From: Macrostomum lignano
Lineage: Eukaryota
DNA: 64,000 nucleotides
Assembly (NCBI GenBank): GCA_002269645.1
Contig: NIVC01000469.1
Location: forward strand, 186,001 to 250,000
Direction: 5' to 3'
Part shown: one piece after another, positions 1 through 64,000 of the stretch
Layout of the letters: each line of letters begins with the position of its first letter
How positions within the stretch are numbered: the stretch's first letter is position 1
Translations under genes and position numbers: made by a program
Notes under the pieces: generated by a model
Told to the model about the DNA's origin: nothing
Database searches by the model: none
The model's input: the letters and a program-made list of their open reading frames with translations, nothing else

Positions 1-213
1 GCCCAGGCCGGACAGGACCTCGGTGAGGATGAGCACGCACTCGGAGTCGGCCAGCATCGGTTCGGATTCGCCGGCGATATCAAAGTCGCACTGGTAGAAT
101 TCCCTATAGCGGCCGCGGGTCATGGCTGGCTGGTCCCGTCTGTACACCGGGCCGATCTGGTAGCGCCGCATCGACTGCAGCTTGTTCATGGCCACGTAGC
201 GGGCGAACGGCAC
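1..213 (-). CDS. HARS: Histidyl-tRNA synthetase, second exon (runs off window)
   Basis: Manual translation [48 protein letters not shown] = class II motif 2 of HisRS; CAG acceptor at 216-214; joins exon 1 in phase 0 (RYDLT|VPFARY). Confidence 0.95.
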
Positions 214-224
214 CTGCGGGGGTG

Positions 225-2025
225 CGGGGGAAGCGACTGGGGGGGTTATGGAAATAGGGGAAGAGACTGAGGGATTATGGGGATAAAAGAAGCGACTAAG
301 GGATTATGAGGATAGTGGAAGCGACTGAGGGATTATGGGGATAAGGGAAGAGACTGAAGCGATTAGGGGAATATGGAAAGCGACTGAAGGGTTTTTGGGG
401 AAGCGACTGGGGGATTATGGGGATAGGGAAGAGACTGAAGGGATCAATGGGGATAGAGAAAGAGACTGAAGGGATTATGGGGATTGGGGAAGAGACGGAA
501 GGGATCAATGGGGATAAGGGAAGAGACCGAAGGGATCAATGGGGATAAGGGAAGAGACCGAAGGGATCAATGGGGATAAGGGAAGAGACTGAAGGGATCA
601 ATGGGGATAAGGGAAGAGACCGAAGGGATCAATGGGGATAAGGGAAGAGACCGAAGGGATCAATGGGGATAAGGGAAGAGACCGAAGGGATCAATGGGGA
701 TAAGGGAAGAGAACGAAGGGATTAATGGGGATAGAGAAAGAGACTGAAGGGATCAATGGGGATTGGGAAGAGACTGAAGGGATCAATGGGGATAAGGGAA
801 GAGACCGAAGGGATCAATGGGGATAAGGGAAGAGACTGAAGGGATCAATGGGGATAAGGGAAGAGACCGAAGGGATCAATGGGGATAAGGGAAGAGACTG
901 AAGGGATCAATGGGGATAAGGGAAGAGACTGAAGGGATCAATGGGGATAAGGGAAGAGACCGAAGGGATCAATGGGGATAAGGGAAGAGAACGAAGGGAT
1001 TAATGGGGATAGAGAAAGAGACTGAAGGGATCAATGGGGATTGGGAAGAGACTGAAGGGATCAATGGGGATAAGGGAAGAGACCGAAGGGATCAATGGGG
1101 ATAAGGGAAGAGACTGAAGGGATCAATGGGGATAAGGGAAGAGACCGAAGGGATCAATGGGGATAAGGGAAGAGACTGAAGGGATCAATGGGGATAAGGG
1201 AAGAGAACGAAGGGATCAATGGGGATAGAGAAAGAGACTGAAGGGATTATGGGGATTGGGAAGAGACTGAAGGGATCAATGGGGATAAGGGAAGAGACCG
1301 AAGGGATCAATGGGGATAAGGGAAGAGACCGAAGGGATCAATGGGGATAAGGGAAGAGAACGAAGGGATTAATGGGGATAGAGAAAGAGACTGAAGGGAT
1401 CAATGGGGATTGGGAAGAGACTGAAGGGATCAATGGGGATAAGGGAAGAGACCGAAGGGATCAATGGGGATAAGGGAAGAGACTGAAGGGATCAATGGGG
1501 ATAAGGGAAGAGACCGAAGGGATCAATGGGGATAAGGGAAGAGACTGAAGGGATCAATGGGGATAAGGGAAGAGACTGAAGGGATCAATGGGGATAAGGG
1601 AAGAGACCGAAGGGATCAATGGGGATAAGGGAAGAGAACGAAGGGATTAATGGGGATAGAGAAAGAGACTGAAGGGATCAATGGGGATTGGGAAGAGACT
1701 GAAGGGATCAATGGGGATAAGGGAAGAGACCGAAGGGATCAATGGGGATAAGGGAAGAGACTGAAGGGATCAATGGGGATAAGGGAAGAGACCGAAGGGA
1801 TCAATGGGGATAAGGGAAGAGACTGAAGGGATCAATGGGGATAAGGGAAGAGAACGAAGGGATCAATGGGGATAGAGAAAGAGACTGAAGGGATTATGGG
1901 GATTGGGAAGAGACTGAAGGGATCAATGGGGATAAGGGAAGAGACCGAAGGGATCAATGGGGATAAGGGAAGAGACTGAAGGGATTATGGGGATAAGGGA
2001 AGAGACTAGGGGATTATGGGGAACC
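225..2025. repeat. 31-bp purine-rich minisatellite filling the HisRS intron
   Basis: Unit GAAGGGATCAATGGGGATAAGGGAAGAGACY repeated head to tail with variant units. Confidence 0.95.
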
Positions 2026-2047
2026 ATGAACCAAAGCAGTGACTCAC

Positions 2048-2389
2048 GGTGAGATCATAACGCAGACTCAGCAGTTCACCCCCCTGATCGCAGATATCAT
2101 AGATCAGTTTAGAGTCCTCTCCATATTTGCCGGTGAGCACCTCCTTTAGCTCAGCGCCGGGTGTCTCCAAGCACTCGGCGTCGTGACTTTTGAAAACGCT
2201 AACAATTTTTTGCAGCACATCCTCGCGAACGGACATCTGCACTGGCGGGCGATCGTGCATGCCTTTGGGCACTTTCAGCACCAGCTTCTGGCGCTGCTGA
2301 GGCCGCTGCTGCTGCTGCTTGGACTTGTCGCCATCATCAGGCTGTGCAACAACAGGAGCTTCACTAACAACTGCAGCATCGCTAGACAT
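2048..2389 (-). CDS. HARS: Histidyl-tRNA synthetase, first coding exon (from first in-frame ATG; frame stays open upstream to 2566)
   Basis: Translation [12 protein letters not shown]...[35 protein letters not shown] matches the eukaryotic HisRS N-terminal catalytic region; GTGAGT donor at 2047-2042; no WHEP domain seen. Confidence 0.95.
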
Positions 2390-2659
2390 GATTCTAATGC
2401 GCCCGGTTGATTGGTTGCTAGGAAACAGTATTGATTTGGTAATCTGTGACGCTGCAACCGCTAGTTGTCTGATTGATGCCGGCTTGTATAGCAGGCTGGA
2501 GGTCAGTGTTGTAGCTATAGTTGCATGCAATGTAGAGAAATAGCTCAATGCTTGCTTGTTATAATTTTAGAATGAGCTCTACTGGTGTGGTGGCCTGTGG
2601 GACATTAAACTAGCACTAGGGGCGCTGTGGGTTGAACATCATTGATAAAGATAGATCTA

Positions 2660-2947
2660 TAGATAGATGGATAGATATTAGATAGATAGATAGATAGGTA
2701 GATAGATAGGTAGATAGATAGATAGGTAGATAGATAGGTAGATAGATAGATAGGTAGATAGGTAGATAGATAGATAGGTAGATAGATAGGTAGATAGATA
2801 GGTAGATAGGTAGGTAGATAGATAGGTAGATAGATAGATAGGTAGATAGATAGATAGGTAGATAGATAGATAGGTAGATAGGTAGATAGATAGATAGGTA
2901 GATAGATAGATAGATAGGTAGATAGATAGGTAGATAGATAGGTAGAT
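2660..2947. repeat. (GATA/GGTA)n microsatellite
   Basis: Direct inspection. Confidence 0.95.
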
Positions 2948-3192
2948 ACAAGCAGCAGACTGGACATAAGCTACAAAATGCAGAAATAAATGTCAAACAC
3001 CAACTCCGCACAAATTCCATCAGCAGAGCTATTTCAAGGCTAAGCAAACGCACTCTACTCTTAAGTGTGGCAGCGTGTCAACTCAATGTATTGATCAGTT
3101 GCTGTAGCCAAACAGCCACTACAATCAAGCTTAACGCAGCAATCATTTGAACACAAATGAGCAAGCTGTCAGTCAGGAACTGGCCCCACAAT

Positions 3193-3465
<273 letters not shown>

Positions 3466-4241
3466 TCAGCCAAGCCAACCCTGCGGCTAAGGATTTGGCC
3501 CCCTTTTTTCAATATGCAATGGCTTGGCCAAGTGGGTTTAGCATATCTTTATATTATTGTCCATTAAAACATGACTTGCAGTGATAATTATACATTATGT
3601 CCTTAGAATTTTTAATAAACTTGTTTTTTATTGCTATTCCATTTAAACAAGAAAATGAAGTTAAGATAAACATTTCTTATGAAAATTGGACCAACAATAG
3701 AGATTCTTTGTCTTTGTGTCAATATTCTACTATAGATATCAACATGAGAACAAATCTTAATGTTTCCTCTTATAAAAAATCTACTATATAAAGGAAAAAT
3801 TACATATTTTATAAAGCTGTTTTAATATTTTTCAGAATGCCTATAGTTTAGTTTTTCCAACTGGCTATTGAAAAGTTATTATAAACATTTTATTAATGTC
3901 AACTTATATAGACAAATTAAAAAAGCAAATAATGAGTAACATATCAAATATTGAAAATGTCAAAATATTAATGCTTAAACACTTAAGCATCGAATGTAAC
4001 AAAGAAGTATATGAATTCAGATTGATTTGACACCAAGAACATCAATTTTATTCCTTATATTAAAACTTCTCTAAAGGGTTTTTGCATATCCTGTAAACAA
4101 ACTTTAAAAAGCTGTTTAAAAATTTTATTGTTATTCTTGGACTTAACCACTTGTGGTGGGCTTTGTTTTAATCTGAATAGAATTGAATTGAAACTTTGAG
4201 CAATCTTTAATGTTTGTAATAAAATAAACAATTGTCATAAA

Positions 4242-4528
4242 CATACATGCGCAACAGTCGGCCAATCTGGCTGACTAATTTGGCGGCCAACCAAGGTAAG
4301 TTGCAAAAATGCCAACCCAAAAAATACCTAAGTAGTACTAAGTAGATGACGAGGCATTTTGCCTTAATAAGATAGTTACTCCTGCTGTTTACCCAAAGTT
4401 GTGTTAATTTTGCCTGAGGGCTTCTTTTATATGTAGCTTGTAAGTTGCATTTTTGGCCAAAAACTACGTTGCATTTTTGTTAAAACTAAGTTGCACAGTT
4501 GACAGATTTTGGAGGTTGCACATGTATG
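4242..4528. mobile_element. 287-bp MITE with 8-bp TSD (hAT- or P-superfamily-like)
   Basis: TIR CATACATGCGCAAC / GTTGCACATGTATG; TSD GTCATAAA at 4234-4241 and 4529-4536. Confidence 0.85.
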
Positions 4529-5329
4529 GTCATAAAGATACTATAACTATACTAAATAAACTTGCCTCCTATTGGAATAAATGCACATATGGCATATGAT
4601 TATCCACCATACAAAGTTGTTAAATTTTGGTGCCTAAAATTTAAGCACCACACTATTACAAAATTTGCTATATTCATATATAAAATTTGCCACACCTAAG
4701 CATAATATTTATAAACCTGTATTGCATACCCATAGGATCTGAAATTGTATTCCAATAGGCCATAGTTAGGAAGGTGTCCTATACATTAGAATTTTCTAGT
4801 GTGCATTAGCCCTTCATAGTTCATTAGGCCTAGCATATATATTTAGCATGCATGAATCTTAAAAAAGTTGTATTTGGCATATAAGAAGTGATAAACAAAG
4901 CTATTTGAAAATAAGCACAAATATTGTAACAAAGCTTTAACAAAGTTTTACTACACAAAAGGTAGAACATTTTGAAGAAAAAGGTTGCAGTTATAAAGTG
5001 AGTGATAATTTATGTATTAGAATGGTATTTAATTGAAGTTTTTGTAAAGGAGAAATAGACACAACACTTATTTTGTTATAATGTACATTTAATATCAAAC
5101 ATAACAATGGAAAAAATTATTTGATTGTTGCAATGCAAAAAGGTTCTTTATTGTTGCAACACAAAAATAATGTCACATAATTTTGAAATTTTGGTGTACA
5201 TGACAAAGACAAAGTCACATTTGACTTTATCTTAATCTTTCCCTCCTAGTCTATCAATATTAACCATGAGCCATAATTACTAATAAGTGATAACTACTAC
5301 CAATTGTGGGTTTATTTTTTGTGTGCAGA

Positions 5330-5870
5330 CATATATGCCCAACACCCACATACATGCGCAACCTTGGGAATCACCTAGCCATTTCTATTGGCAACATATA
5401 CATGTATGTTGCTATTGGCTAAGAGCAGTCACGTGACTACTATTCCATCCAATAGCAACTTACATGTGTGTGTTGCAAATAGAAATGGCCAGGTGAATCC
5501 CTAGGTTGCGCCCAAGCATGAACACTCATCCAACCTGTCTGAACCAGATGGGTGAAATGGCCACCGGCCAAGGTAAGTTACAAAATTGAAAATGTGATAA
5601 ATGAAAATTTGGGGATAGAAAGAAATTAAAAGAAGAGAAAGGGAAAAGAAAGAAGGGAGAAAAGAGAGGGGAAAGAGGAGAGAGAAAGAGAAAGAGAAGA
5701 AAAGAGAAAAAGGCAAGAAAAGTCATATACAAAGTGAAAATTAAGTTGCAATTGGGAGAACTAAGTCAAAATTGAGAGGAACTAAGTTGCAATCAGGAGG
5801 AACTAAGTCACAAATCTGGACAAATCTAAGTTGCACTAGACAGGTAAAATTTTGAGGTTGGGCATATATG
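5330..5870. mobile_element. Related MITE with nested palindromic element
   Basis: TIR CATATATGCCCAAC / GTTGGGCATATATG; degenerate 8-bp flanks TGTGCAGA / TGCACAGA; internal CATACATGCGCAAC end at 5349 and inverted repeat ~5356-5510; shares AAGTTGCA motifs with the 4242 element. Confidence 0.65.
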
Positions 5871-6569
5871 TGCACAGAGTGTGCATATGCACCCTAAATT
5901 TTAAAATTGCACTCTGAATGAAAAGTGGATGCAGTTTAGGTGTAGTCTCATAACCTTTTTTCCATTGAAGCCTTATTTGCACTGCCTTTAACTAAGAAAA
6001 AGGAGAAGTTGCATTCTGAGCCTTAAATTGCATTCTGAAAATGAGCATAGGGTGCAATTTTGCACTTTGTCTCTGGCAAAAAAGAAAACCCTGTACCAAT
6101 CGTACTGTGGTAAAGTTGCGCGTCTGAGAAAAAGTAGAATTAAGAAGGTGAGCGAGTCTGACAATGCCTGACGCGAGGCGAAACATGTCGCATACAAAAT
6201 GATAATGCTCACCTTCTTAATTCTACCTGTACCAATCCTATCAATCCCTTCATTTGTAAGCCCTTAATTATAGCATAAAGAACCAATTGAATTCCTGTAT
6301 GCAATGTACATAGCATAGGCCAAAAATATTATTATTAGTATATATTTACAGGTAATTGCCAAGTTTCATTCATTAAATTATTTTGACTCTAGAAAAGTAC
6401 TGTACAAACTATTTTAAGTACAGCATAGCATGCAGCATAGCCTTGCTAAATTTAGGACTTTACTTTGGGTTATTTGTTATTTGTCAACTTGTTAAAGATC
6501 ATTGATGTTTAGACTTGACCATAGACCCCTTTTTAAGTAAAAAAATGTTCAAATGTTCTTGCCATAGAC

Positions 6570-9132
6570 CAAGGGTTAGCAAACTTTTCAGTGCAGGCCA
6601 GATTGGACAAGGACAACTAGCTGAGATGGCAAGCCAGAAAAAAATACACAACAAATTAAGGCTATAAATGACAATTTGGTATCTTACAGAATTGTTTGAT
6701 AAATTATTTTTTGCTTATATTTGATTATTTTTTAATTTTAGAGTAAAAAATATGAAACAAGTGAAAAATCCAATAGTTTAACATATACTGGCAGCTAAAT
6801 TGTTTGTTATAGTCAATTGCTACATTATGATATGAGGTTACTACTTGAAAGTTAAACAGTGGCACAATCCAACTTTAGGCCACTAGTCATCTAGCTATCC
6901 AAAGAGTAGTAGTCCAAAATCAGAAAAGTAAGCAATGGCTTAACTTGAATCCTAGTATTGGTAGCTTGGCAGCTAATTTTTCAATCTTAAATGCATCTCC
7001 CTTTAAAAGTTCTCCTAGCCCTACATTGTCACAGCCTTTTGACCATATATATGCATATTAATACTTTGTATGCATAAAACTAATACTATTTTAAGAATTC
7101 CTGATATCAGTGCACAAATTCAAATATTGTAGAGAGATGTCTTGGATAAAATTACCTAATGACACTATTACCCAACATTAAAGTAGTACCCTTGTGTCGT
7201 AATATATCAATTGTCTATAACAAACAATTTAGCTGCCAGTACATGTTAAACTATTAGATCATTCACTTGTTTCATATGGTCCGTCTGTGTCTATCTATGT
7301 GATAGATTAAAGAAAGAATGGCTCAACCAATTTTCTTCAAACTTGCACAGTTTGATTAGAAATTTTTCTATGACGGTACATGCAACATGGCTAAGAAATT
7401 GCTCATTACTAAAGGGATTAAATATTCATCAAACATGCTTTTTGCAAAGGTCAAATAGCTCTTTCAACTTGAAATTCATTGTAAGAATGCTAAGAAAAAA
7501 CTGACTAGTTGAATTCTAATTCTAAAATAGATTGCATCATAATAGGCTTTTTATTTATTGTCTATATACTGGCTGAATTTTGACACTGAATTGAACTGTG
7601 TCACAGTATTGAAAACACAGTAGGGGCCCATGGAAGCATAGCACAATACTTGATTTATATTGCATAACCATATTGCTAACTTTAATAAAGATTGGTACTG
7701 ACTTACCTAAGAAATTGATTATGTCATAACTGCTTTGTGTGACTTTTACTCAATTGACTTGGTGTGAGTATTGAATTATAAGTGCTACAAATTCATTTAT
7801 AAACTCAATGAGAACTAGCTTAGATGTGAATGCACTGGACTACTAATGCAACATTCAATAACCAGGGTTTGAATCTTAGTAGGGTAAAAGTAGTTTAATT
7901 TTTTATTGAAAGCTTTTATTAAAGAGCTAATTAAAAAGATTTATATTACCAAGGATTACTGCACTTGAGTGACTAAGGATTACTGCACTTGAGTGACTAA
8001 GGATTACTGCACTTGATAGACCAAAGATTACTGCACCTAAAATACCAAGTATTACTTTACTTGATAGACTAAGGATTATTATACTTGATAAACTAAAGAT
8101 TATTGCACTTGATAAACCAAGGATTCTTTTTATCTAGGGATGCTTACTATCTACAGAATGTTTACTATCTGGGTGGATACTTGCTATCTAGGTGGATGCT
8201 TGATATCTAGGGGGATACTTGCTATCTAGGTAAATACTTGTTATCTAGGTAGATACTTGCTATCTGGGTAGATGCTTGCTATCTAGGTAGATATTTGCTA
8301 TCTAGGTAGATGCTCATTATCTGGGTGGATGCTTGCTCTCTAGGGGATGTTTTCTATTTAGGGGGAATGTCTATTATTGTTATGAAACATTATGACTATG
8401 TTATTGTCTTTCTATTAAGTTTAGAAAAAAGAAAGATTCATAGTAAACATCAGTGTCCATGACAATTGTACTCAAATAAAGTGATTTATAAAACTGAAGA
8501 TTAGAAGGAATTGGTTCTTGACTTAAGTCAAGAAACTGTGCTTTTTTAATTGTTTTCCATGAACTATTTCTGCTCCTTGCTTTGCTTATTGGGCACCCCA
8601 AAGGAGGGCCACACTAGATTGCTAGTTTGGACTCTAAAAATAGAAAGGAATCAAATTCTAACAAAAAATAATTTAATGAACAATTCTATAGGATAGCCAA
8701 CAATTTTAGATGTTAGACCAAATACAACCAACAATACCACAGTTGAAATTGACATAGGAATTTTTAAGGTGAAAGATAATTTTGCTTGTAAAGTTGAATG
8801 TTTTAACACAAAATTGATTTGTTAGCCATTTTTACATTGTTTAACAATTTGACAATCATTATTCGCATTTTTATGCAGAACAATCCATTACTACAAACAA
8901 TGCATTGTTTTTAGGATCGTCAAACAGAAAAACAATGCAAAGAATCAGCGGTCGCAGCACGTGACAACGATTTGTCTATGGCTCGCGCCTACTGGCGCTC
9001 GCCAGACAATTGTTGTCACGCACTGGGACTGCTGATTATTTATCCATTGTTAGATAGTAAGAGTGCCGCAGGCTGGACTTAAAGATGTTGCATGCCGGAT
9101 CTGGCCCGCAGACCGCAGTTTACCAACCCATG
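6570..9132. mobile_element. Non-autonomous or decayed hAT (Buster/Charlie-type) element, 2563 bp
   Basis: Ends CAAGGGTTAGCAAAC / GTTTACCAACCCATG (12/15 inverted match), subterminal GGCC motifs, perfect 8-bp TSD CCATAGAC (central TA) at 6562-6569 and 9133-9140; no transposase ORF. Confidence 0.8.
6750..7277. mobile_element. Nested element with ~80-bp inverted repeats
   Basis: 6750-6830 is the reverse complement of 7197-7277 (ATATGAAACAAGTGAA...CTGGCAGCTAAATTGTTTGTTATAG); no clear TSD. Confidence 0.6.
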
Positions 9133-9733
9133 CCATAGACTATTGTAGCTTTCTAGTGTCAGATATATTAGGCCCGATAACAAATTCCTATGGTCACCGT
9201 GGGGATAAACTGCCAAAAGTTAAAGACAAATTTATATTTTCATAGGGGGGGGGGCTAACTTGTTTGCCCTAATTAATTAAACCCAAGCCAAGATCGAAAG
9301 AAAGTAAACTCAGAAAGCTTTGGCCTAGGCCAACATGACTTACGCCCTATTATAATTTAGACTTAGGATCATGCGCGTGCAGTGACGAAATAACGAGCGT
9401 ATTTTTAAATTTAACAAAATTTTACGCTTTTATAATTTATAAAGGTAAATAAATTAAACAAAACTTAGAATGAACTCTAAAAACACTTTCACTTGAAATT
9501 ATAACACACTTCCATTCAAAAATAATTTAAAGAAAAGACTCTCCTAACTTTACTTGACCGCTGTGAATGCATATCTATTTAACAAGTTATTTTTATACCT
9601 ACCAAAAATACATCAAGTTTTTATATACGCGCAGTGGGCTACAATTAAAAAAATCTCGGTTGTTTTCAGGAATTTAAAGCTGTAAAAGTTCGAGACGAAT
9701 TCTAATAAAGAATAATCATATACATATACTGCC

Positions 9734-10431
9734 CAAGGACGACTTAAGTAGAAGGACGGGAAACCTCGTTTCTTAGAAAATTTTTGAAGGCACTTTTTCC
9801 CGAAAAAATACACTACGGAGATAGGAAATTTTCATTTTTTCAGCACAAAAATTGCTATTACTTTTGATAGGAGGCAGATCCAGTGCTCATCTTTTGATAT
9901 GCTGTGCCTTTTTTATTGCTCTATCGATATTTATAAAGCTTTTAGTTCAGAAAATTAGGATTCTATGTCAATTTTTTATTCTACGTACATTTCCTGTATC
10001 TGAAAATCACAAAAATGCATGACACAGCTCCAATATTTGCTTTTATGAACCTATTTTATCATCTCTGTTACAAATATTTGCTAAACAGTCAGTTAAGAAT
10101 GATAAAATAGACTTCTAAAACCAAAGAGCCGAGCCGTGGCATTCTAATGTATTTCAATCACAAGACACGTGAAAATATACGGAGAATAAAAAATTTACAT
10201 AGAATCCTAATTTTCTGAACTAAAAGCTTTATAGATATCGATAGAGCAATAAAAAAGGCACAACATATCAAAAGATGAGCACTGGATCTGCCTCCTATCA
10301 AAAGTAATAGCAATTTTTGTGCTGAAAAAATGAAAATTTCCTATCTCCGTAGTGTATTTTTTCGGGAAAAAGTGCCTTCAAAAATTTTCTAAGAAACGAG
10401 GTTTCCCGTCCTTCTACTTAAGTCGTCCTTG
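9734..10431. mobile_element. 698-bp foldback MITE, ~255-bp TIRs, 8-bp TSD (P-superfamily-like termini)
   Basis: CAAGGACGACTTAAGTAGAAGG...CCTTCTACTTAAGTCGTCCTTG; TSD ATACTGCC at 9726-9733 and 10432-10439. Confidence 0.9.
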
Positions 10432-11398
10432 ATACTGCCACGCAGTCACTTGTCAAGCTCGGACAGCTAAAAGGGTAATGCATAAATTTCGACGGAAAGT
10501 TCTTGTGGTTTTCTAAAACACATGATTTCACTCACTCAGAAGCAGATATCAAGCAACTTTAGTCCCTAAAAAAGCTCTCGCCTCAAAGTCATCTGCCAAC
10601 CTACTAACACTGATCATTTGCTGGCCTAATAAATAGGCCATTAGATCGGCCTTTTGGTTCTTCATCGGAGTGGAAGGATTTGTTTGCCAGAGAGTTCGAC
10701 AGCGTTAGAATAGGTGATAATCGGATGGAGCGGTGTCAGGGCTGTAAAGTGGATGAGGCAGAATGCTTGATCACCTTAGCTTATTTCTATGGTCGCCGAA
10801 TTTTTTAAAATGAAAGTAAGCGTAGTTTTGGCGCGGCTTGTCTAGTCGAGGCCAAGTAGAAGTTTACATTAGCGAGCAAATACGGCGGGGCGAGATGCTG
10901 CTAAACCATGGTTAAAGCCCAAGTGGATGCCAACTTAGCCCCTAAATTGAAGCGATCGATGTAACAGAGCAGCGCTTCAACTGTAGCTCTAACTGTTTCG
11001 CTAGTAAGATTAACTAGCGAAAGTGCCGCTCTGATACATGTAACACCGCTTCCATTTCGGAACTTAGTTGACATCCTCTTTAATGTTACTTTCACTAATG
11101 TCAGTAATTCCCGGGGTACGAGATAACCCCCGTGACTGCTCAACGAGCTTGGGCTTGTGCAGTCAGCCAGCAACGTATGAATGTAGGTGCGTCTGTGCTG
11201 CACCAATCGCGTCTCATCGACGATCACCACGGTAGCATATTTCTATCTTCTATTCAGTAGCATTTGTAGCATAAAGAGTCATGCATATTTAAGAAGCATT
11301 ATATTATCATCGAAAGAGATTATCTATTGCTCATATTTCCAGCTAGGGTTTTGGTCAAGGCTCAGCGCTTTCCTTGGGCGTTCACGCCCATACAAGAT

Positions 11399-11614
11399 TC
11401 ATTCCGGCGCCGATGCGCGGCGTCGTTTCAGAATGCCGCCCAGCAGTCCGCGGTTATTCCGCTTCGAGTTGCTTAATTCGTCGCTTCCAGAAAGTTGCGC
11501 TCTTGTTCCACAACAAGACGACGCATCTTGAAAGCCCGAATACGAATGCAGTAGTTGCTACCAGCGTAGGAGGGAGCACACAGTTGTTGTTGATTTGTAT
11601 CGGACGTTTGACAT
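11399..11614 (-). pseudogene. Disrupted paralog of the secreted prepropeptide at 24356-24586
   Basis: ATG 11614; two compensating 1-nt indels (~11565, ~11528) restore MSNVRYKSTTTVCSLL-LVATTAFVFGLSDASSCCGTRAQLSGSDELSNSKRNNRGLLGGILKRRRASAPE*; as written, the ATG frame stops at TAG 11560-11558. Confidence 0.65.
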
Positions 11615-11901
11615 GCTCGAAAAACAAGTTGAGCCGCTGGCGGACGAGCGTGTCATCGAAGCGGCACTCTATAATAGCAGCGCCGGCCTGGTACGTCCAA
11701 GTGAACTGTAGCGCCGTTGATGACTCCAGTTGGCGGGCAGACAAAATCATCCACGCCGAATTAATCAACTTGACATTTTGTCAAGTGTCTTCTGGCTGAC
11801 TTCAGCGACTTGGACTCTGTTGGTTAATGTTTTCTCCCAGACACTTGGGTGCGCCCTGAGACGCTGTTTTTATGACCTTGCAGTTTATGATCAGCTTTTA
11901 T

Positions 11902-12323
11902 TATAGTATTTGTCATGCTATCTCAGCCTAGAGACATCCAAACTCAGCCAGCCCATCTCAACAGTGCGATTTTTTACGTAAGCCAGTCAAGTTTTACCAT
12001 AGACATGCTTCTTAAGGCCATGCTATCTCAGCCTGGGACATGCAATCTCAGCCACTTTTCAGATTCTTACTGACTTTTCTTGCTGCGTTCATTCATTGCT
12101 GTTTGTTGCCATTTCATGTCACGTTACAGAAATGATAGCATTGAGATCTGTTTGCAATTGAAATCTATATTGGCTGAGATTGCATGTCCCAGGCTGAGAT
12201 AGCATGGCCTTAAGAAGCATGTCTATGGTAAAACTCGACTAGCTCGAGCCAAAAAACGCATTGCGGAATGGGGCTGGCTGAGTTTGGATGTCCCTAGGCT
12301 GAGATAGCATGACAAAAGCTATA
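11902..12323. mobile_element. ~420-bp MITE with ~150-bp TIRs
   Basis: 11902-12054 inverted against 12172-12323 (TTTGTCATGCTATCTCAGCC...); possible TA TSD. Confidence 0.75.
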
Positions 12324-12544
12324 TTAATCAGCCTTTATAGATTATAATTTATAAACCATTATCGCAAAAATGCACTAAGGATGGTCTCGCCCACCGCCTG
12401 GAGCAATGTCTGCAGAACTTGCCCATCACAGAACGAGAGGCAGCATAGAAAAAACAGGACAACATGTTGAAGTGAAATTTTTTGCTATTATTGAATTCTA
12501 AATACGGCCTAGATAGAATATGTAGCAGTCTTTTTAGAAATCTT

Positions 12545-12738
12545 AGGCCGTATGCAGAAAGCTTAGTCCAGACTAGCTAGTCCGGACTTGGGTAGTTCAG
12601 TCTATAGTCTATGGTCCAGCTACCCTAGTTCTGTCTATAGTAGACCGGTCTAAATTTGTGTTTCTGCATACCAAATCCTAGTCTAGACTAGCTTTTCAAG
12701 ACCGGACTACCCTAGACAGAGCTTTCTGCATACGGCCT
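12545..12738. mobile_element. 194-bp MITE, PIF/Harbinger-like termini
   Basis: TIR AGGCCGTATGCAGAAAGCT / AGCTTTCTGCATACGGCCT; flanks duplicate CTT (or TCTTA if the termini are GGCC). Confidence 0.75.
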
Positions 12739-14012
12739 CTTATCTGAGGCTTGGTGCTTCGCATTATGGCACAAACGCATGTAAGCGTTGGATTTGAATG
12801 CAATAGCATTCGTCAGTATTTTTATGTTTGATGCACACTTTGTTCCTTTATCGTATTTTGCTTGTTAGTGGTGAAAGTAAAAAAACAGGTAAAAAAGAGA
12901 AAAGCGACAAGTGATTTGCTTTTGAGCACATTCAATAATTTTTCTGCTAAACGACACAAACTGCGATAATTCCGCGTATACTACTTAACTAGTAATTTGG
13001 TGCTACATTAGGCAAAGATAATAAATATACTAATTTAAACAGTGCTGATGTCTAACGCTTTTTTACACAAATTTACTGTACAGGAGTTGAATATAGGACA
13101 GTTAAAATTGTACAAAGACGCAGCTAGACAGGCATTTATAGCTATACTCAATTTCTGGGCGTTGCGCTCATTAGAAAGAAGATACGAGCAGAAAGAAGGT
13201 ACTATATATTTTTAGACATGACAGCTTTGTGCAAAGTTAGTTTTAGATCAGAAGTTCTCTTTTTTCATACGGTTTAAGTCTATGATAACTCCTACATCGC
13301 AATTTTAAGCAAAATAATTATGAACATTGTTTAACCTAACATTGTTTAACTAATAAAAATAATATAATACTAGTATGATAGGGTTGGTTAGCCAGGCGGC
13401 CATCTACCAGCCAGACAAGTGTTACATGTAATATTTGGACCGCACATTGTATTTGTGACTGCTTCGTCACGTTCGAGTCTTTTCGCACTCACCGACGAGC
13501 AATCAACTTCATAGATTGGAAAGCTCGATGCTGTGACATGAGCGAGGCCAAGAGCATAGAGTTGGAGCCTAGGATTTGCAGTTAATTTCTATGTATTTGC
13601 ACTGTTCATGTATCTTACATTTACATGAACACATTACATGAAACTGGGGCTGTCTAATCAATGTCAGCTGGCTGGTAAACACTGACTGGCAAATTTCTGG
13701 CTGGGAAAACTGCGTAGACCCTGTGCAGCTTTTTTTGGTTATTCAGGTACAGAAATGCAACGAAAATATACAAGTACAGCATCGCACAGCACCCATCAGC
13801 AGTTCCTCGTTCAAAGCTTCATGCCGATTAGCAAATAACAAACAAGCAAAAATGGAGGAAAGCGTCAAATCGGACACGATTTCGAACACAACCGCTTGGC
13901 CCAGATCTAACTCGTAGCTCGTACATTGGATACAAAAGCCAAACAGCAGTTGATGTGAACAATGTTCAAAGCTAAAATTATGAGCTTACAGTGCATCCAG
14001 TCAATCTAAAGT

Positions 14013-16689
14013 TTATTGGCGATCGCAACAATCGTAAAACTGTTCATAAACAAAACAGGTGCATTCGAAGCTGCAGTAATCACGATAGCGTTGCTGCAAA
14101 TCCGTAACTCCCAGGCTAGTGTCGTGGATTTCGTCGGCAAAATTTTTTATCATCTCGCCACACGAGTTAAGCTGCCTGACCCAAAGTTCTACCTCGGATG
14201 CAGAATTTTGTGATTGAGGCGCGGAGCCATCTGTGAGCCAATTAAACGGAGGAATTGAGCGAAGCCAATCAAGAAACGGTTTCTTGATCGAATCAAATAA
14301 ACTTATTTGCGTCTCATCCCTGGCGGGTGTGTAACTGTTCCTAAGTTTCTCGACATCAGTAATAGTTGTCTCGAAATCATCCTTGAAGCTCTGGACAGCG
14401 GATGAAAATTCGCCAATGGCCTGTCTGAACGAATCCAGCTTTTCCATGAATTCTGTGTGCTTATCCGGTGACGGGCTTTGTTGAAACTCCTGCAACAGCC
14501 TGAAGACTTCCCTGCTGTCCTTAGCATAAGTGGCAGCTGATAAGCGAAGTTGTACAACCGAGTTTGTTATCGCCTTTGTGTTAATTCCGGAGATCTCTAG
14601 CTTCGGAGCTACGTGGTTCCACCTTTCAGCTATTATTTCTAAATCATTCGGGTGTATACCTTTTTGCAGAAGCGATAGGGTTCTTGCGTCTTTGATGAGT
14701 TTAACGGCTTTTTTGTAAAAGAGTGTGATTTCAAAAGTTTTTTTTGCTCCGGCACTTTTAAAATCAGCAAGCTGCGCCTCTTCGGGCAGACTCCGAATCT
14801 TACTAAAGGTTTCGTTGAACTTTTTCGCAGAGAAAATTATCTTATATGTGACTCTCTCCCAAGAGGCGAATGACTTGCTTGTTGATCCAAATAACTGTCC
14901 TAAAGCGCTTTTCTCTGCGTTAAGGAAATCTAAGAACTTTTCACTCTCCGCCTTTCCCTTTAAAAGCTTCTCTGTGTGTAGGGGTGTTCGGGTCGGCCAT
15001 TTTTTCGGGGTTCGGGGTTTACCCCGAACCCGGTACCCCTACCCCGAACACCGAACCCCGTCCCGAACATTTCTTCTAACCCCGAACCCCGAACCCGGTA
15101 CCAAAACCCGACCCGACCCCGAACGTAACCCCGAACATTTTCACGCTTATTTTGGTCAATCATTTTAATAAATTCAGTTTTCAGTTTTCAATTTTTCAGT
15201 TTTCAGTTTTCAATTTCAGTTTTAAATTCAGTTTTATATATTGAGATGTGCCTTAACAGCTTCAACCACTTAGCCTTGTGGTTTTATTTCCCTTAGCTAC
15301 TCTACAACTAGGAAAATAAATATGAAACACTTCTTGCAATGGGATTGGGGTTGAGATGGAAGGAATACCAAGACCCAAGATCTAATAGTAAGATACATGA
15401 AAGTTCACAACTAAAATCAGGACCATTTCGTACCTATACTTACAACGAAATTGCTTTCATAGTAATATTACATCTATGAGTTTATTTAAGCTGCAAAAAT
15501 AGAGTACAATAAAATTAGATTATACCCTGTAGTGTAGATATCAGTAGAGATAGAACTAGAGCGATAAAGAGATAGCACAGATAAAACAATGATGCAATGA
15601 AACAGGAGAGTTAATCACAAATATATATTTATTTTTACTTTTGACTACAGTTAACAGTAAGTCAGTAGTGGTATAACAGAATTGCTATGTAAAAACTAAA
15701 GTGACGTCTTTACATAAAATTGTATGCTGATATGAGTAGGTAATCATTGTGATAATTGATTATTGGCGACTGATGCGTGGAGAATAATGGTGTATTTATA
15801 AATTTTAAGCTTCCTCATCCAATCCAGAAGTTCAGACCATGTTACACGTAGCACATGTAAAATTATTACTGAACGTAATTTTTTAAATCATCAACTGCAA
15901 GACTGAATGGGTCGAAAAACGACAATCGTTATTTACCAGAAAGTGTAAATGAATCCATGGTTCTATCTGCTATTTCCGTTTCAAATTGTATGTAAAATAT
16001 AACTTAAGTTGTACCTGAAACTCAATGCATATCTTTCGCATTGTGGATTTTGCATAAGGAGTAAAAAAAGTGCTTGAAAATACTCTTGAGAATGATAATT
16101 GTTCAAAACCCCGAAAACCCCGAAAACCCGGTGGCCAAACCCGACCCGAACCCCGAACCCGGTACCCCTACCCCGAACCCCGAACCCGACCCGGAACACC
16201 TACCCCGAACCCCGAACCCGGTACCAAAACCCGACCCGAAACCCGACCCGACCCCGAACCCCGAACACCCCTATCTGTGTGCTCGGTTTTGCTTTGCTGC
16301 TCCAGAAGCCAGATACAAATCTCTAGTTGGCTGCACAACAGACTGATCACCTGGTCTTTTGAAAGCTCCATTACTTTATTAAGTAGTTCGGCATTCTCAC
16401 CAAAGTCCGTTAGTCTGCTAAGAATATCATTGGCAATCTGTATGACTTTTCGAAGTTCCTGTTTAAATACGAAGAATTCCATTTTTTCAGGGACTCTATT
16501 TTCTTCCATTAGACCGTTGACCTGGATCTCAGCTACTGGCCTCAATATTTCACACAGGCTGGGTCTCACCTCAGTCAGCAGAAGTATGATTTTCAGTGCT
16601 GACGCGACAGCTTTAGCGTCGAATGACGGTTTGGGCTCCTCCGGCTTCGGCTCCGGCTCCGATGTCTTCTTGAACCATATATTGCCCAT
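14013..16689 (-). pseudogene. Intronless helical orphan gene A (457 aa after removing hAT insertion); paralog of 18640-19995
   Basis: ATG 16689 (MGNIWFKK...); deleting 14979-16273 plus one TSD joins ...KTEHT-EKLLKG... in frame; manual translation of 14970-14495 has no stop and runs into track ORF 14013-14495. Confidence 0.85.
14979..16273. mobile_element. 1295-bp non-autonomous hAT element (TAGGG termini)
   Basis: TIR TAGGGGTGTTCGGG / CCCGAACACCCCTA; TSD TCTGTGTG at 14971-14978 and 16274-16281; subterminal CCCGAACCC arrays at both ends; AT-rich noncoding interior. Confidence 0.95.
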
Positions 16690-18639
16690 AATATCTATTT
16701 TACTTTTGTTAGCAGCCTTGCAATGCAACTTGATATTGGTATGCCACAAAAGAGTCTGTGTTTGTTAAATAAGTAAGCATGAAACATCTCTCTCAACTTA
16801 TTTATAAGTTAAGAGAGATGTTATAAGTAAAATGAGTAACTATCCAATGTACAATGGCTTCTTTGAACGTCGCATAGCTCGTAGACGATTTTTTAACGTC
16901 TTATTCGTATCGCTACTATGGGTAGCACAATGCGCTTCGTGTATCGTTTTTTACGAGCTTAGCTACGATAAAAGTAATTAAGCCAATCAAACTCACGGCT
17001 AAAACTAAATCTCTGCGCGTGTTTTACAAGTCTGAATTACGAGTGTGCTCTGCTATCAACTCCCGCAATCAATCGTGAGCTTATGTTTTATGCATCGCAG
17101 CGGAATTTGATAAAATGCTGTGTAGGATGCAGTACGAGGCAGATCAAATGCAGTACGAGGTTCTTTACCAGTTACATGGTCAGTTTAAAGCAATTTTTTA
17201 AATATGAATACTCACGAGGAACAAATTAACGAAGATTTAGCTGAACATCCATGGTTTCAGGGGGACATGTGTGTTGCGGGCTCAAAGGGCGACAGTCGGA
17301 ACGCAGCTGACCTGCAGCTGACCCCTGAAACACAAAACCCAAATCAATTTCTGTACATGAATTCACAAACACATGACCGCTTGAAGAATCTAAACTGTAT
17401 GGCCTTTTTGGCCTCTCTGCAGAGATAATAGCCGGAACAATTATCGAAAAATGCTCGTAAGCAGCACTACTTTTAGTAGCACATAATCAAACAACAGGAG
17501 AGTCAATCGCCCCAATTTACGAGCTAAATATCTAAAAATGAACGATGCATTTGGTTCAATTTTGTTGACTAATAAACCAATAGTATATAGACTTTATATA
17601 GTGACTTTTTGAACTACATCTGCCGTGTCTGGAAGCTGGGCTGGGATCTGCACCCAAAAAACTTTTTTGCTTCATCTCTGCTCGGAAGTGCAACAAACCT
17701 ATTCGGTGAATTTTCTGTAGCTAACTGTGTACCCGGCGATTTGTCATTTTTAGTGTCGTAGAAATTGAGAAAATCACCCCGTTAGCTGGTAATTGATTCG
17801 CTGCAGAATGGCACGACCGATTTTTTAAGGAAATTTTGGGAAAGCTTTTAGCTAAAAAAATGAAGCCGAAAGTTGAGCTGCAGACAAAACGGTTAAGAAC
17901 CGACTGAACTGCAACAAGAGGCCACGGACATGTCAATAACGCAGAGTGCATCTTTCGAGCACAATCCAGAACCTGTTGTCCTTTTTATCTATCATCGTGA
18001 AAATTTTAATAGGAACCTTTGCGATCTTGATAGAATATTTTATTATAACTACTACTTATTAGTACTACTGTTTGATTAGGATGATTAGAAGTGGTTAGAT
18101 ATATTCTTATACAAGCGTAGCACTTGCAAAACGAATTTTTATCGAAGAAGCTGCAGCTAAAGTAAAATGAAAAGTAATAGCCTGGGAGCATAGTGTAGCT
18201 ACTTTTGAGCATTTGTTTTAAGCGGACAAGACGGAAAAGCATTTCAACTTCAAATTCAACGCATTTGAACAATAACAATAATCTAAAAAAGGTTAAATAT
18301 TACACACCTTGATTTTTAATTTATAATGGTACGTCGTAATTGAAGTATGATATAATTGGTTTCATCAAACCCAAACTTCTGTTTCTCTAAAATTTCTGGT
18401 GTGACACGCCAAAGCCGTCGAGAATTAGGAGGCTTTCCGCAACCTTAAGGGCTTCAATATCTGGTGTCTTGGTCTACCAGGTGGGTGCCTCTGTCTCTAT
18501 ACTAAGAGGTGGCAAAAGTTGAACTTCTAAAGCCAAACGGACCATGTTCTTTAAACACATACTCGTAAGAGGTTTCAAAACAGAATTAAGAATAATAAAA
18601 GTGTTCGAGTCAGGCTTCAAAACAGACGGACAAGGACAG

Positions 18640-19995
18640 TTAGTGCGCATCGAAGTACAAGTCACCACCTGAATAGTAACAACCTCTGTCGGTTGCGATG
18701 CTGCGATGCAACTCCTTGACTCCCTCGAAGCCAGTGCGAGCTTCTTCGGTAATTTCTATTATCCGCTCGAGAAAGCATCTTAGCAAATTATCGCAGACAA
18801 CAACCGGCTCTTCCCTAGTGACCATTTGACATACGAGTTTTCGTATTTTCGACCAAATCCATTTAAAAGGGTTGTTGGTAAAGCCTTCATCGTTTGTAGA
18901 ATCCCGAAGTTGGATTTTTCCGACTGCTTCGATCGTTTTCTCTGTATTTTCCCGCAAAGCATTGACTTCGGAGCACAATTCGTATCTCTGTTTCTTGAGC
19001 AGTTCGAGTTTATCTTTTAATTTTCTTTGCATCTCAGGCGTTGGAGCTTTCTGGAATTCTTTCATCAGATTGCAGACCTCTTGATTGTATTTTCCAACGG
19101 TGACAGATGCTGAACCCAGTTGTTTAATAGAGCTTGTTACTCTTTCGGAATGGATTTTCAAGCTTGGAAATGATTTTAGCCATTCGCTCGCGTGATTCCA
19201 TTCTTCGGTTAGTTTTTGGTATTGCAATTGCTGATGACTGCTCTGTATAATTGATAAGTTTCTTACAGTTTTTATTGTCTGCGGCGTTTGGATGCTGCTG
19301 TCACCAGCACATCCTGTAGTGCGCTGTGTCGTTCCGCAGCCCCATCCAGTCGCCGCGTCAAGCATAAATGTCGACTGGATCAAATCAGCCACATCTTTGC
19401 TCTCAAAGTCGCACAAGCGAGCCTCTTCCGTCAACTTCGGTAGATCCGCCAGGCAGCTGTTAAACTGATCCACAGATGACATAACCTGGAGTGCGGCTTT
19501 CTTCCAAAGCATGCATGTGAGCGTGTCTATGCCGAAATGAAAAAAGTTAAGCCACGTGTCAAGAAACTGAAGCAGCTCGTCGCCCGCTTCCTTTGCGTTG
19601 AGAAAAGTTTCTGTAAGTTTCTTTCTGTTTGTGTCTTCTAGAAGCCAGATGCAAATCTTCAGCTGACTGTTCAGTAGCTCGGCCAGCACTGTCTCGTTGG
19701 GGCAGCCGCTTTTCAGTTGTAAATTGATTTGTTCGAACTGCTCCAGTTTGTCATAAATATTTTTGGCAGTTTCCACGACTTCGACCAGTCGATTTTTGAA
19801 CATTACAAATTGATGCTTGGTGGAAATGTTGGTATTATTATTAAAATCCTGGATCAGCTCATCCATTGAAAGCGATACGAGAGGCTTCAGGCACTCGACC
19901 AGGCGGAATCTCACTTCGTCGAGCCGAATAATAACGCTTGCTGTCGGCCTGGTGGCCTTAGAAACGACCGACGGCTTCGATTGCGAGCTTCCCAT
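18640..19995 (-). CDS. Intronless 451-aa predicted alpha-helical/coiled-coil protein of unknown family (gene B), N-myristoylation motif
   Basis: Long non-repetitive ORF with real ATG; MGSSQS fits MGxxxS; shares motifs with gene A (SQLKICIWLLE/SQLEICIWLLE, EEWNH/ERWNH, EFQKAPTP/EFQQSPSP). Confidence 0.85.
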   Translation of the reverse strand: MGSSQSKPSVVSKATRPTASVIIRLDEVRFRLVECLKPLVSLSMDELIQDFNNNTNISTKHQFVMFKNRLVEVVETAKNIYDKLEQFEQINLQLKSGCPNETVLAELLNSQLKICIWLLEDTNRKKLTETFLNAKEAGDELLQFLDTWLNFFHFGIDTLTCMLWKKAALQVMSSVDQFNSCLADLPKLTEEARLCDFESKDVADLIQSTFMLDAATGWGCGTTQRTTGCAGDSSIQTPQTIKTVRNLSIIQSSHQQLQYQKLTEEWNHASEWLKSFPSLKIHSERVTSSIKQLGSASVTVGKYNQEVCNLMKEFQKAPTPEMQRKLKDKLELLKKQRYELCSEVNALRENTEKTIEAVGKIQLRDSTNDEGFTNNPFKWIWSKIRKLVCQMVTREEPVVVCDNLLRCFLERIIEITEEARTGFEGVKELHRSIATDRGCYYSGGDLYFDAH

Positions 19996-20539
19996 GACTT
20001 ATTGTAGTTTCCTTAACTAATTGTAGATTTTATTTGATACGCTATAGCAGTCTGTTTGGTTTGCAATGCCCAGATATTAAGTATAGAGCTAGTTCCTTGT
20101 TCTTTCAGACTGGTATTATAAGTCAGTGTTCACTGCCAGTGCCAGACAACACTGAACAGACAAAGACCAAGGAAATTGAAATCGTCATCCCTGGCGGAGG
20201 GAGTAGGAATAAGACTTCACTATAGCTTAAGACCATGAGGAAGAATTTGTTTAGAAATGTACACTGTACTTGCCTAACACGGAACAATACGCTTTACGAT
20301 GGTCAAATTCTTTTACGGTCCCATATTACTACTATTATTCGAGTACAGTAGTACGCGCATAGATGTACTGACCAATGGGCAATGGCCATTCCGTAAAGCA
20401 GTACAGAGTAAGTTCCCCCTAGGATTCGACAATATGTACGTCTGAAGCAGACAGAGTCGAAGCGATTTCGCTAGTGGCTGGAATTTCTCGTTCTTAGAGA
20501 CAGAATGCATTTAACTGCGCGGTCTGTCTCGAAATTCTG

Positions 20540-21705
20540 TCTGTCTGCCTGTCTTACTAGTCTGTCTTCATAATGCTGTCTGCCTGTCTTACTAGTCTGT
20601 CTTCATAATGCTGTCTGCCTGTCTTACTAGTCTGTCTTCATGACGCTGTCTGCCTGTCTAACTAGTCTGTCTTCATGATGCTGTCTGCCTGTCTAACTAG
20701 TCTGTCTTCATGATGCTGTCTGCCTGTCTAACTAGTCTGTCTTCATAATGCTGTCTGCCTGTCTTTACTAGTCTGTCTTCATAATGCTGTCTGCCTGTCT
20801 TTACTAGTCTGTCTTCATGATGCTGTCTGCCTGTCTTTACTAGTCTGTCTTCATGATACTGTCTGCCTGTCTTTACTAGTCTGTCTTCGTGATGCTGTCT
20901 GCCTGTCTTTACTAGTCTGTCTTCATGATGCTGTCTGCCTGTCTTTACTAGTCTGTCTTCATGATGCTGTCTGCCTGTCTTACTAGTCTGTCTTCATGAT
21001 GCTGTCTGCCTGTCTTACTAGTCTGTCTTCATGATGCTGTCTGCCTGTCTTACTAGTCTGTCTTCATGATGCTGTCTGCCTGTCTTACTAGTCTGTCTTC
21101 ATGATGCTGTCTGCCTGTCTTACTAGTCTGTCTTCATGACGCTGTCTGCCTGTCTAACTAGTCTGTCTTCATGATGCTGTCTGCCTGTCTAACTAGTCTG
21201 TCTTCATGATGCTGTCTGCCTGTCTAACTAGTCTGTCTTCATAATGCTGTCTGCCTGTCTTTACTAGTCTGTCTTCATAATGCTGTCTGCCTGTCTTTAC
21301 TAGTCTGTCTTCATGATGCTGTCTGCCTGTCTTTACTAGTCTGTCTTCATGATACTGTCTGCCTGTCTTTACTAGTCTGTCTTCGTGATGCTGTCTGCCT
21401 GTCTTTACTAGTCTGTCTTCATGATGCTGTCTGCCTGTCTTTACTAGTCTGTCTTCATGATGCTGTCTGCCTGTCTTACTAGTCTGTCTTCATGATGCTG
21501 TCTGCCTGTCTTACTAGTCTGTCTTCATGATGCTGTCTGCCTGTCTTACTAGTCTGTCTTCATGATGCTGTCTGCCTGTCTTACTAGTCTGTCTTCATGA
21601 TGCTGTCTGCCTGTCTTACTAGTCTGTTTTCATGATGCTGTCTGCCTGTCTTACTAGTCTGTCTTCATGATGCTGTCTGCCTGTCTTACTAGTCTGTCTT
21701 CATGA
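20540..21705. repeat. 35-36-bp minisatellite (~33 units)
   Basis: Unit GCTGTCTGCCTGTCTTACTAGTCTGTCTTCATGAT; the variant pattern recurs at ~500-bp spacing. Confidence 0.95.
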
Positions 21706-21707
21706 TA

Positions 21708-22115
21708 CGAGAGATATGAGAGGAGAGAGGAGTGGGAGAGATATGAGAGGGGAGAGGAGTGGGAGAGATATGAGAGGGGAGAGGAGTGGGAGAGAGATAT
21801 GAGAGGGGAGAGGAGTGGGAGAGAGATATGAGAGGGGAGAGGAGTGGGAGAGATATGAGAGGGGAGAGGAGTGGGAGAGATATGAGAGGGGAGAGGAGTG
21901 GGAGAGATATGAGAGGGGAGAGGAGTGGGAGAGAGATATGAGAGGGGAGAGGAGTGGGAGAGATATGAGAGGGGAGAGGAGTGGGAGAGATATGAGAGGG
22001 TAGAGGAGTGGGAGAGATATGAGAGGGGAGAGGAGTGGGAGAGATATGAGAGGGGAGAGGAGTGGGAGAGATATGAGAGGGGAGAGGAGTGGGAGAGAGA
22101 TATGAGAGGGAGATG
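21708..22115. repeat. 27-29-bp GA-rich tandem repeat
   Basis: Unit GAGATATGAGAGGGGAGAGGAGTGGGA. Confidence 0.9.
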
Positions 22116-23789
22116 ATATATCATGAGACCGCATCACTAGCTAGATATTAATCAGATTCTATCACTAGTGTCCCTATAGCAAAGTGAGAACAAAAACTTT
22201 TACAAAGACAGCGCAATAGTTACTGATTAGTTTTATTGTACCGAATCATACGAGCGTAATGGTTCTCATCACAATGGTTCTCTGAGCTAAGTGTGTCAAA
22301 AATGTCAACCATCTGACCTCTTACTACGCTCGTAACTCGGCAGCTTATTAATATCAAAGAAAAGGTCTTGATTAATACCAAAAAAGATTTATAGCTCTTG
22401 CAAAACGAATTTTTATCGAAGAAGCTGCAGCTAAAGTAAAATAATAGCGTGGGAGCATGATGTAGTTATTTTTGAGCATTTGTTTTAATCAGACAGAAAA
22501 GACAAACAGTAAAATTCTTATTTCAACGCATTTCAACAAGAATAATCGAAAACAAGTTTTCGCATTATTAAAAAACCTTGCTTTTTGATTTGAAAAAGTA
22601 CGAAATACATTATAAAGGTAACTTATATTTCTTGTAGTACTATAGCGAATGAAGTCTCTGCACTGAGGCGGAAGGCCTTTTAATTTCATAGATGGTTTGG
22701 CAGCGAAGATTTTGCGCTGCATTGCGCGTGTATTTATATAATAAACAGCGCGAGATTATTGAGGGGCCAAGGGAGGTGCGAACCGGTGGCGTGGCGTGAT
22801 TGGCTACGCCAACCCCCCTGGCTTAGCGAGCCGGCTAGCGCGGTGCGCAACCACCCCACCTCAGCCAGACAGAGGTTGGCGGGGGGTTTCCAGTGCGGCT
22901 GCACTGGTGCTGCCGGTCGCGTAGTCTGGCCGCCACAGCACTTAAATAATCGGTAAGATTCCCAGCCAATTATTTATTCTCATCTTTACATACGACCCTC
23001 TCCCAGTTGCAGTCAACCCCTTCACAGTGTTCTGAAAAATCATCTGACAAAACTTGCTCGCCCTTGCTGTGTGATCACTCACTCACTCCATCACTCCATT
23101 TCTTCATTTTCGCTCGCCCACCCGTTTTGCTTGCTACTGTTTGACCCTTAGTCTACCTGACTCCCCTGAGTGATGTCACATCCTACCTAAATTGACTCGT
23201 CCCCATCCACTTCTTTATTTTTGCACACGATCTCCACGTGATTATCTAAAAAGCACTATTTTTAGCAACGGTACAGTGACGTCAGAACTCCTGATGGCCA
23301 GAGTGAGACTGCCATGGCCATAGCCTTGGAGAGCATCACGTGATTAACCTTGTTTGACATTATTTTGCAAGGCCAGTCGAGAGGAAGCAAAAATTTGTGG
23401 AATTCTGTTGAACCTTGAGCGCTTGTATAGGTGCGTTCTCAAGCTCATACCGCTTGCAGAATTTAACTGGGACTTTTGGCCTCCATTGGACGAGAAAGAG
23501 TCGAACACTACAGAGATCATCACTTTAAAAAACGTAATTACGTAATTATTTACGCTTGTAGGTGGCACTACTATTAGTAGCGCAATATCAAATAAAAGCA
23601 GAGTCAATCACCCCAAGGGATTTTATAGGGACTTTCTGAACCTTTGAAGCAAATCGTATTTGATAAGCATAATAGGTATTGGCTAAATACAATTAGCAGT
23701 GTGATGTTTAACTATGTTTAACTACTGAAGTACTTGACTTTAGCTGCAGGGGCTCCGGGCATCCGGATACAGCGAGGAGACGTCGCCGC

Positions 23790-24065
23790 TCATTCTGCTG
23801 ACCTCTGGCGACCACGGGCAGCTGGTGCTGCGGTGCCGCACAAGGAGATCCGGTGATGCCGGTGTCCGCAGCGCGGTCCCCCTCCGCCCGGTAGCAGGTA
23901 GCGGACGAGCTGGCAGAAATTCTCAGGCCTGAAAACGTCCGAAAAGTCCCGGTTTGGGCCGAGGTACATGTAGGGTGAGCCTGTCCTGAGTAAAGATGGG
24001 CCATTCAGATGCTTAGCAAAAACTTCATGGCCCGAGAGTGCCATGGTCACCGCCCTGATGTCCAT
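23790..24065 (-). CDS. Possible small orphan ORF (91 aa) in a GC-rich island
   Basis: Real ATG at 24065; GC-rich coding-like island 23740-24065 in AT-rich flanks; no recognisable family. Confidence 0.3.
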   Translation of the reverse strand: MDIRAVTMALSGHEVFAKHLNGPSLLRTGSPYMYLGPNRDFSDVFRPENFCQLVRYLLPGGGGPRCGHRHHRISLCGTAAPAARGRQRSAE

Positions 24066-24355
24066 TCGGTTGAGTCGAAGTTGGCTGGCTCAACCATACA
24101 TTATATTGTAATTTGTTGACTCTTGATGGGAACAATGTCGTATTTTTTTAACAACACTTGACAAATATATAAGAGTACGTACATGTAGATTCAAAGTAAC
24201 AAAAGCAGATCTTCTCTGATTTATAGATAGTTATGCAAAGTTTATTTTTCGTGTTTGTAATAATATTAGTCAGAATAAGTTTGCGTTTATTGCGTATTAA
24301 TGGTTATGAAAAATAGCAGAGCGATCCATCTGTCAGCCTGACCAATCAAGAGCGC

Positions 24356-24586
24356 CTATCCCTGCATCCCGTAGGTGTTGAGGAAGTTGCCGCCTTGACG
24401 CTTGGCGTGACGCTTCAGCATGCCGCCGAGAATGCCGGCCCGCTTGGAGTTCCGCATGTCTTTCAGGGACTGGCGCTGCCGGTCGATCATCGGCGACGCG
24501 TCTTTGGCGTTGATGAACGCATCGGAGATGCAAACAGCGAAAGCGGCCATTGCTACTAGAAGCAGAATTGCTTTTGTTGAGAACAT
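24356..24586 (-). CDS. 76-aa secreted prepropeptide (neuropeptide- or antimicrobial-peptide-like precursor)
   Basis: Signal peptide MFSTKAILLLVAMAAFAVCISDA; three KR sites; ends QGGNFLNTYGMQG-stop; AACAATG start context; AATAAA on minus strand at 24291-24286. Confidence 0.85.
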   Translation of the reverse strand: MFSTKAILLLVAMAAFAVCISDAFINAKDASPMIDRQRQSLKDMRNSKRAGILGGMLKRHAKRQGGNFLNTYGMQG

Positions 24587-25329
24587 TGTTTAACGAAGGA
24601 AGTTCTAGTCAATGTTAGAGGGTTGACAATCAATTGTGATGAAGCTAGTGCTCAACTGGCGCTATGCGCTTCTATAAATGCAATTTTCAGACAAGACAGG
24701 TGCGCGATAATGAGCGGAAGAAGTCAACTACATCTGCCGTGTCAGTCCGGAAGCTGGGCTGGGATCTGCATCGGGTACTCCCGGAAGTGTAACAATTTGC
24801 TTCTGTGAATTTTCTGTAGCTGACTGCATTGCTCGGTAATTAATCATCGTTAGATTAGACATTGAAGAAGTCAACTCTTCAACTAAAATGTGATCCGCAC
24901 TGGCTTTGTAGAATGGCTCGACCGATTTCCCCAGAAAAAATCGGACAATTTCCAGCCATTTTTTAGCAAAACTTCAACCGATAATATACGAGCGTAGTTA
25001 TAAATACGAGCGTATTAAAAAGGATAAGAACCGACTGAACGAGATGACACTGTAACAAGAGCTGCGGCTGTAAGGCCGTGAGGCTTTGAGGGAAAAATTA
25101 GATTAGATACCAGGTATGTACGTACGCTCGTACAAATCTACCATTGTATTCATTTGATGGCATCCAAAAGTTTTTGAGTTCGACCACTTTCCCACAATAC
25201 CGCGCCCTAAAATTTCACCAAACCTTAATTCCATAAGTTTTTAACGGGCATATAAAAATTCAAGTGCTCAGCTTTAAGAGAAGCAGTGCAATCTGCAATT
25301 GAAACTCAGTTTTCAGCCGCCGGCCAGCC

Positions 25330-25490
25330 ATGGCCGCCGAACTGTCGATACGCGACATCCGCGCCATAATTTTCTACAATTTCAAGCGCGGCCTCACGAC
25401 GCAGCAGTGCCATGAGAAGATGCAGGCAGCTCTGGGCAATTCTGCGCCTTCGACGTGCACCGTCCAGAACTGGTACCGCGACCTTTGGGC
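25330..25490 (+). mobile_element. Truncated mariner transposase fragment (N-terminal HTH)
   Basis: IRAIIFYNFKRGLTTQQCHEKMQAALGNSAPSTCTVQNWYR matches the mariner transposase HTH; no DDD domain follows. Confidence 0.85.
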
Positions 25491-26304
25491 GGCGGTAGAA
25501 TTCATGGGTCTTCATGATACTGGCTGTCTCCCCGCCCAACCATTACGAGCGTACCCACGATCCCCAAGTTTGTGGAATCTTGACTCTTCTAAAACTGAAC
25601 TCTTTTGATGTGGAAAATTCTAAACTGACTACTAGTGCCAGTATTAAAGTATCAGAATTGCAGATTTTATAAATCAATAGAAATCCACGAATTCAAACAC
25701 AACACAGGCTTGCTTCCTGTTGGGTCTCATAAAGCAACGTCGTAGGGCGCAACCGAAAAGATGAAGCTTGCTGAATTCGAAACCCTTGGGGATGAAAGAG
25801 AAGGAAATGTTCACCTGAGTCAGTACTGCGCAGGAAGGCTGTCGGATCACGAATCGGATCAATATTCTGGGATTTAAGGTGAAACTTCTTATATCAATAT
25901 TTATTATTCATTATTTTACAGGTGCAAATTATTACTAAACACGAAGACCAACAAAAACTAATTTTCAAGACACAAAATTAAATGCAAAATTAATTTTATA
26001 AAATTTGTTATTGTAAAATGGAAACCATGTGGGTAGCTTTATTTTGGACACAAAGTTCTCTTGGAAGTTTTGTAAATGGAAATTGTTCACTTAGTCATTT
26101 TTTCGGCATATTCTAACAGGAACAGGAAACTGGTATGCGAAACCGAAGTAACCCCCAAATTTTATGCAACGTTAGTCAAAGACATTATTGAGATGTGGCG
26201 AAAGTTGAGTTAATTCAAACCATTCAGCCGCATCAGCTTGAATAGAGTCAATCCGAAGATTCTCTTAGTTAATAATGATATTTTACAATCGTTAAGGGAG
26301 ACGG

Positions 26305-26850
26305 AAGATAGAGAGATATGAGGGGGAGAGAGAGAGATGAGAGGGAGATGGGAGATGGAGAGAGATGAGGGGAGATAGAGAGATGAGAGGAAGAGGGGAG
26401 ATGGAGAGATATGAGGGGGAGATAGAGGGATATAAAGAGAGTTATGAGGTGGGATAGAGATATGTGAGGGAGAGGGGAGATGGAGAGATATGAGAGGGAG
26501 AGGAAAGATAGAGAGATACGAGAGGGAGAGGGAGATAGAGAAATATGAGAGGGAGAGGGGAGATAGAGAGATATGAGAGGGAGAGGGGAGATAGAGAGAT
26601 ATGAGAGGGAGAGGGGAGATAGAGAGGCAGATGAGAGGGAGATGAGAGGGAGAGGGGAGATAGAGAGAAATGAGAGGGAGAGGGGAGATAGAGAGATACG
26701 AGAGGGAGAGGGAGATAGAGAGGCAGATGAGAGGGAGATGAGAGGGAGAGGGGAGATAGAGAGATATGAGAGGTAAGATAGAGAGATGAGAGGGAGAGGG
26801 GAGATAGAGAGATATGAGAGTGAGAGGGGTGATAGAGAGATATGAGAGTC
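26305..26850. repeat. GA-rich low-complexity repeat
   Basis: Direct inspection. Confidence 0.9.
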
Positions 26851-27439
26851 AGTACAATTTAGAAATCTCTTATGGCTCTATCCGGTCAGGTATTTCACAG
26901 TCAGGAAGAGTGGGGGATCAGGGGCGTTACTACGAGAGCCAGCGTTCCGCACTGCTCAGTCCTTAGACTGACCGATCTAAATTCTGAGCAGGGGGTTTCT
27001 CTGACATGAGTGTGTCAAAAATGTCAGCCATCTGACCTCCTACTAACCTGAAAGCTTAACAATTTCAGAGAAAAGTAATTATACAGCCCAGTCCAAACGA
27101 CCCCGGTCATTATTGACTAAAATACGGGTTACAGTGCCGTACAGTCAACGATGTCACTGATTGAGTCATCCTTCATGGAATGAGCTGGCTTGCAGAAGTT
27201 TGACGCTTTTTTGCTGCTTTGCCGCGGGGCACAGAGGGGGAGACACTTGCGCCGAGTCAGATGGCGGTTGCGTCATGGCTCTGTCAAAAGCTGCAGCGAT
27301 AATCAGATCTGAGACCCGCGTGCCTTGACAGTCCGCTTCAGTGAGTCCATTCAGCTCTGGACTCACCGTGCCGCGCTCTTCTGCTGCGCGTGTTGCCTTT
27401 GTTTGCTTGTCACGGAAACTGTTGTCACTTGCTTGTGCG

Positions 27440-27642
<203 letters not shown>

Positions 27643-28265
27643 AAGCTCCCAGAAACCGAAGACTGCCTCATTGGCCGAGCCAGAAGGCAGCCAATAGCCA
27701 ATAAGCAGCCCGTACCAAAAGAAGCCGCCATTTAGTGGCAAAGAATAGTCAATCCAGAGGCAAAAACCAACGCAGAAATCAAGCAGAAATTCACTGACTG
27801 CTCTAAAGATTCTTCACTAATCGGTGAGTGCGGGTGGGCATTGAACACATTTTTTGCGGCTTTGAGTTTGAGATTCTGTCCCAGTTTATCTGGAATGCTG
27901 GAGTACATTCGGGGTTTCTATGGCGATCCCCCCATGTTGTCTGTCAAAGAGCACCACGTCTTCTTTTTTCAATTTTCCGCTTTGAAATCTGCCAGGTGAC
28001 GCGACGTGTCAAGAAAGCTGCACGAGTTTACCGTTGACGCTCGCTTGATGAGGCTAAAAGGGAATTGATGCTGGGAATGTCTGCGCCTGCGTGTGCGTCA
28101 GCTTGGCGTTTGCAAATAAGGATGTTTCCCCAAAGCTTTTCTGTCTGTGCCGCGTACTTTAACAGTAGGAAATATCAATAGAAACTTAGTGCTGAGATCT
28201 GAAATGAGATAAAAATTTGTTGCGGACAACTTTGCAAGGCCACTTAGCAGTGGTATGCGGCGGTA

Positions 28266-28855
28266 GATGGCGGATAGTAGATAGCGAATAGTAGATAGCG
28301 GATAGTAGATAGCGGATAGTAGATAGCGGATAGTAGATTGCGGATAGTAGATAGCGGATAGTAGATAGCGGATAGTAGATAGCGGATAGTAGATAGCGGA
28401 TAGTAGATAGCGGATAGTAGATAGCGGAAAGTAGATAGCGAATAGTAGATAGCGGATAGTAGATAGCGGATAGTAGATAGCGGATAGTAGATAGCGGATA
28501 GTAGATAGCGGATAGTAGATAGCGGATAGTAGATAGCGGATAGTAGATAGCGGATAGTAGATAGCGGATAGTAGATAGCGGATAGTAGATAGCGGATAGT
28601 AGATATCGGATAGTAGATAGCGGATAGTAGATGGCGGATAGTAGATAGCGGATAGTAGATAGCGGATAGTAGATGGCGGATAGTAGATGGCGGATAGTAG
28701 ATAGCGGATAGTAGATAGCGGATTGTAGATAGCAGATAGTAGATAGCGGATAGTAGATAGCGAATAGTAGATAGCGGATAGTAGATAGCGGATAGTAGAT
28801 GGCGGATAGTAGATAGCGGATAGTAGATAGTGGATAGTAGATAGCGGATAGTAGA
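28266..28855. repeat. 14-bp minisatellite
   Basis: Unit GATAGTAGATAGCG. Confidence 0.95.
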
Positions 28856-29335
28856 CAGCAGACATATTTAACGGGCTAAGTTTTTCATTCATGTATATTG
28901 CTATGTGAAAAGTTACATTGGTCGGTTAGTCAGATTAGCACAGGTATACAACTTCACCGGACACAGTCAAAGATCAAAGAGTGTTCCCATCATTGCAACC
29001 GTAAACGGCGCATCTATCTAATTTCTCATAAGGCTTTTCCGACGAGAAGTTCAGTTTACAAAGAAACGGGGTAAACAGAAACAGACAGACTGGCTAACAG
29101 CTAGCTAGCTTGTGATTACGTAACACGAGTTGTACATGAGGGCCTGGGGATAGGGGGGGAGGAGCTCGCGGCGAGTCAGGCAGAAGATAATTTAGAGGGC
29201 TGAGGGGGACAGACAGTAAATAACGGGTTGTGCTGGGTCAGATTGCAGCTGGGGCCGCTGCGCTTTGAAGGGGGTGGCTGAGTATTGCTCTGAGCTCTGC
29301 TCTGGCAAATTGTTAATGACTGCGTAGCAGGTTGG

Positions 29336-30060
<725 letters not shown>

Positions 30061-30684
30061 TGTATTCACACAGAATGCGGCTGCAATTCAGACAAATGTG
30101 AAGCCAATTAAGTATCCAGACAGCCGGAGTCCAGCTTTACTAGAGCGACAGGCCGGCAGGCTCTGCATCTACCCCCCACTCACTCAATTCATCCTTGAGA
30201 ACAATTAACAAAGTTAGCGAAGCGAGAAAGTTGCTGCCCACCGGTTGCTGGACACAACACAAGAGGCCTCCTCTAGAAGACAGAAATTTGCAGAGTGATC
30301 TGGGAAAAATCCTGCAACAGTTTGATGGGGGGGGGGCAGAAGCCTAATTCCGAATTCGGGTTGGGGCGGCTCAAGATGTCCTGCGGCCCATCATTGTTTA
30401 GTTTTAAAAAGGCCAACACAACTGGGTGTTGGAAACTTCGCACTTCGTTTGGCTCGCGCTATCTTCTTCTCTGACTTGTATAGTGCTGGCGTCCTGAATG
30501 TTTGCGCCCAGCTTCAGTTTATGCCTCATCATCAATCACTGCAACGCGAGATTTTTGGAAAATTGTAAAAATCTCTGAGGGAAAACTTCAGTTTGGAACT
30601 TCTGACAGGGAAGGCGCCTGCAGGGCGGATAAATAAACAGACGGCGAAGAGGGAAGCAGATGGCTACAGTGGGGCGACACGGGG

Positions 30685-32300
<1,616 letters not shown>

Positions 32301-34239
32301 AGAGAGTGAAGACTTGATAGAATTAATTTTTTACGTAAAACAACGACTGTACTGGTAACAAATTTTCAAACTATCATTTGCGGTAAAGTTTTAATATTAA
32401 TTTTAATTAAATTTTTGTTCTTCAAAACTTTCACTTTCACAAACTTTCACTCTTGCAATTGTGCCCATTTCGCTGACTCATGCACACGCTCACACAGGGT
32501 GTACAGCGGCCCTGACTGTCTAATCCTCAGGCATGTACACTCTCTGTGCTTTGGGGGCTGCCCATCATGGCTGTGAGTCGCACGACAGCCCCTTGACCAA
32601 CTTCCGTTAACAAGCCCTTAATTGGTGTGGCCGCGAATCTAACCAGGATCTGTGGCGCAAGAGATCTCCTCACCTGGGGGGACCGAATTTCCATCGGGAA
32701 TGGAAACCGGGGGAGCATTGAAAAGAGAGGAGGTATGGAGAATGAAGCTGGGCAGAGTGATGCAGCTAATCGGTGCCCCACAGACATCTGTTTTCTACTG
32801 TCGCTCTGAGGCGCCAGTCTGCTTTGCTGTCTTTGCTGTCACCTGCGACCTGCGGCAGCAGCCCCGCTCAGTCATAATTGCTTTTCTCACCGCACGGCCC
32901 CACCTGGCTATTTATAATTCTGTATTCAGACCCAGCCGGCAGAATGCTCTGCAATGAGATGGTCAATTGTCTCTCGACTCTCTACGCGTTTCTCGCGGGG
33001 GCCATGCAAACCGCGACCCGAGAGTTGGCGCGCGTGCGCTCTTTCAAAGAGAAGAAAAGAACTTGAAGAGGCACTTTGCTGCTTCTACCTGCTGCTGGCT
33101 GGCAGGAAAAGATAATGCTCCTTCAATTGCGGGCTGGGGGGGTTTCTTTTGTGTGCTTTTGTTGAGAATTTCAGTCTCAGGCGGGGAGGCCCTGGGCTGT
33201 ATAAAATTGGCTGTAGGCAGTATTGGAATGCTCGGAGCCCGGCCATTTCGAATTGGACGGATTTCATTTCTGTGAAAATATTTTTGGCATTCGCTATTAA
33301 AGGTGAGTTTATTCTTTTACAACGGAGGCAAGAGAGCTTGCACAAGGGATTCGCCTAGAGGTCCTGAGTTCGAGCTGTTTTATTGCTAAATTATAGTTTT
33401 TGTGGTTTATTTATTTTATTGCAAGATATTTTCTAGAAAAATCAAAGAACCCAGCTCTCTCGTCCACTTCTACTGAAGCCGTCCCTGAGTTCGAGTTCAA
33501 AATGTGATTTATCCTCCAACGTACCCAATATCACTGTAGACCTCCCATATGCTCAAGTTTTACGACCAAATCTGGACCCAGAATCCCCGCATAGATTAGT
33601 TTCTGGTAGACAAATATCCAGCACAGAGTCTTGACCGGCCACTTCTCGGCGGAATGCCGCGGATTACGTAATAATATATTCAAATTTTTTCTTGCTGCCC
33701 AGCTTCAGCCCTCCATCATCGCTAATTCTCGCTTAGTTTGAGGTCAATAACCTTGGGGGGCTCTAACTGCCTTCTCCGCCTTCTCTCTGCTGTTTTGCTG
33801 CAAGACTGAGAGGCGGGCAAGACCGTTCAATCAAATAAGACAGAAAACTTGAAGCAGTTTTTATCTGCTATTTCGGTTTTAATAATTAATGAGTCTCTTG
33901 GCTTGACGGAGAGGGAACTAGGCTAGGGTGGTTTGCTTGGTTTTCGTTGAATTGAGACGCGAATATAACAAATCTTGCGGATTGATTTGGGATGGGTGTG
34001 GGAGAATACGGGTGATGGAGTGCGAGGGAATTGATGAGCAAAGGCAGACAAACCAGGAGGAGTGACTGAAAAAGCGTGTTAAAGAGGCAGTATGATTTGA
34101 CAGGATGGATAGCGAGATATTCGAAGAAAATTATGGTTATGAAGAGGAGCAAAAGTGAGAGGGGAGGGGATAAAGGAAAGAGCCAGGAGGATAACAGAGA
34201 GAATTGGTGAAGATAGTGATGAGGAAGAGACGTGATGAG

Positions 34240-34700
34240 AGAGAGCAGGGTTGATGGAGAGGGCATGAGGGAGAGGTATGAGGGAGAGGGGATGAGGGAG
34301 AGGGGATGAGGGAGAGGGGATGAGGGAGAGGGGATGAATGAGAGGGGATGAGAGAGAGGGGTGAGGGAGAGAGAGGATGAGGGAGAGGGGATGAGGGAGA
34401 GGGGATGAGGGAGAGGGGATGAGGGAGAGGGGATGAGGGAGAGGGGATGAGGGAGAGGGGATGAGGGAGAAGGGATGAGAGAGAGGGGATGAGGGAGAAG
34501 GGATGAGGGAGAGGGGATGAGGGAGAGGGGATGAGGGAGAGGGGATGAGGGAGAGGGGATGAGGGAGAGGGGATGAGGGAGAAGGGATGAGAGAGAGGGG
34601 ATGAGGGAGAGGGGATGAGGGAGAGGGGATGAGGGAGAGGGGTGAGGGAGAGGGGGGTGAGCGAGAGAGAGGATGAGCGAGAGGGGATGAGGGTGAACCA
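34240..34700. repeat. 14-bp GA-rich tandem repeat
   Basis: Unit GATGAGGGAGAGGG. Confidence 0.9.
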
Positions 34701-35496
34701 GGAAAGAGCCGAGACCAGGGCAGCTTGCAGGAGATAAAACAGAGCCCAGCGCCCAGAGACACAGCAAACTGAAATCAGACAAGTCAAAGCTGGCTCCTGG
34801 AACCGCTGCAGAGGAGCCGGGAGTTTCCGCATTGATTCAGCCAGGCATGGAACTGGCGGAAGTCATCAGCGACTGCCATCTACTATGTGGGGATTATTAA
34901 ACATTTATGCCCCCAGTCGATACCCAACTGTATCTCCCGCTCGCATATATCTGCTTTGTTCATCTGATATTTCCGAGCTGTGCCACAAGGCGAAGAAGGA
35001 GTTGATTGACGGGGGGTGTTGGGGCGGTGGCAGCCCACCGACTGGCAGATTGACCAGACAGTCAGTCTTAATCCCTGCAGTTGCGCTGTGCAGTCAAGAT
35101 CGCTAGCTACAGATTAACAAGTCGTCCTCCCCATCTGCAGCTCTCAATCTCTCCTGGGCTGTAAAGGAACGCCAACCACCCCTCGGCAACCCGGCAAGTC
35201 CCGCGGAAATTCCAGAGTAGAGAATGGAGCAACCCGCTAGGGAGGCTGGCCAGCATTCCGAATCTGCTCATTTCGGATTCGACCGCGCGGGAGCAGTGTG
35301 CCGGTTCGAAATCCCCGGGGAGACGACCCGAGTCTGAGCACCCCAGCTTGGATTGAGAGATAGCCCCGAGTCTGAAGAGCTGCATGCATTTTTTCATTTT
35401 CCAACCATGCTTAAAAACTAATGCGATGCCCTATCCGGGAGTTGACCAATAACTGTATTCCCAACCCATTCTGACTGCAGATTCGACACAACTAAC

Positions 35497-35780
35497 AGTC
35501 AAGCGACACAGTCAAGCGACACAGTCAAGCGACACAGTCAAGCGACACAGTCAAGCGACACAGTCGAGCGACACAGTCAAGCGACACAGTCAAGCGACAC
35601 AGTCAAGCGACACAGTCAAGCGACACAGTCAAGCGACACAGTCAAGCGACACAGTCGAGCGACACAGTCAAGCGACACAGTCAAGCGACACAGTCAAGCG
35701 ACACAGTCAAGCGACACAGTCAAGCGACACATTCAAGCGACACAGTCAAGCGACACAGTCAAGCGACACAGTCAAGCGAC
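35497..35780. repeat. 13-bp tandem repeat abutting the ATG of the 324-aa ORF
   Basis: Unit CAGTCAAGCGACA; the last unit reads ...AAGCGAC|ATG. Confidence 0.95.
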
Positions 35781-36755
35781 ATGTCGAACGCCGGAAGGCA
35801 GTGGCCGCAGTCTGCAGCAGTCCTGCGCCAGGGCGCCTCCGATTTCGACTTTTACAGCAACGTCGGAGACGTCGGCAGCGTCGGGTCGGCATACGACTGT
35901 GGCTTTGGCGGAAATGTCGACAATTTTGGCGATGGAGATGACTCCGGCTACACGGAGATCCCCATGGCAACGGTGGCTGCAGATTCGGGTCTTCGAGATC
36001 GAATCGCTCGCCTGGTGTTCGGACCGTCCAGGCAGACGCCGCAGCAGCCTCCGCCGCCGCCTCCGCCGCCACCGTCGCAAAGCAGCCGACGTCGAAGCGG
36101 CCCTGGCAGCCGCATAGCAACGGGCGGCTTCCCCGGCTACGCGTACACCCGCTGGGAATGCCTGCCCTCATCGACGCCGCCGCCGCCCAGGTCGGCGAAG
36201 GCGCCATCGGCCGCCTCAGCCTGCGGCAGCCAGCGGACCGTCCGTTTCCGCTGCCCGCTGGATCCGCACGGGTGTCAAGAGGCGCCGGCAGCTCCATCGG
36301 CGGTGGAGAACCGGTGGACAGCCGTGCAGCAGCCGTACTCGACCTTCTCCGCAGGCGGCTCAATGCCGGCCTTGGGCGAGCGCTCGGCCTCCAGTGGCTA
36401 CGGATCCGACGTTGACATCGTGAGCGCCGGCGACTTTTACGCGGTGCGCGAGGAGGACATCGACCGGCTGCTGGTTCCGGCGGCAGCGGCGACTCCGTTG
36501 CCCCCCGCGGACCCGGATGTCGATGTGCAGACGCTGGACCTGTCGGCCTTCTTCCCCTCTCAGCAGCCAGTGGCAGGCAGTGCGCCAACGCAAATCGATG
36601 CATTAAAGTCTGTTGAATCAACCCGATGCGGCGGCCTGCTGGTCAAAAGCAGCCCAAGAGAACAGCGGCAGCATCAAAGCTTTGAGCTGACGGACATGCG
36701 CCCAAAGTCGGTTTCTCGGCGTGGCAACGCCAGTCATCGATGCTACTATAAGTAG
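35781..36755 (+). CDS. 324-aa predicted disordered Pro/Ser-rich protein of unknown family
   Basis: Real ATG; 975-nt GC-rich non-repetitive ORF ending at the GC/AT boundary; poly-Pro tract; convergent with the filamin 3' end. Confidence 0.65.
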   Translation: MSNAGRQWPQSAAVLRQGASDFDFYSNVGDVGSVGSAYDCGFGGNVDNFGDGDDSGYTEIPMATVAADSGLRDRIARLVFGPSRQTPQQPPPPPPPPPSQSSRRRSGPGSRIATGGFPGYAYTRWECLPSSTPPPPRSAKAPSAASACGSQRTVRFRCPLDPHGCQEAPAAPSAVENRWTAVQQPYSTFSAGGSMPALGERSASSGYGSDVDIVSAGDFYAVREEDIDRLLVPAAAATPLPPADPDVDVQTLDLSAFFPSQQPVAGSAPTQIDALKSVESTRCGGLLVKSSPREQRQHQSFELTDMRPKSVSRRGNASHRCYYK

Positions 36756-39060
36756 GGCCAGACTAAAAAGACTTGTAAATTTATTACACTTCAAATTTAT
36801 GTGAATTTTGATAGGAAACCTGCGTATTGGAAAGACATTGACCCAAGGACTTCCGTAGTTTAAGGACGCAAAATTGAAAAAATGGCGAGGCTTATTAAAT
36901 CCACGAAGCTGGAACACAGTCAAGGACAACCAAAAGTTAAATTTATAAATCAAAAATTAAAGTTCTAGAGGTTCTTGCTAATTTATATATAGCTCCTGTC
37001 ATAAGGACCACTCAGGCGGGAAGCTACGAGCATATTTTTACAGTCTGACTTTTCCGCGACGCTATGACCTACTAGTCAAATCTACCAGTGTAAACTGAGT
37101 TTTTTATATACTTGCCGATAATTAAATTTATATTTAACAGTGTGTAATAGAATAGTGTGTAACGACGTTAATCTTATGTTCGCGAAATATTCAATTGCTG
37201 CTTGATATTTCAACATCAAAATAGTAAATAAATGTAAAATACAACCAATATCATCAACGTAGTTTTGTTGCAAAGAAAGGCATAAAGTAAGGCGGCATTT
37301 ATTGTTTTTTATTACACATGTTATTATATAATACGCGAGGAATTGCGATAAATAAAACCACATATATGTACTAGTTAATCCGTAATATTTAATACTGAGG
37401 AAGCCGCGGCATTAAGTGTTAATCGTAATAAAAATATTCTTGGCCGTAGCCGAACAGAGAGAGAGACACTCGCCGTAATTTAATCCGCAAAAAAGTGTTA
37501 AAACAGAATCTGCTGCTCAATAGTGCTTCAAGCGCTTTTTCGTATTTATAAGCAATAAATGTAAAATTAAAATTTTATCTAAGCGACCAGCGATTTGGAA
37601 AGGTAAAATTTAAGCGAACAAACACGCAGGCTAAACAGGAAAGCAGGTTATACATATGTTTTTGTTATATAAATGTGTGGTTGCTTTAGCATCCGGACAA
37701 ATCCATCGTTTTTAAAAAATACAAAACGAACTAACGTACTGCTGCATAAATAAATCCGGAAAATAAAAGAAAATGTACGTCTGTAACAAATCGCGAGGAC
37801 CTGCATTAGTTTCTAGCCTTAAAAAAACTTTAATAGCTTCCAGATTTAGCGGTTGAAATAAATTTACTTTGAATGTGCAACTAATTTCAATTGTAACGAG
37901 TCTACAAGGCGAGACACCAAGCGCCAAAACACGAACCAAATTTGAATATGCCAACTTATAACAAAAATACAAAAGAAGTCGCTGCACAACAAACCCCAAA
38001 CCTGAAAGAGTGGAACTGTTAAGCTCCCTCAACCGAAATAATTTTTGCTACGCAGACATTATAATTACTGATCATATAGCAAAATGAAACAAGAAAAATC
38101 ATATAGTCATAACGAATCAATATAGTCGAATCGAATACAAACTGAAATTTCACCCGCAGAGAGCAAATTATTTAAAATTAAAATTAAAATTAAAATAAAA
38201 AAATTTCCGAGCCATGCGTAAAATTGGTAATTACTATACAAGCATCCAGTTAGCTTAACCGAAAGTACATGTTTATAAAAATTTTATGGACTGTACACCA
38301 TTGCCAGCGAGTAACTTTTATTTGACTACTGTGAGTAACGTAGTAGGGATTTGAAAAGAAAATTAGAAGCGTGTGGCTAGAAAAATCTAATTAAAAATCT
38401 CATTAAAAGCTAGAACTTTATATGCAAGTCTTGTAGGCCAGCAGTATTTGCGGATTTGGATGATCATTTGGTACACGACAACAGAAACTTATTTCACATG
38501 TATTAATAACTTCTTAAAACAATATCTAATTTTATTTATTGGCAAATTATTTTGATTTGATTAACCAATAAATATAACATACCTACCTCGTTAAACATGA
38601 GCCAAAAGGAAATCAGTACAAATTATTTTATATATCACAAGATATATATATCACTACTAGACTAGAGGCTTTGTGCGGCATAGAGATATGAAGTTAAGTA
38701 AATTTGAATAGTTGCAAAACACGTCTGTGGATAGCCGCCTAGGTGTTTCCGTATTGTCTTAATTACTTTATTGCCTTTGAGTCACTGGCCGTGCCAGTCA
38801 ACAAATCGAGCCTTATGTTACTTTGCAATAAAAACCTCGATTTCTCTGAAGAGTGAAGTTTCGATGCTTTCTATCAAAAAGTCAGACACAGCTGGTAGAC
38901 CCCAAGCATAGCACTATACAATATAAATATGCTCTTACAGGGTGTACAGTGGGCCTGACTAGAACGTTTTTTCAAAAAATAGGCATTACTTACGACTTTC
39001 CATCAGCAACTTTTGAGAATAGGAAAGGCCATTGTAGCCCACAAAAAGCGAGTTAGTCAT

Positions 39061-59895
<20,835 letters not shown>

Positions 59896-60443
59896 CTTGA
59901 GCGACCGTGTTGAAATAAATGAAATTCTAATATTATTCATGTTACTCTATTGAGAGTAGAGGTCAAGAGGAATAAGTGTTATTGTGAATTTTATAAATTT
60001 CGATGAAAAAAGGCTCCAAAGCAAAAATAATAGCGATTTCAAATGCATAATCAGGATTCAGGAATACTCGTATCAAACAAAAACTGTGCAATAAGATAGA
60101 ATGCGAAAAAAACAGTGCAATGAAGACAGGATTATGGGAAACGCTACACCGCGATCATCAGTTTTGCGTAAGCAATTCATCCAGCCTCCCAGACCGCCGC
60201 CGCCCACCCTGTGAGCTGAGCAACCAGCTGAGCTGTCCGACCTAGAATTTCGGAGTTCCAGCGCCCTTGACTCGTCATATTTTTTCCACTCAGATTTCCG
60301 GTCTGTCACTATGAAGCAACAAACTCCCTACTCGAACTGGGATGGACGACAACGGATGTGAAAGCAGCGGCAGAGTTGGGGATAAAAAATAGAAAACAGA
60401 GCCCTCCCGCTGAGTTTCGAGTGTTACGCTGCTATGTATGCTG

Positions 60444-60569
<126 letters not shown>

Positions 60570-60570
<1 letters not shown>

Positions 60571-60760
60571 CTCTCCTAATACTAAAACCGACGCGATGTT
60601 TGTCTGTCTGTATGTCTGTCTGTCTGTATGTAGCAAGTGAACTCCTACAATTCTGCCAAGTCAACGTCGAAACTTATATGGGAAAACTGCAAATTTTCCG
60701 GAGCAGGCTTTAGGCTATTTTAATTTTTAATTTTCACATTTTAACATCCCTAAAAAAGCA
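60570..60760 (+). mobile_element. Possible non-autonomous Helitron/Helentron (DINE/Lep1-like) 5' part
   Basis: CTAATACTAAAA start, internal (TGTC) microsatellite, AACTCCT...AAACTT...TAGGCTATTTTTA layout; a similar layout occurs at 62420. Confidence 0.4.
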
Positions 60761-61789
60761 GAAAACTGCTTTTTTAACCCCCAATAACCTTCTTTGGTCA
60801 CTCTGCCTGGGGCTTCAGCCAGTTTGTAAAAATAGCCACCCCAACCTCCGCCCGCGGGCCGCTGTGTATTGAGGGGTGGTGGGTGCGCGTGTTCTGCGTT
60901 CAATGCAAATAAAACCCCCGCGTGTTGGGGGGTTAAGTTCAATTTAATGATTCCCCCAGACTGGGGGTTGGGCTTGGGCTGAGTGTACATAGCAGTTGTA
61001 CAGTGTAAATAGATAGACTGTGTCGAGATTCATTTGGTTTTATTATTGGCAGCCCTGTGTATTAGTTTGGCAGTGAAATTCAATGAATAAACTTGCGAGC
61101 TTCTCTAGCAAGCAGTCGGGAAATCGGTAAATTTCAAACGCTAACTGTTCCTCGAGTTTTAAACTTTGAGAGGAGAGACTTATATTGCTGGAAAGATCTT
61201 GCAACGCTGAGTTTGGGGATATAAGTTGTTTGCTTTATATATGAAAAGAAAAAGCACAGCATTTGAAAAACTATTTTCATACTTTTAACTTTCTGCAAAG
61301 ATTGTACTTAGTTTTGCGAGACGTAATAGATAAAGTTGGGGGAGGGTTCAACTTCTCACTGCTGCTGTGTATTGGAGGGTTGATTTAGATTGCGCAACTG
61401 TTTATTTAACTTTAAATAAGACTGATACTGTCTGACTGAGAAATGGTTTGCGCAATTAATTGATTCAATTAATTCAACACGCAGCTCTGTGCAGCTCGAA
61501 CCCTAACCCTAACCAATGAATTCTGAAAGTTAAGTTCTTTTTGACAGAGAAAATTTCGATTGAGTCCAGTTTCACGGAGTATTCTGATGGTTTTCGGTTT
61601 CACGGAGAGGATTTATTTTTCGTGGAGAGAATTTAGATGTATTTCTGTTTTACGGAGACGATTTTGATGGATGTCAGTTTCACTCAGAGGATTTCCATGG
61701 AGCCCAGTTTCACGGAGAGGATTTCTGTTTCGCGGAGAGGATTTCTGTTTCACGGAGGGATTTTGATGGATTTGGTATCTTCAGTCAGT

Positions 61790-62225
61790 CAGTAAAGAGA
61801 GTAAAGAGAAGAGTGAAAAGAGAAGAGAGAAGAGATTATAGAAAAGAGAGTAGAGATGAGAGAGGACAGATTAGACATGACAGATGGGAGAGAAGAGGGG
61901 AGTAAGGCGGGAACGAAGAGGGAGAGAGAAGAAAAGAGGAGAGAGGAGATGAGAGGGAATATATGAGATAGCAGAGGGAGACAGGAGAGATGAGAGGAGA
62001 GAGAAGAGAGGAGCTGAGAGTAGAGGAGAAAGAAATAGTGAGATGAGGCATGAGGGATGAGAGATGAGAGAGGAGAGAAGAGAGGAGAGAGGAGAGAGGA
62101 GAAAACAGGGGATAAAGGAGACAGAAGAGAAAGACGAAAGACGAGGGAGAAGAGATAAATAAGGTGGTAGAGATGAGAGACGTGAGAGGAGAGAAAAGAG
62201 AAGAGAGGAGACAGAAGAATCTGAG
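61790..62225. repeat. GA-rich low-complexity sequence (also 63630-64000)
   Basis: Direct inspection. Confidence 0.85.
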
Positions 62226-62419
62226 TCTGGACAATGGCAGTCAGTTTTTGCGAACAGGGAAAACAAGATATGGTATTTGAAAGGCTTTACAGAGGATTTG
62301 GAGATGATTTGGAAGATGGGATTCAAGTCATGGAATTTCAGCTGATGGATTTCAGGGAATGGAATTCCGGTGATGGGAGTTCTTCCCCTTTCTCCTCCAG
62401 AGGAGGAGTTGGCCTCGTC

Positions 62420-62720
62420 TAACTATAAAAATCAAAACTCTGTGTGTCTGTGTGTGTGTGTGTCTGTGTGTGGACAATTTTGATCGCTATGGACTCCCAA
62501 ACCACTCAACCAAATTACACCAAACTTTACACCCACCCTAAACTTACTACGGAGAATGTCTTAGGCTACCTTTTAATTTCCTAAATTTGAGTCTTCCTAC
62601 CTAAAAGTGCAAAAAACTGCTCAAAATGCGCAATTTTTTCACTAAATCCTCCATAGCGCCGCTCCACTTCTACCGATTCTCTTCAAATTTGACACAGATA
62701 ATCTTAAACTATTTTGGCAC
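62420..62720 (+). mobile_element. Possible non-autonomous Helitron/Helentron-like element
   Basis: CTAACTATAAAAATCAAAAC, (TG)n microsatellite, ACTCCCAAACCACTCAACCAAATTACACCAAACTTT...TTAGGCTACC layout. Confidence 0.4.
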
Positions 62721-64000
62721 AATCATGTAAAATTTCAAGTCTCAAAGTTAATCCTGAGCGGTGCTGTGCACTTTTAAAATTAGGCTGTTTTTTTCAGCGT
62801 AGCAACCACCCCAACCTCCACCCGGCTGCCTCTCTTTCCCGATCTGGGCAAAGGGTGCAAATAGGTTTTTAAATGACTAACTTTGGGCTGCCATAAGTTT
62901 GCTTCACGTGAAGCGAATAACTTCAAATTTGACACGATTTTTCATTAACTTATTCTCTGTCTAAATGTAAAGTCTCAACTCTGTATCTCAATCAGGACGG
63001 AAACTGTAAGCATGTGAAGTTTGTCTGCTTTTTCTGTTGTTTGTGCCACTCACTCCTCATTCCCCCAGAGCCAGACGAAGGGTCAGCGATAGGGCTCAAT
63101 GTACATAGCAAATGTACAGTGTTTTGGAATAACTTTTTAATAGCCTTCTCTGTACCCCCGCGAGTGGAGAGGCGTTGAGGGGAGAGAGTTTAGCGAGAGA
63201 TTCAAACTTACTGTCCTCTGTATAGACAAGTCGAAGCAGTTAAACAAGGATAGCAAATCAAGGCGATGTGGGATGGTTAAAAAAAATAGCGAAAAATTAA
63301 TGAATAACTGATTACAATGCAATCCTACTAAATTAGTTACACCATGAAAATTTTAACATTAAGATTCGCATAAGGTAACTTTAAAATTTAAATGGCCTCC
63401 TAAGAAATGCGTATTTCCTTGGTTGTTAGACTGATGCAGACTGCAGTGGAGCTGAAGATACACAAATTCTTTTCAGGGCTTGCAAATTGGCAAGAAAGAT
63501 GACATGATCAAAGCATGAGAACAGCCATGAGAGTACTACGTCCCAAAAACTGGCTTTCCAAGCAGGAATGGGCAGACTTTTACCTCAAAGGCCAGAAAAG
63601 AATCCTGCTTATGGCTGAGGGGCAGTTGAGAGTGGAGAGAAGAAGGAATAGACTATTCGAAAAGAGAGGAGAGGTGAGAGAGAGAATAAGAGAAAAGATA
63701 AAAGATAATAGGAGATATGAGGGAGTGAGGACGATGAGAGGAGAGAGTAGAGAGGAGCGGGTAGAGAGGAGAGAGCAGAGAGCTGCAGATGAGAGGAGAG
63801 CAGAGAGAAGAGCAGAGAGGAGTTAGTAAAGAGGAGAAAGGAGAGATGAGAGAGTAAATGGAACTTGGAAGAGAGAAGAGATAAGGTTGTACAGATGAGA
63901 GAGGTGTAAAGAGAGATGAGATGAGAGATGAGAGATAAAGGAGGAGAGGGGAGAGAGAAGAGACGAGACAAGAGAGGGAGAGAGTATATAGAAGAGGGAA

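What the first reader, a model, noticed from the sequence alone, without database searches (positions are those of the whole stretch)
18640..19995. Orphan family of intronless, putatively myristoylated all-helical proteins
Seen: gene B (MGSSQS...) and gene A (MGNIWF...) are collinear but strongly diverged paralogs. Shared blocks are FKNRLVEVVETAKNI/FKQELRKVIQIANDI, SQL(K/E)ICIWLLE, EEA(R/Q)L(C/A)DF, WNH, a heptad-rich coiled-coil stretch, an aromatic amphipathic patch (PFKWIWSKI/PFLDWLRSIPPFNWL) and Cys/Tyr-rich C-termini. I recognise no enzyme motif. Inference: Gly2 lipid anchor + helical bundle + amphipathic patch + rapid divergence + tandem duplication is the profile of membrane-acting defence or effector proteins (e.g. 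MLKL/HeLo-like, apolipoprotein L-like or alpha-pore-forming folds). No homology to these is demonstrated.
Basis: partly seen in the sequence, partly recalled or inferred. Interest (0 to 1): 0.7.

Follow-up and report, generated by a model that had tools for sequence, protein, structure and literature searches.

The report
Flatworm-only helical protein family, function unknown
Two neighbouring intronless genes of the flatworm Macrostomum lignano belong to a small, fast-changing family of all-helical proteins found nowhere else; one branch carries a textbook lipid-anchor signal, but nothing supports the proposed pore-forming or defence role.

Summary
The window is Macrostomum lignano assembly Mlig_3_7, contig NIVC01000469.1. 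Gene B (18640-19995, minus strand) is an intact 451-codon ORF. Gene A is a collinear paralog with 28% identity. In this assembly A is split by a 1295-bp non-autonomous hAT-like transposon, and the empty site is in frame. A second locus carries three more intact copies (B', A', B''). Searches of 5.8 and 1.84 billion proteins found only the two annotated A-type "hypothetical proteins" of the same species. B-type genes are unannotated. Pfam, PDB profile searches and Foldseek gave no significant match.

AlphaFold (3-sequence alignment, pLDDT 67) predicts two long helical bundles joined by a disordered linker that only B-type has. There is no signal peptide, transmembrane segment or hydrophobic hairpin. 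Only B-type (MGSSQSKP) fits the N-myristoylation consensus; A-type does not.

The ORFs are kept open by selection, but constraint is loose (dN/dS 0.6-0.8). B's coding sequence differs from B' more than its flanks do, in clusters, which suggests gene conversion.

My reading is an orphan family of cytosolic helical-bundle proteins whose B-type members are probably myristoyl-anchored to membranes. The MLKL/ApoL/pore-former idea failed every test I could run. Interest is modest.

The parts
18640..19995 (-). Gene B: intact single-exon ORF, 451 aa plus stop; the B-type member. It is not present in public protein sets.
   Evidence: ORF list. No self-hit. Paralogs B' (92% aa) and B'' (77% aa) at locus L002.
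19975..19995 (-). Codons for MGSSQSK, an N-myristoylation consensus (Gly2, Ser6, Lys7).
   Evidence: PROSITE PS00008-type pattern is matched by B, B' and B'' but not by A or A'. An N-terminal Src64B myristoylation tag is reported to target the plasma membrane in M. lignano embryos (PMC12633465).
19396..19938 (-). B residues ~20-200: N-terminal long-helix bundle. It holds the most conserved block of the family, LLxSQLxICxWLL (residues 107-119).
   Evidence: AlphaFold with a 3-sequence alignment gives block pLDDT mostly 81-93, lower (58-71) around residues 91-110, 151-160 and 181-200. Invariant columns.
19264..19374 (-). B residues 208-244: Gly/Thr/Cys-rich insert found only in B-type, predicted disordered. 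It is part of the zone where B and B' differ most.
   Evidence: Gap in A-type. pLDDT 24-31 across residues 211-240. 26 of 49 B/B' differences lie in nt 450-780 of the CDS.
18691..19263 (-). B residues ~245-435: C-terminal helical region with the conserved EEWNH and EFQKAP(S/T)P motifs and the 45-residue 'heptad' helix 320-364.
   Evidence: AlphaFold helices with pLDDT 71-87 for residues 261-360 apart from one block at 63, and 69-74 for 401-430. Invariant columns.
18823..18876 (-). B residues 374-391: aromatic amphipathic patch NNPFKWIWSKIRKLVCQM. Trp379 is invariant between B, A and A' (it is Arg in B''); Ser382 is invariant in all five copies.
   Evidence: Alignments. Hydrophobic moment 0.53. 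Modelled as a helix with low confidence, pLDDT 35-44.
16274..16689 (-). Gene A, 5' part (codons 1-138 plus 2 nt), ending with the first copy of the 8-bp target-site duplication CACACAGA (16274-16281).
   Evidence: Identical to residues 1-139 of GenBank protein BOX15_Mlig018364g1 (P0003).
14979..16273 (.). 1295-bp non-autonomous DNA transposon inserted in gene A. Perfect 14-bp terminal inverted repeats TAGGGGTGTTCGGG, subterminal inverted repeats of ~115 bp, no ORF longer than 72 codons. It looks hAT-like.
   Evidence: Read-through from the 5' part gives a premature stop (ORF 16168-16749).
14013..14978 (-). Second copy of the target-site duplication (14971-14978), then gene A's 3' part (14970..14013, including the stop).
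   Evidence: Joining the flanks gives a 457-codon open frame equal to P0003.
20541..22110 (.). Two adjacent minisatellites (35-bp unit x33, 27-bp unit x14.6) starting about 550 bp upstream of gene B. The same arrangement is present at the second locus.
   Evidence: Collinearity with L002 4589-6228.

Best explanation
A and B are members of a protein-coding gene family restricted, as far as public data show, to Macrostomum lignano. At least five intronless copies lie in two paralogous or homeologous loci, each with a B-A gene pair.

Shown or predicted: the proteins are about 450 aa and have no signal peptide or transmembrane segment, so they should stay in the cytosol. AlphaFold predicts two bundles of long amphipathic helices.

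Inferred mechanism: B-type proteins lose Met1 and are N-myristoylated on Gly2 (MGSSQSKP, with Lys7, Lys13 and Arg16 nearby). This should tether them weakly and reversibly to the cytosolic face of a membrane. The conserved Trp-rich amphipathic segment (residues ~374-391) may add a second interfacial contact, and the helical bundles would act as a protein-binding scaffold or spacer. A-type proteins have lost the NMT consensus; they may act unanchored or together with their B neighbour. No part of the proposed action has been tested, and the biological process is unknown. The family evolves under loose constraint and exchanges sequence between copies.
For: - Real coding genes: five open frames of 447-457 codons. 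Every length difference between copies leaves both frames open. The chance that the frame survives the observed number of random substitutions is <5e-5 for A/A' and 0.0025 for B/B''. A-B dN/dS is 0.2-0.3, with dS saturated.
- A-type models in GenBank come from a purely transcript-based annotation (PMC5730564).
- Orphan status: no hit for B in 5.8e9 proteins. Exhaustive HMMER over 1.84e9 representatives finds only the A-type cluster. The one other hit, P0002, is noise (hhalign probability 1.3%). The profile search adds nothing.
- Fold: all-helical in both AlphaFold runs. With three sequences, blocks in residues 31-150 mostly reach pLDDT 81-93. The best-superposing Foldseek matches are generic designed four-helix bundles, TM 0.6-0.76 on the target.
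- Location: no signal peptide or transmembrane segment.
- Lipidation: B-type fits the NMT consensus, and a Src64B-type myristoylation tag is among the tags reported to work across the species tested, M. lignano included.
- Pairing: the B-A adjacency is conserved at both loci.
Against: - Myristoylation is only a motif match, and A-type fails it.
- No expression data for B-type: it is absent from the transcript-based GenBank annotation. That annotation also dropped transcripts overlapping repeats, so the absence is ambiguous.
- Pairwise dN/dS of 0.6-0.8 is not significantly below 1.
- GC3 of 0.44-0.51 is closer to the intergenic GC content (0.38-0.45) than to the GC3 of neighbouring genes (0.55-0.84).
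- One copy is transposon-disrupted.
- The AlphaFold model rests on three sequences. pTM is 0.45, and the aromatic patch and the domain arrangement are poorly determined.
- 'Scaffold' is a default reading for a helical protein without motifs, not a demonstrated function.
Confidence: 0.5

Rival explanations
1. Membrane-acting defence or effector proteins. After a trigger, the helical bundle opens and inserts into or disrupts a membrane, in the manner of MLKL/HeLo, apolipoprotein L or alpha-pore-formers. The myristate would pre-position the protein.
For: - Gly2 in all five copies and a strong NMT motif in B-type.
- Long amphipathic helices and an aromatic patch.
- Tandem and segmental duplication.
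- Lineage restriction.
- The B coding sequence differs from B' 2.7-fold more than its flanks do (p = 4.5e-5).
Against: - No sequence or profile similarity to HeLo, MLKL, ApoL, colicin or Bcl-2 families at E<=1.
- No such structure is named in the 50 best-listed Foldseek PDB rows, and no hit has E<0.001.
- No hydrophobic hairpin or N-terminal hydrophobic helix (maximum KD19 1.0-1.4).
- dN/dS is below 1.
- Synonymous sites are also elevated over the flanks (odds ratio 4.1), and the differences are clustered and mosaic with B''. This points to gene conversion rather than selection on the protein.
- The strong A/A' divergence is regional and includes non-coding DNA.
Confidence: 0.1
2. Reproduction-related proteins, for example testis or sperm membrane-skeleton components. 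They would evolve fast under sexual selection, as described for many genus-specific genes in Macrostomum.
For: In Macrostomum, reproduction-related genes show higher protein divergence and are harder to find across species (PMC7336406, abstract). This family is undetectable outside M. lignano and has high dN/dS. This reading is compatible with the structural account in the best explanation.
Against: There is no expression or localisation evidence. The gene identifiers Mlig018364 and Mlig030117 were not found in the supplementary tables held for five M. lignano papers; those files may be truncated. The argument rests only on a prior.
Confidence: 0.2
3. Evolutionarily young or decaying ORFs with little or no function, possibly derived from a mobile element or virus (for example a domesticated myristoylated Gag-like protein) and now drifting.
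For: - Intronless, in a genome averaging 4.9 introns per gene (PMC5730564).
- GC3 close to intergenic GC content.
- dN/dS of 0.6-0.8 is not significantly below 1.
- One copy is broken by a transposon.
- B-type is unannotated.
- B'' sits next to a LINE and a 17-mer array, with only ~35 nt of shared upstream sequence.
Against: - All five frames are open despite up to 24% nucleotide divergence, and length differences are in frame.
- About 28% amino-acid identity is retained between A and B with saturated dS.
- AlphaFold is confident on a packed bundle from only three sequences.
- No reverse transcriptase, integrase, CCHC knuckle or capsid-like hit in the proteins.
- The two loci share more than 10 kb of ordinary synteny rather than element-like termini.
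- A-type is transcribed according to the annotation method.
Confidence: 0.15

Closest known systems
Src-type N-terminal myristoylation signals (such as the Src64B membrane tag)
   Same: B-type starts MGSSQSKP: Gly2, small residues, Ser6, Lys7-Pro8, then Lys13 and Arg16. This fits the NMT consensus. From my own knowledge it closely resembles the N-terminus of Src kinases. A Src64B tag is reported to give plasma-membrane targeting in M. lignano embryos (PMC12633465).
   Different: Only the first ~8 residues are alike. There is no SH3, SH2 or kinase domain. The basic cluster is weaker and there is no nearby Cys for palmitate. A-type members do not fit the consensus.
Long up-and-down four-helix bundles (designed maquette proteins 6z0c, 5vjs, 8d9o; by analogy apolipophorin-III-like exchangeable lipid-binding bundles)
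   Same: The only well-superposing Foldseek matches: TM 0.6-0.76 on the target, rmsd 2.8-6.7 A over ~210 columns. The helices are amphipathic.
   Different: E-values are 0.13-0.6 and identity is 11-12%. This is a generic topology and not evidence of homology. The apolipophorin analogy comes from memory and was not tested. These proteins carry two such regions plus a lipid-anchor motif.
MLKL four-helix-bundle / fungal HeLo domains, apolipoprotein L, colicin- and Bcl-2-type alpha-pore-formers
   Same: All-alpha proteins that act on membranes. In some lineages the families expand and diverge quickly.
   Different: No profile hit, no fold hit, no hydrophobic hairpin or N-terminal membrane-inserting helix, and no signal peptide (ApoL has one).
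GenBank hypothetical proteins BOX15_Mlig018364g1 and BOX15_Mlig030117g1 (M. lignano)
   Same: These are family members. The first is gene A of this window with the transposon treated as an intron. The second is its paralog A' at the other locus.
   Different: They carry no function. UniRef's automatic name for the first ('DHC_N1 domain-containing') was not reproduced by Pfam at E<=1. The B-type subfamily has no public model.

Membership tests
MLKL N-terminal bundle / HeLo-like domain | Profile similarity to the HeLo or MLKL N-terminal families | tested here: not met
   hmmscan of all five members against Pfam-A at E<=1 lists no such family.
MLKL N-terminal bundle / HeLo-like domain | Fold match to solved 4HB/HeLo structures | tested here: not met
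   Foldseek against the PDB gives no hit with E<0.001, and no row among the 50 listed is described as one. Caveat: model pLDDT is 67.
Apolipoprotein L / colicin / Bcl-2-type alpha-pore-formers | Central hydrophobic helical hairpin buried in an amphipathic bundle | tested here: not met
   The highest 19-residue Kyte-Doolittle mean is 0.95-1.41 in the five proteins, with no pair of hydrophobic helices.
Apolipoprotein L / colicin / Bcl-2-type alpha-pore-formers | Sequence, profile or fold similarity | tested here: not met
   Pfam, PDB profile searches and Foldseek against PDB and BFVD.
N-myristoylated proteins (NMT substrates) | Gly at position 2 of the precursor | tested here: met
   All five copies start MG.
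N-myristoylated proteins (NMT substrates) | Consensus G-{EDRKHPFYW}-x-x-[STAGCN]-{P} after Met1 | tested here: inconclusive
   Met by B, B' and B'' (GSSQSK). Not met by A (GNIWFK) or A' (GNHLYS).
N-myristoylated proteins (NMT substrates) | Covalent myristate on the protein | not testable with these tools
   Needs metabolic labelling or mass spectrometry.
Coiled-coil proteins | Extended heptad register that forms an intermolecular coiled coil | tested here: inconclusive
   Residues 320-364 form one long helix. Only sub-threshold matches to the c-Jun zipper or a myosin rod (E 0.02-0.9). The monomer model places this helix in an intramolecular bundle. No dedicated coiled-coil predictor was run.
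Retroelement Gag-like domesticated genes | Capsid-like fold or CCHC zinc knuckle | tested here: not met
   No Gag, capsid or zf-CCHC family at E<=1. No capsid structure is named in the listed Foldseek hits. The Cys-rich tails lack a C-x2-C-x4-H-x4-C pattern (read).
hAT-superfamily non-autonomous transposon (the insert in gene A) | 8-bp target-site duplication and short terminal inverted repeats starting (T/C)A(A/G)NG | tested here: met
   Target duplication CACACAGA on both sides. Perfect 14-bp repeats TAGGGGTGTTCGGG; 2 matches in the window against 0 expected. The hAT consensus is from my own knowledge.
hAT-superfamily non-autonomous transposon (the insert in gene A) | Related autonomous element with a hAT transposase | not tested
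The whole genome was not searchable here.

The most novel reading that the evidence does not exclude
The conserved B-A gene pair encodes a flatworm-specific two-component system of a fold class not yet described. A myristoyl-anchored helical-bundle protein (B) and an unanchored partner (A) would unfurl on a trigger to remodel or breach membranes, in immunity or in sperm-egg or sperm-partner conflict. The diversity of the linker region would be maintained by gene conversion among copies.
Probability: 0.08. Interest if true: 0.7.

Novelty: new variant of a known kind. Interest (0 to 1): 0.3.

Why it matters
If the reading is right, this is one more taxonomically restricted gene family in a flatworm genome that is full of them. 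It matters mainly as annotation. It shows that the B-type subfamily (at least three intact genes) is missing from the public gene set. It shows that one GenBank 'intron' is really a transposon insertion, probably polymorphic between copies. It also shows that the two paralogous loci are a mosaic of young (~1.4% diverged) and old (12-41% diverged) segments, with signs of gene conversion.

As a sequence family it has no known relatives. It would become interesting if expression or localisation work tied it to a flatworm-specific process such as germline, adhesion or immunity. M. lignano has transgenesis, RNAi and tested membrane tags, so this can be checked at the bench.

Tried and rejected
- Word-indexed homolog search with B found nothing. 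The same with A' found only the two M. lignano proteins. The five-sequence profile added nothing.
- Exhaustive phmmer gave one extra hit, P0002. I rejected it as a repeat-inflated artefact: hhalign probability 1.3%, and its Pfam 'hits' are scattered noise.
- The Pfam sub-threshold hit DUF4698 (E 0.0034, 16.8 bits against a 28.6 cut-off) appears in one member only, so I rejected it.
- The whole-protein PDB profile search gave influenza HA2 long-helix matches at E ~0.01. They disappeared when the C-terminal half was searched as its own 4-sequence profile, so I rejected them as helix/heptad noise. The KaiA match (E 0.018) covers only ~50 residues and was also rejected.
- Single-sequence AlphaFold was too poor to use (pLDDT 44.7).
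- Foldseek against BFVD returned only long-helix proteins such as tape-measure proteins, with rmsd above 20 A. Rejected.
- Internal duplication of the N- and C-terminal halves: hhalign probability 14%, not supported.
- B'' as a processed retrocopy: homology covers the ORF plus ~35 nt upstream and ~75 nt downstream, but there is no poly(A) tract or target duplication, so this is not supported.
- Gene identifiers were searched in the full text and in the supplements of five M. lignano papers without result.
- My first guess that the ORFs at 56.4-57.9 kb are an M13 peptidase was not confirmed by Pfam.
Full report
**Where the window comes from.** The window is 100% identical to Macrostomum lignano assembly Mlig_3_7 (GCA_002269645.1), contig NIVC01000469.1, in reverse orientation. 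Locus L001 positions 1-22677 equal window 26689-4013. [quoted passage not shown] The rest of the window fits an animal genome: a histidyl-tRNA synthetase exon, GC-rich filamin-repeat exons and many micro- and minisatellites.

**The observation.**
- Gene B is exactly the ORF at 18640-19995 on the minus strand: 451 codons from ATG to TAA, beginning MGSSQSKP.
- Gene A starts at 16689 (MGNIWF...) on the same strand. tblastn of B against the window finds A in two pieces, E 1.5e-19 and 4e-11.
A and B are collinear over their whole length at 28% identity.

**Gene A is interrupted.**
- The reading frame runs into a 1295-bp insert (14979-16273). The insert has perfect 14-bp terminal inverted repeats TAGGGGTGTTCGGG: two matches in the window against zero expected.
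- It also has subterminal inverted repeats of about 115 bp and no ORF above 72 codons. It is flanked by an 8-bp direct duplication, CACACAGA.
- These are the hallmarks of a non-autonomous hAT-type DNA transposon. The hAT consensus is from my own knowledge.
- Joining the two flanks with one copy of the duplication restores a 457-codon open frame.
- That product is identical to GenBank protein BOX15_Mlig018364g1 (P0003). Its gene model spans 2677 bp, which is the CDS plus 1303 bp. So the public annotation treats the transposon plus one duplication copy as an intron.
- None of the nine equivalent junction placements has GT-AG ends (read).
- The annotation was built from transcripts mapped to the genome. 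The simplest reading is that the transcript comes from a transposon-free copy and that the copy in this contig is disrupted. This is an inference.

**Family and distribution.**
- B has no hit, not even itself, among 5.8 billion proteins, and no gene with its product is on record.
- An exhaustive HMMER scan of 1.84 billion cluster representatives finds one real relative, P0001 (E 7e-41). This is BOX15_Mlig030117g1 of M. lignano. It also finds one artefact, P0002 (hhalign probability 1.3%).
- P0001 lies on contig NIVC01001953.1 (locus L002). That locus carries B' (448 aa, 92% identical to B), A' (P0001, 450 aa, 56% identical to A), a LINE with endonuclease and reverse-transcriptase domains, and B'' (447 aa, 77% identical to B).
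- All five frames are open. A profile of the five finds nothing further.
- The family is so far specific to this species, with at least five genes, and the three B-type genes are unannotated.
- The GenBank gene set excluded transcripts that overlap repeat annotations. Absence of B-type models therefore does not show absence of transcription.

**Are they real genes?**
- Pairwise dN/dS is 0.60 (B/B'), 0.75 (B/B'') and 0.78 (A/A'). None is significantly below 1 on its own.
- A/B comparisons give 0.2-0.3 with saturated dS.
- The frames could not have stayed open by chance. With the observed number of substitutions placed at random, the frame survives in <5e-5 of trials for A/A' and 0.0025 for B/B''.
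- Every length difference between copies leaves both frames open.
- A-type models derive from transcripts, and the CDS of A' is a single exon.
- GC3 is 0.44-0.51. That is nearer the intergenic GC content (0.38-0.45) than the GC3 of the neighbouring genes (0.55-0.84). This fits young or weakly expressed genes.

**How the copies diverge.**
- The two loci are collinear. From window 26048 down to about 17250, divergence in the non-repetitive DNA flanking gene B is 0.9-1.6%.
- From about 17250 onward, identity first drops to 92-94%. From about 16950 it falls to 59-88% through gene A, and to about 50% or lower just beyond the stop codon.
- So the strong A/A' divergence (dS 0.34) is a regional feature of an older duplicate segment. 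It is not specific to the protein.
- Within the young segment, the B coding sequence stands out. It differs from B' at 3.65% of sites against about 1.4% in its flanks (odds ratio 2.7, p = 4.5e-5).
- Synonymous sites are raised as well (odds ratio 4.1, p = 4e-5).
- The 49 differences are clustered (index of dispersion 3.2, permutation p = 5e-5). 26 of them fall in nt 450-780, and they are mosaic with respect to B''.
- This pattern is what gene conversion between diverged paralogs produces. Diversifying selection on the linker region may add to it, but the data do not require it.

**The proteins.**
- No Pfam family reaches significance in any member. UniRef's automatic name for P0003, 'DHC_N1 domain-containing', was not reproduced.
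- Profile searches of the PDB, with the whole protein and with each half, give only weak hits (E >= 0.012) on long helices: HA2, KaiA, the c-Jun zipper and a myosin rod. The HA2 hits are not stable to a change of alignment.
- AlphaFold on B alone is poor (pLDDT 44.7). With A and A' in the alignment it reaches pLDDT 67.
- That model has an N-terminal region of long helices (residues ~20-200), mostly at pLDDT 81-93 with dips to 58-71.
- Next comes a disordered, B-specific Gly/Thr/Cys-rich insert (208-244).
- The C-terminal part holds a second set of long helices (~245-364 and 397-435, pLDDT roughly 63-87) and a low-confidence segment with the aromatic patch (374-391). The tail is unstructured.
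- Foldseek finds nothing at E<0.001 in the PDB or BFVD. The only well-superposing hits are designed four-helix bundles, TM 0.6-0.76 on the target.
- The two halves are not detectably related to each other.
- There is no signal peptide, no transmembrane segment and no hydrophobic hairpin. The maximum 19-residue hydropathy is 0.95-1.41.

**The lipid anchor.**
- All five proteins start Met-Gly. B, B' and B'' (GSSQSK) satisfy the N-myristoylation consensus, with the favoured Ser and Lys.
- A (GNIWFK) and A' (GNHLYS) carry a bulky aromatic where a small residue is required, so they fail it.
- A Src64B-type myristoylation tag is among the three tags reported to work across all species tested, including M. 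lignano embryos (PMC12633465). The machinery and a ready assay therefore exist.
- Myristoylation of B-type is a reasonable prediction. For A-type it is doubtful.

**Most likely explanation.** This is a lineage-restricted family of cytosolic proteins built from two helical bundles.
- B-type members are probably tethered to the cytosolic face of membranes by an N-terminal myristate and a few basic residues. The conserved Trp-containing amphipathic segment may help.
- The bundles would serve as a scaffold or spacer.
- The conserved B-A adjacency suggests that the two types are used together.
- Shown here: coding status, family limits, predicted secondary structure, absence of secretion or transmembrane signals, and the motif match.
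- Inferred: lipidation, membrane association, scaffold role and pairing.

**Rival explanations.**
- The defence/pore-former reading failed every defining feature that could be tested, although it cannot be excluded.
- A reproduction-related role is plausible, because such genes evolve fast in this genus. It has no direct support.
- A decaying or element-derived ORF is argued against by frame conservation and by ordinary synteny between the loci.

**Novelty.** As a sequence family it has no known relative, and the B-type subfamily is not in public gene sets. As a kind of thing, an orphan helical protein with a standard lipid-anchor motif, it is not unusual. Orphan families are common in this genome.

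Noticed in passing
window 14979-16273: A 1295-bp non-autonomous hAT-like transposon sits inside gene A. It has 14-bp perfect inverted repeats, an 8-bp target duplication and ~115-bp subterminal inverted repeats. GenBank model BOX15_Mlig018364g1 treats it as an intron, although no junction placement has GT-AG ends. The perfect repeats and duplication suggest a recent insertion.
   Followed up: yes
window ~16950-17250, compared with L002 ~9700-10000: There is a sharp change in identity between the two paralogous loci. Upstream, including gene B, they are 96-100% identical. Identity first dips to 92-94% (17244-16946) and is 59-88% from about 16950 through gene A. The loci are therefore a mosaic of young and old duplicated segments, or were partly homogenised.
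   Followed up: partly
window 18643-19995 compared with L002 6774-8117: The coding sequence of B is more diverged from B' than the flanking non-coding DNA is (3.65% against ~1.4%), at synonymous sites too. The differences are clustered and mosaic with B''. Gene conversion among paralogs is likely.
   Followed up: yes
window 20541-22110; L002 4589-6228: Two adjacent minisatellites (35-bp unit x33, 27-bp unit x14.6) start about 550 bp upstream of gene B. They are conserved in position at the second locus. They create long spurious ORFs in several frames.
   Followed up: partly
L002 14588-17395 (minus strand) and 17700-17990: A LINE-type ORF of 935 aa (endonuclease plus reverse transcriptase) and an array of about 17 copies of a 17-bp unit lie between A' and B''. 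B'' shares only ~35 nt of upstream sequence with B, so it may lack the original promoter.
   Followed up: partly
window 39000-51000 and 58300-58970 (minus strand): Filamin/ABP280-repeat exons are very GC-rich (GC3 0.75-0.84) and are interspersed with long microsatellite arrays. This contrasts with the AT-richer region that holds genes A and B.
   Followed up: partly
window 2006-2548 (minus strand): An exon encodes the N-terminal part of a histidyl-tRNA synthetase (Pfam tRNA-synt_His, E 1e-8).
   Followed up: partly
window 56442-57942 (minus strand): Three overlapping or adjacent ORFs of 150-220 codons have no Pfam match for the two tested. I had guessed an M13-type peptidase from memory, and that was not confirmed.
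   Followed up: partly
P0003 (public record of gene A): UniRef names it 'DHC_N1 domain-containing protein'. No dynein heavy-chain family appears at E<=1 in the Pfam scan, so the name looks like a helix-driven false positive.
   Followed up: yes
window 1-2000, 28000-31000, 33900-34800, 44000-44800, 46400-47900, 51700-52600, 53300-54600, 55000-55900: Long simple-sequence and minisatellite arrays with extreme GC or AT skew produce many long artefactual ORFs in the six-frame list.
   Followed up: no

What the first reader, a model, noticed from the sequence alone, without database searches (positions are those of the whole stretch)
24356..24586. Unrecognised prepropeptide with dibasic sites and amidation signal
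Seen: a 23-aa signal peptide, a spacer, then KR-AGILGGML-KR-HA-KR-QGGNFLNTYGMQG-stop. Known: prohormone convertases cut at KR, C-terminal Gly is converted to amide, and N-terminal Gln cyclises. The predicted products are AGILGGML and pQGGNFLNTYGMQ-amide, which I cannot assign to a known neuropeptide family. Alternative inference: a single cut after NSKR yields a 26-aa cationic amidated peptide starting AGILGGMLKR. That layout and GIL/GLL start recall linear antimicrobial or skin peptides.
Basis: partly seen in the sequence, partly recalled or inferred. Interest (0 to 1): 0.75.

Follow-up and report, generated by a model that had tools for sequence, protein, structure and literature searches.

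The report
Orphan flatworm neuropeptide-like precursor gene
A small single-exon gene of the flatworm Macrostomum lignano encodes a 76-residue secreted precursor with the layout of a neuropeptide or peptide-hormone prohormone, has no relatives outside this species' own genome, and is a plausible but untested new signalling peptide.

Summary
Window 24356..24586 (minus strand) is a 76-codon ATG-to-stop ORF: signal peptide, about 26-aa spacer, then KR-AGILGGML-KR-HA-KR-QGGNFLNTYGMQG-stop.

The window is Macrostomum lignano DNA, about 97-98% identical to public contig NIVC01001953.1. The ORF looks like a real gene:
- It is a GC island (57% GC, GC3 0.74) in 26-37% GC flanks.
- Its frame scores best of six on a codon table from the window's filamin and HisRS exons.
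- A stop lies two codons before the ATG, and AATAAA signals lie 65 and 110 nt after the stop.
- The combination of features is expected about 0.02 times per 64 kb by chance.
- A near-identical public copy carries a transcript-derived gene model, a "hypothetical protein, partial", cut short by a 38-bp frameshifting deletion.

No homologue exists elsewhere (word-indexed search, exhaustive phmmer over 1.84 billion proteins, Pfam). No motif matches the planarian prohormone catalogue.

Best reading: an orphan prohormone giving pQGGNFLNTYGMQ-NH2 plus AGILGGML. The 26-aa antimicrobial reading is disfavoured. It would require two perfect KR sites to stay uncut, the helix is poorly amphipathic, and the spacer is not acidic. 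Processing, cell type and function are untested. This is a new member of a known kind, of moderate interest.

The parts
24356..24586 (-). Complete single-exon CDS of the 76-aa prepropeptide, stop codon included
   Evidence: GC 0.567 and GC3 0.74. Best of six frames on a codon table from the window's filamin and HisRS exons, and rank 5 of 84 ATG ORFs of 50-120 codons.
24524..24586 (-). Signal peptide, residues 1-21 (MFSTKAILLLVAMAAFAVCIS); cleavage after residue 23 is also possible (24518-24586)
   Evidence: Heuristic h-region test and -3/-1 rule. Not run through SignalP.
24446..24523 (-). Pro-region or spacer, residues 22-47 (DAFINAKDASPMIDRQRQSLKDMRNS), net charge +1
   Evidence: The only two amino-acid differences from the public copy (K28N, K43E) fall here.
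24440..24445 (-). Dibasic site K48-R49, with Arg at P5
   Evidence: Cleavage is inferred from prohormone-convertase specificity (established knowledge).
24416..24439 (-). Predicted peptide 1: AGILGGML (free acid, [M+H]+ 731.412)
24398..24415 (-). KR-HA-KR double dibasic linker (residues 58-63)
24362..24397 (-). Predicted peptide 2: QGGNFLNTYGMQ, expected as pGlu...Gln-amide ([M+H]+ 1311.579)
   Evidence: The modifications are inferred.
24359..24361 (-). C-terminal Gly76, the amide donor, followed by TAG at 24356-24358
24286..24291 (-). AATAAA poly(A) signal 65 nt after the stop; a second one at 24241-24246, 110 nt after the stop
   Evidence: Function is inferred.
24673..24678 (.). TATA-like hexamer 87 nt upstream of the ATG (TATAAA on the + strand, TTTATA on the gene's strand)
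   Evidence: Weak and inferred only.

Best explanation
This is a genuine, transcribed, single-exon gene of Macrostomum lignano that encodes a lineage-restricted secretory prohormone. The proposed steps, all inferred unless marked otherwise, are as follows. The signal peptide (residues 1-21 or 1-23) takes the protein into the ER. In the regulated secretory pathway a PC2 or PC1/3-type convertase cuts after K48R49, K58R59 and K62R63. A carboxypeptidase E-type enzyme trims the basic residues. Peptidylglycine alpha-amidating monooxygenase converts Gly76 into the amide of Gln75, and the exposed Gln64 cyclises to pyroglutamate. The products would be the pro-region peptide, AGILGGML, a His-Ala dipeptide, and the doubly end-blocked dodecapeptide pQGGNFLNTYGMQ-NH2. 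The dodecapeptide is the most likely bioactive product and would act as a neuropeptide or peptide hormone, presumably through a G-protein-coupled receptor. Shown here: the ORF and its motifs, its coding-like composition, the absence of homologues, and the existence of a transcript-derived gene model for a near-identical copy. Not shown here: cleavage, modifications, cell type, receptor and function.
For: The ORF and motifs are exact. The feature combination is rare by chance, at 0.02 per 64 kb and 0 of 200 with the C-terminal Gly. The ORF is a GC island with GC3 0.74 in AT-rich flanks. Its own frame is the best of six, and it ranks 5th of 84 ORFs, behind three ORFs with filamin-like sequences and an RPL38-like ORF. 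There is an in-frame stop just upstream, A at -3, and AATAAA at +65 and +110. The public protein BOX15_Mlig031290g1 is 96% identical. It comes from an annotation built only from RNA-seq-guided transcripts plus TransDecoder, and no larger gene overlaps it within 5 kb either side. M. lignano has a PC2 homologue expressed in the nervous system and GYIRFamide-type amidated peptides. Planarians have many lineage-specific small prohormones with the same architecture, spp-1 to spp-19. Each of the three KR sites also has a further basic residue at P5 (and Lys at P6 of the third), which I recall, untested here, as favouring convertase cleavage; none is followed by Pro.
Against: There is no direct evidence that the intact copy in this window is the transcribed one, because the annotated public copy has a frameshift in its signal peptide. 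No orthologue exists in any other species searched, so conservation and purifying selection cannot be shown. The two copies differ by only two substitutions, both non-synonymous, which gives no statistical power. The codon score is about 0 bits per codon rather than clearly positive. A genome of several hundred Mb should contain some chance ORFs with this pattern. AGILGGML is an unusual product: hydrophobic, uncharged and not amidated. No expression record for the gene ID was found in accessible supplements.
Confidence: 0.55

Rival explanations
1. It is a secreted gland product rather than a neuronal signal. The same precursor would be made in a non-neural secretory cell, such as prostate or seminal-fluid glands, epidermal or rhabdite glands, or pharyngeal glands. 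It would be processed by furin or PC-type enzymes and released to the outside or into a mating partner.
For: The architecture (signal peptide plus dibasic sites) is not specific to neurons. Macrostomum has many fast-evolving, lineage-restricted secreted reproductive proteins (titles and abstracts listed: PMC5977470, PMC7336406, PMC8662610). Being an orphan fits rapid evolution.
Against: A pGlu start plus a C-terminal amide on a 12-mer is the classic mark of regulated-pathway signalling peptides (established knowledge). No data here place the transcript in any gland.
Confidence: 0.15
2. It is a non-functional or very young ORF: a chance or recently arisen reading frame in transcribed DNA whose product has no selected function. 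The frameshifted public copy would show that the sequence is dispensable.
For: There is no homologue anywhere. One of the two known copies has a 38-bp frameshift. The only substitutions between the copies are non-synonymous. The codon score is near zero. A Mos1-type transposon relic lies about 750 bp upstream. Genome-wide, some chance ORFs with this pattern are expected (extrapolated).
Against: GC3 is 0.74, the ORF frame is the best of six, and several independent prohormone features coincide: the signal peptide, three KR sites clustered at the C-terminal end, Gln after the last KR, a terminal Gly, and nearby AATAAA signals. In a recently duplicated genome, loss of one copy is expected and does not argue against function of the other (describes 180 Mb of blocks at 95% identity or more).
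Confidence: 0.2
3. It is a host-defence peptide. A single cut after NSKR would release the 26-aa cationic amidated peptide AGILGGMLKRHAKRQGGNFLNTYGMQ-NH2, which would act on microbial membranes.
For: The peptide has net charge +4, a Gly/Leu-rich N-terminus and a C-terminal amide donor. The layout of signal peptide, spacer, KR and peptide resembles amphibian skin-peptide precursors. Strings such as LGGIL occur in papers on some frog host-defence peptides.
Against: All four Lys/Arg lie in KRHAKR, that is two canonical convertase sites, rather than being spread along one helix face. The full-length hydrophobic moment is 0.23, against 0.45-0.67 for the short frog-skin reference peptides. Gly, Pro and Asn make up 31%. 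The spacer has net charge +1, not acidic. There is no sequence relative among known peptides.
Confidence: 0.08

Closest known systems
Lineage-specific flatworm prohormones (Schmidtea mediterranea spp-1 to spp-19 and npp genes; Collins et al. 2010, PMC2953531)
   Same: Both are small secreted precursors with a signal peptide, dibasic cleavage sites, Gly amide donors and no homologues outside flatworms. In planarians they are processed by PC2, and an M. lignano PC2 homologue is expressed in the nervous system.
   Different: There is no sequence or motif match to any of the 51 planarian prohormones in that paper's supplements. Neither the C-terminal motif YGMQ-amide nor the AGILGGML core is named in the literature searched. 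No peptidomic or expression evidence exists for this one.
GnRH / AKH / corazonin superfamily (for example planarian Smed-grh-1, QSYHFSNDWLP-amide)
   Same: The predicted product is also a 10-12-residue peptide with pGlu at one end and an amide at the other. An ungapped comparison with the planarian peptide gives Q1, F5 and N7 identical and an aromatic residue at position 9 (my own comparison).
   Different: In that family the peptide follows the signal peptide directly and is followed by GKR and an associated peptide. Here it is the last 12 residues of the precursor, after a spacer of about 40 residues. The conserved Trp is Tyr here. Three identities in a 12-mer is within chance once many families are considered.
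Amphibian skin linear cationic peptide precursors (temporin, aurein and magainin type)
   Same: Both have a signal peptide, a spacer ending in KR, a short peptide starting with Gly/Ala-Ile-Leu, and a C-terminal Gly amide donor.
   Different: The spacer is not acidic. The candidate peptide contains two internal KR sites. It is poorly amphipathic and rich in Gly and Asn. There is no homology, and the organism is a flatworm.

Membership tests
Neuropeptide / peptide-hormone prohormone (generic class) | N-terminal signal peptide | tested here: met
   Basic n-region, uncharged 13-residue h-region, and -3/-1-compatible sites after residues 21 and 23. Heuristic only; SignalP was not available.
Neuropeptide / peptide-hormone prohormone (generic class) | Peptides flanked by dibasic convertase sites | tested here: met
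   Three KR sites at residues 48-49, 58-59 and 62-63; none is followed by Pro.
Neuropeptide / peptide-hormone prohormone (generic class) | Gly amide donor at the C-terminus of a predicted peptide | tested here: met
   Gly76 is the last residue before the stop codon.
Neuropeptide / peptide-hormone prohormone (generic class) | Processing machinery present in the organism | tested here: met
   From the literature: an M. lignano PC2 homologue is expressed in the nervous system, and a GYIRFamide-type nervous system is described (PMC4490696).
Neuropeptide / peptide-hormone prohormone (generic class) | Transcript present | tested here: inconclusive
   The gene model of the 96%-identical public copy derives from RNA-seq-based transcripts. 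Which copy is transcribed cannot be told, and no reads could be examined.
Neuropeptide / peptide-hormone prohormone (generic class) | Expression in neurons or endocrine cells, and mature peptides detectable | not testable with these tools
   This needs in situ hybridisation or a reporter, and LC-MS/MS.
GnRH / AKH / corazonin superfamily | pGlu N-terminus and amidated C-terminus on a peptide of 8-12 residues | tested here: met
   Gln64 follows KR and Gly76 is terminal, which predicts a 12-mer. The modifications are inferred.
GnRH / AKH / corazonin superfamily | Peptide lies immediately after the signal peptide and is followed by G-K/R-R and an associated peptide | tested here: not met
   Here the peptide occupies residues 64-75 at the end of the precursor. 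Smed-grh-1 shows the canonical layout.
GnRH / AKH / corazonin superfamily | Conserved Trp near the C-terminus (position 8 or 9) | tested here: not met
   Position 9 is Tyr, and the peptide contains no Trp.
Amphibian-type linear cationic antimicrobial peptide precursor | Acidic pro-piece preceding the KR site | tested here: not met
   The spacer has net charge +1, or +2 with the later signal-peptide cut.
Amphibian-type linear cationic antimicrobial peptide precursor | Mature peptide forms a cationic amphipathic helix | tested here: not met
   The full-length hydrophobic moment is 0.23, against 0.45-0.67 for short frog-skin reference peptides. The basic residues are clustered, and Gly, Pro and Asn make up 31%.
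Described flatworm npp / spp families | Shared mature-peptide motif or precursor homology | tested here: inconclusive
   There is no motif match in the supplements of Collins 2010 or in a schistosome catalogue paper, and no homologue by HMMER. McVeigh 2009 and Koziol 2016, which used Macrostomum data, could not be read.

The most novel reading that the evidence does not exclude
pQGGNFLNTYGMQ-NH2 is the founding member of a new neuropeptide family restricted to Macrostomum or Macrostomorpha. It would be encoded by a very young single-exon gene that is being sorted out after the recent genome duplication: one intact copy, one frameshifted copy, and perhaps a decayed relative 13 kb away. The locus would then show the birth and death of a neuropeptide gene in a transgenesis-capable flatworm.
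Probability: 0.3. Interest if true: 0.5.

Novelty: new member of a known kind. Interest (0 to 1): 0.35.

Why it matters
Flatworm peptide signalling controls reproduction, regeneration and behaviour, and most flatworm neuropeptides are lineage-specific and missed by homology-based annotation. This gene is absent as an intact protein from the public protein collections searched. Its only public counterpart is a truncated "hypothetical protein" from a frameshifted copy. If the predicted end-blocked dodecapeptide exists, it adds an orphan ligand to a model flatworm in which stable transgenesis and RNAi are available. Cell type, phenotype and receptor could then be determined quickly. On present evidence it is one more candidate prohormone, not a new principle.

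Tried and rejected
1. Homology. Pfam gave no family at E up to 10. The word-indexed search of 5.8 billion proteins gave only the public M. lignano copy. Exhaustive phmmer over 1.84 billion representatives gave only that copy. The exact 76-aa product is not on record in public assemblies.

2. Literature. There were no full-text hits for the peptide strings, for the gene ID Mlig031290, or for a family named after an MQ-amide C-terminus; the only 'MQamide' string match was a paper on echinoderm SALMFamide precursors, which I did not open. No motif occurs in the Collins 2010 supplements or in a schistosome neuropeptide paper. McVeigh 2009 and Koziol 2016 are not held.

3. Expression look-up by gene ID in supplements of two M. 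lignano RNA-seq papers found nothing. One file was truncated when stored, so the absence is uninformative.

4. Second copy in the window. The site at 11401-11557 (-) shares NSKR...G[IL]LGG[IM]LKR, but it has no start codon or signal-peptide exon, its GC3 is 0.50, and no public protein contains it. Its significance is borderline. I did not count it as evidence.

5. The 38-bp difference from the public copy as an intron: rejected. No register of the gap gives GT...AG, and it is not a multiple of 3.

6. Known RNA at the locus: Rfam shows nothing above threshold in 22.5-26.5 kb.

7. GnRH/AKH/corazonin membership: rejected on precursor layout and the missing Trp.

8. Disclosure. The operators' note (2) forbids this. 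That row is discarded, was not needed, and is not repeated.

Full report
**1. The observation**

On the minus strand, window 24586..24356 reads ATG...TAG and encodes MFSTKAILLLVAMAAFAVCISDAFINAKDASPMIDRQRQSLKDMRNSKRAGILGGMLKRHAKRQGGNFLNTYGMQG*.

- The N-terminus has a short basic n-region and an uncharged 13-residue hydrophobic core.
- The -3/-1 rule allows cleavage after residue 21 or residue 23.
- Three KR pairs lie at residues 48-49, 58-59 and 62-63.
- Gln64 follows the last KR, and Gly76 is the final residue.
- An in-frame TAA lies two codons before the ATG, which has A at -3.

**2. Is it more than chance?**

Of 148 ATG ORFs of 40-200 aa in the window, only this one has a signal-peptide-like start and at least two KR. 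Markov simulations of the window give 0.02 such ORFs per 64 kb. None in 200 simulations also ended in Gly. Extrapolated to a genome of several hundred Mb, a handful of chance cases would still exist. I therefore looked for independent evidence.

- The ORF is a GC island: 57% GC, with 63-66% in its core, between flanks of 26-37%. GC3 is 0.74, close to the 0.765 of the window's filamin and HisRS exons.
- On a codon table trained on those exons, the ORF's own frame scores best of the six: -2.5 bits against -7.4 to -55.7. The ORF ranks 5th of 84 similar-sized ORFs, behind three ORFs with filamin-like sequences and an RPL38-like ORF. The absolute score is only about zero, so this support is moderate.
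- AATAAA lies 65 and 110 nt after the stop, and a TATA-like hexamer lies 87 nt before the ATG.
- Rfam finds no known RNA at the locus.

**3. Where it comes from**

The only protein relative in 5.8 billion clusters is "hypothetical protein BOX15_Mlig031290g1, partial" of Macrostomum lignano. It is 56 aa long and 96% identical. It lies on NIVC01001953.1 of assembly GCA_002269645.1.

The window is 96-98% identical to that contig across most of the 10-kb locus fetched around the gene. It is therefore the same species: another assembly, an allele, or one of the recently duplicated blocks described for this genome.

The public copy lacks 38 bp inside the signal-peptide region. The gap is not a multiple of three and has no GT...AG borders. 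From its ATG that copy reads MFSTKAILRCVHQRQRR.... This explains why GenBank holds only a 5'-partial ORF. The window's copy is intact.

After the gap, the two coding sequences differ at two bases, both non-synonymous (K28N, K43E), and both in the spacer. That is too few differences to test for selection.

**4. Is it transcribed?**

The GenBank annotation of that assembly was made solely from genome-guided RNA-seq transcript assemblies, filtered by expression, with ORFs called by TransDecoder (PMC5730564). The gene model therefore implies transcription of this locus family. It does not tell which copy is transcribed. No larger gene overlaps it within 5 kb on either side. I found no expression record for the gene ID in accessible papers or supplements.

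**5. Relatives elsewhere**

There are none.

- Pfam gives nothing.
- Exhaustive phmmer against 1.84 billion representative proteins returns only the public copy.
- None of the motifs (YGMQ, TYGM, NFLN, ILGGM and others) occurs in the 51 planarian prohormones of Collins et al. 2010, in a schistosome neuropeptide catalogue, or in the full-text library.
- Two catalogues that used Macrostomum data (McVeigh 2009, Koziol 2016) could not be read. A prior description there cannot be fully excluded.

**6. Mechanism**

The most economical reading is a classical prohormone.

1. The signal peptide takes the protein into the ER.
2. A PC2 or PC1/3-type convertase cleaves after the three KR sites.
3. A carboxypeptidase trims the basic residues.
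4. PAM amidates Gln75, using Gly76 as the donor.
5. Gln64 cyclises to pyroglutamate.

The products would be AGILGGML ([M+H]+ 731.412), His-Ala and pQGGNFLNTYGMQ-NH2 ([M+H]+ 1311.579).

The species has a PC2 homologue expressed in the nervous system, whose knock-down is lethal to juveniles, and it has GYIRFamide-type amidated peptides. Planarians have many lineage-specific small prohormones of the same build, most of them confirmed by mass spectrometry.

From established knowledge, a peptide blocked at both ends is typical of signalling peptides. All processing steps are inferences here.

**7. The antimicrobial alternative**

The 26-mer would exist only if two perfect KR sites remained uncut.

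- Its four Lys/Arg are all in KRHAKR.
- Its full-length helical hydrophobic moment is 0.23, against 0.45-0.67 for short frog-skin reference peptides.
- Gly, Pro and Asn make up 31% of its residues.
- The spacer has net charge +1 rather than being acidic.

I rate this reading at about 0.08.

I discarded that row and do not repeat it.

**8. Comparison with known families**

The predicted 12-mer loosely recalls GnRH/AKH/corazonin peptides: pGlu, an amide, and aromatic residues at positions 5 and 9. An ungapped comparison with planarian QSYHFSNDWLP-amide shares Q1, F5 and N7.

The defining precursor layout is not met. In that family the peptide follows the signal peptide directly and is followed by GKR, as in Smed-grh-1. 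The conserved Trp is also absent. It is not a member.

It works like, and belongs to, the generic class of prohormones. Within that class it is an orphan.

**9. Other rivals**

- A gland-secreted product rather than a neuronal one (0.15).
- A non-functional or very young ORF (0.20). Being an orphan, the frameshifted sister copy and the near-zero codon score keep this open.

**10. Verdict**

The anatomy is confirmed and the gene is probably real. It is best read as an orphan neuropeptide-like prohormone of M. lignano (confidence 0.55). It is a new member of a known kind. Interest is moderate (0.35), because lineage-specific flatworm prohormones are common and nothing here is mechanistically unusual. 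The decisive tests are simple in this model animal: read mapping, peptidomics and in situ hybridisation.

Noticed in passing
L001 4998-4999 (public contig NIVC01001953.1), corresponding to window 24529-24566: The public M. lignano copy of the gene lacks 38 bp inside the signal-peptide coding region. This shifts the frame, so from its ATG it reads MFSTKAILRCVHQRQRR.... That is why GenBank holds only a 5'-partial 56-aa protein. It may be a real pseudogenised duplicate or an assembly error.
   Followed up: partly
window 11401-11557 (-): A stop-free frame ends ...SGSDELSNSKR-NNRGLLGGIL-KRRR-ASAPE*. It shares NSKR and a G[IL]LGG[IM]L-KR core with the finding, 13 kb away on the same strand. It is the best non-self match in the window, and 1 of 60 shuffled queries reaches its score (tblastn E = 0.66). 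It has no start codon or signal-peptide exon, its GC3 is 0.50, and no public protein contains it. It is a possible decayed paralogue or a chance match.
   Followed up: partly
window 25330-25608 (+): A relic of a Mos1/mariner-type transposase N-terminus (Pfam HTH_48, E = 1.4e-10) lies about 750 bp upstream of the peptide gene.
   Followed up: partly
window 14013-14495, 16168-16749, 18640-19995 (all -): Three long ORFs share motifs such as LKICIWLLE and look like tandem paralogues of a protein of unknown function. The only Pfam matches are sub-threshold.
   Followed up: partly
window about 39000-59000 (-): A multi-exon filamin-type gene (Pfam Filamin repeat, E = 2e-38 for 40206-40895) has GC-rich exons separated by introns full of micro- and minisatellites.
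   Followed up: partly
window 2006-2548 (-) and 3196-3405 (-): A histidyl-tRNA synthetase exon (Pfam tRNA-synt_His, E = 1.1e-8), and a 70-aa ORF starting [30 protein letters not shown] that I recognise from memory as ribosomal protein L38-like. The second was not tested.
   Followed up: partly
window about 21300-22140, 27400-27700, 28100-28900, 29500-30100, 44100-44800, 47200-47900, 51700-52600, 53300-54600, 55100-55900: Long tandem-repeat arrays produce spurious long ORFs in several frames on both strands. They also inflate BLAST hit lists against the public contig.
   Followed up: no
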